Below, piece after piece: positions 1 to 64,000 of a stretch of DNA of 64,000 nucleotides (within the stretch, counting starts at the first letter, position 1; the number at the start of each line of letters is the position of its first letter). The notes beneath the pieces are model-generated. The model worked only from the letters and a program-made list of their open reading frames with translations. It was not told where the DNA came from and ran no database searches. The stretch is from a virus, in the IMG/VR virus record IMGVR_UViG_3300042484_002006; one strand, 5' to 3'. A program made the translations under genes and the position numbers.

Positions 1-161
1 GGTTCCGCTAATCAAGTTGTCTACAAAGATGGGTCAAACATTGCGGCCGGCAGTGCAAACCTTACATTTAACGGCACAACATTGTCGGTGAGTTCCGTGA
101 GTGTAGCAACTGTAAACAATGTGAGAGACAATATGATGAAATTTATAATGGAGGTTATGTA

Positions 162-530
162 ATGCCCTTAACACAGAAAAGACTTGTCGGACCAGCAGCA
201 TTTGCTACGTCTGCAGGAGATATATACACCGTCCCATATAATGTTGGATACGTAACGACGGTTGTAATTAAAGAAATTATTTTATGCAACACGTCTGCTT
301 CCGCACAAACAGTAACGCTATATCTAAAGCCATACGGAGTAACTGTAGCAAGTTCGCACATTTTTATTAACTCGCTAACACTTGCAGCTAACGAAACAGT
401 GACATTGTCAACTTCAATGGTATTAACAAATAATAATAATACTGCTGGAGATACATATTCAGATAAAATACGAGGACTAGCAAGCGCAGTAACGGTCAAC
501 TATATTTTGAATGGATACGAGGAATACTAA
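162..530 (+). CDS. hypothetical virion-associated protein
   Basis: 122-aa beta-rich ORF heading the + strand block of Gly-rich proteins. Confidence 0.7.
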   Translation: MPLTQKRLVGPAAFATSAGDIYTVPYNVGYVTTVVIKEIILCNTSASAQTVTLYLKPYGVTVASSHIFINSLTLAANETVTLSTSMVLTNNNNTAGDTYSDKIRGLASAVTVNYILNGYEEY

Positions 531-531
531 A

Positions 532-1305
532 ATGGGAAAGTTCATTTTTACGAATGGAGGTGGTCTGAGCGTCGCCTCTGGACCATCAACAACGTCAAAA
601 GCGAACTCCAACCTCACTGGTTTCCTTGATGCACCAGACCCAGTTTATGGTTCAGGCGCAGACGGCTCTGCTACCTTGGATGGATCAGCGACAGTTCTGA
701 GCATGGCACCATTGTCTTCCGTCTATACAGCAACAAGAGATTTATTCTTTTATAATCTAATAATTGCAGACAACGTTAGATTAAATCCCGCAGGGTATAG
801 AATTTTTGTTCAAAATGTTTTAACGCTTGGTAATGGTTCAATCATTGGCCACACCGCAGGATTTTCAACTACTGGTTCAGTTCAACAGGGCGGAGCTGCA
901 AATAGCGGGGCATTGACGCATAGTCTTGGCGGCTCGAGTGCAACGGCAGGAGTTACTGCACCAACTGCAGGAACAGGCGGGACCGACTACTATAAACAGC
1001 CTTTCCAAGCAATTAAAGGGTATTCCATTACGGGAACATCGACTACTGTAACTCCCTTACGTGGTGGCGCTGGCGGCACTGTTGGAGTGGGCGGTGGAGT
1101 AGTTATTCTTGCAGCAAGATACATCGGTCTTTCTAGCGGTACGGCAAGCATCAAGGCACCAGGAACTGCTGGTGCAAACGGCGGTGGCGGTGGAGTGGTG
1201 ATTATTATTTCTTCCGCTGGAGTTCTGACTTCTGGCGTATCAACCGATGTCACTGGTGGAACTAGCTGTAGCGCGGGTACTGTTATTTATTCGCAGGTAG
1301 TATGA
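532..1305 (+). CDS. Gly-rich tail fibre/virion structural-like protein
   Basis: GGxGG-rich; N- and C-terminal segments align by eye with the next ORF; start set at ATG 532. Confidence 0.65.
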   Translation: MGKFIFTNGGGLSVASGPSTTSKANSNLTGFLDAPDPVYGSGADGSATLDGSATVLSMAPLSSVYTATRDLFFYNLIIADNVRLNPAGYRIFVQNVLTLGNGSIIGHTAGFSTTGSVQQGGAANSGALTHSLGGSSATAGVTAPTAGTGGTDYYKQPFQAIKGYSITGTSTTVTPLRGGAGGTVGVGGGVVILAARYIGLSSGTASIKAPGTAGANGGGGGVVIIISSAGVLTSGVSTDVTGGTSCSAGTVIYSQVV

Positions 1306-1306
1306 A

Positions 1307-3055
1307 ATGGCAATTAGAAGAGTAAATAAACCCATTGTCCAAAGAGAAGGTGGAGACGCCATCTTTGGCGAAGGTACTGATGGCGCAGCTACATTTGACG
1401 GCACAGCTACAGTAATTTCATTAGCTCCAACTTCAAATGTTTATAAATTAGTAAAAGACATATACTGTACTAATCTTACGGTTAATAGTGGTGTTACATT
1501 ATTTACAAATGGATTCCGCGTTTTTGTCAATGGAACTTTCACAAATAACGGAACAGTTGGTATGCCCGCCGCAGTTACTCACTCTGTAGCAGATGGAAGC
1601 GGAACAATTGCCGGAAGACAAACTTCCCTCAATCCATCTAAAGCTTGGGGTACAAGTACAGATCCAATATCTGTAACAGATCTTTATGATCTAGATGACG
1701 CGGTATCTGGATTTTTTATTACCGGCGCAGGAGTTGTCACAAAGATCGCTGGAGGTTCATTAGGGGTAGTTGGCTCTAACGGTACAACCACTGCAGCTAC
1801 TGGACCATTTGCTGGAAACGCTGGGAGCTATCCTGGAGCCAATGTAGGGCAGGCTGGCGGTGCAGGAAATGCAGGAACCGCTGGCAACCCAGCAACTGCG
1901 GGAACTGGTGGAGCTGGTGGTCTTGGTGGTGGATTAGTTATTATTTTTGCCAAGACAATTGCAGGTAGTGGGACTTTAGTGAGTTATGGAGTAGCTGGAA
2001 CGGCGGGAACTCCATCTACGCCTGGCGCTGCTGGGCCAGCAGGAAACCCTGCTCCTAACATAACGTCGTATCATACTACAGGCACATACCATCATCCCGC
2101 TGGTTCAACTGGACCTAACCCCGGCGCTGGTACACCACATCCAGCTGGTCATAACTCTGGCACTCATCCAACTTCTCATCACCACCCCGCTGGTTCGACT
2201 GGACCAAACCCTGGCGCTGGTACACCACATCCTTCTGGGCATCATGATGGATATTATCACCATCCAGCTAATTCACTTCTTGCTATAAGTCCACACCATG
2301 CTACAGTATATCCAGCTGGACACAATCCCGGTAACCCACACGCCGCTGGACATAACTCTGGAACAGGATATCATCATCATCCTGCTGGAAATACTCATGG
2401 ATCTCATCCATCAAATGGTCCTAGAAATTTTACCAACCACAATGCAACGGTTTCTGGAAAAAACCACAATGCGGGACATGGATATCATCATCATGGTTCT
2501 GGTACTCCGCATGGACATCATCCAGCGGGCGGACCCCACAATGCATTCAGTCATCATAACGGCACATATCACGGCGCTGGTCACAACTCAACTTATCATC
2601 CCTCTGGTCATAATTCTGGAAATCATAATCATCCAGCTAACGCCCCACATTCTGGTAAGCCAAGCCATAACGCAACAGTTTATAATGCAAGTCATAATGC
2701 TGGTACACACCCGACTACTCATCACCACCCTGCGGGATCAACTGGACCTAATCCTGGCGCAGGAACACCACACCCATCTGGCCACAACTCCGGAACACAC
2801 CCGCACACCGCAGCTACCCTTAATGTCACAACAGGAGCGGTAACTAGCAACAGATCTGCCGCCCCTAGTCATAGTGCTCCTACTCTTAACTACAGCGGAG
2901 GAGCTGGAGGTGCAGCTGGTGCAGCTGGTACAGCTAATCCTGGGGCAACAGGAGCTACAGGCTCAACTGGTGGAATAGTTGTTGTTACTAGAAACGCTGG
3001 AAATGTTGCAAGTCAAATAGGCCATTCAAATTATAGCAAAGTAATTGATATCTAA
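1307..3055 (+). CDS. Gly/His-rich repeat protein, probable tail fibre/virion protein
   Basis: 582 aa; paralog of the upstream ORF with collagen-like GxxGxxG stretches flanking a His/Gly/Pro/Asn-rich insert. Confidence 0.7.
   Translation: MAIRRVNKPIVQREGGDAIFGEGTDGAATFDGTATVISLAPTSNVYKLVKDIYCTNLTVNSGVTLFTNGFRVFVNGTFTNNGTVGMPAAVTHSVADGSGTIAGRQTSLNPSKAWGTSTDPISVTDLYDLDDAVSGFFITGAGVVTKIAGGSLGVVGSNGTTTAATGPFAGNAGSYPGANVGQAGGAGNAGTAGNPATAGTGGAGGLGGGLVIIFAKTIAGSGTLVSYGVAGTAGTPSTPGAAGPAGNPAPNITSYHTTGTYHHPAGSTGPNPGAGTPHPAGHNSGTHPTSHHHPAGSTGPNPGAGTPHPSGHHDGYYHHPANSLLAISPHHATVYPAGHNPGNPHAAGHNSGTGYHHHPAGNTHGSHPSNGPRNFTNHNATVSGKNHNAGHGYHHHGSGTPHGHHPAGGPHNAFSHHNGTYHGAGHNSTYHPSGHNSGNHNHPANAPHSGKPSHNATVYNASHNAGTHPTTHHHPAGSTGPNPGAGTPHPSGHNSGTHPHTAATLNVTTGAVTSNRSAAPSHSAPTLNYSGGAGGAAGAAGTANPGATGATGSTGGIVVVTRNAGNVASQIGHSNYSKVIDI
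2088..2800 (+). repeat. intragenic repeat HHPAGSTGPNPGAGTPHP(A/S)GH, 3 copies, in a His-rich low-complexity tract
   Basis: copies near 2090, 2180 and 2720, with synonymous differences in the DNA. Confidence 0.9.
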
Positions 3056-3115
3056 ATCAACTTGAAAAAACAATAATTATACACTATAATATTAACAAAC
3101 AAAAAAGGAAGAAAA

Positions 3116-3364
3116 ATGAATTTTTTTAACTCTTTAAGTAATGAAAGAAAGCTTCAAGCTATAGATTCTAGAATTGATGGATTGAAAGAACAAATGTACG
3201 GCATGCTTGTCGCATCTGGTGTAAATCCAGAAGAAATTGACATATTAACTTTTGATCCCCAATCTGAAATTGACGCTCCATTCCAGGGCTACGTATCTGA
3301 ATTGCAACGCCTATTAGATTTATGTAAAACAGTTATTGCTATCCGTGAACAGGTGGCAGCATAA
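3116..3364 (+). CDS. small protein, GxNPEE family (paralog of 7368..7607)
   Basis: LVASGVNPEEI vs ILAGINPEEL; SD AAGGAAG upstream. Confidence 0.75.
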   Translation: MNFFNSLSNERKLQAIDSRIDGLKEQMYGMLVASGVNPEEIDILTFDPQSEIDAPFQGYVSELQRLLDLCKTVIAIREQVAA

Positions 3365-3366
3365 AA

Positions 3367-3957
3367 ATGAAAATGATAGAACATGCCCCCTGCATTGTGC
3401 AGTATGATAATGTTTTCGATCCAGGAAATTTTATTCATCTTCTTGAAGAAGAGTGTAGTCAGGCATGGGGATATCTTCATTGGGAACGCTCAACTGTTGG
3501 GTCAGGAGTTGTTGCTCCGATAAGAACATCAATGAGTTGTGAACTAGGTCCTATTGGTAGTGAAGACATTTCAGTAGAAAGAGTCTTACCACTTGCTCAA
3601 GAATGGGTAAGAATCTGGCAATCAATAGATCCATATGTTTGGGACTATAGAAATACTTTCGAAATTGATCTAGAGGCCGACGAGGGGTATCGTGTATTAA
3701 AATACGGTGGCGGCGCATCATATCATGCTCACCACGATCATTGGCGAGACAATTCAAGAACACTAAGCTTAGTTGCGTTCTTGAATGATGGTTACTCAGG
3801 TGGAAATTTAACTTTTCCAAAATTTGATATATCAATTACGCCTAAAACTGGTAGTGTTATTCTGTTTCCCTCCAACTTTCCATATACCCATATAGCAGAA
3901 CCTGTAGGTTTCAATGATGAAACAATTAAATATTCTTTAGTGACGTGGTTTAGATGA
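3367..3957 (+). CDS. 2OG-Fe(II) oxygenase, prolyl-4-hydroxylase-like
   Basis: YHAHHD (HxD), FLNDGYSGGNLTFP, distal His in HIAEPV, KYSLVTW. Confidence 0.9.
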   Translation: MKMIEHAPCIVQYDNVFDPGNFIHLLEEECSQAWGYLHWERSTVGSGVVAPIRTSMSCELGPIGSEDISVERVLPLAQEWVRIWQSIDPYVWDYRNTFEIDLEADEGYRVLKYGGGASYHAHHDHWRDNSRTLSLVAFLNDGYSGGNLTFPKFDISITPKTGSVILFPSNFPYTHIAEPVGFNDETIKYSLVTWFR

Positions 3958-4130
3958 GTCCAGAGCAGCCTCCGCAAGATTCAAATGTAGATGAAGGTAT
4001 TAACGAAGTTTATTTTGATACTACTGATGGAAGATATAAGAGAGTTGGGCAGGCTGAAACTACATGCGACATATATGTCGATGTACCAGTGCTCTTTGAT
4101 TTAGATGAAAAGGAAAAATATGACCTATAA
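3954..4130 (+). CDS. small acidic hypothetical protein (58 aa, not in the ORF track)
   Basis: ATG overlaps the upstream stop (ATGA); fills the gap exactly. Confidence 0.55.
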   Translation: MSPEQPPQDSNVDEGINEVYFDTTDGRYKRVGQAETTCDIYVDVPVLFDLDEKEKYDL

Positions 4131-4389
4131 TATTGAAAAAGATTTTTTATATATTCAAAACAATTTGTTTGCCACGATAGAATCGATTGGTTTAGATTGT
4201 GATAACATTGATTCCTACACTTTAGTGCAATTACTGGAGCAGTGCGCCGTCATATATGGTTCTTCTTCTTACGATGAAGAATCTCCAGCAGAATGCGAAA
4301 GATACGCCTCACTCCGTAGGTCTCAAATGAACATTCGTAGATTCTGGTACTATTACACACTTTTAAAATGGAGAATAGAAAATGCTTAA
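4120..4389 (+). CDS. small hypothetical protein, possible distant GxNPEE paralog
   Basis: FATIESIGLDCDNID has a similar pattern; ATG 4120. Confidence 0.6.
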   Translation: MTYNIEKDFLYIQNNLFATIESIGLDCDNIDSYTLVQLLEQCAVIYGSSSYDEESPAECERYASLRRSQMNIRRFWYYYTLLKWRIENA

Positions 4390-5104
4390 GAAGAATCCTA
4401 GCTTATATGATATTAGCTTGCTAAGTCGGCAGCTAAGCAATAGTCCCGGAGCTAATTATAACGCTGAAGAAATAGCAGATTTTTGTCAACGTTCATTATC
4501 AGAAGAATTAGAAGCTGGCGTAGATAGAAGTCGTCAGGCAATTGGATTTATAACTACTCTAAATTATTTAGAATTCCTATCTCCACCAACTAGCCCTTCA
4601 CATGAAGTAGCCGCAATTAACTTCTTGATGGTTGAAATGCTCGTAGCCTTACAGAAGCCTTCAAAAATATTGTTAGCCCCCTTTGGTTATAGAGGTCTTG
4701 ACATAAATTATCCTCTTTTCAAGGAGAATAATGTTTCAGAAATTCACGTAATGAATTTACCACTTCTAGACTATGTTGAGCGCCTTTGGAATATTAATAT
4801 TGCAGATGAGCACACTATAGGTATGCAGGATATCCAAGATGGAAACTTTGACAATGACTACAATCTTATTGTGGCGTATTTAGAAAACCTTTGTCACGAC
4901 GATCAAATGCTAAATGGTATGGTCGATCACTTGTCTAGTGGTGGCTCATTATTGTTGATGGCTACAAATGATCTAGGCGGCCTCTATGTTAATCAAGAAG
5001 CCCACCCCTATTACCACCCCCATCAAATGCTCTGTCAGAGAGAAGATGTAATAACTTTCCACCTACCTTTTGCGCTTGGATATACATTGGTCATTAAAAA
5101 ATGA
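4382..5104 (+). CDS. SAM-dependent methyltransferase-like protein
   Basis: C-terminal YNLIVAY...DHLSSGGSLLL resembles class I MTase strands; motif I degenerate. Confidence 0.45.
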   Translation: MLKKNPSLYDISLLSRQLSNSPGANYNAEEIADFCQRSLSEELEAGVDRSRQAIGFITTLNYLEFLSPPTSPSHEVAAINFLMVEMLVALQKPSKILLAPFGYRGLDINYPLFKENNVSEIHVMNLPLLDYVERLWNINIADEHTIGMQDIQDGNFDNDYNLIVAYLENLCHDDQMLNGMVDHLSSGGSLLLMATNDLGGLYVNQEAHPYYHPHQMLCQREDVITFHLPFALGYTLVIKK

Positions 5105-6576
5105 ATGAAAAAAAAATTGCTATTATTGGTTCAGGAACAGCAGGACTAATTGCTGCGCTTATAATTAAATCTCTTTTTGAAAGTTACACAGTAACAGTAG
5201 TTTCTTCTAGTAAAAAGGGAATCATAGGAGTCGGGGAAGGCTCAACAGAGCACTGGAGAATCTTTCAGGATCTTGTTGGAATTAGAGCTGACGATATGGT
5301 TAAGAACGCTGACATTACCCATAAGTACGGGATACGTTATGAGAATTGGACAAACCATACTCCAGATTATTTTCACAGTGTAGGTGGAACGGGATTAAAC
5401 GTTAATACTTTTTTTGGAAGCTACGCCTATGCCTTAGAAAATGAATTATTGTTAACTAATACTTTTTCATGGAAAGGTTTAGTAGATGATAAGATAGTAG
5501 ACCTAGGAAATGATACACATCTAGGATGTAATCAATATCATTTTGATACATTTAAATTAAATTCATTTCTTACCAATATTGCAAGAAGTAAAAAAATAGT
5601 ATTCATAGATGATGAAGTATCAGATCTAAAAATAGATGAAGATGGTTACATTGAAAGTATTTATTTAAATAATAATAAAAAATACTTAGAGGCGGATTTC
5701 TTTGTTGATGCTACAGGGTTCAATCGTGAAATTTTAAGTAAGATTTCTGATCAAACATTTATACCCTATCGTAAATACTTACCATGTGATAAGGCTATAG
5801 CATTCCCTACGGAGTCAGATCCATCAGGAAGAATAAGACCTTATACTAGAGCCAGAGCTTTAAGTAATGGGTGGATGTGGGAAATTCCTACTCAAATGCG
5901 AAGAGGCAATGGGTATGTGTTTGCTTCTGATTTTTGCACTGTTGATCAGGCAATAGAAGAAGCTTCAAAAGTTCATGGATTTGAAGTAAAGCCAGCTAAG
6001 GTTATAGATTTTAATTCTGGTTATTTTAAAACAACTTGGAAAAATAATTGTGTAGCAGTTGGTTTATCGGCAGCTTTTGTAGAGCCATTAGAGGCTACTT
6101 CCATTTCAACAACAATCCAACAAGTAAGAATACTATGCTCGTACCTGCCAACATTCTCAAAAGAAAAGACGTACGGCATCAAAGAGTATCATCGAATTAT
6201 GGATTCAGTCATGGAAAATATTTTGTGCATGATCGCCCTTCATTATGTATCGGATAGATCAGACTCAGAAATGTGGAGAGCTCAACAAGAAGCTGAAAAA
6301 CCCGAACTTTTACAACATCTATTAGAAGTTTGGAATGTCCATTCTCCCGAGATTCATGATGTTCCTTCCACCGGATTTGAATTGTTTGCCGCAGCACACC
6401 TTTGGCATGTTGCTCAAGGTCAAGGAGTTCTAAATAAAGAAGTAGCATCTATCGAACTTGATGCCTATAATTCTCGTAAAGTCATTAGAGAAGACTTATC
6501 AAATATATCAAAGAATCTTTTAAAACAGAAACTGGTCGATCATGCGGAAGCGCTCGCAAAAACTAAAAATAGTTAG
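5101..6576 (+). CDS. tryptophan halogenase-family flavoprotein
   Basis: GSGTAG, GVGEGS, YHFD, FFVDATG, GWMWEIP, FVEPLEATSI. Confidence 0.9.
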   Translation: MNEKKIAIIGSGTAGLIAALIIKSLFESYTVTVVSSSKKGIIGVGEGSTEHWRIFQDLVGIRADDMVKNADITHKYGIRYENWTNHTPDYFHSVGGTGLNVNTFFGSYAYALENELLLTNTFSWKGLVDDKIVDLGNDTHLGCNQYHFDTFKLNSFLTNIARSKKIVFIDDEVSDLKIDEDGYIESIYLNNNKKYLEADFFVDATGFNREILSKISDQTFIPYRKYLPCDKAIAFPTESDPSGRIRPYTRARALSNGWMWEIPTQMRRGNGYVFASDFCTVDQAIEEASKVHGFEVKPAKVIDFNSGYFKTTWKNNCVAVGLSAAFVEPLEATSISTTIQQVRILCSYLPTFSKEKTYGIKEYHRIMDSVMENILCMIALHYVSDRSDSEMWRAQQEAEKPELLQHLLEVWNVHSPEIHDVPSTGFELFAAAHLWHVAQGQGVLNKEVASIELDAYNSRKVIREDLSNISKNLLKQKLVDHAEALAKTKNS

Positions 6577-7357
6577 TCCTCGTATATTTAATGAGATACC
6601 TAAATTAAAGGGTGGAGAGGTATTCATTACTCCTCAATCTAAATTCCTTATGGATGATTCTTGTCGCCCATATAAGAATAATGGAAATTGGCCTGAATGG
6701 TGGAAGAATCTAAGCGGCAATGAAGGAAGCGTCAAGAGATGCTCTGGTACATCTGACTATTTGGCTTCTGGTTTTACTATTCCACTTTGGGCTAGCCTTA
6801 TGTTTAGACCATCGATAAACGGAAAAATGTGGGAAGTTAAATTTGACTTGACCAATGAAGTAGGGGATTTTGGAATAGAGGGATTTAGTTATGACCAAAC
6901 TGGAGAGTGTCCAGTAAGTCAAATCAGAAAACTGCCCCAAGCAAACTATGTTAAAGTAATTAATCCTTGGCTAATTAAAACTGCACCAGGATGGTCGTGC
7001 CTGTTCCTGCCTACGCTCTGGGATCCAAATCCTAATTATACAATGCTTCCAGCAATAGTTAATACGGATTACTATCATAATGCTCACATGGTAATGAATA
7101 TCTTAACGGATGAACCATTTGAGCTAGAAGCTGGTAAAGCAATCTGGCACGTTATTCCTTTTAAAAGAGAGAAAGATATTAAAATCACGTGGGGCGACGA
7201 AATTGCGTACACTCTTCTTAGATGGCGTGGATTTGGTGGCGCTTTTATGGCTAAAAGACAAAAGAGTAAGTACAAGAGAATGCAGAGAGAAGCAGATGCA
7301 GAAGTTCAAGTGAACAACAAATCTCTTTTTAGTAAAATATTTAAATCTAAGAATTAG
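6542..7357 (+). CDS. conserved phage hypothetical protein
   Basis: 271-aa ORF with PWLIKTAPGWSCLF; start uncertain. Confidence 0.7.
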   Translation: MRKRSQKLKIVSPRIFNEIPKLKGGEVFITPQSKFLMDDSCRPYKNNGNWPEWWKNLSGNEGSVKRCSGTSDYLASGFTIPLWASLMFRPSINGKMWEVKFDLTNEVGDFGIEGFSYDQTGECPVSQIRKLPQANYVKVINPWLIKTAPGWSCLFLPTLWDPNPNYTMLPAIVNTDYYHNAHMVMNILTDEPFELEAGKAIWHVIPFKREKDIKITWGDEIAYTLLRWRGFGGAFMAKRQKSKYKRMQREADAEVQVNNKSLFSKIFKSKN

Positions 7358-7367
7358 GAGAAATTTA

Positions 7368-7607
7368 ATGGAATTTATATTGTCTCAGAATCAAAAGGCA
7401 TTAGCTATACAAACTGCGCGTACACGCTTGGAGTCGGAACTATTTGCATGTGCAATATTAGCCGGTATTAATCCAGAAGAGCTAGAGTTTACTAATGGAG
7501 CTTTTACGTGGCAGCCGACAGTAACAAATTCTTCCTGGAAAGACCCCGCCGAATCAAGATTAAGAGATATACTGGATGTATATGAAAGACTATTGTCACG
7601 CAATTAG
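7368..7607 (+). CDS. small protein, GxNPEE family
   Basis: paralog of 3116..3364; SD AGGAG. Confidence 0.75.
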   Translation: MEFILSQNQKALAIQTARTRLESELFACAILAGINPEELEFTNGAFTWQPTVTNSSWKDPAESRLRDILDVYERLLSRN

Positions 7608-7619
7608 GAAGATCATTAA

Positions 7620-8306
7620 ATGAATAGCAAAACAAAATTTGATTGGCCATTAGGTAAACCTTCTGCCATCATGGTAGCGGATTCAATTATAGATGAAAAA
7701 GTTTGTTCTAATATTATTACGGAAGTAAGTAAATATTATGAAACTTTGTTTACTCCTGGTCCAGTTTTCTCTGGGGTAATTCCAACTATAAAATCTAGTA
7801 TGGATATGAATTTTGCTAAAGGAGAATTAGAAGCCCTAAATATTCCCACTAATCCATTGGCTGAATATGAAAAAATTGTCGTTGATGCGCTTTTTGGAGC
7901 AATAGGATATTACGCAGAATCTTTTAGATGGTTGTGGGAATGGCCTGGATTATCTGATTCGGGTTTTAGATTGCAGCACTATGTCAAAAACAATGGATAT
8001 TATAGAGAACATATTGATGGTGGACCAGGACCTATCAAAGCTAGAAATAGAATGTTAGGTGCGGTTATTTATCTTAATACAGTAGAAGTGGGAGGAGAAA
8101 CATTCTTTCCAGAGCACGATCTGAAGATACCCGCACGCGCTGGATCCATAGCCCTTTTTCCCGCATATTGGACACACCCTCATCAGGGGTGCGTGCCACT
8201 CTCTGAAGACAAATGGATCATAAGCACTTTTATTACTAAAGACATAGAACAAGAAGTAATAAATGTTACTCCTATGCAACAGGTAGTTAATGAAGAAATT
8301 TTATGA
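7620..8306 (+). CDS. 2OG-Fe(II) oxygenase, P4H-like
   Basis: YYREHID, YLNTVEVGGETFF, HPHQG, KWIIS. Confidence 0.9.
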   Translation: MNSKTKFDWPLGKPSAIMVADSIIDEKVCSNIITEVSKYYETLFTPGPVFSGVIPTIKSSMDMNFAKGELEALNIPTNPLAEYEKIVVDALFGAIGYYAESFRWLWEWPGLSDSGFRLQHYVKNNGYYREHIDGGPGPIKARNRMLGAVIYLNTVEVGGETFFPEHDLKIPARAGSIALFPAYWTHPHQGCVPLSEDKWIISTFITKDIEQEVINVTPMQQVVNEEIL

Positions 8307-8913
8307 TCAATTATCTGGAAGAACTCTCTGCTCTCGTCCTGATCCCCAAGTAATTTCTAACGTATTTGAAGAGGAATATTTTTCTTATCTAATTGATACG
8401 TTTAAAAATATTAGAGAAACAAATATTTTAAAATATACAGATTTCTTAGGCAGATACTATGTAAGTACTTTAGATTCTAATATTGACAATCCTTTATTGC
8501 AATCCTTTGATCATATTATTGATCGAGCAAAGATTTTGTTTGGGGATTACATCAAGCCCACGTATGCAGTTTGGGGACTCTACAGAGGATTTAAAGCCGC
8601 TCTCCCAAAGCATATAGATGATAATGCCTGTACCTATACTATGGATGTATGCCTTAGTCAGATCCAAAAGTGGCCAATTTATGTTGAAGATAAAGAATAT
8701 ATACTTGAGCCCAATCAGGCACTGTGTTATTATGGGGAGGATCAATATCATTGGAGAAACCAATTTCCAGAACCAGCTACAAATGAAGTACAAATGATAT
8801 TTTTTCACTTTGCCGAACCAAATCACTGGTTCTTTACTAAGGGTCCAAAATATCAACAAGAGATAGTAAGGTTAAGATGGGAACACGTAAAAAAGAATGG
8901 AATTATAATATGA
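8290..8913 (+). CDS. 2OG-Fe(II) oxygenase-like protein
   Basis: LPKHID, WPIYV, GEDQYHWR, QMIFFHF. Confidence 0.75.
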   Translation: MKKFYDQLSGRTLCSRPDPQVISNVFEEEYFSYLIDTFKNIRETNILKYTDFLGRYYVSTLDSNIDNPLLQSFDHIIDRAKILFGDYIKPTYAVWGLYRGFKAALPKHIDDNACTYTMDVCLSQIQKWPIYVEDKEYILEPNQALCYYGEDQYHWRNQFPEPATNEVQMIFFHFAEPNHWFFTKGPKYQQEIVRLRWEHVKKNGIII

Positions 8914-9197
8914 AATCATTTGCTCAAAAAATTATTAATTCTATTAAGACGATGAGCTCTAAGGCCTATTGGAATAGGATAAATACAGTAGAGGCGTGGG
9001 GATTCGCAACAAAGATTGGAATTATATTCCCGGGACTCTTGTTTGGCTATCAGTGGTGGTGGCTGTATATATTCGCCATCATATCAAGTCTATCTTTAAT
9101 CTGGACATCAACGGAGAAGACTCTACCCACTATTATAATATTCAATGTACTGTGGGTTATACTTGCTAGCTTATCAATAGCTAAACATTTTATTTAA
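8910..9197 (+). CDS. small membrane protein
   Basis: three hydrophobic segments; ATG overlaps the upstream stop. Confidence 0.65.
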   Translation: MKSFAQKIINSIKTMSSKAYWNRINTVEAWGFATKIGIIFPGLLFGYQWWWLYIFAIISSLSLIWTSTEKTLPTIIIFNVLWVILASLSIAKHFI

Positions 9198-9274
9198 TTC
9201 CAGATTTGCAAGTTTTTGCCAAAACGAATTTGGCCCTCAAAATTTTTTTTCAAATTCACCCTATATAGGGTTTT

Positions 9275-9547
9275 TTAATTTTTATCCTTATAGCCATATT
9301 CTTTTTGAAAAGAACTTAAGTGGCTTAATTCTATCTTTCTCCACATGGATGGAGAATGTGACTCTTCTATAGCCTCAGCGTGTTCGGGGCTCTCATAGAG
9401 GCGTATAATGTGGATACAGGGGTCATCTCCACCCCATATCATCTCTGACTCATCCTCTGTAAGGGGTAGGCTATCGTGAGTCTCACAAATCGCCGGACCA
9501 CACCATCTATTATTAATACCGATTTGCAGCCATTCATTAAATGTCAT
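9275..9547 (-). CDS. hypothetical protein
   Basis: last gene of the - strand block; WCGPAICETHD. Confidence 0.7.
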   Translation of the reverse strand: MTFNEWLQIGINNRWCGPAICETHDSLPLTEDESEMIWGGDDPCIHIIRLYESPEHAEAIEESHSPSMWRKIELSHLSSFQKEYGYKDKN

Positions 9548-9897
9548 TTGTTTAAATCCTCTACTTTGTATTTGATATCCACTATTATACCATCTGTGAA
9601 CTTCGCAAAGTAATTAATAAAGTATCTATTTCCACTAGCTAAGACAGCTGAAGAATAGAAGTGTAAGATTCCATGAAATTCAGTATCCTTATATGCGGAC
9701 AATTCAAGATCGCGCTTGCCAGACCAAGTACCTTCTCGGTACAATAGTTTACCTACACTAGATATCAAATAGCTATCTAGCATACAGTGCATGTCTTTCG
9801 TCTGGAACTCATGTCCCGGGAAAAATGAGACTTCCTGGTCTTCTAATAAGATCTCTGGAAGATCATATTCAACATATACTGAATCAAACATTCCCAT
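9544..9897 (-). CDS. hypothetical protein
   Basis: MGMFD...FQTKD phage-type ORF; ATGA-coupled to the next gene. Confidence 0.75.
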   Translation of the reverse strand: MGMFDSVYVEYDLPEILLEDQEVSFFPGHEFQTKDMHCMLDSYLISSVGKLLYREGTWSGKRDLELSAYKDTEFHGILHFYSSAVLASGNRYFINYFAKFTDGIIVDIKYKVEDLNK

Positions 9898-10053
9898 TGG
9901 GGCCCCGATCTAAGGTCTATATTAAAAAAAAGTCTTTTTGTATGTACAATAAAAAAATTAATCTCTACCAAAAAATATCCAAGGAATAAAGATTACCATT
10001 GTTGCCAAGAATAGGCCAAATATAAAATCACCCATTATTTATCCTCACTTTTA

Positions 10054-10557
10054 TTATCTGTTGTACGGAGTCGATTTCCAAGTCTCAGGTCCACCAGCAT
10101 TTGATGCCGGCAAACTTTCCCAACGGGCGTGATTCTCAGGGCATTCTTTTCTTGTTTGGTCTGGGCAATTGCCATTTATGTCATAGGCTAAGAAAAAACC
10201 TTGACCGTCCATAGGATTTTGTCCATCTTGTCTGCTTCCATCATCATTAAGAAGATGTCCCCATCCGTCTGTGTGGCACCCTGCTATCAAATTCACTTTT
10301 AACTGAAATTCTTCGGCACTTAACGGAGGAATGCCAAGAAGGCCATCATGGAATTGAATTAACCAAGTCAAATCTTCTGACTTAAAATTCCAATCATATT
10401 TGTGGATGATATCTATTTGCCAGTCCGCTAATGCCCATTTGCCGCATGCGGTTCCATCCATATCACCACCACCACCGTATAGTCGTACGTATCCAGAACC
10501 GCAATCTGAGCGGTGGTAGACAAGTCCATCACCATGTTTTTCTGATGTAATTTTCAT
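10054..10557 (-). CDS. hypothetical Cys-containing protein
   Basis: 167-aa ORF with SD GGAGG. Confidence 0.7.
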   Translation of the reverse strand: MKITSEKHGDGLVYHRSDCGSGYVRLYGGGGDMDGTACGKWALADWQIDIIHKYDWNFKSEDLTWLIQFHDGLLGIPPLSAEEFQLKVNLIAGCHTDGWGHLLNDDGSRQDGQNPMDGQGFFLAYDINGNCPDQTRKECPENHARWESLPASNAGGPETWKSTPYNR

Positions 10558-10673
10558 AATTTATCCTCCGGGTCGTTAGGGAAAAATTTAGATATAAATT
10601 TAATGACAAGCCAGCTGGCTAGCATTATTTCCATACCTGTAAATAGTCCTCTAAAAAATTCTGAATGCATGAG

Positions 10674-11009
10674 TTATATTATATCATACTTTTGTTGAAG
10701 TTGATGAGTTTTACGTGTCTTGGAAATATATTTTGGCGGTAATGAATATCCCAGTTTTTCTCTATCCATTTCAGATTCTCCACCCCAGACTCCAAATTCA
10801 TGATTACTTCTAGCGTAGTCTCTGCATTGAATTTTAACTGGACATTGTGCACAGATAAGCTTTGCTTCAGTTTCTCTTCTTTTGCGAGCTTCAGGTCTTT
10901 CTGCTAATTTTGGGAAAAACAAAGAAGTTTTATTCTTACATATTGCTTCGTCCATCCAAGTTAAAATAATTGGATGAATGGTGGAGTCTGTAGTTGAGAT
11001 AGTAAACAC
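10674..11009 (-). CDS. whiB: WhiB-family transcription factor
   Basis: W..A.C, FFP, CxxC, C, GVWGG turn. Confidence 0.92.
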   Translation of the reverse strand: MFTISTTDSTIHPIILTWMDEAICKNKTSLFFPKLAERPEARKRRETEAKLICAQCPVKIQCRDYARSNHEFGVWGGESEMDREKLGYSLPPKYISKTRKTHQLQQKYDII

Positions 11010-11177
11010 CTTCTAAAACGTCAGGATAAGAAGTGGCGTAGAGCGCAATAGTATTTGCTTCTTCTGCACTTTGCGCTTCTACGCACACAGTTCTTGTAAC
11101 TTCTATGTAATATTTTTCCAAGGTACACCTTCCTTAATTTAAGGATTCAATGAAGATAGTAACCTTGAAAAATGATA

Positions 11178-11519
11178 TCAGCTAAGTATAATCCAGAGAT
11201 CAAACATTTTTGTCGCCTCGTTGAAAAGGGAAGTTGTTGAAAGAGTCAAATTATCTTTTAGTGCTCGGCTGCTCAAAGAGGCACGGAGTGAAGCGAGCTG
11301 CTGCTTTGATGTAACAGGAATGTTTACGTGGAACCATTCGTTACGATTAGTGATGAGCTCATTGTAAATAGCCGTAATGATAGGATTGCGACGGCGACCC
11401 TTACCACTATTCATGGGCGGTTCACCCTTAATCTTGGTAAGCAGCTTTGTTGGCTCTGCGAGAGCGTACTTCCTCGGGTTTGACTGGATCAAGCTTTCAA
11501 CACTGAGTTGAATGGACAT
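11178..11519 (-). CDS. hypothetical protein
   Basis: ORF with SD AGGAG. Confidence 0.7.
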   Translation of the reverse strand: MSIQLSVESLIQSNPRKYALAEPTKLLTKIKGEPPMNSGKGRRRNPIITAIYNELITNRNEWFHVNIPVTSKQQLASLRASLSSRALKDNLTLSTTSLFNEATKMFDLWIILS

Positions 11520-11765
11520 GGTAATATCTCCTATGTAGATGGATTTTTCTTTATATTTGCTTGTACAATAAAATAATTATATTTTTTTAAGATGCGTAAT
11601 TAATTCCTGTAAAAGAACTTTAATATCTGAAACATCTGCGCATATCTTGGCAAGGCTGGCAGCTTGAGATGAAGACTTAATAGCTTCGCCTCGAAGGCGC
11701 ATTTCTTCATTTGAAATCTTGGCGTTTTCGGCACCAATGTCTCTCCATGTTTTCATGGTACACTC

Positions 11766-11966
11766 CTAAGTTTTATTTATAGCTTCAGCGTACAACTCAT
11801 TATACTGCTTAGCGAGTTTATTAATTAGTTCTTGAGGCGCATTGCCTTCAACTGCCATTGCTAGACGAGAACCAAGTACACCAATAGTCTGCCATTTTAT
11901 AATTAAATACTCAGCAGTGACAGATTTTGGTTTTTCATATTTGGTAGGATATTTACCGTAAGCCAT
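11766..11966 (-). CDS. hypothetical protein
   Basis: abuts the upstream gene. Confidence 0.6.
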   Translation of the reverse strand: MAYGKYPTKYEKPKSVTAEYLIIKWQTIGVLGSRLAMAVEGNAPQELINKLAKQYNELYAEAINKT

Positions 11967-12185
11967 TTAGTCTTGCTCAAATGTTTCTTTATAGAATGTA
12001 GACATTTCATGATCTACCTGTTCATCGGCAACCATGGTTCCGCTAATATCGTTGTACCACATTCTGAAATATTCTTCAGCAACTATTCTCCAACGATGAG
12101 CTTCTCTCTCCCAATATTTTGAATCTTCTTGAGCCCGGGAAACTGAAACATAAAGATCTTGAATGATAGCGTGAGATTCATCCAT
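11967..12185 (-). CDS. hypothetical protein
   Basis: co-oriented, abutting ORF. Confidence 0.6.
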   Translation of the reverse strand: MDESHAIIQDLYVSVSRAQEDSKYWEREAHRWRIVAEEYFRMWYNDISGTMVADEQVDHEMSTFYKETFEQD

Positions 12186-12451
12186 TATTTATCCTTGCCT
12201 AAAAAATGTTTAATAACAAGAACATTAGAAAGTATTAAGGTTGTAGCAAAAAAGAATCCTGTGAAAAAGTTCATGTTAACTCCTAATCTGAATAATACGT
12301 GCGATATTTTGCGTCTTCCCGAACAGTACATGGGCGACACCAAGGTTTGTAATCTAAACCAAATTTTTCTTTACATCTTTCGTATTCAGTAATAGATATC
12401 TGCAGGACTGTTTTGCAATTATTAAAACGTTTACACTCTAGTTCAATAAAT

Positions 12452-12694
12452 TCATCGTGTTCCATTAAAAGCCTCCAGATAAGAATTCATTGCAGGAATG
12501 CACTTTTCTCGATACTGCCGAGGCATGTCTATTCTAGCCATAGCCATATAAAGATCATGAGATATTTTTTTAAATAGATCACGTTCTTTAATTAACGCAT
12601 CACGTTCATCAAGAAGAGTGTAAACAACATCTTCTGCGGAAGAAATTGAATCTTCTTGGTCAGGTTCTTCAAATGGCTCACGAAACATTATCAC
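12452..12694 (-). CDS. hypothetical coiled-coil protein
   Basis: SD AGGAG; co-oriented. Confidence 0.6.
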   Translation of the reverse strand: MIMFREPFEEPDQEDSISSAEDVVYTLLDERDALIKERDLFKKISHDLYMAMARIDMPRQYREKCIPAMNSYLEAFNGTR

Positions 12695-12703
12695 TCCTAT
12701 GTA

Positions 12704-12982
12704 TTATACTGGAGATGATTCTACCAGACGTATGGAGACTGTGCAATCATATCTTTTAGATTGATCATAAGGAGCTCTCCACTTGGCTTCCCAAATCTCT
12801 CCTGGACGAACGCCAGCAAGATCTACTGATTCTGGTCTTTTATGGGCACAGCGGATATCTGAGGCTAACTGACGCGCAGTACGCATGCTGTAGCGTCTAG
12901 GTATTGTCATCCAGCCGTCAGCGCTTCTAGCTTCACTTAGGGTGCGCGTCCAAAAGGAACCAGTCTTAGGGCGGTTTCTCAT
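12704..12982 (-). CDS. hypothetical basic protein
   Basis: co-oriented, 1 nt from the upstream gene. Confidence 0.65.
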   Translation of the reverse strand: MRNRPKTGSFWTRTLSEARSADGWMTIPRRYSMRTARQLASDIRCAHKRPESVDLAGVRPGEIWEAKWRAPYDQSKRYDCTVSIRLVESSPV

Positions 12983-12983
12983 A

Positions 12984-13268
12984 TTAAATCCTCATGTATT
13001 TATAAATAGATACTCTGGTAGTGGGAAGTATTCTAGCTACTGTATTAACAGAATCTCTTAATAGAAAAAGACGATGACTATCTAAAAATTTAACTATTTC
13101 TGCGCATTCAGTATTTGTAAGCATATATGGGGGAGCATTATAAAGTTCACATATTTCAATGGTAATTCTTTCGAGTGCGCCATCTAATCCTAATAAAAGA
13201 TTAGATTGTACAATATCTTTAATTAAATCTTTATTGACAGTCGTCGCAGCATTCTGCATTATGATCAT
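12984..13268 (-). CDS. HTH protein, YheO/DauR C-terminal (HTH_22)-like
   Basis: LFLLRDSVNTVARILPTTRVSIYKYM. Confidence 0.65.
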   Translation of the reverse strand: MIIMQNAATTVNKDLIKDIVQSNLLLGLDGALERITIEICELYNAPPYMLTNTECAEIVKFLDSHRLFLLRDSVNTVARILPTTRVSIYKYMRI

Positions 13269-13476
13269 TCCAAATCTTTAAAACATCTTGAGCATATTCC
13301 AAATCATCACTAGTCTGTTTTCCAGAAAGAAGAATCTTTAAACATTCCGCTAAGCAGTTGCCAACTAAAACAGTATCATCATTAAGGTTGGATAAATATT
13401 TATTATTATTTTCAAGTTGTATAACTTGCTGTTGAAGAGCATTGACCATAGCCTGCTTCGTAGCAAGGTAGTCCAT
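13231..13476 (-). CDS. hypothetical coiled-coil protein
   Basis: co-oriented ORF. Confidence 0.55.
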   Translation of the reverse strand: MDYLATKQAMVNALQQQVIQLENNNKYLSNLNDDTVLVGNCLAECLKILLSGKQTSDDLEYAQDVLKIWNDHNAECCDDCQ

Positions 13477-13566
13477 CAGTAATTTTTAACTTTACGGTAG
13501 ATAGCTCTACTTAAAGTAGCTACAGCTAAAAAGATAAATGATATGTACACAACTAATGGCATATCT

Positions 13567-13827
13567 TTAAACGACTTTCTTTTCATTTTTTTCCTCCAAA
13601 TGAATTCTTTCGAGCCAGCGAAAGCGGGCATCTGCCGTGTACTTATGATCATAGCGACTAATAGGCCATTGATCTCTAGCAATAAGGGCTACTACAGCTT
13701 CTTCTGTCCCGCAATCTGAACAAATCTCTTCATCAACTATACGAGAAAGAGCACCTATATATCGTCCAGGAGTAACATTGTTAGGGATATATCCTAAACA
13801 TCTTGGACATACCGGATTATTTAACAT
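13567..13827 (-). CDS. Zn-ribbon protein
   Basis: CPRC...GALSR...ICSDCG. Confidence 0.7.
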   Translation of the reverse strand: MLNNPVCPRCLGYIPNNVTPGRYIGALSRIVDEEICSDCGTEEAVVALIARDQWPISRYDHKYTADARFRWLERIHLEEKNEKKVV

Positions 13828-14318
13828 ATCTGAAAACCTCCACAGTCAATTAAAAATTCTGCAAAGTTTTGAATGTTCTCTATATCTATATGATAATTAG
13901 CATTCCAGTTACGCTGCATTCCTGAGCCGTTGCAGGTGTGGCATTCAGGATTAGGTTTTTTATTACCTGATGACTTTGGAAATGCAATATCTCCTGAGAT
14001 AGTAAATATTTCCATTAAAGATTCTTTGACGCAAAAACATGGTTCGTCAGGAAGAGTAGCCGTATCTTTATTATATAAATCAACATATTCCTGAGCTGCG
14101 CCAGTGGTGATTGATTCTTGAATGATAAAACCTAATCTGCGGGAATCAACTGCATCCAATCCATCTCCAGAATTATCATGACCACTTTCAACTTTATTGG
14201 CTAACTCTGGACAAGTATAACAACAATATGTCCATAAAGGATGCCACCACCAAACATTGTTTCTAAAGTATTCTCCTTTAGAAGTCTTAGGCTTTACACC
14301 ATAAACATCCATACCCAT
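13821..14318 (-). CDS. conserved phage protein with a DnaJ-like CxxCxGxG motif
   Basis: FRNNVWWWHPLW; CHTCNGSG. Confidence 0.7.
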   Translation of the reverse strand: MGMDVYGVKPKTSKGEYFRNNVWWWHPLWTYCCYTCPELANKVESGHDNSGDGLDAVDSRRLGFIIQESITTGAAQEYVDLYNKDTATLPDEPCFCVKESLMEIFTISGDIAFPKSSGNKKPNPECHTCNGSGMQRNWNANYHIDIENIQNFAEFLIDCGGFQIC

Positions 14319-14482
14319 GATAACTCCTAAATTATAGGTAATTTTTTTCTAGTAAAATAGAAAAATATTAAAGAGACTAAAGCCTCTAAAAGTTTAAATA
14401 AATCTTGAAAATTTTTAATAGATTTAATAACACGCTTTAAGAATAAAATAATCTTATTAGTGTGCCTTTTGTGCATGAGTCC

Positions 14483-14776
14483 TCATTCAACTTTTTGAGC
14501 GGATGGATTAACTGCGGCAAAATCATAAATAAAAGCAATACCTTTAGATGTTATTTTCCAAGTATTATCCACATTTAAATCAATGAGATTATCTAAATGA
14601 AGTTTTAGTAAAGATCTTTTAACGGAAGAAGAACGATTAAATTTTTTAAGATTAATAGCTTTTAGGTCATCGACACTGATGGTCTTACCATAAAACTTTG
14701 TAATTAACAATAGATCATGAGTCAAAGAACTCTTGATCATACGCACATCTGGAAAATGAGAAATTACTTTCTGCAT
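14483..14776 (-). CDS. winged-helix-like hypothetical protein
   Basis: SSVKRSLLKL...LID...TWKITSKG pattern. Confidence 0.5.
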   Translation of the reverse strand: MQKVISHFPDVRMIKSSLTHDLLLITKFYGKTISVDDLKAINLKKFNRSSSVKRSLLKLHLDNLIDLNVDNTWKITSKGIAFIYDFAAVNPSAQKVE

Positions 14777-14777
14777 A

Positions 14778-15206
14778 CTATTTTATTCTCTCCATAAGTT
14801 TTGCTGAGACCATATTGGGAGTGCATCGATGAGTTGGTATATCATTAATCGCAAGAAAGACTTCAGTGACACTTTTACATGATGGACACTGCCATACAGA
14901 TCCATTCCTAGTAGACTCAGCTAATTGAGCGGAGTCATGTCTTTTAGGATTTAATGAACTGATAACCTGTGATGCGGTAAGATCTGATTTTGTCTTTGAT
15001 TGTACAGGCATCTTGTGTTCTTCAATTTGAAGAGACTGTTGTTTAGCTACTGGGTTAACCTTAATTTTACGAGGGTTAACTTCTTTAGCAGTAGTTTCCT
15101 GTAATTGCAATTTAACACACTTGGGACAAAAGTGAGGTTTTCTACCACGACTTTTATCACGTTTCCATGTTGCACCACATCCTGTGCAAGTAAGCGATTC
15201 TTTCAT
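14778..15206 (-). CDS. Zn-finger protein
   Basis: CTGC, CPKC, CPSC, HRC. Confidence 0.7.
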   Translation of the reverse strand: MKESLTCTGCGATWKRDKSRGRKPHFCPKCVKLQLQETTAKEVNPRKIKVNPVAKQQSLQIEEHKMPVQSKTKSDLTASQVISSLNPKRHDSAQLAESTRNGSVWQCPSCKSVTEVFLAINDIPTHRCTPNMVSAKLMERIK

Positions 15207-15249
15207 TATATTCCCCTAAGATTGACTAAGAATATTTATATAGTAGATA

Positions 15250-15570
15250 TTAAATAATAATTCGTTGTTTTGATATAACCATAGCTTTTGGAATATTTAT
15301 TAAACAACAATAATAATCATCGCAAGTTAAGGTGGAAGCAATAGTATAATAGTTTTTCTTAGGATTTGGTTCGATTAAATAACCAATAGTTTGACAAATG
15401 TAATCTTCAGTATCCATAGATTGAACATCATGCCATTCATCTACTTCAGAAAAGGCATCTCTCCAAATAATTTTATAGATTTTTTTCTTAGAAGATGTTG
15501 AATCTTTTTTATTCTTTTTTATTGGTACTTTTGGTAAGTTAGAATTAACGCTTTGTTCCACAATCAACAC
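15250..15570 (-). CDS. hypothetical protein
   Basis: IIWRDA...CQTIGYL pattern. Confidence 0.6.
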   Translation of the reverse strand: MLIVEQSVNSNLPKVPIKKNKKDSTSSKKKIYKIIWRDAFSEVDEWHDVQSMDTEDYICQTIGYLIEPNPKKNYYTIASTLTCDDYYCCLINIPKAMVISKQRIII

Positions 15571-15745
15571 ACTCCTAAGTAAAGTTAGAAGACATTATAC
15601 CATAGATATGAGATCTTCGTAACTAATATAGTAAGATTTTCCAAAAATATCTTTAGCTATAGCGTGTATCTGATGGGGGGAAACATCTTGTATATCAAAT
15701 ATTGATACATAAGAATTATAATTATAATTATAGGATCTACTTTTT

Positions 15746-16021
15746 TTATTGTTTTTCTTCGCCAAAAGATATTTCCTTAATAGTCGAAAATTCTTGAGGG
15801 CTTATTATCTTATGGGAATCAAATGTATTGCGAATATTTTTATTAAAGAAGTATCCCATAGAATCTGAAGTAATAAAAGAATTATAGAATTCTTCAGAGA
15901 TGTTGTAGTAAGCCCAAACTGTCAATGATTGAAATTGAACAATTAAAGTATTGTCTTCAGAATCCCAGCCTACCATTTTAATAACTGAGCTGTCTGCGGG
16001 CTTATGGGTTAAAACGGTCAT
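15746..16021 (-). CDS. KTSC-domain protein
   Basis: SSVIKMVGWD..TLIVQF...Y.Y...SDSMGYFFNKNIR. Confidence 0.85.
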   Translation of the reverse strand: MTVLTHKPADSSVIKMVGWDSEDNTLIVQFQSLTVWAYYNISEEFYNSFITSDSMGYFFNKNIRNTFDSHKIISPQEFSTIKEISFGEEKQ

Positions 16022-16030
16022 AGAATTTCC

Positions 16031-16477
16031 TTATGAGTAGTTATACATCGTTTTTGTTAAAGAATCAATAACAAGAACAATTTGATATATTTCAAATTCT
16101 TCTTTTTTGTCTTCTCGAACTTGATAGACAAGTCCATTAGACCACTGTAAACCTTCTACAATATATCCTGGTTTTCTTCGCACAGTATAGTATGGAGAAA
16201 AATTTCCATCAGCTAATAAAACAAATCTGAATATATTTAAAGGTATAGTTGAAGAATATAATTTATCAGTTTTTAAATCTTTTATTTTAGCGTAAAAAAA
16301 ACAAAAATTAGAAACATAAGTATCAATTAATTCTCTATTGAGATTAGGATATTCATATCTGTGATAAAGAGATTTTTGAATATTATATTCTTTAAGAAAT
16401 ATAAAAGAATCTTCTTCATCTAAAGTGGAATCTAAAGTATGTAGATTATGCAATGAATGAATAAGAGAAGATTCCAT
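16031..16477 (-). CDS. hypothetical protein
   Basis: co-oriented ORF. Confidence 0.65.
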   Translation of the reverse strand: MESSLIHSLHNLHTLDSTLDEEDSFIFLKEYNIQKSLYHRYEYPNLNRELIDTYVSNFCFFYAKIKDLKTDKLYSSTIPLNIFRFVLLADGNFSPYYTVRRKPGYIVEGLQWSNGLVYQVREDKKEEFEIYQIVLVIDSLTKTMYNYS

Positions 16478-16479
16478 AT

Positions 16480-16863
16480 TTAATCACAATCTTGTTCTTC
16501 GATAAGAAGCTTAACATAAAGGCTCTTACGTTCAATAGCTGTCAAGAATTTCATAGCATTGCTGCGCCAGCGTTGTTCATCAAAATTAAGATTTTCTAAT
16601 TCCTCTTTGGAAGCGTAATTATCTTTTAGTTGTTTAATATTAACTTTAAGATTAGATTTATGATTAGATAATTGAAGCTCAATATCTCTACGGATAACTC
16701 TTAGAGAATATAACCATAAGTCTAAGTTATTATTAAGAATTGTTTTTTCTTCATCAGAAGAAAATTTATTTTTAACGTCCTTAAGAACTATATCTTGAAA
16801 GTTTTTAATATCATCTTCAGATAATTCTTTGATAAGTGATGATGTCCAAATGTCTGTTGTCAT
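16480..16863 (-). CDS. hypothetical coiled-coil protein
   Basis: co-oriented ORF. Confidence 0.7.
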   Translation of the reverse strand: MTTDIWTSSLIKELSEDDIKNFQDIVLKDVKNKFSSDEEKTILNNNLDLWLYSLRVIRRDIELQLSNHKSNLKVNIKQLKDNYASKEELENLNFDEQRWRSNAMKFLTAIERKSLYVKLLIEEQDCD

Positions 16864-16867
16864 TTTT

Positions 16868-17635
16868 TTACTCTTCGTTCTTTTTCTTATTGTATAAGAA
16901 ATTATAAGCGTTTAATATATCATTTTGAAAATGTTCAGCTATTGAGTTTTGATCAAATGATGAGGATTTCAATACATACATTGGAGAATATGTCGTAATA
17001 ATTGGCCAATAGCCCAACCAAGTTACAGCGCCACGAACATCTTTCATTTTAATGCTAGTGCCAAAAATAACTGAAGAAGGAAGTCCACCTAAACAAAGAA
17101 TAAGTTTAGGATTAAGAAGCTGTAGCTCTAAATGTAAATAAGGAGAACAGTTAATAATCTCTTGATTCTCGTATTTTCTACGGACTGGACATCTATTAAC
17201 GTAAGTAAGACACAGCTGTTGAGAACTTAATCCAGCTTTCTTGAAAGCGTCGACCATTAAGGTGATTGCTTCAGGCGGTATGGAGGGAGATTCTATAACA
17301 ATAACTATGTCTGGATTTTCAACGTTCCACTTTGGAAGCTCAGAGTTAGAATCAACTGTACATTTACGACAATTTTTTGTTACTGTATGTAGATCTTTTA
17401 GATTAGTTGATATTTTTCTTGATAAGATATCAATTCTAGAATCTCGAAATATATCATTTACTTCAGATTCAATAAGTCTTTTAGAAAATCTTTCATGAAG
17501 CGAAGATAAAAGGTCTGTTTCAGCTAAACCTAAATAAGATCCTGATCCACCAAATGTATGTTGCTTTTCAGTGTTTTGAGAGAGAGCTTCATCAATTAGC
17601 TTTTGAAGCTCTCCCTCATCAAACTGTTCCATCAA
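16868..17635 (-). CDS. uracil-DNA glycosylase family 4-like protein
   Basis: CRKC, TYVNRC, NCSPYL, LCLG; active-site motifs diverged (IESPS, TYSP). Confidence 0.8.
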   Translation of the reverse strand: MMEQFDEGELQKLIDEALSQNTEKQHTFGGSGSYLGLAETDLLSSLHERFSKRLIESEVNDIFRDSRIDILSRKISTNLKDLHTVTKNCRKCTVDSNSELPKWNVENPDIVIVIESPSIPPEAITLMVDAFKKAGLSSQQLCLTYVNRCPVRRKYENQEIINCSPYLHLELQLLNPKLILCLGGLPSSVIFGTSIKMKDVRGAVTWLGYWPIITTYSPMYVLKSSSFDQNSIAEHFQNDILNAYNFLYNKKKNEE

Positions 17636-18072
17636 AAGCTAGATGGAATTGAAGACTGTGCAGCGGGAGCTGGAGTAGTCCCTGTTGAATCTGTTGTTGT
17701 AGCAGTCTTTGAACCAGCAGCGCGCTGACCATAAGTAAGGTGCTCGGCAACAATAACAACTCGTGAGCGGTTCTTGTCGTCTTGCTTCCAACGCTCTTGA
17801 ACAAGACGTCCAACTATGGAAACTGAAGTACCTTTCTTCATCTTTCCTGCTTCAACTTGAGTGGCAACGAAGGAAGCGTTTTTGCCAGCAAATGCACCAG
17901 TTGCGTCCTTCAAATAAAAGACTACATCAAAATATCCAGATGTATTTTCTGTATTTTTATCTGATCCAGCATAGTCGACGGCAAGCGATGTTTTGAAAAT
18001 CTTACCATTGATTATTTCTGGATCTGATACAAGACCACCAGAGATTGTAACTAAGTTTTGTGGATCTAACAT
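17632..18072 (-). CDS. ssb: single-stranded DNA-binding protein
   Basis: OB-fold pattern KGTSVSIVGRLVQERW; flexible tail ending in PSSF. Confidence 0.9.
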   Translation of the reverse strand: MLDPQNLVTISGGLVSDPEIINGKIFKTSLAVDYAGSDKNTENTSGYFDVVFYLKDATGAFAGKNASFVATQVEAGKMKKGTSVSIVGRLVQERWKQDDKNRSRVVIVAEHLTYGQRAAGSKTATTTDSTGTTPAPAAQSSIPSSF

Positions 18073-18296
18073 TATTCTTGCTCCTGTTCAGGTTGTATTG
18101 CTTTTTTAAAATTATATACTATTTCTTCAAGAAAATCAATTGATAACTTTACAGCCATTTCTGGCCCATGGTAAAGGACTTGATTGTTTATTAGATTAAC
18201 AAAAAGATTATAAATTCCAGTTTTTAAATCTGAGATAATATCAGTTGATGTATTTTCAGGAACTGTATCTACTAATGATGGATCTTCATTATTCAT
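18072..18296 (-). CDS. hypothetical protein
   Basis: translationally coupled ORF. Confidence 0.6.
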   Translation of the reverse strand: MNNEDPSLVDTVPENTSTDIISDLKTGIYNLFVNLINNQVLYHGPEMAVKLSIDFLEEIVYNFKKAIQPEQEQE

Positions 18297-18297
18297 A

Positions 18298-18594
18298 TCA
18301 GCTCATTCTTTTTGATAGTGCGGAATCAATCATCTGTCCAAGAGCCTTAATGTCTTCATATCCCTTGTCATACAATATGGATATAATAGGCTTTGGATCG
18401 ATGGCATTGTATGTAATTAATTGGAGATTAAATACATCGTTCAGTGAATAAATTCTATAATTATTTAGATCTCTTTTAGGAGAAGGATACTTGTTATTCT
18501 TCTCTCTGTTCGAAACTGTTAATGTAGTGACATTAAGAATTTGAGCTACTTCAGATCTTGTAAAAATAGGTTCTTGATGAGTTATTCTAGTCAA
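18298..18594 (-). CDS. MerR-type HTH DNA-binding protein
   Basis: FTRSEVAQILNVTTLTVSNRE...PKRDLNNYRIYS. Confidence 0.85.
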   Translation of the reverse strand: MTRITHQEPIFTRSEVAQILNVTTLTVSNREKNNKYPSPKRDLNNYRIYSLNDVFNLQLITYNAIDPKPIISILYDKGYEDIKALGQMIDSALSKRMS

Positions 18595-18653
18595 ATTTTT
18601 CTACCTTTATTTACGTTTATATGAATATATAGTAGCATAAAAATATCTTTGAG

Positions 18654-19847
18654 TCAAGACATTAGCACTTGATCTTCAATATTTCGTATATGGCGAAGTA
18701 ATGAATAATGACTAATTGCAGAATCTTCTTGCATAAAAGATGCCAAGGCCTCCAAGTAAGTAAAACCCTTAGGTGGCCAAACTCCAGCAAAGGCATAGAA
18801 GGCATCGTAATCTATAGGAGTTTCAGGAATATGACATTCACATTCACAGTCTTCACTGTTTATGTATTCATCTTGTTCATCATCATACTCACTGCATGAA
18901 TCGCAGCAATCTAGATTTCTGTGCGTTTGACTGCTTTGATCTATGCTTTGTAAATATTCACCAATCAAGTTAGTTCGAGCATTACTGAAGTCTGAATAAA
19001 AACGAGGATTTTGAGAATTTTTTACCCAGTTTATATTACTAATTTCATGAAGATCAATTGATTCCCAAGCTTTAAATAAAGCTGCAACATAACTATCACT
19101 TATGTAATAATTTTCTTTACCTATTTCATGAGTAAAAGGTACGGCAAATTTTTCTAAAATAGTATTCTCTGGTTTATATTGATAAAAAGAATAGTACTTT
19201 GCAACAGTTTCAGTCAAATCTAAATTAGTTCCAGAGTTCCATACCCAATCATAAGCAGACTGAATAACGCCAGCAAAATCTTTAGAATACTTTTCTACAT
19301 CATCCATATCAGAAAAGAATGGACGACACAAATCGCCATTAGAATAGAAATTAGGAATTGGAACCATGAACATTTCTTGATCAGGATGCATCAAAGAGGT
19401 TTTCATAAAATACATGCGGACATCAGTGGTGTAATACTCAATCTGATTTTCATTTTTTATTTCATGATATTTAACAATATATAACTGCCAAGGAAGTGGG
19501 ATGCGATAAATGCTTTCTTCGTCACAATCATAGTCTATGTTATCAACTTGTTTGTAAATAATGGAAACATTTTCATAGCAAGGCGGTTTTTCAAAAACTA
19601 AATATTTTTTAGTAGCATATAGAAGCCCTGGGGGCATGATGCCAGTATCTTTTACGATGTAATTATTCTTTGTAAATGAAGAAACAAAATCGGTTACTGG
19701 AACAACTCGATCAAGTTCTCCAGCAATTTGCTGTAAATCATTGGAATAATTATTGTAAACAAAAGAACTTATATAAGAAGAATCTTGATTGTAATTAACT
19801 TTAACAGAAACATTATTAGCATTTGAAGTTAGTATAGAAATAGCCAT
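18654..19847 (-). CDS. prokaryotic E2 (Prok-E2_D-like) protein with a C-terminal Cys cluster
   Basis: YRIPLPWQLYIV...VPIPNFYSNGDLC; CCDSC...CECEC. Confidence 0.6.
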   Translation of the reverse strand: MAISILTSNANNVSVKVNYNQDSSYISSFVYNNYSNDLQQIAGELDRVVPVTDFVSSFTKNNYIVKDTGIMPPGLLYATKKYLVFEKPPCYENVSIIYKQVDNIDYDCDEESIYRIPLPWQLYIVKYHEIKNENQIEYYTTDVRMYFMKTSLMHPDQEMFMVPIPNFYSNGDLCRPFFSDMDDVEKYSKDFAGVIQSAYDWVWNSGTNLDLTETVAKYYSFYQYKPENTILEKFAVPFTHEIGKENYYISDSYVAALFKAWESIDLHEISNINWVKNSQNPRFYSDFSNARTNLIGEYLQSIDQSSQTHRNLDCCDSCSEYDDEQDEYINSEDCECECHIPETPIDYDAFYAFAGVWPPKGFTYLEALASFMQEDSAISHYSLLRHIRNIEDQVLMS

Positions 19848-21328
19848 TAGACAAGGGACTCCTGAACACTAGAGTTAGAAGAAGTATAGGCAGTCTTTGC
19901 AAAAAGATCATTCTTGAAACTGATATAAGATTCAAAAGATTCATAGGGAGCACCGATTTTACTTTTAAGAAAATCATAATAATCAGTGGTAACAATTTTT
20001 TGAATATCTACAACTGAAAATTTACTGGTGACATAATCAAGTAGATAGATTTTATTTTTTGATGGATTATTCATATAGTGATCTAATACTTCATGAAGAG
20101 ATGAAAGATCGAAATAATGCCTTAATCTAAAAGAACTACTCAAATTTGTAGAATCAATATTATAAACAATGACAGGAAAAGATTCATATAAAAAGAAAGA
20201 TTGATCTAATTTAGAATTTTGTGCGAGAATATCTTGAACAGTTGAAGAAAAGTTTTCGTAAGAAGAAACAGTAGTTATCATAGAGTTTTTCTTTATTATG
20301 TTAACAAGTTCTTCAAAACTATAAGTACACTTATGATAACGAATATTACTAGGAAATTCTGAAATTTCTTTATAAAATTCTAAGGTTTCATCAAGACTAA
20401 ATGTAGATAATTGAGTAAAGAAATAATTAAATACAGAACCGTACGAACGAGTAGATGCCTGGAAGTTAAAATTTTCTAACTGTCTAGTAGTCATCTTAGG
20501 ATATTTTTTTTTCAAAAGAATTTTATCAGGATTAAGAAATTTAGATAAAATAGGATGATCTTCTGAAGGTTGATACTGTTGAAAGAATCTATAAAGATTT
20601 GGAGTTAAATCTAAATTCCATCCACCATTCATAAATTCATTAAAAACAATAGAATAGATATAACGAATATCTTTTTTATCTATGTTTTCAACAGAAAGTT
20701 GACTAAGACTGGAAGCAAAACAAATTCTACCATCCATGTAAGAGTTAGGAAGAAATGAAGGAGAATAAACATCTTCCATGGAAGAAAGAGATTTATGAGA
20801 AAACATAATTTTTACGTCACTCAAATCATGAGGATTCAAAATTGTAAGAGTCCAAGGAATCCAAACTTTATATGGATTCATCTTTTTGCGATTATCAGAA
20901 TACCTATTCTTAGTGATGTACAAATCTACTTCAACTTGAAAAGGAGGACGCTCTATAAAATAATAGCCTTCAGGAGTAATATAGCGAGTAGCTATTGGAA
21001 GTAAAGAGGGATCTACTTTTGGATAAATCATTTGCTTATGAGCATAAACAACATCTTCAGTTTTTCCAGAAAAGATAGAAGAAACATCTACTGTCAATAA
21101 TGTAGGAACTTGTTTAGTATCATACCAATATCCACCAAGAAAATCATTAACAACTTGATCATCAGTAGAAGATTGAGCTAAGGAAAGAGGATAGTTAGGA
21201 TAGTTGTAATAAGAACTTGTTAATGCAGAATGAACTACGGTTGAAGCAGAATCTAAATTAACATTAATAAGATAAGAACTAGTTGCTTCCCTAGGATCAA
21301 TGTTAGTAAATTTTCCAGATAAAGACAT
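19847..21328 (-). CDS. prokaryotic E2 (Prok-E2_D-like) protein
   Basis: YKVWIPWTLTIL...LPNSYMDGRICF. Confidence 0.6.
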   Translation of the reverse strand: MSLSGKFTNIDPREATSSYLINVNLDSASTVVHSALTSSYYNYPNYPLSLAQSSTDDQVVNDFLGGYWYDTKQVPTLLTVDVSSIFSGKTEDVVYAHKQMIYPKVDPSLLPIATRYITPEGYYFIERPPFQVEVDLYITKNRYSDNRKKMNPYKVWIPWTLTILNPHDLSDVKIMFSHKSLSSMEDVYSPSFLPNSYMDGRICFASSLSQLSVENIDKKDIRYIYSIVFNEFMNGGWNLDLTPNLYRFFQQYQPSEDHPILSKFLNPDKILLKKKYPKMTTRQLENFNFQASTRSYGSVFNYFFTQLSTFSLDETLEFYKEISEFPSNIRYHKCTYSFEELVNIIKKNSMITTVSSYENFSSTVQDILAQNSKLDQSFFLYESFPVIVYNIDSTNLSSSFRLRHYFDLSSLHEVLDHYMNNPSKNKIYLLDYVTSKFSVVDIQKIVTTDYYDFLKSKIGAPYESFESYISFKNDLFAKTAYTSSNSSVQESLV

Positions 21329-21331
21329 TAT

Positions 21332-22516
21332 TTAAGCTCCAATAAGAGTTTGTATATAGCTAACTTTGTTAACAGAAATTTTTTCCTGTTCTATGTTTTT
21401 ATCTTCAAGCGTATGCGCATCGTAGCACGATATAAACTCTTCAAAGATATTATTAGCTTCTAGGAGAACTTCGTCGTAGTTAGATTCTTTGTCATAGTTT
21501 AAAGTAGTTAACGTAGCGTTATCTGTTATGTTTTGTATAACAAAAGAATGATCTCCAGTTAAAGTTGCGCTATATCGCATTTGAATATTGATTATGTTTT
21601 CACTATTCAAAGGAGTAACTGTAGTTGTTTTAATAATAGTTGAAAGAGCAACATAGTGAGGGCAGTGCTTATCTATTCTGCCTAAATGAAAAGATGAACA
21701 TAAAGTCATTGATGATTTAGAAGAAAGAACAGGGGAAGAACATAGCGCAATGTTTGGGGGAACATTAGCAAATGCATAATCTGCAGAAGTAATTTTGGTA
21801 TCATTAGCATGATATGTTAGGTACTGACAAGGAGCAGGAGATATAACTTTCTTTTTGTCTTTAACTTCAGAAGATGATACAGTGTTGAAGAAAGTATTAA
21901 TGCCGAATTTCCAAGCATATACTGGACTAGAAGTGTGTGGATCTACTGAAGGAGAAAGGCAGGAAACTACATGGCCACTAGGAGAATATCCGGTACAACC
22001 AGGGTGTTCCTTGAGTTTTCCTGTAGGAGAAACTATATGATTCTTGTAAACATTAAAGAATGTTTTAGCGACTGAAGTAATATAGATATTCTCAGGAATA
22101 TTTAAGTATACCTCACCGGAAGCAAAGTAGTCATAAACAAATTCTCCTTCTTCACAACCAGTTTGTCCAGGATACTTTGCTGCATGAATTGGATTAAGCC
22201 AAAAACGAGTAGTATAGTCTGTGTCTGGAGTTGGTAAATCAAAATAGTATTGAGAAGTATCTAAATCAAAAATAACAGGAACATTATTAGATTCACTCTC
22301 TGAAGAATGATTATTATTAGGTATAATATTAAGATCGTGCATTTCTGACTCCGATGTATTAGTTAAGTTAAGTGCAGGGTTAGATTCAAATATATCTAAT
22401 GGAGTTTTAATTTTTAGTTTTTTATAAGCTTTTTCTAATACATTAGAAAATTCTTCTGGAACAATCATCTTAGTCAGAAGTTCTTCAAGAGTAATTGGTT
22501 TATTTATGTTAGACAT
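21332..22516 (-). CDS. Cys/His-containing hypothetical protein
   Basis: 394 aa; several Cys in residues ~120-290. Confidence 0.7.
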   Translation of the reverse strand: MSNINKPITLEELLTKMIVPEEFSNVLEKAYKKLKIKTPLDIFESNPALNLTNTSESEMHDLNIIPNNNHSSESESNNVPVIFDLDTSQYYFDLPTPDTDYTTRFWLNPIHAAKYPGQTGCEEGEFVYDYFASGEVYLNIPENIYITSVAKTFFNVYKNHIVSPTGKLKEHPGCTGYSPSGHVVSCLSPSVDPHTSSPVYAWKFGINTFFNTVSSSEVKDKKKVISPAPCQYLTYHANDTKITSADYAFANVPPNIALCSSPVLSSKSSMTLCSSFHLGRIDKHCPHYVALSTIIKTTTVTPLNSENIINIQMRYSATLTGDHSFVIQNITDNATLTTLNYDKESNYDEVLLEANNIFEEFISCYDAHTLEDKNIEQEKISVNKVSYIQTLIGA

Positions 22517-22517
22517 A

Positions 22518-23081
22518 TTAATACCAAGTGCTTATAGTTTTGTTATATAGATCTTCTCTGGCCTTAGAAGTTAGATGAAGAAGTTCTTCAGCTTGTTTCT
22601 CGAGTTGATTAATATAATCAACATAATATTTAACATCTTTTTCTAAGTCATTAACTTGCTCAATAAGAGAAGAAATAAGCTTAGATGCTTGAGTGGTATC
22701 TATTGTTAGATTAATAGAATCTAAAATAGTTTGTGAAAGATCTGTTTTTTTTAAAATCACATAGGCACCAGTAGCAGCAATAATAATTAGATCATCACGA
22801 AGAGCATTGTAATACTTTTCGTAAAGTGACGTTGGGATATTAGAATAATATTCTTTTCTAAAGTCTGTTTTAGAACCTAAGTATATATATATTTCTTGAT
22901 ATATATCTGGATTAATATTTAGGCTTAAAAGAGATAAAATAGATTGTTTCCGAGATTCGTCTAAACTTGCTGCAACAACATCAACTGTATCAACAGTAAT
23001 TTTCGTGATGTATGGAGAATCAAAAAGTTTATTAAAAACTTCATTCAGATGTTCCAAAGATTGGAACTTGTTTATGATCAT
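22518..23081 (-). CDS. hypothetical protein with a C-terminal coiled coil
   Basis: heptad pattern. Confidence 0.7.
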   Translation of the reverse strand: MIINKFQSLEHLNEVFNKLFDSPYITKITVDTVDVVAASLDESRKQSILSLLSLNINPDIYQEIYIYLGSKTDFRKEYYSNIPTSLYEKYYNALRDDLIIIAATGAYVILKKTDLSQTILDSINLTIDTTQASKLISSLIEQVNDLEKDVKYYVDYINQLEKQAEELLHLTSKAREDLYNKTISTWY

Positions 23082-23272
23082 TATTATTTACCTCAACTGA
23101 ATAGACTTCTATTTTTCCTGTCTTTATAAATTCTTGAAAAGACGTACTAGAAATAAATAAAGATGTAACATCAGGATATATAGATTGAACAATAGGATAT
23201 ATGCTAGATAGATAAGATAAATTATGAAGTAATTCTAAAGTAGAATTATCAACTAGTAATAAACAAGATAGA

Positions 23273-23662
23273 TCAGGAGTCTGTATTAGACAGCTCTGAG
23301 TCAACCATGTCTGCAACGGCTGTGGCAAGATTTTGATCTTGGTCAGCCAGGATTCCCTTTGATGCATGTTGCATAACCTCAAGCATTTCTCTGCGAGACT
23401 TGGAAACATCGTTATGGAAAGCAGCACGGGCTTCATCTGTAGAATATGCTATTTGAGCAACTAAGGCTTCCATAAATACAGCCTGCTCTCCATAACCGAG
23501 AATAAGAGAAGCTATTTGTTTTTCAATAGATTCAATAGATTTTTCTACTGCTTGAATTCTTTGCTCAACTTGAGCATGAATTCCTGTCATTACTTCTTGA
23601 AAAAGATTAGTAATAAACTCTGCAGTAACTGAGTCAAGTGATGGAATATTTTCTTCTGTCAT
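23273..23662 (-). CDS. hypothetical coiled-coil protein
   Basis: ATGA-coupled. Confidence 0.7.
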   Translation of the reverse strand: MTEENIPSLDSVTAEFITNLFQEVMTGIHAQVEQRIQAVEKSIESIEKQIASLILGYGEQAVFMEALVAQIAYSTDEARAAFHNDVSKSRREMLEVMQHASKGILADQDQNLATAVADMVDSELSNTDS

Positions 23663-24309
23663 TGTTCATACCAGTCTTGATTGTTGGTAACATATGATAC
23701 CATAGAAAGATCCATTAAGTATGAGATAGAGCAAATATCTTGACGACTAACTTTAATCTGGTCAACAGACAGAGGAGTCTTCATATCAGGAATAAATGCA
23801 CCACTGTCGGACTTACGCGCAGCAAAATGTCCACACTTCCAAACAAATGAAGTAGTATCTACTGAATCAGATGTTTGCCAGTAATGAGCTTTAAAGATTC
23901 GAGAAATAGGCTTGCCATCAAGAGTTGTTCCACCGTATGAAACAAAACCTTCATTAGTAGGAACGCCCATTCTTTCATTAGCGGGATAGTTTATAGAAGC
24001 TGTTTGATTCGCTATTGAACGAAGATAGGCAGCAAAGTCAATAGTATCAACAAAGACTGCAGTACTGCTTTGAAGTTTACCTTCAGAAGAAGTCTTACCA
24101 ATATCAATCTTCATTTTAAGTGCTTCATTCCAAGGACGAATAGCTAAGAAGCCACTCTGTGTCTTTGATCTAAACCACTTTTTATAAAGATCTTGCTGGT
24201 AGTCTTTAGTATCAGTTTTAACTGGATCCTTTATTCCTTCCAAAGAAGAAAGAAATTCTTCTGCATTATCAAATGTATCGCTCATAATATTCCTATCTAT
24301 TATTGCCAA
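23659..24309 (-). CDS. hypothetical protein
   Basis: 216 aa; overlaps the end of the AAA gene. Confidence 0.75.
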   Translation of the reverse strand: MAIIDRNIMSDTFDNAEEFLSSLEGIKDPVKTDTKDYQQDLYKKWFRSKTQSGFLAIRPWNEALKMKIDIGKTSSEGKLQSSTAVFVDTIDFAAYLRSIANQTASINYPANERMGVPTNEGFVSYGGTTLDGKPISRIFKAHYWQTSDSVDTTSFVWKCGHFAARKSDSGAFIPDMKTPLSVDQIKVSRQDICSISYLMDLSMVSYVTNNQDWYEQ

Positions 24310-25913
24310 ATAAGTTTGGACTCTGATTTTACAGGAGACTTTTTACCTAGTATCATTTTAGCATCTTCCATCTGAGATGTCGAGGCCCAATCCCACTGCT
24401 CAAGAGCATACTGATACATGGACATAACCATGTCATTGTGCTTGAGCCAAATGGTATTCTTGGTACGAGGAATGAAATGTAGAATATCTTTAGTTTCAAT
24501 TGGTCTGAAAGATTCAGAAGTTACATAAAACTTTGTTTCACGAATCAAAGAAACAATTTCTGCACCAGTCATATATACAGCAGCGTCAGCTAATGCATCA
24601 TAATTATAATTGTGGTCAGTATCAATCTTGCTCAAATGAATATGAAAGATATGCTTGCGTTCTTCAAATGAAGGAAGGCCAACAAACATAATTTTGTCGA
24701 AACGATCTGCGCGCAACATCTCAGGGCGCAAAGCTTCAAGTTGATTAGCTGCACATAGTAAGAATGTTTCTTCAGGAAGCTCTTGAAGACCAGTAAGGAA
24801 TTCACCATGAACACGATCAGTGGTTCCGCCATCTACATGAGAAGAACTTGATCCACCAGAAAGATCACGACCAAACTCGTCAATCCACACACATAGTGGA
24901 GACATGAGTTTGATTTGCTTAAAGACAGCACGCATGTTAGCTTCTGATTGACCAATAAAGGAATTCATAACTTGGCTAATACCAGTGCGAGCCAAGTCTA
25001 GTCCAAGTTCATTGGCAGTGGCTTGACAGATAGCTGACTTACCAGTGCCAGGAATTCCGACCATAAGCATTCTGCGAATAGGAGTAATGCCGAAAGACTT
25101 TGCGCGTTCTGGATCATTCCACAAAACTGCTGTTCTACGAATAATGTCTTTGATATTATCAAGACCACCAATATCTGCAAAGCTCATTGTAGGCTTAATA
25201 ATTTCAAGAATGCCATTCTTTTTAATAGTTGACATTTTTTGATCATAAACAAACTTAGGATTAAGTTGTCCAGTATTAACAACGGATGTCAAACAAAGAT
25301 CAATGAATTGAGATTCAGTAAGACCGATTCCAGCATTAACAAGTTCTTTAATGTTGTCTTGTTCAATGAGACGGTCATGTGCAGAAGCATTGATATGCGT
25401 AGCAATAGAATGAAGTTCAGAAAGACCAGGAATAAGATCTTCTATAACAGTAAAGTACTGAGCATATTCTTCAGATACAGCTTGTGAACTCAAGAAAATT
25501 AATTGAAGAGGCATTAAAGAAAGATCATCATTCCAGAAAGCTTTACGATATGATGATTTAAAGTGGGCAATGTATGGAGACATCGGCATGATTGCCGCGT
25601 TAAGATCGCCAATAACATTAATGAAATAAGTAGCTGGCTTAGTAAACGTGGGAGCATTTTCCAAAAGATAGGACATAGCAATCGATGGATCATAAGTGAC
25701 CACTAATTCAGGTCCACCAGTCATTTCAGCCAAAGGATTTGGAACTAGTACGCTCTTCCATTGGCCTTCGCAGTACTTAGAAAATCCAGATAGAAAATCA
25801 ATAATATAATAATCTCTATCAATTGTAGAAGTAATAACATCTACAATTCTGGAAGAGTCAGAATCTTTAATCCAAATATTTGGATAGTTGAGTTTAATAG
25901 AATCAAATAACAT
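24300..25913 (-). CDS. AAA+ ATPase (Ycf46/SpoVK/Cdc48-like)
   Basis: GIPGTGKS, VWIDE, AANQ, RADRFD; degenerate N-terminal module; start set at ATG 25913. Confidence 0.9.
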   Translation of the reverse strand: MLFDSIKLNYPNIWIKDSDSSRIVDVITSTIDRDYYIIDFLSGFSKYCEGQWKSVLVPNPLAEMTGGPELVVTYDPSIAMSYLLENAPTFTKPATYFINVIGDLNAAIMPMSPYIAHFKSSYRKAFWNDDLSLMPLQLIFLSSQAVSEEYAQYFTVIEDLIPGLSELHSIATHINASAHDRLIEQDNIKELVNAGIGLTESQFIDLCLTSVVNTGQLNPKFVYDQKMSTIKKNGILEIIKPTMSFADIGGLDNIKDIIRRTAVLWNDPERAKSFGITPIRRMLMVGIPGTGKSAICQATANELGLDLARTGISQVMNSFIGQSEANMRAVFKQIKLMSPLCVWIDEFGRDLSGGSSSSHVDGGTTDRVHGEFLTGLQELPEETFLLCAANQLEALRPEMLRADRFDKIMFVGLPSFEERKHIFHIHLSKIDTDHNYNYDALADAAVYMTGAEIVSLIRETKFYVTSESFRPIETKDILHFIPRTKNTIWLKHNDMVMSMYQYALEQWDWASTSQMEDAKMILGKKSPVKSESKLIWQ

Positions 25914-25955
25914 ATATATCACCAAACGTACTAGGTGTTGCCTTTTCAAAAAATA

Positions 25956-26007
25956 GGGGGAGGATCGATACATTTATCTAATGAAGAATGTACTCAGATC
26001 CTCCCCC
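25956..26007 (-). terminator. intrinsic terminator-like hairpin after the Ubl gene
   Basis: GGGGGAGGATC...GATCCTCCCCC followed by a T-rich run on the - strand. Confidence 0.65.
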
Positions 26008-26020
26008 GTAGGTGTGCTAA

Positions 26021-26275
26021 TCAGCCCTTTTCGCCTGCACGGCGGTGGAACTCAATGTTCTGGCCGGGCTGAATAACAGCGTTCTCATCAAGTTTGTCCT
26101 TGCCACAGTAGGCAATAGCATCATTGGGAATGCCCCAGATCTTAGCGAACTGTTGACGAACTTCATTGATGGACTTTCCAGCAATGTTGCTCGGCTGATT
26201 GTAAACTCCATAGCGGAGATTAGCCATTCCATTAGCGCGATTCGGCTGAGCTGCCGATGAACTTGTATTTTCCAT
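26021..26275 (-). CDS. ubiquitin-like modifier (Prok-Ub/PRTRC protein C-like)
   Basis: 84 aa ending IEFHRRAGEKG; directly after E1. Confidence 0.8.
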   Translation of the reverse strand: MENTSSSAAQPNRANGMANLRYGVYNQPSNIAGKSINEVRQQFAKIWGIPNDAIAYCGKDKLDENAVIQPGQNIEFHRRAGEKG

Positions 26276-26289
26276 TTTAATTTCTCCTA

Positions 26290-27048
26290 TTATACTGTAA
26301 TTGGTTCTTCTACAGAAGAATGCATTCTGTTGTATGGTTCAGATTTACCGAGTCCAAGATCAAAGAAAATTTCTGTTTCTTCAGGGCTTTGATTGGACAC
26401 TATTGTTTTTTGGACACGACCAAGAATAAAGGACGCTACTGCCATATTAGTGGCGAGTAGTTGAGTGCCTCCTTCAATCTGGGCGCGATCTTGACAAGAC
26501 AATTCACCAGGATTCTTATCTGGCGGATTGTTGTATTCTGGATGATATTCAGCGGGATGAGCAGTAATTTCTACGCCATCTCGTTTTTGATAATGATAAA
26601 TAGAACCAAAAAGGTCATCATCATTACCTCCAGTAAAAACATCAACATTATTTAATTTAGAAGCGGCATCGAAGATAATTTTTCTAGCAGCAAAGTTATC
26701 AACAACTGCAAAAACAACGTCACCTTCACGAATGAGTTGAGAAGCAGTTATCTTAGGACTTTCATCATCGGTAACGCCAGCAAAGTTATCATCAACAACC
26801 CACTTAGCTAATGGAATAATTGTAGTATTAGGGAACTGAGGAACAAGTTCAGCAGCTTTAACTACAGCTTTATTTCCAAGCTTAGTGAAATCTTGACGTT
26901 CTTTATTCTTTTCCTCAAAGGTATCACCATCAACAATGATGAGAGCGGATCCTGGGAATTTCCATTCAAGAAGTCTGACAAGACCTGCTGCAAGCCAAGT
27001 GCCAATGCCACCTGCTCCAACTAAAATAAAACGTCTTTCAGTGCTCAT
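26290..27048 (-). CDS. ThiF/E1-like activating enzyme
   Basis: GAGGIG, DGDTFEEKNKERQ, GNKA, VDNFAAR, ELSC. Confidence 0.92.
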   Translation of the reverse strand: MSTERRFILVGAGGIGTWLAAGLVRLLEWKFPGSALIIVDGDTFEEKNKERQDFTKLGNKAVVKAAELVPQFPNTTIIPLAKWVVDDNFAGVTDDESPKITASQLIREGDVVFAVVDNFAARKIIFDAASKLNNVDVFTGGNDDDLFGSIYHYQKRDGVEITAHPAEYHPEYNNPPDKNPGELSCQDRAQIEGGTQLLATNMAVASFILGRVQKTIVSNQSPEETEIFFDLGLGKSEPYNRMHSSVEEPITV

Positions 27049-28709
27049 TATGCCTCCAAGGGGTTATATATATTTGCACTATAGGGCAGATAGCTATTGC
27101 ATTCTTGAATAGAAATTGCTTCTTCAAATGAATAAATATCTGTAGACCTATTAGTTACAAATTTTTCTATAAGTTTTATATATTCTGGACAGTGTGTATC
27201 ATAAAAGAATTCACAATTAGCACATCCGGTAGACAAATCATAAACTTGAATTGTTTTGGTTTCTTCTTCAAAATCTACAAAATCAGATGTAAGAATCTGC
27301 ACTTTGCAATAGCAAAGTTGTTCGGCATCGCGCAGTGTTCTTCCGCAGCATACAGTAAAGATGTCATCATCAACTGTAGATTGTACAGTATCTTCTAAAA
27401 TTGTATAAGAATCATCTAGATAAGGATCTGTAAAAATGGAGTTGAGAAGAGTTGTAGGAGTTAAACGAATAATGAAATCTAAATCGTTAGCATCTCTACA
27501 CCACAAGTAAGCGGGAACCTTTTTATCAATACCATTTCTGGTGCAGTAGTAGGCAAGATTGTCGATAAGAGTTGCTACGTTTGTGTTCTTTTCAGCAATG
27601 GGTACGTCACAAACACAGCAGCTACCGTCAAAAATATCATACTCGTCAAGAGATGTTTGGCAAGATGGGCATGTAAAGAGTTTGTTTTTTTCATCATCTA
27701 ATTCTGCTACAATGATGGCATTGTCTTCAAGATTGAATTCTGGAATACATCTAAAAGATAATGCTTGCTTCTTTCTGTGATCAGTTATACCAGCCTGCGT
27801 ACCCGCCTGATGGGTTCCATTTACTGGAGTGAGTGATCCCCCCACCGTACTGGGGGGGAGTGCTTTTTTTACTTTACCGGTCCAAGCTACAACTTCTGGA
27901 TCTGGTGCTTTTTCGACAACATAATCTTCAAAGACATCCTCGATATCAAGTTTATATGCTTGTCCTGACATCTGCATTTCAGCATAGTATTGAGTCGCTC
28001 CATTTTGAACAGACTTCTGCCAGCCAAATGTAATGTGAATACCATCGAAATCAGCTTGATCTTTATGGTCTGTTCCAGAAGCATAGGCGCTCATTCCAGG
28101 ATGGCTGTGAACAGAGCCAACAATCATAACATTATCGGGCTTAACTTCGGCAATGCTATTGGGATCATAGTTACAATGGACTGAAGTATTAGTTTGATCT
28201 GGAACAAGAATGCCCCAACCTTCAGATCCTTCTTTTTCAAGATCATAGGTAAGCATGACAATAGATTCAGATCCATGTTGTGCATCGACAAGTCTAAAGA
28301 ACTGATCGAGTTTATCAACAAGAACGTGAGGAATGGGTGGCATATTATAAGTAGCTTCTTCTTGCACCGCAATAAACTGAGGATCAAATGATTCGGTAGA
28401 AAAAGTGACAGTACGGCCAATAAAGTTATTGACAACTTTGAATAACTGCATGTTAGATGTCGTTACTGTAACTGATGGAGCAGGAGTAGGGGGCTTATAG
28501 CCATTGTAGCCTGCACCAGTCGCATTGGATGGTGGAGTAGTTTTTGTTGTTTTTTCGATATTACCAAGAAGATAATAAATATTAAAACCAAAATATTCTA
28601 CAACTTCACAGATATCTTCACGATTAGCCATGAATACTGGAAGACCATTGGACATCCAGTAATAATCTAAATCGTCAAGAGTAAGTTCTTGTTCAATTTC
28701 TTCAGACAT
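27048..28709 (-). CDS. JAB/MPN metalloprotease with a C-terminal Cys-rich region
   Basis: E...GSVHSHPGMSAYASGTD; CPSC, CCVC. Confidence 0.9.
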   Translation of the reverse strand: MSEEIEQELTLDDLDYYWMSNGLPVFMANREDICEVVEYFGFNIYYLLGNIEKTTKTTPPSNATGAGYNGYKPPTPAPSVTVTTSNMQLFKVVNNFIGRTVTFSTESFDPQFIAVQEEATYNMPPIPHVLVDKLDQFFRLVDAQHGSESIVMLTYDLEKEGSEGWGILVPDQTNTSVHCNYDPNSIAEVKPDNVMIVGSVHSHPGMSAYASGTDHKDQADFDGIHITFGWQKSVQNGATQYYAEMQMSGQAYKLDIEDVFEDYVVEKAPDPEVVAWTGKVKKALPPSTVGGSLTPVNGTHQAGTQAGITDHRKKQALSFRCIPEFNLEDNAIIVAELDDEKNKLFTCPSCQTSLDEYDIFDGSCCVCDVPIAEKNTNVATLIDNLAYYCTRNGIDKKVPAYLWCRDANDLDFIIRLTPTTLLNSIFTDPYLDDSYTILEDTVQSTVDDDIFTVCCGRTLRDAEQLCYCKVQILTSDFVDFEEETKTIQVYDLSTGCANCEFFYDTHCPEYIKLIEKFVTNRSTDIYSFEEAISIQECNSYLPYSANIYNPLEA

Positions 28710-28717
28710 ATATTCTC

Positions 28718-30697
28718 CTAAAATATTTCAGCTTTCTGAATGTGCAATCCAGAAATGGTTTCGAAGCTTTGATTGTTATCATGTAGTTTTTGGAAAAGAT
28801 CTGCAACATTAGGTTTAATTTGGTTATAATAATACCCAGCATCCTGAGAATATTGTGACCAACAAGTTGAGCATAACTTATCAACAGATACGTCATAGAT
28901 AAAAACTTCGTTATTGTCATCCCAATCAATTCCAGTTGGATTTGTAACTAATGTTGGATGAGCATTAATGATGTCTGCAGTTGTACTTTTTGCAGTGAAT
29001 AAAAATGAAGGATGAGAAATTTTGAGAGAATCTAAATCAAGAAATGTGCTATTTTCAACACCACAAATACATAAATGAATAGATTCTTCAACAGTCTGTT
29101 CAGAATGGTTCCACTCAATTTTATTAGTTAAATCAATATTGAGAGGTACATCCATAAGCTTCATTCTTAAAGCGCATGTAGTGCAAAGAGGGCGCTGTAA
29201 TCCTTCTCCGTCGGTGCGATAATAAACAGAGAAAATTGAAGTAGCCAAATTGGGAACATTTGTATCACAGTTTGAGCACTTGCATGAATTATAAGGTATA
29301 CCTTCAGATACATAAATGTATTGATCGATACATTCAGTGCATCGATCTGGAGCAAAAGAACTATTAGAATGCCAAATGTTTAGATTTTCTTTATTGAATG
29401 CCATACCTGGATCGTAGATATGTAGATGATCACAGGTGGGGCAACTGATATGGTAAGGCCATTCAGGCAGATAATAATGACGAGCAAGAGTTTCATCGTA
29501 GTATAACTCTTCATGATCATCATCTATGTAATTTTTAATATGAGAAACATACGTATATGAATTAGAAACACATGTCGTACAAATTAATTCACCATTATAA
29601 ACTTCAATAACGTCACCTGGAGGATACCAAGATTCACATTGTTGGCACATATGAGTTTCTTCATCATCGTCTTCATCCTCTTCTTCATCTTCATCTTGAT
29701 TAGGAACGAATACAGCAGCTGCTTGAGACAAAGCTTCACGAACAGTTGTACTTGAATTGAAAGTATCAATAGTTGTATTATTTTCAGATGACGCATTATA
29801 TGATTGTTTAAACCATCTAAAAACAGAAGTAGGATCTAAAGTAAGATCATCTCTGGAGATAGCATTAATAGGCTTTGGAATAAGTGAATCTGTATAGTAT
29901 GCTTGGTAATTACCAAACAAGGCGTCAACGAAAGTAAGTGCTTGGCCACCAGCGTAATGCTGATCCTGATGATCAATGTCTTGGACTAAGATAGGAATCC
30001 ATACTTCAGGATCAAGAGTCCATTCATATCCATTCTTATCTGAATAATCTTCCCAATCTTGTGGATTAGTGAGATGCGCGGGCTTATTATTGTCACGATA
30101 AAAACGAGGACCATCGGTCTCACTCATATTGTTGTCATTGTAAGCTTCAGTTCCTGAACAACGATCAAGAATTTTAGCGAGCTTTTCATTGAATGGATAC
30201 TGAGAAATGTCTTCTGTATGATATAAACAAATCCAACCTACAGCATTTCCCCGATAGCCCTTGCAGTTAATGTTGGGAACATTAATATGATATAAAGGAG
30301 CTTGAGGATAGGTAATGGGAATAGGAGAATAGAATGTTCTAGCTCCTAGAATATTATCATTGAGAAGGTCAGCAATAACTATTCTATAAGGCTGAGCAAC
30401 ATAGTACTTCTTTGCTTCAGCATCTCTTTCATATCTACCCCAGTTAATGTAGTACATGCCAGGCTTATGCTGATAAGCAATCTGAGTATGATTACCAGCT
30501 GATCTAATGGCCAAAAGACCAGAACCATCTACTGGTAGTAAGCCGGTATCAAGATAAGCATTGGATGAAAACTTCGTATAGAAAGAAGTAAGATCTTTAT
30601 CAGTAACATGATCCAGGCCAAATGAATTAACAGTTGATCTAAATACTATATTTCCATTGCTATCTTGATCAGTAAAAGAATAGTTAACATTACTCAT
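28718..30697 (-). CDS. Prok-E2_D-like protein fused to multiple Zn fingers
   Basis: APLYHINVPNIN...GWICL; CQQC, CTTC, CPTC, CSNC, CTTC, CSTC. Confidence 0.7.
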   Translation of the reverse strand: MSNVNYSFTDQDSNGNIVFRSTVNSFGLDHVTDKDLTSFYTKFSSNAYLDTGLLPVDGSGLLAIRSAGNHTQIAYQHKPGMYYINWGRYERDAEAKKYYVAQPYRIVIADLLNDNILGARTFYSPIPITYPQAPLYHINVPNINCKGYRGNAVGWICLYHTEDISQYPFNEKLAKILDRCSGTEAYNDNNMSETDGPRFYRDNNKPAHLTNPQDWEDYSDKNGYEWTLDPEVWIPILVQDIDHQDQHYAGGQALTFVDALFGNYQAYYTDSLIPKPINAISRDDLTLDPTSVFRWFKQSYNASSENNTTIDTFNSSTTVREALSQAAAVFVPNQDEDEEEDEDDDEETHMCQQCESWYPPGDVIEVYNGELICTTCVSNSYTYVSHIKNYIDDDHEELYYDETLARHYYLPEWPYHISCPTCDHLHIYDPGMAFNKENLNIWHSNSSFAPDRCTECIDQYIYVSEGIPYNSCKCSNCDTNVPNLATSIFSVYYRTDGEGLQRPLCTTCALRMKLMDVPLNIDLTNKIEWNHSEQTVEESIHLCICGVENSTFLDLDSLKISHPSFLFTAKSTTADIINAHPTLVTNPTGIDWDDNNEVFIYDVSVDKLCSTCWSQYSQDAGYYYNQIKPNVADLFQKLHDNNQSFETISGLHIQKAEIF

Positions 30698-30718
30698 ATG
30701 TATAATCCCTTATTATAG

Positions 30719-31108
30719 TTAATCTGTAGTATTAAAAAGTTGTTCAATATCTTGGTCGATTTCTTGTGTGAAATCCCCAAAAGTCCAAGCAAACCAGTTT
30801 GGATCTTTTTGAACAGCTTCAATAACGGAAAGTTTAGATTGAGCTTCTTCATATACTTCGATAAGATCTGCCAATCGATCCATAGCTTTAGCTAGTTTTT
30901 TAAGATCAGATTTTTTAGGTTGAAGCATAAGTATATTTTTTAAGACTGGAAAACCATTAACATAAAATTTTTCAGAATCAGTAATATTAGAGATTCTTTC
31001 TTCAAGAGTAGAATATTCAGATTGAATATCGACCTTAGCTTTATTTGCAAGAGCAAATGAGAAATTAAAATTATTCATTTTTGAAGATGAATTTTCATGA
31101 TTAGTCAT
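30719..31108 (-). CDS. hypothetical protein
   Basis: co-oriented ORF. Confidence 0.65.
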   Translation of the reverse strand: MTNHENSSSKMNNFNFSFALANKAKVDIQSEYSTLEERISNITDSEKFYVNGFPVLKNILMLQPKKSDLKKLAKAMDRLADLIEVYEEAQSKLSVIEAVQKDPNWFAWTFGDFTQEIDQDIEQLFNTTD

Positions 31109-31332
31109 AACTTATTCTTTCTGTGTAGAGTTATGAATTCTTTTACTTCCAGTAAAGACCACCAAACAGTTGCTGATCCTACTGCTAATTTTGTAAGAAC
31201 TCTAGCAAGATAAGCTTCATCTAGAGAACCCATACCAGGTGAAAGACCTTGTATGTCTAAATAGTTATCTTCAAGAAAATTATTAATTTTTAACTGTAGT
31301 TCTTGTTTCCGGCTTGAATAATCCTTTTTCAT
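31105..31332 (-). CDS. hypothetical protein
   Basis: ATGA-coupled. Confidence 0.55.
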   Translation of the reverse strand: MKKDYSSRKQELQLKINNFLEDNYLDIQGLSPGMGSLDEAYLARVLTKLAVGSATVWWSLLEVKEFITLHRKNKL

Positions 31333-31503
31333 CTGTTAAAGATCCCCATATTTCGGTTGAGTTTAATTGGTCTTCAAATGTTTTCAAAATATATTCAATT
31401 TCAGTTTCTTGATTTGAATGTTCAATAACAGTATTTTCATTCTTTCGGAACTTATTGTTTTTAATTTTAGCAGTAAGTCCAGCAATAATAAATGGAAACA
31501 TAA

Positions 31504-31956
31504 TTAGATACATGAGTAAGTACTCCTCTTGGCTTTTCGGTATTTGGCACCATCGGATCCAAAATAATTTAGAACTGTTTCTGTAAATAACAAAAACAAT
31601 AACGGTGCGTAGGGCATAAAGTTAAAGATACCATTAAGTAAGATTAAGAATAATGTAGTAAGAAACCCAACAAATGGACCGTAGAAGGCAACATTCTTTT
31701 GGGCACGTGGTGCTAGCTTGGATATCCTAGTTAAACCTATAACAAAAAATGGTAAAGGTATAAATATAGGAAGCTTTGGTTTAGCGTTGTGTTTTTTAGC
31801 TACAAAATAATGACCTAATTCGTGAGCTAAAAGAACCATTAAAAATATAAATACTATAGAACTATGTATAATAGAATAGTTAACTGCAGCAACTGCTGCT
31901 AAACTAAAGATTGTATAAAATGATTGTGGAATCTTTTTAAAGAATTTATTTTTCAT
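31504..31956 (-). CDS. M50/site-2 protease-like membrane protein
   Basis: HELGH in a TM segment; VAFYGP. Confidence 0.7.
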   Translation of the reverse strand: MKNKFFKKIPQSFYTIFSLAAVAAVNYSIIHSSIVFIFLMVLLAHELGHYFVAKKHNAKPKLPIFIPLPFFVIGLTRISKLAPRAQKNVAFYGPFVGFLTTLFLILLNGIFNFMPYAPLLFLLFTETVLNYFGSDGAKYRKAKRSTYSCI

Positions 31957-32704
31957 TTGTTTTTCTATATACAACAGGAGTAGAAAACTCTTTGGCAAGT
32001 AGATCAGCTAAACTAGAGTTTGCTAACATGTTGTTAATGTTAGAAGTAATGTCTCTCATGAAATCTGAATAATAAATATCATGATCATCTTCATCTTGTA
32101 AGTCTGATGGATTAGCAAATAAAAATTCTCTAACAGGAAGATCTAATTTTTCTGCAAGTATTCTATAAGTTGCACGATCTAAAATAAGAGCGTGATTACA
32201 AATAGACATAGATGATGTAAAACAAGAGCGGACATAAAGATCATTAAAGTCTAAATTCAGAATGTCAATCAACGCTTTGCTGAATGTATCTGATATTTCA
32301 CCTTCAGCAAATATGTCATTGAACAAAGAAAGAAAAGTCATTCTTCTAGAGATGCGCATTTCTGTCTTGTAAAAAAGATTTAATAAAGAATAGTTTCCTT
32401 CAGTAACAGAGTCTAATGCTACGATCATGGACTTCATAGCAGCTTGGGGGATTACATCCTGCAAGAAATTATTAGTAGCTTCATGGAAACCTATAGCTAA
32501 TTTAACTTTACCGCCATCAAGAGAACCATTTGTAGAATCTTTAAAGTGAGACTGAATGTCTTTAAGTAAACGATATTCACGAGTGGAATAATCATTTGCA
32601 TTTAGAATATCATCAGAGTCATTTGAGGCGTAGGGAGTTTTAGTTTCTTGATCTGGATCATAATCAAATAGATCATTATCATTATCAGAAATATGACTAG
32701 ACAT
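31946..32704 (-). CDS. hypothetical protein
   Basis: 252-aa ORF. Confidence 0.75.
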   Translation of the reverse strand: MSSHISDNDNDLFDYDPDQETKTPYASNDSDDILNANDYSTREYRLLKDIQSHFKDSTNGSLDGGKVKLAIGFHEATNNFLQDVIPQAAMKSMIVALDSVTEGNYSLLNLFYKTEMRISRRMTFLSLFNDIFAEGEISDTFSKALIDILNLDFNDLYVRSCFTSSMSICNHALILDRATYRILAEKLDLPVREFLFANPSDLQDEDDHDIYYSDFMRDITSNINNMLANSSLADLLAKEFSTPVVYRKTNEK

Positions 32705-32706
32705 AA

Positions 32707-33183
32707 TTATATATCCTTATCGTTAGAAGAATCTGACTGTGTCTTTGATGATTCTTCTGTAGGTTCATAAATAATTTTAGAGTTATTTCTTTTGACATAA
32801 ATTTTAGTGGGAGCAATACCTCTACGACATAAATCATCAACAAAGATTTTAGTTTGTTCTCGAGTTAAAGATTCTAAATTATTGTGAAGTACATGTCTCA
32901 CATAACTCTGGCGCTGTTTAGCTGTACTACGAGCCCAGATGCCATCGTATTCTCGGAGCAGGGCTTCGTGCATGCAATCTACGATAACAGGACATCTTTC
33001 GCATAAAGAATAAATTCTTGTTGTTTCATCTATATTTGCTTTAGTGATAGCAATTGGAAAAAATGAATCTATTGATTCCCCTTTGCACGCTGCTTTTTCT
33101 CGCCATTGAGTATTAATAGGAATATTATTTTCTTCAGTCATTCGAAGGGATCCTTTAGGTTTAGGATATCTTGTAGTAGCCAC
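32707..33183 (-). CDS. whiB: WhiB-family transcription factor
   Basis: WREKAACKG, FFP, CERCPVIVDC, GIWA. Confidence 0.85.
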   Translation of the reverse strand: MATTRYPKPKGSLRMTEENNIPINTQWREKAACKGESIDSFFPIAITKANIDETTRIYSLCERCPVIVDCMHEALLREYDGIWARSTAKQRQSYVRHVLHNNLESLTREQTKIFVDDLCRRGIAPTKIYVKRNNSKIIYEPTEESSKTQSDSSNDKDI

Positions 33184-33191
33184 TGCTAACC

Positions 33192-33464
33192 TTATTTGTT
33201 TTTAATGTTATGAATAATATTGTAAGAAGACTCAACTGTTGTTAATAAATCTCCGCAGTTGTGCATGAACTCTTCAAGTAATCTGAGAGCTTTGTTAATA
33301 TTTTCTATGGATAATTCTTTATTATCCAACAAAGAGAAAACATCTTGTTGTAAGTTAGAAAACTTAACATAACTATCTTTTGATTGTAAAAATAAAGAAT
33401 TTATTTCACTAATAGAATTATTTAAATTCTGATATTCTTCATCAAAGTATTCAAGTGGATCCAT
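33192..33464 (-). CDS. hypothetical protein
   Basis: SD AAGGAG. Confidence 0.65.
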   Translation of the reverse strand: MDPLEYFDEEYQNLNNSISEINSLFLQSKDSYVKFSNLQQDVFSLLDNKELSIENINKALRLLEEFMHNCGDLLTTVESSYNIIHNIKNK

Positions 33465-33476
33465 GATTATTTCTCC

Positions 33477-33770
33477 TTAAACTTGACTATTGTAAGTAAT
33501 ATTGTACTTAGGTTTTTGACGAGCAATTATTCTTTTCTCTGCTCGAAGAGCTGATGTTCTAGAGGGATATTTTTTAATCCAATGTCTAGATACTTTATTC
33601 CACCATGACTGATTATTTGCATGATTCTTAAATCTAACTTTATAGTCAGTAGTTATACCGATATAAAGTAATTTATTATTTTGATCATATAACTTGTAAA
33701 GATAAGTTGGAATAAGAAAGATATCAAAGTCATCAATCTTGTCGTCATAATCAATAGATGAATAAGACAT
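33477..33770 (-). CDS. GIY-YIG nuclease-domain protein
   Basis: LYKLY..LLYIGIT..RF..H; AE; PKYN. Confidence 0.85.
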   Translation of the reverse strand: MSYSSIDYDDKIDDFDIFLIPTYLYKLYDQNNKLLYIGITTDYKVRFKNHANNQSWWNKVSRHWIKKYPSRTSALRAEKRIIARQKPKYNITYNSQV

Positions 33771-33775
33771 ATGTG

Positions 33776-33850
33776 TGGTACCCCCGCGGAGAATTGAACT
33801 CCGTTAAACACTTTATAAGAGTGTTGTCTTAACCAGTAGACGACGAGGGC
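33776..33850 (-). tRNA. trnI: tRNA-Ile(UAU)
   Basis: cloverleaf; anticodon loop CTTATAA; encoded CCA. Confidence 0.85.
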
Positions 33851-33859
33851 TAGAAGAGT

Positions 33860-34120
33860 TTAGATTTCTTCTAGCCCACGTATTCGATTGAATGTAATAG
33901 ATTGAACATCAGAGACTTCAATTCCCATCATAGTAGGAACTGAATTCGAGTCATAAGAAAACAAAAGATAAAAGGGTCCAACATGTTCAGGCCACTCTGC
34001 GTTATCTTGTGCGTAGTCAAGATTATCAAAAAAATGAGCTAATCCTTTTTGATCAAATAAAAATCCAGATCGATTCTTACCTAAGATCATAGGATCATCA
34101 TTAGCTAAATCAATAATCAT
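33860..34120 (-). CDS. hypothetical protein
   Basis: co-oriented ORF. Confidence 0.6.
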   Translation of the reverse strand: MIIDLANDDPMILGKNRSGFLFDQKGLAHFFDNLDYAQDNAEWPEHVGPFYLLFSYDSNSVPTMMGIEVSDVQSITFNRIRGLEEI

Positions 34121-34122
34121 TA

Positions 34123-34599
34123 TTATTCCTCGGGAAGAAAAGATCTAAGTGCGATCTCTTCAGACTTATGGGATTGGCTGGGACAAAGCTCTAGTATAGC
34201 AGCATTTACAATTGAAAAGTGCATACGAGCATCGTCGTTATCAATGGCGCCTTCATGGATTCTACTGATAACATCATCAGGTTGCATACCATCAATTAAT
34301 AAATCACACCACTGTTCACCGAATTCCATAATGACTTGATCAGAAACTGGTGGAGTTCCCTGATAAAAGAATTCAACAGTTTGAATATAAGTATTATTGA
34401 CTGTTCCAGAAAATGATGGAATAATTTGTGGATCAGTAATAACTACAGTAACATTGGTGGGGCGCATAGGTTTCAAGGTAGTAGTTGTATCACTTTGAGT
34501 AACTGCGCAACCAGTTAAAAGTATAATAGCTGCTATAAGAAAAAATAAAACAGCAACAGCATAAAGAACTTTATTTAAAATAGAATCAATCTTGTTCAC
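34123..34599 (-). CDS. DUF732-like lipoprotein
   Basis: lipobox LTGC; G..WC.LL..G...AAILELCP. Confidence 0.65.
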   Translation of the reverse strand: MNKIDSILNKVLYAVAVLFFLIAAIILLTGCAVTQSDTTTTLKPMRPTNVTVVITDPQIIPSFSGTVNNTYIQTVEFFYQGTPPVSDQVIMEFGEQWCDLLIDGMQPDDVISRIHEGAIDNDDARMHFSIVNAAILELCPSQSHKSEEIALRSFLPEE

Positions 34600-35050
34600 T
34601 GTAAACTTCCTTAGCTAAGTATTTTTTCATTTTGTGGATGGCAATAATGATGCTATCAATAATAGCACCTTCGGGTTCAGCTTCAACTTCTTCAATAGGT
34701 TTGCCCATAATCTGATATGAATTTAAAATATTTTCACCACTGAGATAAGTGAAAGAACGAACTCGCATTCTCTCAGGATGCTTAGATGGACGAGTGGGTT
34801 CTCCATATTCATCATATTCATATTCATTATAGGGAGCTGCCCATCCATGAACTACAAACATAGCTGCACCATGGTAGCCATGGACGACGAGCGTTGGGAT
34901 TAAATCATATGGATCCTGATAAGATTCTTCAATAGAATTCCATTGAGAAGAATCGTAATCCCAGAACCAAACGGAAGCGGGACTATCCCACCCATTTGTT
35001 TTGGTATATTCTGACAAAAAAGAATTAAAGATATCTAATAACGGATCCAT
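34586..35050 (-). CDS. hypothetical protein
   Basis: GWDSPA...HGWAAP. Confidence 0.7.
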   Translation of the reverse strand: MDPLLDIFNSFLSEYTKTNGWDSPASVWFWDYDSSQWNSIEESYQDPYDLIPTLVVHGYHGAAMFVVHGWAAPYNEYEYDEYGEPTRPSKHPERMRVRSFTYLSGENILNSYQIMGKPIEEVEAEPEGAIIDSIIIAIHKMKKYLAKEVYSEQD

Positions 35051-35054
35051 ATAA

Positions 35055-35276
35055 TTATCCTCTAGGGTGTTGAGCTTTAATGTCTATATTCAAAATTGAA
35101 TCATTGACAGGCATTAAGTTAGAGTCGCTATTGTGGAACAAGCATTTTTCAGCATCGATCACTGCATCAATTAAGGTATTGATTTGAATGTTTATTCCAG
35201 TAAGGGGCTGGTTTTGTTCTTGTTCATAGGATAAAATATCATAAGTATCTCTAGTGGTCATTGCAAAATCTCTCAT
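35055..35276 (-). CDS. hypothetical protein
   Basis: ATGA-coupled. Confidence 0.5.
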   Translation of the reverse strand: MRDFAMTTRDTYDILSYEQEQNQPLTGINIQINTLIDAVIDAEKCLFHNSDSNLMPVNDSILNIDIKAQHPRG

Positions 35277-35701
35277 TCATTAAATTTATATTCTTGTTCG
35301 GGACAGAAGTTAATGACGGCGGATGCTGTAACATTAATAAGGAGTTCTTCTACTGCAGCATCACCTTCAGATGATGAAACAATTGCGTTAAGGGCATCGT
35401 AGCCAGTCATGCCACTACGCAATCCTTCGCAAACTGCATAGCCAGTTTCAATTAGATCTTGGTCTTCAAGATAAATGGGGCCAGTGTTTTGGTTGTAGAT
35501 GTCTGCAATGAACTCGTCTTCGTCTGTCCATGTGACTGGCGGAGCATAAGTGTCGATTGGTGAGGTGGCAATTGGTGCGTCAGTTGTTTTGGTGACTTTG
35601 ACTGTTGTCTCAGGTGCTTCAGTGCTAGTGACGTATACGGTCTTGCTTCCGCAAGCAGTAAGTGTTAGTAGAATAGATGTGGCTATAATAATTTTTTTCA
35701 T
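35273..35701 (-). CDS. DUF732-like lipoprotein
   Basis: lipobox LTAC; Thr-rich linker; GYAVCEGL...AVINFCP. Confidence 0.75.
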   Translation of the reverse strand: MKKIIIATSILLTLTACGSKTVYVTSTEAPETTVKVTKTTDAPIATSPIDTYAPPVTWTDEDEFIADIYNQNTGPIYLEDQDLIETGYAVCEGLRSGMTGYDALNAIVSSSEGDAAVEELLINVTASAVINFCPEQEYKFNE

Positions 35702-35823
35702 TTTGTTTTATCCTTTCAAGATAAAAGTAGTAGTCGTGTTGGAGATATGGGTCCACTAACATTATACACGATTTACGTTGCCCCGGCATCTATGGTAGAG
35801 TACTGGATGTTAGCTACTACTAG

Positions 35824-35895
35824 AGCCGGATCTCAGGATTGAACTGAGGACCTACGCATTACAAGTGCGTTGCTCTACCACTGAGCTAATCCGGC
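35824..35895 (-). tRNA. trnT: tRNA-Thr(UGU)
   Basis: cloverleaf; loop CTTGTAA; no encoded CCA. Confidence 0.92.
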
Positions 35896-36127
35896 TAAGA
35901 ATTATTTGTCTTCATCTTTTGGTTGTTCAGTATCTTCTGGCTTTGGTTCTGGATCTTTAGGTTTAACAGGGTAGTCAACTTCGTGATTACCTTTAAAGAT
36001 TTTACGAAACTTAGCTAAAGACATTTTATCTCCTTAATAAAAAAGTGGATATTAATGCGATACGAATGGGATGTGTCCGTAGTTGATTTAACCATTCTTA
36101 TTTTTAGGGTTTCACATTAATATCCAG

Positions 36128-36201
36128 TGGGGCGTGAGGGACTTGAACCCCCGACCCAGGCATTATGAGTGCCTTGCTCTAACCAACTGAGCTAACGCCC
36201 C
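36128..36201 (-). tRNA. tRNA with CAU anticodon (Ile2/lysidine type, or elongator Met)
   Basis: cloverleaf; loop CTCATAA; lacks initiator features. Confidence 0.88.
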
Positions 36202-36297
36202 GTGTCGTCTCTCCGACTGTCACGTCTTAGTAGGGCCACTTCACTTGACGTTAGCTACTGCATGGAGGTCTCTTCCAAACCTACCTCTGCCCTAGTT

Positions 36298-36480
36298 CTA
36301 TGAATCTAAAAGATCATTTAAAGATTGTGATTCTTGATCAAATGTTTTGATATTAGATAGAAGATGTTGTCTTACATGTGGGGGCAATCTATTTAAAGCG
36401 TTGCTAATGTTTTGTAATATATCTTGAACTTCCGCAATGATATTTGCTTCTTCTTGGGTAAAATTAGAATCAGATGACAT
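36298..36480 (-). CDS. hypothetical protein
   Basis: SD AAGGAG. Confidence 0.55.
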   Translation of the reverse strand: MSSDSNFTQEEANIIAEVQDILQNISNALNRLPPHVRQHLLSNIKTFDQESQSLNDLLDS

Positions 36481-36543
36481 AATGCTCCTTATGAAAATGG
36501 TGTGGATTTCATATCTCTGTATGGAATTAATCCGAAAAATTTG

Positions 36544-36867
36544 TTAATCAAACAAAGCTAGTTGATCAACACTTAATCTATCTGGATGATCTAGTGGAAT
36601 ATACCACCAATCTTCAGGATTAGAGTATGGTGAAATAAGAACTTCGATTGAGTTCTTAACTTGAGCTGCATGACGATTGGTTCTATACCATTGTTCAACT
36701 TCTGTCATATTTTTAAATGGGCCAAAGAATACACGATCAGTAGCTCGTGTATGATGAAGGATAATATGATAATCAGGTTGTTTAATCTGAGGCTCTATGT
36801 TTATTTTTTTTAAGTTGTAAGCCTGAAGGCATATAAGTAAAAGTAATAATATAACAATATAAATCAT
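36544..36867 (-). CDS. membrane-anchored hypothetical protein
   Basis: N-terminal TM segment. Confidence 0.65.
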   Translation of the reverse strand: MIYIVILLLLLICLQAYNLKKINIEPQIKQPDYHIILHHTRATDRVFFGPFKNMTEVEQWYRTNRHAAQVKNSIEVLISPYSNPEDWWYIPLDHPDRLSVDQLALFD

Positions 36868-36902
36868 ATTTACTCCAATATAATATAGTGATAGCGGAAG
36901 GA

Positions 36903-37064
36903 CTAATATGATGGAGAAGTAAGTTCTTCATCCATCATAATATGCAATCTAATATCTAGAAGTAAGTCTGTCATTTCTGCGGTAGAGACAATCTCTCTAC
37001 CTGAAATTTCATTAAGAGCTTTATCGACTAAATCGGTAACAAGTTTAATAGTTTCTTTGTTCAT
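36903..37064 (-). CDS. hypothetical 53-aa protein (not in the ORF track)
   Basis: ATG shares its A with the tRNA-Lys CCA; MNKETIKLVTDLVDKAL... Confidence 0.5.
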   Translation of the reverse strand: MNKETIKLVTDLVDKALNEISGREIVSTAEMTDLLLDIRLHIMMDEELTSPSY

Positions 37065-37140
37065 GGTGCCTCCTCAGGGATTCGAACCCTGGACCAACGG
37101 ATTAAAAGTCCGCTGCTCTAACCAGCTGAGCTAAAGAGGC
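37064..37140 (-). tRNA. trnK: tRNA-Lys(UUU)
   Basis: cloverleaf; loop CTTTTAA; encoded CCA. Confidence 0.95.
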
Positions 37141-37190
37141 GGACGGATGACCCAGAGTCAGAAAGGGGTAAACACTCTGGGCCATCCTAG

Positions 37191-37276
37191 TGCCCAAGAT
37201 GGGACTTGAACCCATACTCCTTTGGTAAGGAAGGGGGGTTTAAGCCCCCCGCGTCTGCCTATTCCGCCACCTGGGC
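37191..37276 (-). tRNA. trnL: tRNA-Leu(UAA)
   Basis: cloverleaf with a long variable arm; loop CTTAAAC. Confidence 0.93.
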
Positions 37277-37290
37277 TTGATGGATAGATA

Positions 37291-37542
37291 TTAGATCATA
37301 TTGGAATTAGATTCCTCATATGAAAAGAGACTAGGATCTACAAGTATATTGACAATGCCTGTGTACCAGTCAATGAGATTGTCGATATCTTGTGACTCCA
37401 AAGTCTCAAACGAAGAAGAACTTTCTGTAGTGGAAATAGTATTTTCAGATTCAATGGACTGAACATACTTAAGTATAGATATGGTGTTCTGAATGTTGTT
37501 GATATCCTGAACATCGTTTCCGATAGCAATAGCTACTGACAT
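37291..37542 (-). CDS. hypothetical protein
   Basis: SD AAGGA. Confidence 0.55.
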   Translation of the reverse strand: MSVAIAIGNDVQDINNIQNTISILKYVQSIESENTISTTESSSSFETLESQDIDNLIDWYTGIVNILVDPSLFSYEESNSNMI

Positions 37543-37740
37543 ATTTTTATCCTTTAATTTGTTGTTATTTTATTTACCCCCTTTGCCATATTTTTGTTTC
37601 AACTATTATTTTTTAAGTGAGTTAATAATCTCATTTTTAAACAATCTAAACATAAGTTAGATTGAAATCTATTAGAAAAATATATTTCTTTGGACAGCAA
37701 ATCACAATCAGAACAGTTCTTCTTACGAGGTATGGATCTT

Positions 37741-38178
37741 TTAGGAATAGGATTTGATGTCATAAATTTTAATAATTTCTTCTACAATATGATATGGGAC
37801 TGAATGATCTTTTCCATCTATTTTATTAGTGACTAAATTAAGTGTACCAAAAATAAGAACGTCTCCAGTAATAGAATCAAAAGATTCTTTTCCATAATTA
37901 TTTCTATAACAATTTCTTAAATAGAATGTCATAGGATAATTAACATGTCGCTTAGACCACTGCATATACGGATCAACATAGATGTGAAACATATCTTTAA
38001 AAAATAAACATTTAGGTTTAAGATCCGGGAAAAATAATGCAATAGCATTAGCGGGTGTGTCAGTGACAATTTGAGGAGAACTATCTTTATTGGAAGATAG
38101 ATATAAAGCTTTAACAACCTCATTGGGTTGCAATGGATATCTTTTATAATATTCTGGAGTGATAACAGGATGAATCAT
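37741..38178 (-). CDS. hypothetical protein
   Basis: ITGDVLIFG pattern. Confidence 0.65.
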   Translation of the reverse strand: MIHPVITPEYYKRYPLQPNEVVKALYLSSNKDSSPQIVTDTPANAIALFFPDLKPKCLFFKDMFHIYVDPYMQWSKRHVNYPMTFYLRNCYRNNYGKESFDSITGDVLIFGTLNLVTNKIDGKDHSVPYHIVEEIIKIYDIKSYS

Positions 38179-38198
38179 GTAAGCTCCATTATATCAGA

Positions 38199-39875
38199 TT
38201 ACCATTTATTGCGTGATCGTTTGACCTTGTTATCTAGCCATGCTGGCCGAGGATTAGCTTCATAATATTTGCTAATGATTTGACTAGCAGTTCCCTTAGT
38301 CATATCAGAAGTAACAGGTACACCGATACGCTTCAATAGTTTTCTTTGGGCATCAGATGGTCCATCAGATCGCCATGCAGCGTCTGATTCTATTAACTTA
38401 CTGTCGAAGTTATTTGTTATCCAACGATCTGCACGAACAAAAGATTCACGCATATCTTCAGGATAACCTAGAATGTGTGTTTCATTTTTAGTTTGTGAAC
38501 GATAACGAAATTCAACCAGCCATCTACCAAGGGCATCAACATAAATTCTTAAAGAATTATTATTATCGATACCAAGGTGGAAGTCGTTTTCAGCAACTTC
38601 TGCCCATACATATCTAGAATATTGTTGAACAAATTCATTTGGAGGGGGTGGCATAAAGAGATTAATTCTCTTGTAAGCTAACTCTATATCATTAGGATCT
38701 AATACACGAACGGCTTCGCCTGGACAATAGTCCTCGAGCTCCTTATATTTTTTAGCTACCTCAATTAGATCTTGTCCCTGTAAATCGAATTCGGGAGGAA
38801 GACCTAAAAGAGAAGGAAGGCCAATAGGCTTCTTTCCTTTTGTGGTATCTACAAAGTCTAGAATAGTACAATGTGGTTTTCCTTCGTAAAGTCTAGTACC
38901 TCGACCAACAATTTGTGTATACAATAGAGTAGATCTAGTTGGTCTAGCTAGAATGATAGATTGAATACTGGGTTCATCGAAGCCTTCGGTGAGAACACCA
39001 ACATTAACTAGAACTCTGGTTTTACCAGATTTAAAGCGAGCAAGAATATGCTCGCGATCTTGAGTTGAAGTATCGCCTAGAATTACTTCAGTCGGTACTT
39101 GCGTTGCGCTAAAGGATGAGGCCAAGTTGTTCGCGTGTTTGACACCCGCGCAGAATACAATTGCTTTGGATTCTGGAACCAGACTATGATAAGCAGCAAC
39201 AATGTGAGCATTACGCTCAGGGGTATCAATAACATCTTCCAGCTGAGATGCAACGTAATCGCCTTCATTAGTTGCAACTCCAGATATATCTGTTTCTGTT
39301 TTGATTCGATAACCGACTAAAGAACATAAGTAACCATCCTCGATAAGATCTTGTATTGTTTTATAATATACTATCTCATCAAAGACATCTGTCAAGCGGG
39401 TGTTGTCAGATCTTTGAGGAGTAGCTGTGACTCCAAGTAAGAGTGATGGATTAAAGTAATCCAGAATACGTCTATATGTTGGAGCAGCAGCGTGGTGAGC
39501 TTCGTCAATTACTATAGTCTTAAAATAATTTTTAGGATATTTTAAGATACGTTCTGATTCTGCTCGTCCCAAAGTTGGGACTGACGCAACGACAACATCA
39601 CAGTGACCTGCAACATTGTCTGCTTGCTCGATTTGAATGTCAAGTTCAGGATTGGACCAACCAATTTTTTCCTTAGCTTGATATAGAAGTTCTGCACGAT
39701 GTGCTAGAACTAGCATAGGTAGACTGTCATTTTTTGTCTGTGGAAGATGTGAAAAAATAACAGTCTTACCTGCGCCAGTAGGAAGTACAACTAGCTGACG
39801 ATTAATACCTTTATCGGAGAATGCATTGACTGCATCAAGTGCTTCTTGTTGATATGGTCTTAATTGAATAGTCAT
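38199..39875 (-). CDS. SF2 DEAD/DEAH-box helicase (Irc3/type III Res-like)
   Basis: LRPYQ, PTGAGKT, DEAHH, TATP, LTEGFD, QIVGRGTR. Confidence 0.95.
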   Translation of the reverse strand: MTIQLRPYQQEALDAVNAFSDKGINRQLVVLPTGAGKTVIFSHLPQTKNDSLPMLVLAHRAELLYQAKEKIGWSNPELDIQIEQADNVAGHCDVVVASVPTLGRAESERILKYPKNYFKTIVIDEAHHAAAPTYRRILDYFNPSLLLGVTATPQRSDNTRLTDVFDEIVYYKTIQDLIEDGYLCSLVGYRIKTETDISGVATNEGDYVASQLEDVIDTPERNAHIVAAYHSLVPESKAIVFCAGVKHANNLASSFSATQVPTEVILGDTSTQDREHILARFKSGKTRVLVNVGVLTEGFDEPSIQSIILARPTRSTLLYTQIVGRGTRLYEGKPHCTILDFVDTTKGKKPIGLPSLLGLPPEFDLQGQDLIEVAKKYKELEDYCPGEAVRVLDPNDIELAYKRINLFMPPPPNEFVQQYSRYVWAEVAENDFHLGIDNNNSLRIYVDALGRWLVEFRYRSQTKNETHILGYPEDMRESFVRADRWITNNFDSKLIESDAAWRSDGPSDAQRKLLKRIGVPVTSDMTKGTASQIISKYYEANPRPAWLDNKVKRSRNKW

Positions 39876-40061
39876 AAGTTCCTTAATTAAAAATAGTTAA
39901 GTTCTCCGTACAATGATTCTGAAGACATCATTTTATTAATGATGTCTTCGAATTCATCTTCGTTAAGAACGGAGGCTTTAATAAAATATTTATTTTTATC
40001 GTCTGAATAAGAGTGAACAATTTTATCATTGTTGTTTTTATTTTTATTCATTATAGATTAC

Positions 40062-40652
40062 CTAACTTTGATTGGACATATCATAATATCCAATTTCATG
40101 ACCTTCGCAAAGATGAACTGTTGCTCCAGTAGTAGTTAAGTATGAAAGTATTTCTGGTGCAGTATAAGCTTGATTGTCTAAGTGCGTTAAGAAATACAGC
40201 ATGGATATCATTTCTTTCATAGGTCCATCGTATTGAGCATCGTCAATATTTAGGATCTCCGATAGATTATCATACCATACAACTGAGTTGTTTTGGAGTA
40301 GATAGGGCAGGGTGATTACCCAGCCTTTGGAATCTGTTAATGCAAACAGATTTAATGTTTCATAAATAGTATTGTCATGATTCATTTTTGCTGTCATAAC
40401 AACAATAGCGGCACTAGAATTAATAGCGCCATATAGATGCATGACTTCTGAAAATTTGACAATAGTATCTTCTAAAGAATCAGGCTTTAGAAATCCAACA
40501 ATTGCAGATTTATTGTCATCATCTTGAAAGAAGACGACAAGTGGATCAACAGTATTATTATTTGTTACTGAAGATTCTACTACACTTTTAAGTATAGAGA
40601 TTTCAGTAGTGATTGGTTTAATGTATTTAATTATTTCTGTATAGTCTATCAT
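40062..40652 (-). CDS. hypothetical protein
   Basis: 196-aa ORF. Confidence 0.7.
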   Translation of the reverse strand: MIDYTEIIKYIKPITTEISILKSVVESSVTNNNTVDPLVVFFQDDDNKSAIVGFLKPDSLEDTIVKFSEVMHLYGAINSSAAIVVMTAKMNHDNTIYETLNLFALTDSKGWVITLPYLLQNNSVVWYDNLSEILNIDDAQYDGPMKEMISMLYFLTHLDNQAYTAPEILSYLTTTGATVHLCEGHEIGYYDMSNQS

Positions 40653-40653
40653 A

Positions 40654-40992
40654 TCAGTACGTGACTAACGCCATGATGGCTGAGAAGATAGCATATGTTT
40701 CGAATAAGTACCATCCGGTAATGAGCATAATCATTGGTACAGATGATACAGCGAAAGTAGCAGCAATAAAAATAAGAGTTTCTACAGACCAGTGGGCTAC
40801 TAAGGCTGAGACTTTTGTTTCAGACTTTTTAAGAAATCTGGAAGTTTTTCCAACAGCTCTACCAACCTTGACAAAAATCCCATTACTGGTTGGCTGACTA
40901 TAAGTGCGAATAGGAGCGGCATTAAAAGTAGAATCATAATTTTTTAAAATTTCCATGAAGTCTATATGGTTAATAGTTAGGGGCATTGACAT
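40654..40992 (-). CDS. membrane protein
   Basis: two C-terminal TM segments; SD AAGGAG. Confidence 0.7.
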   Translation of the reverse strand: MSMPLTINHIDFMEILKNYDSTFNAAPIRTYSQPTSNGIFVKVGRAVGKTSRFLKKSETKVSALVAHWSVETLIFIAATFAVSSVPMIMLITGWYLFETYAIFSAIMALVTY

Positions 40993-41193
40993 TTTATTAT
41001 CTCCTTAATAAAGTTAAAAGATTTTCTTTTTGTATGTACAAGTATTTATTCACATGTCTTACGAGATGTGATAACTATTTCATTTTCGGGAAGCCATCCG
41101 AGCCAATTACTTTTTGTACTCTTAACTAAGATTGATCCTGGTCTATTTTGATTTTCAATAAATTGAAATTCAGGACCATTATCATTAACCCTA

Positions 41194-41670
41194 TTACGAG
41201 TACGGAGGGAAGCTGTCTGGCCATTCTTTTTGATTGTCAAAATTATCATTTATAATTTCCTTAAATTTATTACGTTGTTCCTTTTTATCGTCTAGCATAT
41301 TTGAAATGTCAGACCATAGTTCTTGTAGATCTATTTGAAGATCATCAGGAATTTGTAAATCAGAATCAGATTCACATTCTTTGATGAACTCTTTTAATTC
41401 ATCTTTATCCATGTTAATCATACGATCATATTCGTCAATCCACATACCAATCATGATTGCTTCTGAAAGATCTTCATCAGTCATTCCTGTTTCTTGTTGA
41501 AGTTTTTCATAAGCGCGAATAAAAGGCTTTTTATTTTTAAAATCTTCTGGATTAGTTAAATCACATTGCGATAATAGATCGCCAGTAATTTGATGTTTTC
41601 TGCGAAAAATATATAAATATTTAAAGGCATGGAGTTTTTTTCGTTCAAAGTCTTGTGGACTATAGTTCAT
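41194..41670 (-). CDS. acidic hypothetical protein
   Basis: 158-aa ORF. Confidence 0.65.
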   Translation of the reverse strand: MNYSPQDFERKKLHAFKYLYIFRRKHQITGDLLSQCDLTNPEDFKNKKPFIRAYEKLQQETGMTDEDLSEAIMIGMWIDEYDRMINMDKDELKEFIKECESDSDLQIPDDLQIDLQELWSDISNMLDDKKEQRNKFKEIINDNFDNQKEWPDSFPPYS

Positions 41671-41694
41671 AAGAGTCTATCCTTAAATAAAGAA

Positions 41695-41724
41695 GGGAGT
41701 GACGCCATTGCTGACGCCACTCCC
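41695..41724 (-). terminator. intrinsic terminator after the 849-aa gene
   Basis: GGGAGTG-GCGTCA-GCAA-TGGCGT-CACTCCC then TTCTTTATTT. Confidence 0.8.
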
Positions 41725-41739
41725 ATCTGTGTGAGTAAA

Positions 41740-44289
41740 CTAAATAATTGACTTCGTCAACGTCATAGGACGTGTCGGAGGCATAGTGAATATTACTGGA
41801 GAATTTTCAGAATGAGCATTTTGAAAATCAATAGCCTTAGTATAACGCTGGTTAATACCATTGCTGTCTGGCCAATACCATTCGTCATTCTTCATAATCT
41901 GAATCTTGACTTGACCACTAGTATTGTTATACACAGGGATATTGGCTACGCCATAATACTGTAAAGCTGCTTCCAAATAAGGATAAACAAATCGATTCAT
42001 AACGATTTGATCTGTAACCTTACCATACGAAGTTGGAATTTGGATAGTAGCAGAATACAACGCAAGAACAAAATCAAATCTATCTTGAATTCGTTCATAT
42101 GAATTGATAGTATCTACAATATTTTGGTAGAGATTTTCCCAACTATTGCGCTGGATAACTCCAGTGCTGATAGTTTGTTCAGTGCTGTTGTTGTTGAACA
42201 GTTTCATTCTGAAATCACGTAGTACTGGAATTGCAAAGCAATACATGCGACTACCTAAAGTGTGAATGATTTCAACTGGACGTGCGTTTTCTTGAGACCA
42301 AGCACGAATCTGTTGGACATACTCATTGTAAAATGTACTACACAAGTTAATAAGTTGTGCAATTTTACCTTCATAAAGTTCAACAGTTTCATCATGCTTA
42401 AGAAAGCGAGCAAGCCCACGATCATACCAGATGTATTCATCGATAGGTTTACCTGAGTCAATAACTTCGCGCATCATAACATTAGCTTCGTTATCGATAG
42501 CCATAACATCCTGAGCATCGTCAGGATTAATACATTTATCGATAGCATCTTCCATGGAACAAAGTTGTAGTGGACGATGCTTAGCGATTACCATGGAGTG
42601 AGCCATAGATGCGTTTACAAAACCGCCTACATTGCCACCAGCCATAGCAATCGTGATATCACGAAGAACATCATCTTGAGTATATGGACCAGAACGATTT
42701 ACTTTTGGTTTAGATGCAGAAGGCAAACCTGAGTAAACAACCTGCTTAGCAAGAATAGCTTCGCTTAGACGCTTAGGCCAGTTGCGACCATTAACTTTAG
42801 GAAACTTAACTTGAGTTCCATCAGCTTTGTACCAGCTCGGTGACCATGATCCTTCAACATAACGGAACATAGTATACTCGCCATAGCCATTTGGAGATCT
42901 GACTGCGATAACCATTTTCTCGCCGTCGTTATCTCCGCCTTCTATTTCACGATAGAAGACTTTAAAGAAGTCATCTTGATCGTGACCGCCATGAGATTCA
43001 TACATCTCAAGCCAGTCAATATCATTGACGACATGAACTCCAAGTTCATTGATACGAATAATCGTACCTTCTTCAACTTCTACATCATGACCAGCCATGC
43101 GGACGAGCGATTCCGGAACAATCTGTTCATAGACTGAACAAGGAATTGGAATACGTTCGAGCAGTGGTTTAGCGTGAGAGATGGATACAGTTTCAAAAAG
43201 CCACGGAGATTCCGTAATTTTAAATCCTGCAGCAGTCCAACGATAACCAACATAAGCCATGCGAGCACGTGCTTCGTTATCATTGAGATCATCTTTATCA
43301 CGCCAAGTGCGCTGATAGATATACTTCCAGTTAGTTAACAAGTTGCCACTAGTAGCATCTGCATACATTTTCTTGTATTCTTCCGTGAGCCACATTGTCA
43401 TGTCGCTCTTGCGGAATAGTTTAGGAAAGTTGAGAACAGTCTGATCATCGGTGATGACACGAGACTTTGGTCCTTGAGGTTCTGCTAGAAAACGAAATCC
43501 TTCAGTATATCGGATTTCCTTCTTGACATTAGTACGTGAAGTAATAATATCAATTCCCTCAGGGAGATCTGCAACGAATGCATTGCCTTTAATGAATCCA
43601 TCTGCAAAGATAATGCGAGCATTAAAGACAGATGAATCCAGTAGATCCTTCACAAGATTCTTGCGAATGTGAGGATCATAGTAGTAATCTTGACTATCAG
43701 TAGAATTATCAGGATTATATGTAGGTAGATTCTTTACAGATTCCTGAACGATTCTACGACTAATAACGAAACCGCCATCAAGTAATCTTTCGATTACTTC
43801 AGGATTGCGGAATTCGGATGATACGCCCCAATCATCATTTTTATCTACAAAATTATAACGTGAGAAGTCAGTAGGTTCCACGAATTTAATATTGAGATGG
43901 GTAAAATGAGCATTGAGGAGAGTTGGACGATGAAGCGACTTAAGTCTTTTATTGGTCTTAGGACCAGACATAACTTCATAGCCAAGCTTATCAATAATAC
44001 TCATCCAGCCAGGGCTGTCTTCGATAACTACGAAAACAATCTTGTTCTTATCCACAAGAGCATACTGCACTTTAGGATCATTTACAAGATCTTTCGCACG
44101 ATTGAACTCTTGTTGATTTTGAGGAATCGGAAGAGTATAAACTTTATAACCTCCAGAACCTACGGTATCTAGAGCTTGACGCAGGATACCTGCATCATAG
44201 AATCCAAACTGATAGAATTCACCACCACGAAGCGGTCCACCAAGCAGAGCTTGTAACCGCAGGTTGTGCTCATATATTCGACTTGCCAT
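41740..44289 (-). CDS. putative single-chain two-barrel RNA polymerase (YonO/QDE-1-like), paralog A
   Basis: KRL, DGGFVISRRIV, ARIIFADGFIKGNAFV, GGHDQDDFFKV, RSPNGYGEY; collinear with 56030..58429. Confidence 0.7.
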   Translation of the reverse strand: MASRIYEHNLRLQALLGGPLRGGEFYQFGFYDAGILRQALDTVGSGGYKVYTLPIPQNQQEFNRAKDLVNDPKVQYALVDKNKIVFVVIEDSPGWMSIIDKLGYEVMSGPKTNKRLKSLHRPTLLNAHFTHLNIKFVEPTDFSRYNFVDKNDDWGVSSEFRNPEVIERLLDGGFVISRRIVQESVKNLPTYNPDNSTDSQDYYYDPHIRKNLVKDLLDSSVFNARIIFADGFIKGNAFVADLPEGIDIITSRTNVKKEIRYTEGFRFLAEPQGPKSRVITDDQTVLNFPKLFRKSDMTMWLTEEYKKMYADATSGNLLTNWKYIYQRTWRDKDDLNDNEARARMAYVGYRWTAAGFKITESPWLFETVSISHAKPLLERIPIPCSVYEQIVPESLVRMAGHDVEVEEGTIIRINELGVHVVNDIDWLEMYESHGGHDQDDFFKVFYREIEGGDNDGEKMVIAVRSPNGYGEYTMFRYVEGSWSPSWYKADGTQVKFPKVNGRNWPKRLSEAILAKQVVYSGLPSASKPKVNRSGPYTQDDVLRDITIAMAGGNVGGFVNASMAHSMVIAKHRPLQLCSMEDAIDKCINPDDAQDVMAIDNEANVMMREVIDSGKPIDEYIWYDRGLARFLKHDETVELYEGKIAQLINLCSTFYNEYVQQIRAWSQENARPVEIIHTLGSRMYCFAIPVLRDFRMKLFNNNSTEQTISTGVIQRNSWENLYQNIVDTINSYERIQDRFDFVLALYSATIQIPTSYGKVTDQIVMNRFVYPYLEAALQYYGVANIPVYNNTSGQVKIQIMKNDEWYWPDSNGINQRYTKAIDFQNAHSENSPVIFTMPPTRPMTLTKSII

Positions 44290-44360
44290 TATTGCCTCCT
44301 AATATATTTGTATTTTGTTTGTATTGATAAGTTGTTTTTTTGTATGTATAATAAAAAAAA

Positions 44361-44388
44361 GGACTGCCCGAGTTTCCTCGAGCAGTCC
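44361..44388 (-). terminator. intrinsic terminator
   Basis: GGACTGC...GCAGTCC with a T8 tail on the - strand. Confidence 0.8.
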
Positions 44389-44420
44389 CTTCTTTTGAAT
44401 GAACTAAATTATACTTAAAT

Positions 44421-44933
44421 TTACTTACATCTAGTTGCCCATGGTCTCCATCCGCAACGATTATGTTCCTGACTATATTGCCACATAGCCCACCCTGCAC
44501 GCAGGTTAGTTAGTGGATCAAATAGATCGTCACATGTGTTGAGAATGGATTTGGCTTGCAGCCAACCAGTAGGATTATATTTGTTCTTTTTGCACCAGTA
44601 TCCATTGATTTGGATAAGGCCACGACTACCTCCATTAGGGTCTGACTTATTGAAGGATAGTGTATTGCAGCGGGATTCACGATACATGACTTTACTCAGT
44701 GTAGACCACTGAGATTCTGGCCATCCTGCTTGGATAGCAAGGTCGTGATACTCGCCACATCTACCATAAATAAGTCTACCTAATTCTGTCCAGTTAACTT
44801 GAGAAAAGTCAATTGGGGGATTAGTAGTCTGAACGGCTTGGGCATTAGATGTATTAGTGTTGGTGATTAGAATACCAGCAGATAATAATATTGCTGTTAT
44901 GATTGAGACTATTTTATTGATAGTCATAATCAA
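44421..44933 (-). CDS. secreted SLT/lysozyme-like transglycosylase
   Basis: signal peptide; YRESRC, GLIQIN, LFDPLTNLRAG. Confidence 0.8.
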   Translation of the reverse strand: MIMTINKIVSIITAILLSAGILITNTNTSNAQAVQTTNPPIDFSQVNWTELGRLIYGRCGEYHDLAIQAGWPESQWSTLSKVMYRESRCNTLSFNKSDPNGGSRGLIQINGYWCKKNKYNPTGWLQAKSILNTCDDLFDPLTNLRAGWAMWQYSQEHNRCGWRPWATRCK

Positions 44934-45499
44934 TCACCAAACGTTGATCCAGAGAATCTCCATGGCTTCCAGCCTGAAGCGCTCCATAAGCGGAAAGCAA
45001 ATGTAAGATTATATTCTGGATTGAACATATCTTCAGGGTGAGTCCATCCCATGTCAGATAACCACTCAGAGTGGACCTGATTAATTTGGGTTAAACCACC
45101 ATCATGACCGTTCCATGCATCAGCTTGACATCTGCTTTCGCGATAGATGACCTGCTGAAGATGTTTCCATTCCTCTTCAGGCCAGCCAACTGAGATAGCA
45201 AGATCGTGCCATTCGCCACACTTGCCATAAGTAGCTCTAGCAAGAGCTACCCAATCAACACCAGATAAATCTGGGATTGTTGTAGTTGATGCTGAAGTAT
45301 TTTCAGGAACGGGAACCGTTGTAACAACTGGAACAGTTGTAGTGACAGTTACTGTTATTGGTGGTTGACTACTTTCTACTTTGTTTCCACAAGATGTCAA
45401 CAGAGTAATCAGTAGTATGGTTAGGACACTTAAGAAAGCGACAAGAGTAGTCTTATCATTTCTTAACTGCTTTAGTGTATTAATGAACCTAAATTGCAT
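44930..45499 (-). CDS. lipoprotein SLT/lysozyme-like transglycosylase (paralog)
   Basis: lipobox LTSC; Thr-rich linker; YRESRC, GLTQIN, FNPEYNL. Confidence 0.8.
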   Translation of the reverse strand: MQFRFINTLKQLRNDKTTLVAFLSVLTILLITLLTSCGNKVESSQPPITVTVTTTVPVVTTVPVPENTSASTTTIPDLSGVDWVALARATYGKCGEWHDLAISVGWPEEEWKHLQQVIYRESRCQADAWNGHDGGLTQINQVHSEWLSDMGWTHPEDMFNPEYNLTFAFRLWSASGWKPWRFSGSTFGD

Positions 45500-45671
45500 T
45501 GGTTCGCTCCTTTCGGTAAGCACTTCTTGGAATTTCCAAGTAGTGTATATCGCAGGTTGCGAAACAAGGACTACATGCCTTATGTGGCAGCGGTAAGTTT
45601 TTCCTCATTTCACAAGTTGCCTTGTTACATGTGGGAATTAGTATCCCGTGCCCGTGTGGGGCATGTACTTA

Positions 45672-45857
45672 TTATAGCATAGTTTTTGATGGTGTAACAA
45701 ATTCAGTGGACTTCTCCTTGTTAGGGTCCACAGTAATAGATTCTCGAATTGAACGAACTTCAATAGTAAGTTCTTCGATCCTCTTGGAAACTAATAAGAT
45801 TGACTTTAACAGATTGTTAAAATCTCTTTGGAATCCGTTAGATTCAAAATAGTTCAT
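45672..45857 (-). CDS. small coiled-coil protein
   Basis: SD AAGGAG. Confidence 0.55.
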   Translation of the reverse strand: MNYFESNGFQRDFNNLLKSILLVSKRIEELTIEVRSIRESITVDPNKEKSTEFVTPSKTML

Positions 45858-45981
45858 ATTGTCTCCTTCACTGGGACAGTTACAACGGAGTGCTCAAGCG
45901 TCCGCACGCTTACCTTTTCGCATAGCCACTCCTGCAACCTTATTACTAAGGTAGCATAATAGTACCAAATAATCTTTATTA

Positions 45982-46197
45982 TCACCCTTGTGGGTGAGTA
46001 ATTGTATCAAAATTATTTGTTTCTGCTTTGATAGTGTATTTGCCACGACCAACTTTTTCAAAACGGTTGGCGTTATTTTTTATGTATGTTAAGATAGTAG
46101 GCAACGTACAGTTACAAGAAGCACAGAGTGCTTTGGTAGTTACTGTAGCTCCTACTATTGTGTTGATATATGTTGAAATATTAGTGTGTTTTGACAT
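45982..46197 (-). CDS. small HTH-like protein
   Basis: LPTILTYIK...FEKVGRGKY. Confidence 0.5.
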   Translation of the reverse strand: MSKHTNISTYINTIVGATVTTKALCASCNCTLPTILTYIKNNANRFEKVGRGKYTIKAETNNFDTITHPQG

Positions 46198-46540
46198 TAT
46201 TTTATCCTTACGTTTGTATATAAAGGTGTATAAAACGATGATAAAAATAAAATATTTATAGGGTATTTAATGTGTTTATATGTTTATATGGTTACAAACA
46301 TTATATATATTATGTATGGTTAACCCTGAACTTATATAAATTCAGGGGTATAACATTTTTAGAGTAGTTGATCAACCTCTGCTCAATGGCAGATATTGAA
46401 TACTCCTAGTTAAAAGGAGGCTAAAACTAGAAGCACGGCGAGCTTCTGGGGGCAGTATGCTACAGCTCACAGAGGTTAACCAACGAAGTTAGAAGAATCC
46501 TTTATAGATTCTTCTCTTCAATTTTTTATATGTACCTTTG

Positions 46541-46613
46541 CTCCGAGAGCAGGGCTCGAACCTGCGACCCGCTGATTAACAGTCAGCTGCTCTGCCTACT
46601 GAGCTATCTCGGA
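46541..46613 (-). tRNA. trnN: tRNA-Asn(GUU)
   Basis: cloverleaf; loop CTGTTAA. Confidence 0.93.
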
Positions 46614-46620
46614 TAGATCC

Positions 46621-46905
46621 TTACATAGCTTGATCGTAAGCTTCGGCCAACTTGTTAGGTGGGTTAACGCAGTCATGTGTCGTGATAAGTACATCATGAT
46701 GAGGTTGTTGTGGAGGACATTCCATGCACTCGATAGTAGTGATGTTGTGCTGTGGAATTTCAATAACTAGGGCTAAAGCACATTCGTATATTGGATAGTC
46801 ATTGGGCAAGTTAAACTTGTCCACTTCCTTCATCCATTCACGAATGTCTCCTAGTCTTACTTCAGTAGTATTTTCAATAGCAATGTCTAAGTGTATAAGT
46901 GTCAT
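46621..46905 (-). CDS. hypothetical protein
   Basis: starts 3 nt after tRNA-Arg. Confidence 0.6.
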   Translation of the reverse strand: MTLIHLDIAIENTTEVRLGDIREWMKEVDKFNLPNDYPIYECALALVIEIPQHNITTIECMECPPQQPHHDVLITTHDCVNPPNKLAEAYDQAM

Positions 46906-46908
46906 AAG

Positions 46909-46982
46909 CGCTCCCGGTACGATTCGAACGTACGACCTGCGGATTAGAAGTCCGATGCTCTATCCTGCTGAGCTACGGAAGC
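46909..46982 (-). tRNA. trnR: tRNA-Arg(UCU)
   Basis: cloverleaf; loop CTTCTAA. Confidence 0.93.
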
Positions 46983-46998
46983 ATTGGACTACAGTATA

Positions 46999-47286
46999 TC
47001 AGATAGGGTCGATAACTTCAAGGTCATGAGCATGAATATCCTTCATACTATCTTCAATCCAGTTTTTCAGGTCTATTACGTTTTCTTTGCGGGAACCATA
47101 ACAGGTGTCGCAAATAAGAATACGACCATAGTCGCCATCATGGTCGGAGCCATAACCAGCGTTTAGCCTAAGGCTAATGCCGTTTTTGACATCTTCCCAG
47201 GGTTCGTATGAAGGCTCAGTATTTAGACCCTCAGGCCATTGCTGGCTGAGGTGATTACTGCAGATGAAGCAGTGAGCTTGTTTCAT
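46999..47286 (-). CDS. Zn-ribbon protein
   Basis: CFIC...CDTC; SD GGAGG. Confidence 0.6.
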   Translation of the reverse strand: MKQAHCFICSNHLSQQWPEGLNTEPSYEPWEDVKNGISLRLNAGYGSDHDGDYGRILICDTCYGSRKENVIDLKNWIEDSMKDIHAHDLEVIDPI

Positions 47287-47297
47287 TGTTATCCTCC

Positions 47298-47534
47298 TTA
47301 TTTTAGTGGAAACATTTCCTCCCAGCATTCAGGATGAATGCCAGTTTGAATAATTTCTCTTTGTTGATAATTTAAGTTAGGGAATACATTTTGAATGAGT
47401 TCGCGATTACGCCAATTGGCTAATGCGACTGCATCCAAAGTTATTTGATTAGCTTCTCCACAGTGTATGCAGGTGTTATTAAGAATAACCTGCTTAACGA
47501 TGGAATCAGTAGATGAGAAGTTATATTTCTTCAT
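47298..47534 (-). CDS. Zn-ribbon-like protein
   Basis: CIHC...HPEC. Confidence 0.65.
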   Translation of the reverse strand: MKKYNFSSTDSIVKQVILNNTCIHCGEANQITLDAVALANWRNRELIQNVFPNLNYQQREIIQTGIHPECWEEMFPLK

Positions 47535-47911
47535 TAGTCACAAATGCAGATTCTGTCGAATTGATTGGTTAGACTTTTCAAGTTTGCAATGAATTCTTGA
47601 AGTTGGTCATCAGTATGAATGAAGTAGTTAGACTCACCTTGATTTGTCTGAATTCTAAAGACATGAAAGTTTAAGTTGTCAGTCTCAATACCATCTTTGT
47701 CTTTGACATAGTGTGTAGTGATGTTTACTTGTGGGATTTCTTGGGAATCCAAGTGATAACTTGTATTGATACTAGGCATGAGATGCCTCCTTATTAGTAG
47801 GGTTTGTAGAGGTTTTTTGGTACGAACATTCTTGATTATCCCTGGTGGGAGAGTGTCTGATATCGCAGTTAACACAGCGATAATCATCCTCATCAAGAAT
47901 GACCCATACAT
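47534..47911 (-). CDS. hypothetical protein (start may be 47779)
   Basis: co-oriented ORF. Confidence 0.5.
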   Translation of the reverse strand: MYGSFLMRMIIAVLTAISDTLPPGIIKNVRTKKPLQTLLIRRHLMPSINTSYHLDSQEIPQVNITTHYVKDKDGIETDNLNFHVFRIQTNQGESNYFIHTDDQLQEFIANLKSLTNQFDRICICD

Positions 47912-48115
47912 GATTGTTATTTTGTGTCATATCTGTTCTTTGTTTCTACTGTGAAATTGTGTTATTATTTTTACGAATAATGTCACGTGCACCTTGATAT
48001 GTTAAACTATATTTCCGGGAAATCTTAATAATAGATTCCCCAGAAATATAGTCATTAATAATGTGCATATTTCTGACAGTACGATCCTGAACTTTTAGAT
48101 AAGTTCTAGGCATGA

Positions 48116-48337
48116 TCAGTCTCCTACGTACCACCATAGGGAGCCATACTGCTCGCCAGCAAAGTCATACATTACCTTGGTAATGATTCCTGCATGTAGA
48201 GCTAGGCCCCAGTAGGTAGCACGGGAGTTGTAGTTGTACGCATCAGGCTCATTGGTTCGAGCCCAAGTATCGACACGATTCTTGGTTTCTTCCCAGTAAG
48301 CTTTCTGATGAAGTGATAGTTGTTTGGTTTTAGTCAT
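48116..48337 (-). CDS. hypothetical protein
   Basis: ATGA-coupled. Confidence 0.6.
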   Translation of the reverse strand: MTKTKQLSLHQKAYWEETKNRVDTWARTNEPDAYNYNSRATYWGLALHAGIITKVMYDFAGEQYGSLWWYVGD

Positions 48338-48657
48338 TCGTCTTCGTCTCCTTCAAGTAAACTTGCGATGTCTAAGCCTGAACCCATGTTTTCAATGATA
48401 GCCATATTGGATTCAATAACAGATTTCATCATGTTCTGAATACCGTCCATCTGAAGTTTAACAACTTCTTCTGGGGTTTCCATAGAGAACATTTTGTAGC
48501 CCCAAGAAGTATAAATAGCTGTCATGGGGATTTCGATGCCGTCTTCAGGTTCATAGGTATCCCTTCTCATCATAGTGATGAAGGCAGGATTGAGTTCGAC
48601 CTTGTCCCCATCGGGGTCGGTCAGTGTGATAAAGTTAACCATATTGTTTTGTGACAT
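48334..48657 (-). CDS. FlbD-like small protein
   Basis: FITLT..DG..V.LN...I...ETPEEV pattern. Confidence 0.5.
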   Translation of the reverse strand: MSQNNMVNFITLTDPDGDKVELNPAFITMMRRDTYEPEDGIEIPMTAIYTSWGYKMFSMETPEEVVKLQMDGIQNMMKSVIESNMAIIENMGSGLDIASLLEGDEDE

Positions 48658-48670
48658 TAGAGTGCCTCCT

Positions 48671-49102
48671 TTAGGCTTTTGTGTGTTTAGCTTTGATTGC
48701 ATTAAACTTATTTACTGCATTACGAGTTGCCCAAATGGGCAATGTGATGATGCGGATAACTTTGTAGGTTAGTTGTGCGAGATCAGCAAGTGCTTGCTTC
48801 CATCGCTTGTTGTAGTATTCAATCTGATTTCCTCCACGCTTTTGAGCTTGAGGTGAATCATATGCCCATTCGAGAAAGGCATAACCTGGGATTGAAAATA
48901 CGGTAGACATCATGCCTGCTGACATGGCGATAAGACCGCCGGCACCAAACATGATACCTAATACAAATGATAATAGAATAGATATAATCATATTGATAGT
49001 TTTGTTCTTCTTAGCAGCTTTTCTCCATACTGGAAATTTCGCAGCTAATGACATTTCAATGATAGTTGATGCTAAAGCTAGCATAATAGCTAGAGTGAAC
49101 AT
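48671..49102 (-). CDS. membrane protein
   Basis: three hydrophobic segments; SD AAGGAG. Confidence 0.7.
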   Translation of the reverse strand: MFTLAIMLALASTIIEMSLAAKFPVWRKAAKKNKTINMIISILLSFVLGIMFGAGGLIAMSAGMMSTVFSIPGYAFLEWAYDSPQAQKRGGNQIEYYNKRWKQALADLAQLTYKVIRIITLPIWATRNAVNKFNAIKAKHTKA

Positions 49103-49212
49103 AGTTTCTCCTTTTATGTTGGTTTAGAGTTTTGTGGGATTCGCCCGCAAAACATTTTTCTATTGATATATATATAGAAGTATTTAATATAGAGATAGAT
49201 ATAGAGGGAGTA

Positions 49213-49235
49213 CCCCCCACTGCGTGGGGCCCCCC
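49213..49235 (-). other. G/C-run-flanked GNA-triloop hairpin (copy 1)
   Basis: - strand G6-CCCCAC-GCA-GTGGGG-GG-TAC. Confidence 0.6.
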
Positions 49236-49486
49236 TTGATGGTGTAGTTACCCTTCTTTTGTATGTACCCATAGAGGACTATAGGTATAAAAAAAGTGGA
49301 TACCACATAGTTTTACATGCTTAATAGTCATGTATTGTATGGGTACCCACGTGAAAGGGGTCGTTGAACACTGTTTGTCCAACAAAAATCCTACTATTAT
49401 AATCTGTGATAGGATGGATATGTACAAGGATAGTGGTAGAACCACCACCTAGTTCTACCACTTATCCCTGCTGAAAGTATTATCTC

Positions 49487-49702
49487 CTATATAGGGAGTT
49501 GTATATCATACAGACGTTTAAAGTCTCTTCTCATTGGATGGAGTGCGGATTCCGTCCCATGAGTATTGTATATGGGTCCGTCTACATCGGAGGGAGGGAT
49601 GATGGTATACGAACCGGACTTCTTATGGTTGACAGTGAATCCAAGTCTTTCGATCTCTCTTAAGACTTGCTTCATTGCTTTTGATTGATGCTGTTTGGGC
49701 AT
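49487..49702 (-). CDS. HicA-like (dsRBD-fold) protein
   Basis: LREIERLGFTV..KKSGSY; the usual HicA His is not evident. Confidence 0.45.
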   Translation of the reverse strand: MPKQHQSKAMKQVLREIERLGFTVNHKKSGSYTIIPPSDVDGPIYNTHGTESALHPMRRDFKRLYDIQLPI

Positions 49703-49963
49703 CTCGTCTATACTCCTTGTTTATGTAGGGGTACTTACTTTCGTAGGTATATTATAGCATAAGCAGTAGTGTTATGCTGGGATTTGGAAATATTTTTTGG
49801 GGAAAATAGTTTCTAGTTGGACTAGGATATTTGGCCTGTGGACAGGCCGGCGAAACATCAAGACTAAAAATCTATACTAAATTTTTTTTATGTTGTATTA
49901 TTCCCTATATATAGAGAATAGTATAACTGACGTTATGATGTTCTGATAATATCCTGTAGGGTA

Positions 49964-49990
49964 CCCCCCCGCTTCGCGGGGCCCCCCCCC
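49964..49990 (-). other. G/C-run-flanked GNA-triloop hairpin (copy 2)
   Basis: - strand G9-CCCCGC-GAA-GCGGGG-GGG-TAC. Confidence 0.6.
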
Positions 49991-50062
49991 TTATAGAGGT
50001 CTATTTGTAAAAAAAGAAAGTAACTCAGTAGGAGGAATCAAAACCTACTGAGTTACCGATCT

Positions 50063-50290
50063 TTATACGTTGTTAGGGTGTTTATCCCAATCAACTGGTA
50101 CGCCGTTCTCATTTAACTCGAGAGTTTGAAGATACTTGGCATATGCGGAATATCCGCGGACTGATGAGCCTTCATCTGGACTGTGTGTGAAGCAGTAGGG
50201 TTCATCGTCGTAATTGACGAAGTAACCACAACTAGGGTTTTCACACCTGTGTCGCCAGATTCCGTTTTCTGGATCATTTTCTAATGACAT
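50063..50290 (-). CDS. Cys-containing hypothetical protein
   Basis: CENPSC...CFTH; SD AAGGA. Confidence 0.55.
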   Translation of the reverse strand: MSLENDPENGIWRHRCENPSCGYFVNYDDEPYCFTHSPDEGSSVRGYSAYAKYLQTLELNENGVPVDWDKHPNNV

Positions 50291-50292
50291 GT

Positions 50293-50454
50293 TTATTCCT
50301 TTTCTTTTTGAAACATTGGATCGTTTAAGTGTTTTTCGCAGGCATACCAATGTCCGCCCGAACCAAGGTTAAAACCTTGAACGTTTGGGACAATTAGTTT
50401 GCCACCTGATTCTTGCCAGCATAGGCTGCAAGGATATCTTTCTTGATCTGACAT
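50293..50454 (-). CDS. small Zn-ribbon-like protein
   Basis: CSLC...CEKH; SD AAGGAG. Confidence 0.5.
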   Translation of the reverse strand: MSDQERYPCSLCWQESGGKLIVPNVQGFNLGSGGHWYACEKHLNDPMFQKEKE

Positions 50455-50596
50455 ATTGCTCCTTTTCTGTTTTGTTTGTACTAAAATTTTTTTTATTAGA
50501 AAGGTGTTTGCGCCACGAGTCTTACGTGGATATGCGCATTCAACTCGAAAATTGTTGAATACAGCTGACAAATTTGCCGATCAGCTTCCGCAAACA

Positions 50597-50730
50597 TGGC
50601 GGAGCTTGAAGGAATCGAACCTTCCTGAAATGGCGTTGCACGAAGACATGATGTCCATAATATACAATGTGATCTAAAGATTAGACTATTGCATTATGCT
50701 TTAAACCAGATACTTGTAACCATTAGCCCC
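50597..50730 (-). ncRNA. tRNA-like structured RNA (about 134 nt) ending in CCA
   Basis: T-arm GAAGG-TTCGATT-CCTTC, 3' AAGCTCCGCCA; candidate 5' end GGGGCTAATGG. Confidence 0.5.
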
Positions 50731-51104
50731 AAGGGGGTGGTATATTGGTAGCCATGTGGCTCGCATATACCAGACGAGACATAGTAAGCAGGTCGCTACC
50801 AATCCTGACGCTTCACTAAAGACAAGCGTAGCCTATCTGATCTAGCATTTCTCGGATACTTTTTCAATCAGACTTTACTAGAGTATCTTAACTTGTACTT
50901 TCCAATGGGATACCTTCTCTCCAAGTTAGATAGGGTAAACGTCTACTTTTTTGTAGAGTATAGACAAACTCCAACTGTTCATTTTACCAGGGCTTACAGT
51001 CATCCCTGTAACCATATTGTATATCTGGGACAATTCCTTTAGGTTTTGGCTCCGCTATACAATTAGGGGTGTCCGTTTTTGAATGGAACGGACAAACCAT
51101 TGAG

Positions 51105-52151
51105 TCATTCGAACCCAGTTTTGCCATCAAGAATTGAAGTTTCAGTTCCAACTGTTGATGTATTTGCATTTGCTGAATTACTCCACAAGTCAACATCAAC
51201 AGGATTGTTGTTGACGAGCATAGTGAAGCGACCGCAAGGTGCACTTACTGGATCAAACTGATCTTTTGCTTCAAGTTTTCCATTAGGAAGTTGAACGATA
51301 CGCTGTTGCGCACCACCCCAGTTTGAGGTGTATTGCGTAGCCATATCTTCAAATTTCTTGATTTGTGTTTGAGCAGCTTTGATCTGTGTTTGCGACCAAG
51401 TGCTTGTGTTCTTTTCGATTTCACTCTTAAGAACACTTGCTTCTTTGGTGAACTTGACGACGCGAAGGAAGTTTTCGAACAAAGCATCTCCGAGATCGAT
51501 AAAGCCTTGGTTGGCATAATCTTTACGCACAGATGCGCTACGATCAACTGTTCCGACTTCGAATGATGTTACGTCAACACCTTCCTTATGAGCATAAGCA
51601 ACACGAATGTTTCCTACTTTCATGTTTGCTTTAACCATGCGCTCTAAGTCGTCGGTTGCACCTGCTTCTTTGAATGCTTGGACAGCAGAGTTAAATGCTT
51701 CAAAGTTTGCACCAAATTGCTGGAAGAACAAAGGCATTCCGTCAGTGAAGTTCATGCCCATGTTACGAAGGTCACGAACAAACTGCTCACGAGAATGATC
51801 TTGCTTACCAGAAGATTCTTTCACAATGGTGTGAAGAAGATCGATGATGTTCATGCGGTTGCCATCAATCAAGAGATCAATGTTCATTTTTACAGGTTTG
51901 AACATACCAGTAGCGAGCCAATACGAACGCTTGTTGCGAGTATTTTGCTCAATAAGCGAAAGACGAGTAAGTTTAGCAGATTCAAGTGTGACATACGCAG
52001 GAATTTTCTTTCCAGCAATAGTGACATTATAGGCTACTTCTTTGCCCGCAATGAGCTTGGTAGTTTTACCTTTGTTTTCAAATAATTCTGGACTTTCAGC
52101 AACAATACTGAAATCGTTGGCTTCTAAGCCAAACATGTTAAGGATACTCAT
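51105..52151 (-). CDS. hypothetical protein
   Basis: 348-aa ORF. Confidence 0.85.
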   Translation of the reverse strand: MSILNMFGLEANDFSIVAESPELFENKGKTTKLIAGKEVAYNVTIAGKKIPAYVTLESAKLTRLSLIEQNTRNKRSYWLATGMFKPVKMNIDLLIDGNRMNIIDLLHTIVKESSGKQDHSREQFVRDLRNMGMNFTDGMPLFFQQFGANFEAFNSAVQAFKEAGATDDLERMVKANMKVGNIRVAYAHKEGVDVTSFEVGTVDRSASVRKDYANQGFIDLGDALFENFLRVVKFTKEASVLKSEIEKNTSTWSQTQIKAAQTQIKKFEDMATQYTSNWGGAQQRIVQLPNGKLEAKDQFDPVSAPCGRFTMLVNNNPVDVDLWSNSANANTSTVGTETSILDGKTGFE

Positions 52152-52321
52152 AAGTGTAACTTTCTGTTAGGTGTTTAATAGGGATGTATTTACTTTTGTG
52201 TGCTGGGGCTATGACATTTGTCAAGTCCCTTCTTTTTTATGTTCACAATAGTTTAGAATACTATTGTAAATTTTTTTGTTGAGAGCATAGCGACGTTGCT
52301 ATACTCCCAACAAAGGTTTTA

Positions 52322-52525
52322 TTACTTGATGTCAATGACTTCAGAGTCTGAACTCCGTTGTGCACCTTGATTGAAGCCGGCGATCAAGTCATCTTTTGCA
52401 TTTACAAGAGCCTTCTTGGTCTTTGAGGATGCAGCTTTGCTGACTTTGACAGTCTTTGAAGGCGCATTCTTACTGACGGCTACGGTTTTGCCGAAGAGTT
52501 TTCCGGCTGTTTGTACGATTTTCAT
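52322..52525 (-). CDS. small basic protein
   Basis: ATGA-coupled. Confidence 0.55.
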   Translation of the reverse strand: MKIVQTAGKLFGKTVAVSKNAPSKTVKVSKAASSKTKKALVNAKDDLIAGFNQGAQRSSDSEVIDIK

Positions 52526-52704
52526 GACACTTTCTCTTTCTGTTTGTTGTTGTAGTGGTTGACTAGATTTTGGAATTCAATTGATGGTGTATATTTGATT
52601 TCCATTTTTTGTTTTTGCATTTCTGTGCTGAATGCGTAGATGAATCCAGCAAGGAATGATCCGGCATATACTGCCAGCATTACTTTTAGTGTAATTTTAT
52701 TCAT
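52522..52704 (-). CDS. small membrane protein
   Basis: N-terminal TM segment; SD AAGGAG. Confidence 0.55.
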   Translation of the reverse strand: MNKITLKVMLAVYAGSFLAGFIYAFSTEMQKQKMEIKYTPSIEFQNLVNHYNNKQKEKVS

Positions 52705-53022
52705 TTTTCTCCTTTTGTTAACCCTTCTTTTTGGAAGAGATCTATTTTTTTAAAAAAAAGTTATTACCAAAGATCTATAAACTCCCTCAGGGAGCATCCT
52801 TACCATACGAAAGGGGGGTATATGGCAAGGACGCTCAACCTGGGAGGGAAGATTGGTTGCTGGGAAAGGATCATATGATCCAATCCCTTGATTCCTTCTG
52901 AGAGGAATAGCCCGCAAGAAGGCTAACCAAGAATTTACGCTCTTGGAAACGAGGATTTAATGTATCCGTATATTGCAGCACCGATAATGCCGGATACGAT
53001 TGCACCGATAAAGAATAGCATG

Positions 53023-53352
53023 TTAGGCTACTCTTGGAATTGATGTTTGCTTAGGACTTTCAGCTTGTTGCTTTAGCATTTCATCAAGATGAGCTTTGCG
53101 ACATGCTGAGATTGCATCCTTACGTTCGTAGAACGATGTAGGATTCAATGGTCCAAAGCCTTTTGTTGTGAAGAAATACTTCTTAACGCCGTGATAACGA
53201 CAAACTGAAATATGTCCAATGACTTCGCCTTCAAAACGGACTTTCTGTCCATAGTTAAGACGAGCAACTGCTTTACTGACAATGAAATTAGTTAGATACA
53301 GCATAGCTATACCTAAGGCCATTCCGATAAGTAGGATACCTACTGTGTGCAT
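53023..53352 (-). CDS. membrane-anchored hypothetical protein
   Basis: TM segment; SD AAGGAGG. Confidence 0.65.
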   Translation of the reverse strand: MHTVGILLIGMALGIAMLYLTNFIVSKAVARLNYGQKVRFEGEVIGHISVCRYHGVKKYFFTTKGFGPLNPTSFYERKDAISACRKAHLDEMLKQQAESPKQTSIPRVA

Positions 53353-53572
53353 TTGTGCCTCCTTAGGGCGTTTGTTGGTGGGATTACTCCCCTTCTTTTT
53401 TGTTTGAACAATAGATTAATCTACTATTCTATTTTAAAAATTTAGAATAGATACCTAGGATCTAGGTTCTATTACTAAAAAAGATATGACTTCACCATAT
53501 TGGCGAAGCCCGCACTGGCTCAGCGATCCCGAGCGAAGCGAGGGGTCCTGAGACAGGGCGTTAAAAAATAAG

Positions 53573-53608
53573 GCGAGCCCACCCCAGATTTCTCTGAGGT
53601 GAGCCCGC
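53573..53608 (-). terminator. intrinsic terminator
   Basis: 15-bp stem with G-U pairs on the - strand, then CTTATTTTT. Confidence 0.8.
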
Positions 53609-53633
53609 AAACGGACAGGACTTGGGACGAGAG

Positions 53634-54050
53634 TCAGAACGACTCAACATCCATTTCAACGCTGGCAGGACGTGACTTAGCAAGCCAAGTTCCCATAAGG
53701 GACTCGACTTCATTGTCAACGGTACCGCGGGCAACAACAGTCAACTGTTCCAACCACTCAGCAAGGAAATCCTTGGTGATGGTAACAGTGAACTTGGGCT
53801 TACCAGCGTTATCACCTTTAGCGATGATACCACTGACCAACATTGCCTTCGGGAGATCCCAAAGGATGTTATTGGTAGCCTTGCCATCGGCACCTTTCGC
53901 CAACATGACCAACAAGCCCTCACGGACACCATTGGGAACATTGACAAAGACTGGGCAATCCCAATCTGCGCCATCGCGACGGGCAACTCGAACTGCCAAG
54001 TCACCCGCATTGACGAATACAGGTATAAACCTGCTTGTGGACTTACTCAT
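53634..54050 (-). CDS. hypothetical protein
   Basis: 138-aa ORF between an SD-like sequence and the terminator. Confidence 0.7.
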   Translation of the reverse strand: MSKSTSRFIPVFVNAGDLAVRVARRDGADWDCPVFVNVPNGVREGLLVMLAKGADGKATNNILWDLPKAMLVSGIIAKGDNAGKPKFTVTITKDFLAEWLEQLTVVARGTVDNEVESLMGTWLAKSRPASVEMDVESF

Positions 54051-54389
54051 AACAGACCCCTTTCAAAGGTCTCAAGGGAAGGCACGGTGCCAACCCTTCT
54101 TTTTCTCAGTGGACGACTGAGCGCGTTTGGGACTACTCCCTTCTTTTCACAGAAGGAAACAACCCCTTCTTTTCACCGATATGCTCCCAGAGGGATTTAG
54201 AATGTCAGTGAAGAGACTTGACTAGGAACCTATCCTTGGTCGCGGAGGGATTTAGAATAAGTACCTATCATAAAAAAAGAATTTGAGTGTAATGGTCTAT
54301 GATAAAAAAAGAACTAATATTCTATTATAAAAAAGGAAGTCCCCGAGGATTTCTCCCCGGGAACAACCTTTCGATAACTTACTAAACTA

Positions 54390-54953
54390 CTAACTAAGCA
54401 GCTCAGTAGGGTTGATTACAACCATGGGCTTTTGCTTGTTGCGAGCATAACCCACACAGTTTCCCGTGCCACCAGACGTGCCATCCCAAATAGCAACCAC
54501 ACTGTCAGCGTGATCTACCATCCAGATGTTCCTGTCTTGCATGACCTTTGCTGTGGTGTATTCACCATTGTAGACGTATACAACACCGTCTTCAATAGTT
54601 TCACCGTCGCTAGCAAGAGTACGAGCTAGATCTGCATCTGCAAATCCGCACATCTTCTTGTAGGTCAACTTGCTTTCAGCAGGCCATTTAATGTCCTGAT
54701 TTCGGCAAGGTGCTGCAATCATGAACCGAAGACCCATCTTATGAGCCTCCCGTGCTGCATCGGTATCAACGCCAAGAGCGCCTCCACTGATGACAACCAC
54801 TTCATGTGTCTCACCATACTTGGCCACTGCTCGTGCAAGAGCGTTGTTAATGGCTTCAGTAACAGCAACACGCATTGGTGTCTTTGCATTGTATCCCCCA
54901 ATTTTATTGGGACGATGACCCGTAAAGGCTACTTTATACAATGGTTTGTTCAT
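54390..54953 (-). CDS. SLOG-family protein (YspA/DUF1273-like)
   Basis: VAFTGHRP, SGGALGVD, RNIWMVD, WDGTSGGT. Confidence 0.88.
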   Translation of the reverse strand: MNKPLYKVAFTGHRPNKIGGYNAKTPMRVAVTEAINNALARAVAKYGETHEVVVISGGALGVDTDAAREAHKMGLRFMIAAPCRNQDIKWPAESKLTYKKMCGFADADLARTLASDGETIEDGVVYVYNGEYTTAKVMQDRNIWMVDHADSVVAIWDGTSGGTGNCVGYARNKQKPMVVINPTELLS

Positions 54954-55054
54954 AGCACTTTCCTTTCTTTTTTGGACTGACCCGAATGGTCTATCCTCAA
55001 AGAAAGAAGTCCCTCCTACACTGGTTATGTAGTGGGACTTCAGTCTTCTTCAGC

Positions 55055-55285
55055 TCACTCCTGGTCGAAGAGTGTGGGCTGGCTGTCTCGAAGGTTCTTG
55101 AGATTGCGTTTGTCAGACGCTTTCTTCTTTCCCTGCTCATTGCGCTTCAACCACGTCTCGTAACAGACGGGGCAGAGCGTCATCCTGTAAGGGTAGGCGA
55201 CGAATCGACCAGTACCCTTGGGGATGAAACGCTCACACCCATCTGCCTTGAGTGCGCAGACCGTGTTGTGATGGTTATAGGCCAT
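55055..55285 (-). CDS. small Cys-containing protein
   Basis: ATGA-coupled; CPVC. Confidence 0.55.
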   Translation of the reverse strand: MAYNHHNTVCALKADGCERFIPKGTGRFVAYPYRMTLCPVCYETWLKRNEQGKKKASDKRNLKNLRDSQPTLFDQE

Positions 55286-55656
55286 CAGGAACGATGCTGC
55301 TCGCAGGTGTTGCGGAATGCAATGGCATCGGCCTTGGTCATCTCGACCTTGTGGCTGTTCTTGCCCCAACCGCAGGTAACCATGACTTTCTTGTCAAGGT
55401 CATTGATTACTGCAGTAGGACGAGCTGTCCACTTGGTGTTGACGACGGTCACGCCAAAGCATGCGCGCACTTCTTGAACAGTGCTGTGCTTGCCACTGCA
55501 ATTACCGCAGGCGATGCCCTTGGTCTGTGCTGGCGTTGGTGCCGGTGCCATCTCGACGACAGGCTTCACCACGGGCTTTGAACCCTTGATGAAGACTGCC
55601 TTGCCATTGATGACCGTGTACTGACGGCCATCCTTTGCTGTCTTGATTGCTTCCAT
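55285..55656 (-). CDS. Zn-finger-like protein
   Basis: CGNC..KH...VRAC; SD AAGGAGG. Confidence 0.65.
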   Translation of the reverse strand: MEAIKTAKDGRQYTVINGKAVFIKGSKPVVKPVVEMAPAPTPAQTKGIACGNCSGKHSTVQEVRACFGVTVVNTKWTARPTAVINDLDKKVMVTCGWGKNSHKVEMTKADAIAFRNTCEQHRS

Positions 55657-56029
55657 TTTTGTGCCTCCTTGGCTGATTCCATTTGTCAAGGTTGGAATTC
55701 CTGTCAGGCATTAGCTCCTGCTGCGTCACCCATATTTTCTAATAACTACTATTAAGCGCTCAGGTTCTGCGCTTGAGGCCAATGAACTATCCTCAAAAAA
55801 AGGAGGTTGCCAGGAATTTCTTCCCAACAACCTCCTCATTTAGCGGTCTTTTTAATCCTACAGGTACTGCTTTCAATGTCGCAGACGAGAGCTACCTCGT
55901 TCATAGCAAATTAATTTTATAAGGGTAGCCCCCAGGAAACAGTATTTCTACTGAATCCCAGGGGCATCCTTCTTCCAGTTAGTTATGTAAACCTAACTAG
56001 GATGTTCTCCTATCTCAAGGAGTACTGCG

Positions 56030-58429
56030 TCAGCTCCCTATGTCCTTAATAATCGGACTTGCTGATGCGGGCAACCATGAATAGGTTCCGTCTTGAACAC
56101 GCTTCAAAGCACGTACATAGAACATGTACGGTTGCATTTCGCTCTTAGCGTTGAACGAGAACAGCCACTGATCATGGTTTGCTCCTGGCATTTGAGCCTT
56201 CGCGAGGATAGCTTGGTGAGCTAAGCACAAGATCTTACGATCAGTACGTTCTTCACCATGCTCTTCATCGCTCTTGGTCATCAGCTCTACGAAGTAATCA
56301 CACCAGGTGAGACTACTGTTTCGAGCTGCTTGATGAACCTCTTTAATCTTAACCAGTTTCTTCCAAGCGTTTGCGCGCTCTTCTGGAGTCCAGTTGATGT
56401 TCGCCAGCACTTCGGGCATAACGACTTGACTATTCAGCCAATCCGTCATTTCCTTAATGTACTGACGCACAAGGTTCTCACGCTCCTTATGGAGTGTGAC
56501 CCAAGGCGATGCTTCCTCGGATGAGGTTTCCCATAACTCTGCCAACGGTGCTGGCATCCGGGTCATGAACCAGAAGCGGTCCATTTCCCAGTTGAGCTTT
56601 TCGCCCATCGTGGTGAATGTGTTGTCGATCCATTGCTTGATCAACTGCACATCCTCCAGAGAAGCTTGCCCCTGCTGAAGAACATCAACGATGTCTTCGT
56701 TAGTTGCAACCAACTCCTCAATGGGCTTCCCGAACTGAGCGTACCAGATCATCTTTGGGATGACCGTTCCGCCCATTCCTGGTGGAAAAGCTTGTGATGC
56801 AAGCCGAACAGCCGACTCATCCTCCAGCGAGAACACGTCACCACGCTTACGTGGATTAGTGATCGCCGGAAGTGAACCGATGTTCAGATGCTTCTTCAGC
56901 TTTGTGAACTGCGGAACCTTACTAGATAGTTCCTGCAGATCCACCAGCGGGGGCTCAGCACCATAGTCGTGGAATACCGGTCCGGTCTCCTTAATCGGAA
57001 TCATCGCATACTCACCGAAATCATTCGGATTGCGCATGACAATTCCCATCAACTTGACCTTGCCCTTACTATCTAACACACGGCGCACATGCACCTTAAC
57101 TGTGTCATCTAGGTCCGGGCCTCCCCAGTTCTCAAAGTTATCCTTCAAGAACTGGCCAGGCACCACGAAGCTGTGGGTAGCCTCATGAAAGAAGCCTTCG
57201 TTACCAGCGGGCATCTTAAACCCACCGATTTCGAGGACTTCCTTGGTATAGATGTGAGCGGCATAAGCCCACGACACTGGAAACCAGTGACGAGACTTGT
57301 CCATCCACACCTCACCCTGACGATTGTCGCCCAACAGCTGCTTTCGCAAACCATTAACCGACAGGAACATCAAGGTTTGACTGGCATTCAGGGGTACACC
57401 CAACTTGCTAAGTTGAGCAACCGCATGCTGAATCTTGCCAACTAGGCCACGATCCTTTGCATACTTTACCTCCGACTCTTCATGTAGGATAGACCCACTG
57501 CTTTCAGCGAGTTTCTCCATCCATTCAGAGCGTTTGCCAGCCACCAAGTCCTCCTTGAATTGCTTCAAAGAGGATTCCAAGGTAGCCAGGAGTGAGTCGT
57601 GGTCATACAACCCTTTCACATCCCAGTAAATGGAATGTGTCAGATCGTCAGACTTCACAGGAATCGTCCCGTAAGACGGCTCCAGTGTGACCCATTGCCA
57701 CCCGCTTGTTCGGATCTCAGCCTTGATATTCGGAGCAAACGTCCGAACTTCGTAGCCTTTCATCTGCTTACGAGGAGTGATCACGGCATTGCCTTTGATC
57801 TCTCCAAGCGCGCAGAGCATCCGGAACTGCACAACGACAAGACTGCCATTGCGAATGTTCCAGATCATCCGAGCCCGCCAAGCACGCGTAGCCGAAGTAT
57901 TCGACTTCACGCACTTGATTGCGAGCCCACGGGTGATGAACGTCGCACCGTCCACATATTCGTCAGGCATGCCCAACGCTTTGTGATCGATAACGTCGAC
58001 CTCAAGAGCCTTGTCCTCGGGGATGTAGAGCCACATGCACGACATGCGCACGAGCTCTACAAGCCTCTTCGACATCTTCTTGGAATTCCCGATCAGAAGA
58101 CCGATTTCCTTGAATGCCGAGAGCCAGCCATTGTTGCCCTTAATGCGCAACATGTACTGATCCGAGGAGTTACTCCAACGAATTACTTCGCTAGAGAATA
58201 GCTCCTTATTGGTCACCGCAGGTGCGCTTTCCACCGATCCAACCTTACGGCTGAACAGCTTACGCACCTCGACGCGGTACTTCCCACCCCAGAAGTGCTC
58301 CAGGAACGCTGGGACGTATTGTCCTCCCTGAAACTCTTCTTTGATGTTGGTACCCGGGACGTGAGCCGCACCAGTCAGCAGCCGAAGCCACCTTCCAGCG
58401 AGGACCACAATGCCATGGAAATACGGCAT
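56030..58429 (-). CDS. putative single-chain two-barrel RNA polymerase (YonO/QDE-1-like), paralog B
   Basis: KMSKRL, DGATFITRGLA, VQFRMLCALGEIKGNAVI, GGPDLDDTVKVHV, RNPNDFGEY; start set at ATG 58429 after a GGGAG SD. Confidence 0.7.
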   Translation of the reverse strand: MPYFHGIVVLAGRWLRLLTGAAHVPGTNIKEEFQGGQYVPAFLEHFWGGKYRVEVRKLFSRKVGSVESAPAVTNKELFSSEVIRWSNSSDQYMLRIKGNNGWLSAFKEIGLLIGNSKKMSKRLVELVRMSCMWLYIPEDKALEVDVIDHKALGMPDEYVDGATFITRGLAIKCVKSNTSATRAWRARMIWNIRNGSLVVVQFRMLCALGEIKGNAVITPRKQMKGYEVRTFAPNIKAEIRTSGWQWVTLEPSYGTIPVKSDDLTHSIYWDVKGLYDHDSLLATLESSLKQFKEDLVAGKRSEWMEKLAESSGSILHEESEVKYAKDRGLVGKIQHAVAQLSKLGVPLNASQTLMFLSVNGLRKQLLGDNRQGEVWMDKSRHWFPVSWAYAAHIYTKEVLEIGGFKMPAGNEGFFHEATHSFVVPGQFLKDNFENWGGPDLDDTVKVHVRRVLDSKGKVKLMGIVMRNPNDFGEYAMIPIKETGPVFHDYGAEPPLVDLQELSSKVPQFTKLKKHLNIGSLPAITNPRKRGDVFSLEDESAVRLASQAFPPGMGGTVIPKMIWYAQFGKPIEELVATNEDIVDVLQQGQASLEDVQLIKQWIDNTFTTMGEKLNWEMDRFWFMTRMPAPLAELWETSSEEASPWVTLHKERENLVRQYIKEMTDWLNSQVVMPEVLANINWTPEERANAWKKLVKIKEVHQAARNSSLTWCDYFVELMTKSDEEHGEERTDRKILCLAHQAILAKAQMPGANHDQWLFSFNAKSEMQPYMFYVRALKRVQDGTYSWLPASASPIIKDIGS

Positions 58430-58722
58430 CTCTCCCTCCCTTTCTGTGTGCTTTTCTACAGAGCACATACTGTTGGCCCTGGCGTGGAACCTTACGTGTG
58501 ACTAAAGGCCAATGGCCTATCGTCAAAAAAAGGAATCTAAGGTCAGTAAGCAATACTCTTAGGTGAAGGGTCTATTATTACTAAATTAAGCAATTGAGTA
58601 TCAACAATGATATTCATTACATTTCTACCTCCTGTTTAAGGGCCAACGATCTATTGGCAAAAAAAGGAAGTCCCCAGGGATTTCTCCCTAGGGACAACCT
58701 TTTACTTATTTATTGACTATTA

Positions 58723-58941
58723 CTATTGTGCGTCGTTGATATTTTGTTCGCACACTGGACAAATCATCCAGTTTCCAACAAACGAATAGCAGATTTCACT
58801 GCCTTGGGCGACTAAAGCCCTAGTGCATTCAACACATGCAATTTTATCCATCTGATAGTCTAAGACATTGAAATGCCCTAAACTGTGTGGGACTTTGGGG
58901 TACAAAACTGTATCCCAATTTGTTGAATATTTCTTCTTCAT
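58723..58941 (-). CDS. small Zn-ribbon protein
   Basis: CVEC...CPVC; SD GGAGG. Confidence 0.7.
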   Translation of the reverse strand: MKKKYSTNWDTVLYPKVPHSLGHFNVLDYQMDKIACVECTRALVAQGSEICYSFVGNWMICPVCEQNINDAQ

Positions 58942-59059
58942 AGTTTGCTGACCTCCATCAGCTAGTGATCTAGACCACTTTGGTCTATCTCAAAAAAAGG
59001 AAGTTCCCGGGAAATATCTCCCGAGAACCTCCTTCTTTCACTTACTTAATTTTTCTTAC

Positions 59060-59335
59060 TTACTTACTTGGTTTGCCGTATTCCCTTCTCTTTCTTTCAG
59101 CTTCCTCTTCTTGTTGGCGCATGTACTGCTCTTGAAGTTCAAAGCGTGCCAAGTCATACTCCGCTTGCGCTTCAGCCTCCGCCATCAATATAGAAACGGT
59201 GTGCTTCCATTCTTCCAGTTCAGCTTCCAGTTCTTGACACTTCAAACATTTAGGGACTACCTGCCTAGTAAGCTCCGAATCTTCAAGATCTGGAACCCAC
59301 ATAGGATCTTCATCCCATGGTCCATTAACTGACAT
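59060..59335 (-). CDS. coiled-coil hypothetical protein
   Basis: CLKC; directly after a repeat and SD. Confidence 0.7.
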   Translation of the reverse strand: MSVNGPWDEDPMWVPDLEDSELTRQVVPKCLKCQELEAELEEWKHTVSILMAEAEAQAEYDLARFELQEQYMRQQEEEAERKRREYGKPSK

Positions 59336-59451
59336 GATTTCCTTTCTTGGACTGGCCCCAGTGGCCTATCCTCAAAAAAAGGGTAGGGTCCTTACCCCAG
59401 AGATCCTAAGATCCCCAGGGTAAGGAGCGGTTTCATGGACAACGAGGTTTG

Positions 59452-59616
59452 TCAGTCCTCGCTTTTTGCTGCGATCCAACCGCCAATAACGCAATAACCC
59501 GTTATGACAGTCAGCATAAACACAATGAACCAGCCTGGGCTAGCCATTGTAATTACACCGAACATCGCCAAGAACAAGGCGATGTGGATAGCAACCATGG
59601 TTTTGTTAAGAGCCAT
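59452..59616 (-). CDS. 54-aa two-TM membrane protein (not in the ORF track)
   Basis: MALNKTMVAI...; paralog of 59733..59897. Confidence 0.75.
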   Translation of the reverse strand: MALNKTMVAIHIALFLAMFGVITMASPGWFIVFMLTVITGYCVIGGWIAAKSED

Positions 59617-59732
59617 GGTTTCCTTTCCTGGACTGGCCTGGATGGCCTATCCTCAAAAAAAAGGGTAGGGTCCTTACCCCAGGGATCCGAAGATCCCCAG
59701 GGTAAGGAACGGTTTCATGGACAGAGAGAGAA

Positions 59733-59897
59733 CTAGTCCCTCTCTATGCTGCTCAGCACGGTGCCGACTATAGCGTAAGCTATAATCACACTGGGGAGAC
59801 CAACAATGATCCACCCGAAGGTGGCCTTTGCTAGTAGGCCCCACATTGCCGCTGCTACGACAATGGTGATGGCAACCATGGTTTTGTAAAAAGCCAT
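59733..59897 (-). CDS. 54-aa two-TM membrane protein
   Basis: MAFYKTMVAI...; true start after the repeat SD. Confidence 0.75.
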   Translation of the reverse strand: MAFYKTMVAITIVVAAAMWGLLAKATFGWIIVGLPSVIIAYAIVGTVLSSIERD

Positions 59898-59982
59898 GGC
59901 TTCCTTTCTGGACTGGCCCGAGTGGCCTATCCTCAAAAAAAGGAAGTTCCCAGGGATTTCTCCCCAGGAACAACCTTCTTTG

Positions 59983-60360
59983 TTAGGCTTCCCACCTTTC
60001 TCTCATGCGCTGCACCATTTCAGGTGAAACGCCGTGGATGTTACCGTACGACCCGGTACACACGATTACCTCGTGATCTGCACCAAGCTCTTGTGCTAAG
60101 TTAATATACTTAGCAAACTCCCACGTCCGGGTGAACGTGTTAGCTACGGCTACCACTGGGGTACCCATAACAAGAGCTTCTCGCACTGCCTCAAAGCACT
60201 TTTCGTGCACTTCAGCAAGGCGAGAGGGGTCAAATTCGTACTTACCCGAAGCGTCTACCATATAGGTATCTGCTTCAAAGCACGCATTGGGTGCCATCTC
60301 GGCAGCCAACGTACTTTTACCCGAACCGGGTAAGCCACGAATGATTAGGAGCTTTGTCAT
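59983..60360 (-). CDS. P-loop kinase (AAA_33/PNK/N4BP2-like)
   Basis: IIRGLPGSGKST, EAD, NTF, HGV. Confidence 0.85.
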   Translation of the reverse strand: MTKLLIIRGLPGSGKSTLAAEMAPNACFEADTYMVDASGKYEFDPSRLAEVHEKCFEAVREALVMGTPVVAVANTFTRTWEFAKYINLAQELGADHEVIVCTGSYGNIHGVSPEMVQRMRERWEA

Positions 60361-60539
60361 TGCTCCCTCTCCTTTCTTGGACTGGCCTGGATGGCCTATC
60401 CTCAAAAAAAAGGTAGGGTCTCTACCCTAGGGATCCGAAGATCCCCAGGGTAGGGACGAGTTGTCTCCATTCTGTTCCCAGGGTAGGAGTGTTCACCCCG
60501 GCTACTCTCTTTCAAGTAGCGGCTTGTGGGACGAGGTTC

Positions 60540-60716
60540 TCAGAGAGAATCGATACACTGCCCGTGAACGAGCGGCATAGATTCATCCCTGGTCCGGTGA
60601 ACCGTTGTTCCAAGTTCCCCTGTAGGGAGCTTGTACCAGTGATCCACCACCTCTTCTACAGTTATGTCCTGTCCGCAAAGCGAACAAACACCAACCGAGT
60701 CCCAGGTGGGAGCCAT
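60540..60716 (-). CDS. small Zn-binding-like protein
   Basis: CSLC...HGQC; SD GAAAGGAGGT. Confidence 0.65.
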   Translation of the reverse strand: MAPTWDSVGVCSLCGQDITVEEVVDHWYKLPTGELGTTVHRTRDESMPLVHGQCIDSL

Positions 60717-60853
60717 TATTTCACCTCCTTTCGTTGGTGAGTTGTGGACTGACCCCAATGGTCTATCCTCAAAAAAAAGGAGTTCCCTCCTACGCTGGAT
60801 GCGTAAGAGAGAACTCCAATTCTTTTGTTAAGCTGGACTCATCAGCTTAGTTG

Positions 60854-61300
60854 TCAGATTACAGTTTGAGCGCGTACAACTCGCCCAAATTGATCCTCCA
60901 ACCTGTCACCTAACAGATTGATTTCACTCTCTGAAATCTGATTACTGATGGTGATTGTGGGCAAGCTGTTTACCTGCCATTCAACTACGTAAAGGGCAGA
61001 ATCAATCTGCTCAATGTCATAGCCCATTTGGCATCCGATGTGGAATTGGTTGCCGTGATTTTCCACTCGTTCAGCTTCATTAACGATTGTCCAATCCCAG
61101 TACGAGATATTGGACATTGCATTCCACCACTGATTGGTGGGGTTGGGCTGGTGGTGGCAATCACGACCACCCATGCGCACCGTGGTTGAGACGAGACCGT
61201 CAACAACGATCACCTCTGATGCGAGCATGGTGATGCCATTGCTCATGATGATATTTCCCAAAATCCTGAGCATCAGGATTCTGATTTGCATTTCGTTCAT
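60854..61300 (-). CDS. hypothetical protein
   Basis: SD AGGAGG; start uncertain. Confidence 0.55.
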   Translation of the reverse strand: MNEMQIRILMLRILGNIIMSNGITMLASEVIVVDGLVSTTVRMGGRDCHHQPNPTNQWWNAMSNISYWDWTIVNEAERVENHGNQFHIGCQMGYDIEQIDSALYVVEWQVNSLPTITISNQISESEINLLGDRLEDQFGRVVRAQTVI

Positions 61301-61579
61301 AATTCCTCCTAGGAATCATAATACGCAGTTAAGGCTCGCGTAGTCTCCTAGTCTTTTAAATTGCAGGTGTTCTATAGTCTGCAACGCTAACAATGTGACA
61401 AACATCGCCTGGTTTTATACTAAACAGATACCAGATTTAAGGACAATGGTCTATCCTCAAAAAAGGAAGTTTCCTCCAGGATTCGAAAATCCCAGAGGAA
61501 ACAACCTCTTTAGCGCTTCTGTTCCCAAGTTGCGCCAACTCGGCCACTCTCTTACAAGTGGCGGTGTCCAATCGCCTGA

Positions 61580-61819
61580 TTATTCCCAGGAGATCGAGGA
61601 TCCAGACCTCAGGGACTCAATAGCAATTTCTGCTATCAATCCCCGATCATCTGCATTCACAATCTTATGAAGATTCTGAACGAGATGTTCTGGGTCCATC
61701 GATCCAGTCCAATCGGATTCCTCTGCGCTAGGAAGACCTAGTTGGCAGAGGACATAGTCAAAATGACTATATGTCCAAGAGGCTCGATCCTCGTTTCCGA
61801 GGAAGATGGAGACACCCAT
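61580..61819 (-). CDS. hypothetical protein
   Basis: SD GAAAGGAGGT. Confidence 0.7.
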   Translation of the reverse strand: MGVSIFLGNEDRASWTYSHFDYVLCQLGLPSAEESDWTGSMDPEHLVQNLHKIVNADDRGLIAEIAIESLRSGSSISWE

Positions 61820-61990
61820 GTTTTCACCTCCTTTCTGGGGTGATATAGGGAGGCCGAATGCCTATCCCAAAAAAAGGAAGTTTCCCCAGGATCCGAAGAT
61901 CCCAGGGAAACAACCTCTTTAGTGATTTTTCTGTTCCCAAGAGTCACTACTTCTTGGCCACCCGTGTCGTGGCAGCTTGGTTGATTGTGA

Positions 61991-62272
61991 TCAGTCCTTT
62001 GTCAAAAGAATCAACTGACCAGCGTAAACCTTCGTTCCGTAGATACCGGTAACAAAGTATCTTGCGGAAGTCAGATCGCCTTCACAGTGATCTTCTAACA
62101 AAGTCCAGATTGAATCCCCCTGCTCTACGAACGCCGCAGACACATCACATGTGTAAGCGGGCTCTGTTGCTTCACGGTGGATTCCGCGAGCAACAAAGAA
62201 CAGAAGAACAACAATCAACGCAACGAGAATACGCCTTGCGACGTAGACTCGCCTTGCTGGCTTTGCCTTCAT
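61991..62272 (-). CDS. membrane-anchored LysM-domain protein (YneA/ChiZ-like architecture)
   Basis: basic N-terminus, TM segment, VEQGDSIW...VYAGQLILL. Confidence 0.7.
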   Translation of the reverse strand: MKAKPARRVYVARRILVALIVVLLFFVARGIHREATEPAYTCDVSAAFVEQGDSIWTLLEDHCEGDLTSARYFVTGIYGTKVYAGQLILLTKD

Positions 62273-62423
62273 TGTTTCACCTCCTTTCCGAGGTATTATG
62301 GACGGGCTTGTTGCCTATCCTCAAAAAAAGAAGTTCCCCGGAATCCGAAGATCCCGAGGAACAACTTTCTTCTATAGTGTGTCTTTGCTAGTGCGCAAGG
62401 TAAGACACTACCCTCCCACTACC

Positions 62424-62714
62424 TCAAATAAAGGTAGTGTTCTTTATGATCTCATTGGGATCAGTTCCCAAGAGATGCATAAAGACAGGGTTGAGAAGAC
62501 GAATCTCCTCGACCCTGTCACCCAAGAGGACAACTGCGTACAAAGCGAATATATCGCCTGCACAAGCAATGTGCTCAAAGGTGACTCCATCGGCCTGGTA
62601 GCCAATGGAGCGACCATCGTGACCCTCACGGATCACGACGATCTTTCCATCAAGGGGTATTAATCCCACGATGGAATTGTTGGTGGTTGCCCACCATTGG
62701 ATATCGAGTTTCAT
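62424..62714 (-). CDS. hypothetical protein
   Basis: SD AAAGGAGG. Confidence 0.6.
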   Translation of the reverse strand: MKLDIQWWATTNNSIVGLIPLDGKIVVIREGHDGRSIGYQADGVTFEHIACAGDIFALYAVVLLGDRVEEIRLLNPVFMHLLGTDPNEIIKNTTFI

Positions 62715-62893
62715 CTCGACCTCCTTTGTCACTTTGCCGGTGTTGGCAGGGCTGTGACTCATGCCCTTGGACTGGCGCGGTTGGCCTATCCTCAAAAAAA
62801 GAAGTTCCCAGGGACCTAAATCCCCGGGAACAACTTTTTCTATAATGCGTCTTTGCTAGTATGCAAGGTAAAACGCTGCCCTTTGTCCAGTCA

Positions 62894-63133
62894 CTACCCT
62901 AAGGTAATGACTGGACGGATCGCAATGCCACGAAGGCGCTGCGATGAGAACTGGGTGAACACGATGATCGTTTGACCATCCTGCTCATCCAATTCCGGGA
63001 TGGAAATTGAGCCGTAAAATTCGACCCAATCTCCCTCGGGGTTCTCAACATGACCATAAGTCATGCTGGACCCGATTTCGACAACAAAGGTATTACCCTT
63101 TATTGTCCTGAATTTGTGGATTCCCATTTTCAT
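62894..63133 (-). CDS. hypothetical protein
   Basis: directly after a repeat and SD. Confidence 0.65.
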   Translation of the reverse strand: MKMGIHKFRTIKGNTFVVEIGSSMTYGHVENPEGDWVEFYGSISIPELDEQDGQTIIVFTQFSSQRLRGIAIRPVITLG

Positions 63134-63226
63134 GGTTACCCCCTTCTGGACTGATCCCATTGATCTATCCTCAAAAAAAAAGTTTCCCCAGGATCCGAAG
63201 ACCCCAGGGAAACAACTTTTTCTAAA

Positions 63227-63325
63227 TTACTTCTTCTTGTTATAGAAGAATAACGGCGCAATCGCCATTATGCAGCACACCACGAATATGGTGTTGCCAA
63301 TCATAAAGAACATGTTATCTGACAT
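63227..63325 (-). CDS. 32-aa single-TM peptide
   Basis: after a repeat and SD; hydrophobic core with a KKK tail. Confidence 0.55.
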   Translation of the reverse strand: MSDNMFFMIGNTIFVVCCIMAIAPLFFYNKKK

Positions 63326-63458
63326 AACAATTCCCCTTTCAAGAGAATGAGTTAGGAGCCTTTCTCCTATCCTCAAAAAAAGAAGTTTCCCCCAAGGCAA
63401 ATGCCCCAGGGGAAACAACTTCTTTCAGGCAGGATGGGTCATCATCCTACCTAATTAA

Positions 63459-63683
63459 CTAGAGGTCGTCATCCTCGTCTGACTTAAATGGGTTAAACCC
63501 ACTAAAGTCAAACTTGTTGTTGAGCTTAACACCCAACACAACGATGCCAACAAGGATCAGAAGACCCCAGTTGACAAAGCCCGATACTACACCGAGCAAC
63601 CCGAACACTACCTTACTTGTTGGTGTAAATACCAACAAGAGAACTAGTGCGAAGTACTTATTGTTCTTAATGAATTGCAACAT
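63459..63683 (-). CDS. small membrane protein
   Basis: hydrophobic hairpin; SD GGAGG. Confidence 0.65.
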   Translation of the reverse strand: MLQFIKNNKYFALVLLLVFTPTSKVVFGLLGVVSGFVNWGLLILVGIVVLGVKLNNKFDFSGFNPFKSDEDDDL

Positions 63684-64000
63684 GATTTCCTCCAAGAAAC
63701 ATGCCTTTGTTCAACTTAACGTATTGAACGTGATTATTACGAATGGTAAAACCATCTTCCATGTCTACTCTTTAACGCGAGTGAATCCGTTGGCCCATGG
63801 CGAACCTTACTAAAGGACAATGACCTATCCTCAAAAAAGGAAGTTCCCCAGAATCATAAGATCCTGAGGAACCACCTTCTCCGTACCTACCCTACTAGGT
63901 ACTGCTTATATCAGATACGGATATAGTTCTTCGTATCTTCTGACAACTTAACAGTGCGTCCACCGTTAGCTGTCAGATGCTTGAATGATGCATGTGCACC

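Follow-up and report, generated by a model that had tools for sequence, protein, structure and literature searches.

Nearly every gene in an array near one end of the window (the whole 64,000-nucleotide stretch of viral DNA analysed, IMG/VR record IMGVR_UViG_3300042484_002006) is preceded by a copy of one repeat, and the question that this locus raises is what the repeat does. An earlier note had proposed that its hairpin core is a structure-based DNA promoter for a phage RNA polymerase, as in phage N4.

The repeat belongs to a single-gene cassette array (54265..63880, minus strand), in which the order is terminator hairpin, T-run, conserved box, covarying hairpin, Shine-Dalgarno (SD) site and ORF. 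Seventeen such units were found on the minus strand between 54.99 and 63.83 kb, with degenerate copies reaching down to 50.0 kb, and the GC content of the array was 46–51%, against 31–40% elsewhere in the window. The source of the array is an uncultured freshwater phage, and the cassette genes are small. At least eight related contigs of uncultured phages have arrays of the same unit, and elsewhere it was absent from the sequence searched, about 400 kb in all. A covariance model gave 47 hits in 290 kb, all on the array strand, 45 of them within arrays and two weak ones just past one, and none in a further 114 kb of the relative G002. Between close relatives the cassette order varies, through single-cassette insertions, replacements and one tandem duplication. 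No box precedes the first array gene (located past the window end and seen in G002); therefore, another promoter type exists, from which read-through into the array may occur.

The conserved part proved longer than the earlier note had it: a box of about 28 nt, composed of GGGGAA, a pyrimidine tract, T4-8 and R-N3-ATAG-R-C-C, and located 25–140 nt upstream of the start codon, separate from the SD. The exact 12-mer TTTTGAGGATAG was found 12 times, only on the minus strand (from 55787 to 63836), a count that no shuffle equalled, and a looser box pattern gave 62 overlapping matches in the window versus 0.44 in shuffles. The copies are listed below, with the position of the G of ATAG.

63805..63839, minus: box and hairpin, G 63825; short form GGATAG/TTGTCC with 4-nt loop, then a leader of about 130 nt
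63345..63381, minus: box and hairpin, G 63367; inner TAGGAG/CTCCTA, outer TGAG/CTCA
63145..63179, minus: box and hairpin, G 63165; inner GATC/GATC, outer GGAT/GTCC
62766..62800, minus: box and hairpin, G 62786; inner GGC/GCC, outer GGAT/GTCC
62297..62329, minus: box and hairpin, G 62315; inner GGC/GCC, loop AACAA, outer GGAT/GTCC
61840..61876, minus: box variant TGGGATAG, G 61862; inner AGGC/GCCT, GGGA paired with TCCC
61431..61465, minus: box and hairpin, G 61451; short form GGATAG/TTGTCC, then a long leader
60743..60777, minus: box and hairpin, G 60763; inner GACC/GGTC, outer GGAT/GTCC
60376..60410, minus: box and hairpin, G 60396; inner GGCC/GGCC
59907..59941, minus: box and hairpin, G 59927; inner GGCC/GGCC
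59627..59661, minus: box and hairpin, G 59647; inner GGCC/GGCC
59346..59380, minus: box and hairpin, G 59366; inner GGCC/GGCC, ATG 31 nt past the G
58960..58999, minus: box variant TGAGATAG, G 58985; TAGACCA/TGGTCTA, 3-nt loop
58625..58665, minus: box variant GCCAATAG, G 58651; GCCAAT paired with GTTGGC, absent from the earlier note
58490..58531, minus: box variant GACGATAG, G 58517; 5' of the polymerase gene, inner AGGCC/GGCCT, outer TGAC/GTCA
55765..55801, minus: box, G 55787; weak hairpin GAGG/CCTC, then a long leader
54971..55005, minus: box and hairpin, G 54991; inner GACC/GGTC, interrupted T-run (CTTTCTTT)
54265..54335, minus: three degenerate boxes (T-run, TATN, ATAG), G 54322, 54297 and 54265; after the last strong terminator
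49990..50020, minus: outlying box copy (T-run, ACAA, ATAG), G 50001; 3' of a terminator, low-GC region

According to the frequency matrix, the invariant parts of the box are the T-run and ATAG, thus sequence and not shape, and its least conserved part is the four bases between them; ATAG is invariant regardless of its pairing state. The box is independent of the terminator stem, as both the T-run and the preceding purine/pyrimidine tract persist without an adjoining stem (at 10059 in G001; 8416, 9282, and 11020 in G004; and 6924 in G005). One relative, with a polymerase 47% identical, has GTAG in place of ATAG and, in a matching change, RCCC in place of the 3' partner GTCC.

Strong terminators (11–17 bp) directly precede each box, and the array contained 40 terminator-like sites where 9.4 were expected. 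Conversely, only 6 sigma-70 promoter-like sites were detected against 10.7 expected, a single one of them at a box, which bears out the poor sigma-70 reading reported before. In compact copies the stretch from the terminator stem to the ATG is no longer than about 45 nt and is wholly occupied by box, hairpin and SD. Since a strong terminator closes each gene and the box is the sole conserved sequence before the ribosome site, the repeat very probably holds a non-sigma-70, phage-specific promoter.

The hairpins quoted in the earlier note were all recovered, on the plus strand, i.e., the reverse complement of the coding strand: GGAC-T-GGCC-N5-GGCC-T-ATCC at 59349, 59630, 59910, and 60379; GACC/GGTC at 60746 and 54974; GATC/GATC at 63148; TAGACCA/TGGTCTA at 58971; and TAGGAG/CTCCTA at 63353. 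Its remark that the sequence changes while pairing is kept turned out to be an understatement. Among 18 compact copies the two-tier stem was 93.8% paired, sliding the partners lowered pairing to 10–69%, and the covariation score was 0.336 versus 0.187 ± 0.024 in shuffles, none of 500 reaching it. Among 35 distinct copies aligned with the covariance model, 91.6% of cells were paired, and those changed on both sides amounted to 23 against 5.6 expected (0 of 500 shuffles). The inner stem almost always opens with the G of ATAG (32 G-C and 3 G-U pairs among the 35), and the outer stem, formed by the four bases after the T-run, covaries with the 3' flank, including the pair 5/32. The outer T-G pair does, as the earlier note said, work only on the coding strand, and it was part of a general pattern, with 37 G-U/U-G pairs against 4 A-C/C-A; thus the fold belongs to the mRNA-sense strand, and for 60 of 76 copies the minimum free energy was also lower there (p = 6e-9).

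The fold also takes in the box itself, as its four "variable" bases pair with the downstream flank of their own copy. Swapping boxes between copies cost 2.2 kcal/mol, the native combination being better in 43 of 50 (p = 2e-7). Matched pairs include GACG..GTCA, GAGT..ACTC, and TTGCC..GGCAA, as well as GACAA..TTGTC, GATTA..TAATC, and TTACC..GGTAA, which reach the bases just 5' of the ATG. In one class, box bases pair over 35–40 nt with the spacer directly before the start codon, which is a property of RNA and, together with the sense-strand fold, loops of 3–12 nt (on stems of 4–9 bp) and the invariant sequence, does not support an N4-like DNA hairpin. Most likely, the hairpin folds in the mRNA just 3' of the predicted start of a phage polymerase. 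Neither is an operator for a MerR-type protein favoured, because operators conserve sequence, unlike these stems, which change sequence, keep pairing and carry strand-specific wobbles.

The phage enzyme of the original proposal is likewise supported, as the window encodes two proteins of the appropriate kind:

56030..58468, minus: P0001, two-barrel single-chain RNA polymerase of 812 aa, within the array, likely start Met at 58429
41740..44289, minus: paralog of P0001 of 849 aa, outside the array

P0001 has the invariant motifs GGxDxDD and RNPN, and its structural model (pLDDT 86.6) matched QDE-1 and RDR2 at E ~1e-6 with probability 1.0 and, at E = 3.6e-4, 8f72, a non-virion polymerase of the P23-45 type; by this modelled fold, the 812-aa protein is a single-chain RNA polymerase of the two-barrel kind. 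The 849-aa protein aligned with it in hhalign at 99.2%, E = 7e-20.

A precedent exists in the Thermus phage P23-45, whose two-barrel, tape-measure-fused virion polymerase gp96 initiates at the final A of a sequence ending in TTATTCCTTTA, at pre-early promoters often directly 3' of a terminator hairpin, and transcribes the pre-early genes, a second polymerase gene among them (PMC10770324). We give about an even chance to the reading that the box is a promoter of this pre-early type with a first-purine start, and the hairpin a 5'-terminal leader. Each repeat would be a self-contained boundary between expression cassettes, in which a strong intrinsic-type terminator would close the upstream gene and the box would serve as a compact promoter, read by a sigma-independent two-barrel RNA polymerase that the phage encodes. 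On the model of P23-45, a virion-delivered enzyme, for which a candidate is only hinted at, would transcribe the pre-early genes, that of the 812-aa polymerase included. Transcription would most likely start at the first purine past the T-run, 7 nt 5' of the G of ATAG, so that the covarying hairpin would be transcribed first. It would form a two-tier stem-loop at the 5' terminus of each monocistronic mRNA, burying the 5' end (at most 2 unpaired nt) and stopping a few nt short of the ribosome site, and would probably shield the message from 5'-end-dependent decay and insulate the ribosome site from the upstream cassette. With a start at −7 assumed, at most 2 unpaired 5' nucleotides were counted in 47 of 50 copies, against 20 in shuffles. 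Several copies also allow one or two T's of the T-run to pair with A's downstream, which would shift the 5' end further upstream; these A's, however, belong to the start codon or the A-rich SD region. A start at −7 would put ATAG at transcript positions +5 to +8, where a stabilising role does not explain its invariance, and therefore a second reader is needed, either downstream contacts of the polymerase or an RNA-binding protein.

The repeat could instead be a processing or regulatory site without promoter, which we consider unlikely. A long read-through RNA, started upstream of the first gene, would be recognised at the U-run and the AUAG beside the stem by a host or phage endoribonuclease or by an RNA-binding protein, and cutting or binding between the two hairpins would yield monocistronic mRNAs with 3' and 5' hairpins. 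The processing of T7 early RNA by RNase III offers a parallel. An RNA-like fold that takes in box bases agrees with this scheme, as do the first array gene without box, the 5' edge of the fold, which falls where the U-run ends, at a natural site for single-strand cleavage, and the invariance of ATAG in any pairing state, as expected if a protein reads the RNA sequence. Contigs from RNA libraries of the relatives span terminator, T-run and box, as DNA carry-over would too. However, 17 consecutive strong hairpin-plus-U7-8 terminators should leave almost no read-through unless the polymerase ignores them, and a purely protective 3' hairpin needs no U-tract. Moreover, a cleavage site leaves unexplained the stem-less conservation of the tract upstream of the T-run, which resembles mapped P23-45 promoters.

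The idea of a DNA promoter can be modified so that the hairpin is extruded from the non-template strand and aids promoter melting or recognition by a sigma-less two-barrel polymerase; the G-T wobbles would destabilise the template-strand twin, keeping the template free, and RNA would start 3' of the hairpin, just ahead of the SD, a geometry that gives a short leader of 15–20 nt before it. Such a hairpin predicts the sense-strand asymmetry equally. ATAG-R-C-C would act as the CTAGRGGC motif located at −16 to −9 in the gp64 promoters of P23-45 (PMC10770324), whose core it resembles, the 812-aa enzyme being a structural relative of gp64. This version is nevertheless improbable: with such variable loops and stems a start measured from structure would wander, pairing of the box with the ATG-adjacent spacer 35–40 nt off is implausible in a DNA bubble, relatives carry UUCG-type loops, and the defining features of N4 are missing.

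A T7-style register of the same promoter, with the T-run as upstream A/T element, RNA starting at the G of ATA|G and the inner stem alone as 5'-terminal hairpin, is quite improbable as well. It would account for the invariant ATAG, for its G as first base of the inner stem and for the poor conservation of the four preceding bases, but the covariation of the outer stem with the 3' flank is inexplicable if those four bases are untranscribed.

That the repeats are chiefly recombination substrates (PeSL-like or attC-like) kept for cassette shuffling, with the hairpin as by-product or folded recombination site, seems very improbable in spite of the varying cassette order, the mosaic junctions of the relatives exactly at the T-run/box border and the RecA gene flanking their arrays, since homologous recombination needs conserved sequence only, compensatory changes, strand-specific wobbles and start-codon-region pairing stay unexplained, and no site-specific recombinase was seen beside the arrays. 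A recombination role can coexist with a promoter or RNA role.

With regard to known systems, the leaders of E. coli ompA and T7 gene 10 are 5'-terminal stem-loops that stabilise mRNA. The array element resembles them in a stem-loop within about 2 nt of the 5' end, a likeness that rests on a predicted end, and in a free ribosome site, but it is repeated before nearly every module gene and fused to the putative promoter box. The Start-Associated Sequences (SAS, GGGATAGGAGCCC) of Cluster K mycobacteriophages, of unknown function and thought to affect expression (PMC3203893), are likewise one-orientation motifs repeated before many non-structural actinobacteriophage genes and share the core GGATAGG with the box. 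However, SAS lie 3–7 bp from the start codon and contain the SD, which in the array is separate from a box 25–140 nt upstream, and RNA hairpins were found unsupported for extended SAS (PMC3203893), whereas covariation in the array is strong.

PeSLs, the composite early-promoter/stem-loop terminator cassettes of T4-type phages (PMC2839356, PMC4122927), are also repeated terminator-plus-promoter units that flank small, variable early genes and act as modular shuffling points between close relatives. Their promoters are host sigma-70 early ones and they carry no covarying leader hairpin, whereas in the array sigma-70 signals are depleted and the box is specific to the phage lineage. The N4 virion RNA polymerase, a T7-like enzyme, uses a template-strand hairpin with a 5–7 bp stem and a 3-nt loop that carries conserved purines; this hairpin fixes the RNA start relative to its loop and needs gyrase and SSB (PMC4496689). 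Common to N4 and the array are early genes read, in the array by prediction, by a phage enzyme, and inverted repeats with conserved and variable positions in which pairing of the latter matters; the array differs in its sense-strand fold, loops of 3–12 nt and two-barrel polymerases.

A close parallel is P23-45. Starts are mapped there and predicted here; of a virion polymerase there are no more than hints in the present phage, which probably infects a low-GC freshwater actinobacterium and not Thermus; and the array adds an invariant ATAG 4 nt past the T-run as well as a covarying hairpin, features not described for P23-45. In both, many short genes each carry a compact, strongly conserved pyrimidine/T-rich promoter or box with a purine start, in many cases immediately 3' of a conserved hairpin-plus-T terminator; the gene set includes a second two-barrel polymerase of non-virion type; paralogous two-barrel polymerases are encoded; and the tracts are near-identical in style, as in the copy of the relative L253, ATTCCTTTA followed by ATGATAG.

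The genes between 54 and 64 kb of the window lie on the minus strand, and every intergenic gap, read on that strand, showed the same order of elements: a GC-rich hairpin of 11–17 bp, a run of six to nine T, TGAGGATAG, a short hairpin, a Shine–Dalgarno (SD) sequence and the start codon. The exact 12-mer TTTTGAGGATAG occurs 12 times, only on the minus strand and between 55.8 and 63.8 kb, and including variants the units number 17, from 63825 to 54991 (positions refer to the G in ATAG). Among them, the unit at 58651 with the box GCCAATAG had been overlooked in an earlier note made from the sequence alone, whose nine quoted hairpins are all present where it placed them. Besides the 17 units, the window contains an outlier at 50001 and, at 54.3 kb, three copies in a decayed state. 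The GC content of the array is 46–51%, against 31–40% elsewhere in the window, and a step from 31–42% to 46–51% coincides with the boundary at 54000, where the cassettes start.

A simple scan of the array revealed 40 terminator-like sites (9.4 expected), and sigma-70-like sites were below chance, with 6 against 10.7 expected and only one located at a box. The reading as a sigma-70 promoter, with TTGAGG as the -35 element, was rejected on these numbers, and the doubt that the earlier note cast on a plain promoter of this type was well placed. The terminator stems belong to a few families of near-identical sequence, with UUCG- or GNRA-like tetraloops (e.g., 61880–61911, 63182–63213, and 59946–59971, minus strand), and an A/G-rich run before them pairs with the T-run, so that the terminators look bidirectional. 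A whole cassette is tandemly duplicated at 59345–59940 (minus strand), giving two 54-aa membrane-protein paralogs, one of whose cassettes is replaced in G002, a related uncultured phage contig. Four units carry long leaders of 90–150 nt instead of the compact form (63695–63825, 58429–58517, 61300–61451, and 55689–55787, minus strand), possibly representing leader RNAs or very small ORFs. The words CCTTTAGT..AAGGTTC..GGGCCAAC are common to the leader at 63825 and to that at 58517, which precedes the polymerase gene, and other leaders recur in relatives, such as GCCAAGTC..GTGTGGGC in L254. The window ends inside the gene that opens the array (169 aa). In G002, where the region just past this end was examined (L248:10540–11040), this gene has no box and is preceded by about 500 bp of non-coding sequence next to a divergent gene; thus, a different promoter must start the array. 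RecA is encoded about 2 kb upstream of it in the same relative.

A Megablast search with the array found no match, and hence no cultured phage, among 50,697 phage records, the two large orphan proteins of the window had none in Pfam, PHROGs, or PDB sequences, and Rfam at E ≤ 1 returned only chance-level matches for 53–64 kb. No description of these phages or their polymerases was found in the literature. Pattern scans detected the same arrays in six IMG/VR contigs of 40–180 kb, for which CheckV completeness values of 19–85% suggest genomes of about 200 kb. A covariance model built from 18 compact copies produced 47 matches in 290 kb, all on the array strand, 45 of them inside arrays and two weak ones just beyond an array, and no match in a further 114 kb of G002.

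Fifty non-redundant copies of the box, anchored on ATAG, gave the consensus GGGGAA, about one base, YTYC, T6, G-A-G-g, ATAG, and R-C-C. The pattern with which the copies were collected already demanded the T-run and ATAG, so that independent evidence for conservation comes from the flanking columns alone. The T-run and the tract preceding it are kept in copies without an adjoining stem, and the T-run is not just a terminator tail. Between T-run and ATAG, the four bases fall into the classes GAGG, GAGT, GACA, GACG, GCCA, ACCA, GATT, and TGGG. An actinobacterial -10 reading (GANNAT) was rejected, as its A is replaced in TGGG, GGGG, and TGGC variants while ATAG is constant. The G of ATAG lies at least 31 nt before the ATG and the box is separate from the SD, in contrast to the Start-Associated Sequence of Cluster K phages, a 13-bp motif that includes the SD and sits 3–7 bp before the start codon (PMC3203893).

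The hairpin downstream of the T-run covaries. Its two-tier stem is 93.8% paired in the 18 compact copies, with a covariation of 0.336 against 0.187 ± 0.024, a value reached by none of 500 shuffles. Over 35 distinct model-aligned copies, pairing was 91.6% and double-change cells numbered 23 against 5.6 expected, which bears out the covarying hairpin proposed in the earlier note; the second inner pair is A-U in 16 copies and G-C in 15. When the inner 5' arm was swapped between copies with the same box, the native arm was better in 42 cases and worse in 13 (p = 4e-6). Swapping the whole box (−9 to 0, counted from the G of ATAG) cost 2.2 kcal/mol, the native one being better in 43 of 50 copies (p = 2e-7), which means that in each copy the four seemingly variable bases fit the flank downstream of them. 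Matched pairs include GGAT..GTCC, GAGT..ACTC, TGAC..GTCA, TTGCC..GGCAA, and TGGGAT..ATCTCA. In a class with a 12-nt loop, the partner is found 35–40 nt away, directly before the ATG (GACAA..TTGTC, GATTA..TAATC, TTACC..GGTAA). In a lineage with 47% identity in the 812-aa protein described below, ATAG has changed to GTAG, with a matching change of the 3' partner from GTCC to RCCC.

For 60 of 76 copies, folding was more favourable in the sense strand than in the complementary one (p = 6e-9; minimum free energies of −10.6 and −8.5 kcal/mol), and the aligned stems contain 37 G-U/U-G against 4 A-C/C-A pairs (18 against 4 without the fixed T-G pair). A dyad operator for a MerR-type protein was rejected because the stems covary and their wobbles are strand-specific. 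Loops of 3, 4, 5, 8, and 12 nt and stems of 4–9 bp in two tiers were observed, with UUCG-type loops in relatives; like the long-range pairs, these loops favour a fold in RNA. The N4 promoter, in contrast, is a hairpin of the template strand whose stem measures 5–7 bp and whose 3-nt loop is purine-centred, with conserved purines, at a fixed distance from the start, and it is read by a T7-like single-subunit virion polymerase (PMC4496689). The two polymerase candidates seen in the window are of the two-barrel type. Given the strand of the fold and the geometry of loops and stems, the N4 analogy of the earlier note fails; its broader proposal of a phage promoter in the repeat is likely to hold.

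The large window ORFs tested had no match to polymerase families in Pfam or PHROG. The two candidates are as follows:
56030–58468, minus strand, inside the array: 812-aa protein (P0001), a predicted two-barrel single-chain RNA polymerase by fold match
41740–44289, minus strand, outside the array: 849-aa paralog of the 812-aa protein (hhalign 99.2%)

No sequence-level family match was obtained for the 812-aa protein (Pfam, PHROGs, PDB sequences). Its AF2 model (pLDDT 86.6, pTM 0.81) matched in Foldseek QDE-1 (E = 1e-6, probability 1.0), plant RDR2 (E ~1e-6), and gp64, the non-virion polymerase of the P23-45 type (8f72, E = 3.6e-4), so that the modelled protein has the double-psi beta-barrel polymerase fold of the QDE-1/YonO/gp64 kind. 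GGxDxDD and RNPN are invariant in its family, as are G449, G450, D452, D454, and D455 in 35 sequences. The canonical metal loop of two-barrel polymerases is DxDGD; since the loop reads DxDD here, catalysis by the 812-aa protein is presumed. Both diverged paralogs carry GGxDxDD in place of DxDGD. More than 120 unnamed homologs were found in freshwater metagenomes, and the gene neighbourhood is shared by contigs with homologs at 56%, 47%, and 36% identity, whose boxes drift (CTTTTA-N3-ATAG; YTTTATGGGTAG; a single TTTTATGACTAG).

In addition, a 1623-aa ORF of the tail module of G002 (L259:10860–15728, minus strand), adjoining ORFs of 2215 and 3731 aa, may encode a virion polymerase. It contains an invariant GGFDLDD..RQP (GGxDxDD..RxP in 20 homologs), and profile–profile comparison with the P0001 family gave a weak match (E = 1.3e-3, probability 18%) in which the two barrel motifs keep their order. 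A fragment of it (residues 300–1100) produced a poor AF2 model (pLDDT 58), for which Foldseek found no PDB match at E ≤ 0.001 and a wide VIA-align search only helical-hairpin look-alikes.

Strong terminators before every gene imply that each gene needs its own start, for which the box is the only conserved candidate. Given the P23-45-like tract and the polymerase gene behind a box, we place the RNA start most likely at the first purine after the T-run (−7). Stem-loops that stabilise mRNAs from the 5' terminus leave no more than about 2–4 unpaired nt at that end. The stem-loop is conserved here, and if RNA starts at −7, 47 of the 50 copies would have at most two unpaired 5' nt, against 20 in shuffles. 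Under this placement, the transcript would open with the covarying element as a 5'-terminal leader stem-loop that stops a few nt short of the ribosome site. It could shield the 5' end and insulate the ribosome site, and the polymerase or some other protein might contact ATAG. Base pairs between the T-run and A's of the stem region were considered as a sign of a 5' end further upstream and set aside, since these A's are part of the start codon or of the A-rich SD region. RNA data came from one freshwater metatranscriptome run, which contains parts of relatives as contigs and is informative neither on starts and ends nor on the strand; stretches left uncovered in it carry no meaning.

Processing of read-through RNA would fit an RNA fold and a first gene without a box, but it has to contend with 17 strong terminators and with the conservation of the tract upstream of the T-run, and we regard it as unlikely. 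The strand asymmetry could also reflect a DNA hairpin on the non-template strand, used by a sigma-less two-barrel polymerase to open and recognise its promoters, the G-T wobbles crippling its template-strand twin. ATAGRCC indeed resembles CTAGRGGC, the core of the gp64 promoter of P23-45 (PMC10770324), but the variable geometry and the long-range pairs make this explanation rather improbable. We give slightly less credence still to a start at the G of ATAG, which leaves the covariation of the outer stem without explanation. That the repeat is solely a recombination substrate, as whole-unit differences in cassette order and junctions at the T-run might suggest, is highly improbable, as it does not account for the compensatory changes.

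A shuffling role of the kind described for PeSL elements (PMC4122927) probably coexists with a role in expression. The order of cassettes in the window differs from that in the relatives G001, G002, G004, and G006, and the similarity is mosaic in BLAST. Contigs of relatives from a freshwater RNA library switch cassette exactly at the border between T-run and box (window 61466 and 63173), pointing to the repeat as a place of recombination junctions.

Immediately downstream of the array, a second motif, AAAAAGAAGGG(G), occurs five times on the minus strand (52226–54174; 0.47 expected), upstream of genes and often 20–30 nt after a recurring TATTCTAAA; the same words precede genes downstream of the arrays in the relatives L253 and L255. 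The motif may mark promoters of a second class that serve another polymerase. The motif AACAAAGTGGGG, found after arrays in relatives, is absent from the window.

This freshwater phage family with multiple two-barrel polymerases is previously undescribed. To our knowledge, P23-45 is essentially the one system in which promoters of two-barrel single-chain phage polymerases have been identified, and for YonO the promoter has yet to be defined (PMC5467207). About 100 naturally occurring versions of a single compact candidate promoter are available from the family, and in the leader joined to each of them covariation reveals the pairing partners. The same genomes encode at least two, perhaps three, polymerase paralogs, so that polymerase/promoter specificity and the role of the leader hairpin could be tested in vitro without a cultured host. 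The compact combination of terminator, promoter, and insulating hairpin could also serve as a genetic part. Should the doubtful non-template DNA hairpin prove true, it would define a class of structure-assisted promoters other than that of N4 and the first promoter logic to be described for this polymerase family in actinobacterial phages.

The proposed start at −7 finds its closest parallel in P23-45, where the two-barrel virion polymerase, fused to the tape measure, starts at the final A of ..TTATTCCTTTA, a motif often located directly after a terminator hairpin, and transcribes the pre-early genes, a second polymerase gene among them (PMC10770324). The array appears similar in its repeated, compact pyrimidine/T-rich motif ending at a purine, as all copies read YTYC-T4-8 and then a purine (CTTCC, T's, and a purine here; YTCYTTTA in relatives). 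One copy from a relative, ATTCCTTTA followed by ATGATAG, is identical to the P23-45 core over 9 nt, and a putative second, non-virion two-barrel polymerase gene (56030–58468) likewise lies behind the motif, in the box variant GACGATAG. With the T4-type PeSLs, the array shares a composite of stem-loop terminator and candidate promoter flanking small variable genes, as well as whole cassettes that are inserted, deleted, or replaced at the repeats when close relatives are compared, and it represents a clear non-T4 case of promoter/terminator cassettes as gene-shuffling units. However, the PeSL promoter is an early promoter for host sigma-70, which the scarcity of sigma-70-like sites does not match. 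In conclusion, what the earlier note observed holds and extends further, its interpretation is supported in part, and the element probably combines traits of a P23-45-type pre-early promoter, a PeSL-type cassette, and a 5' leader hairpin.
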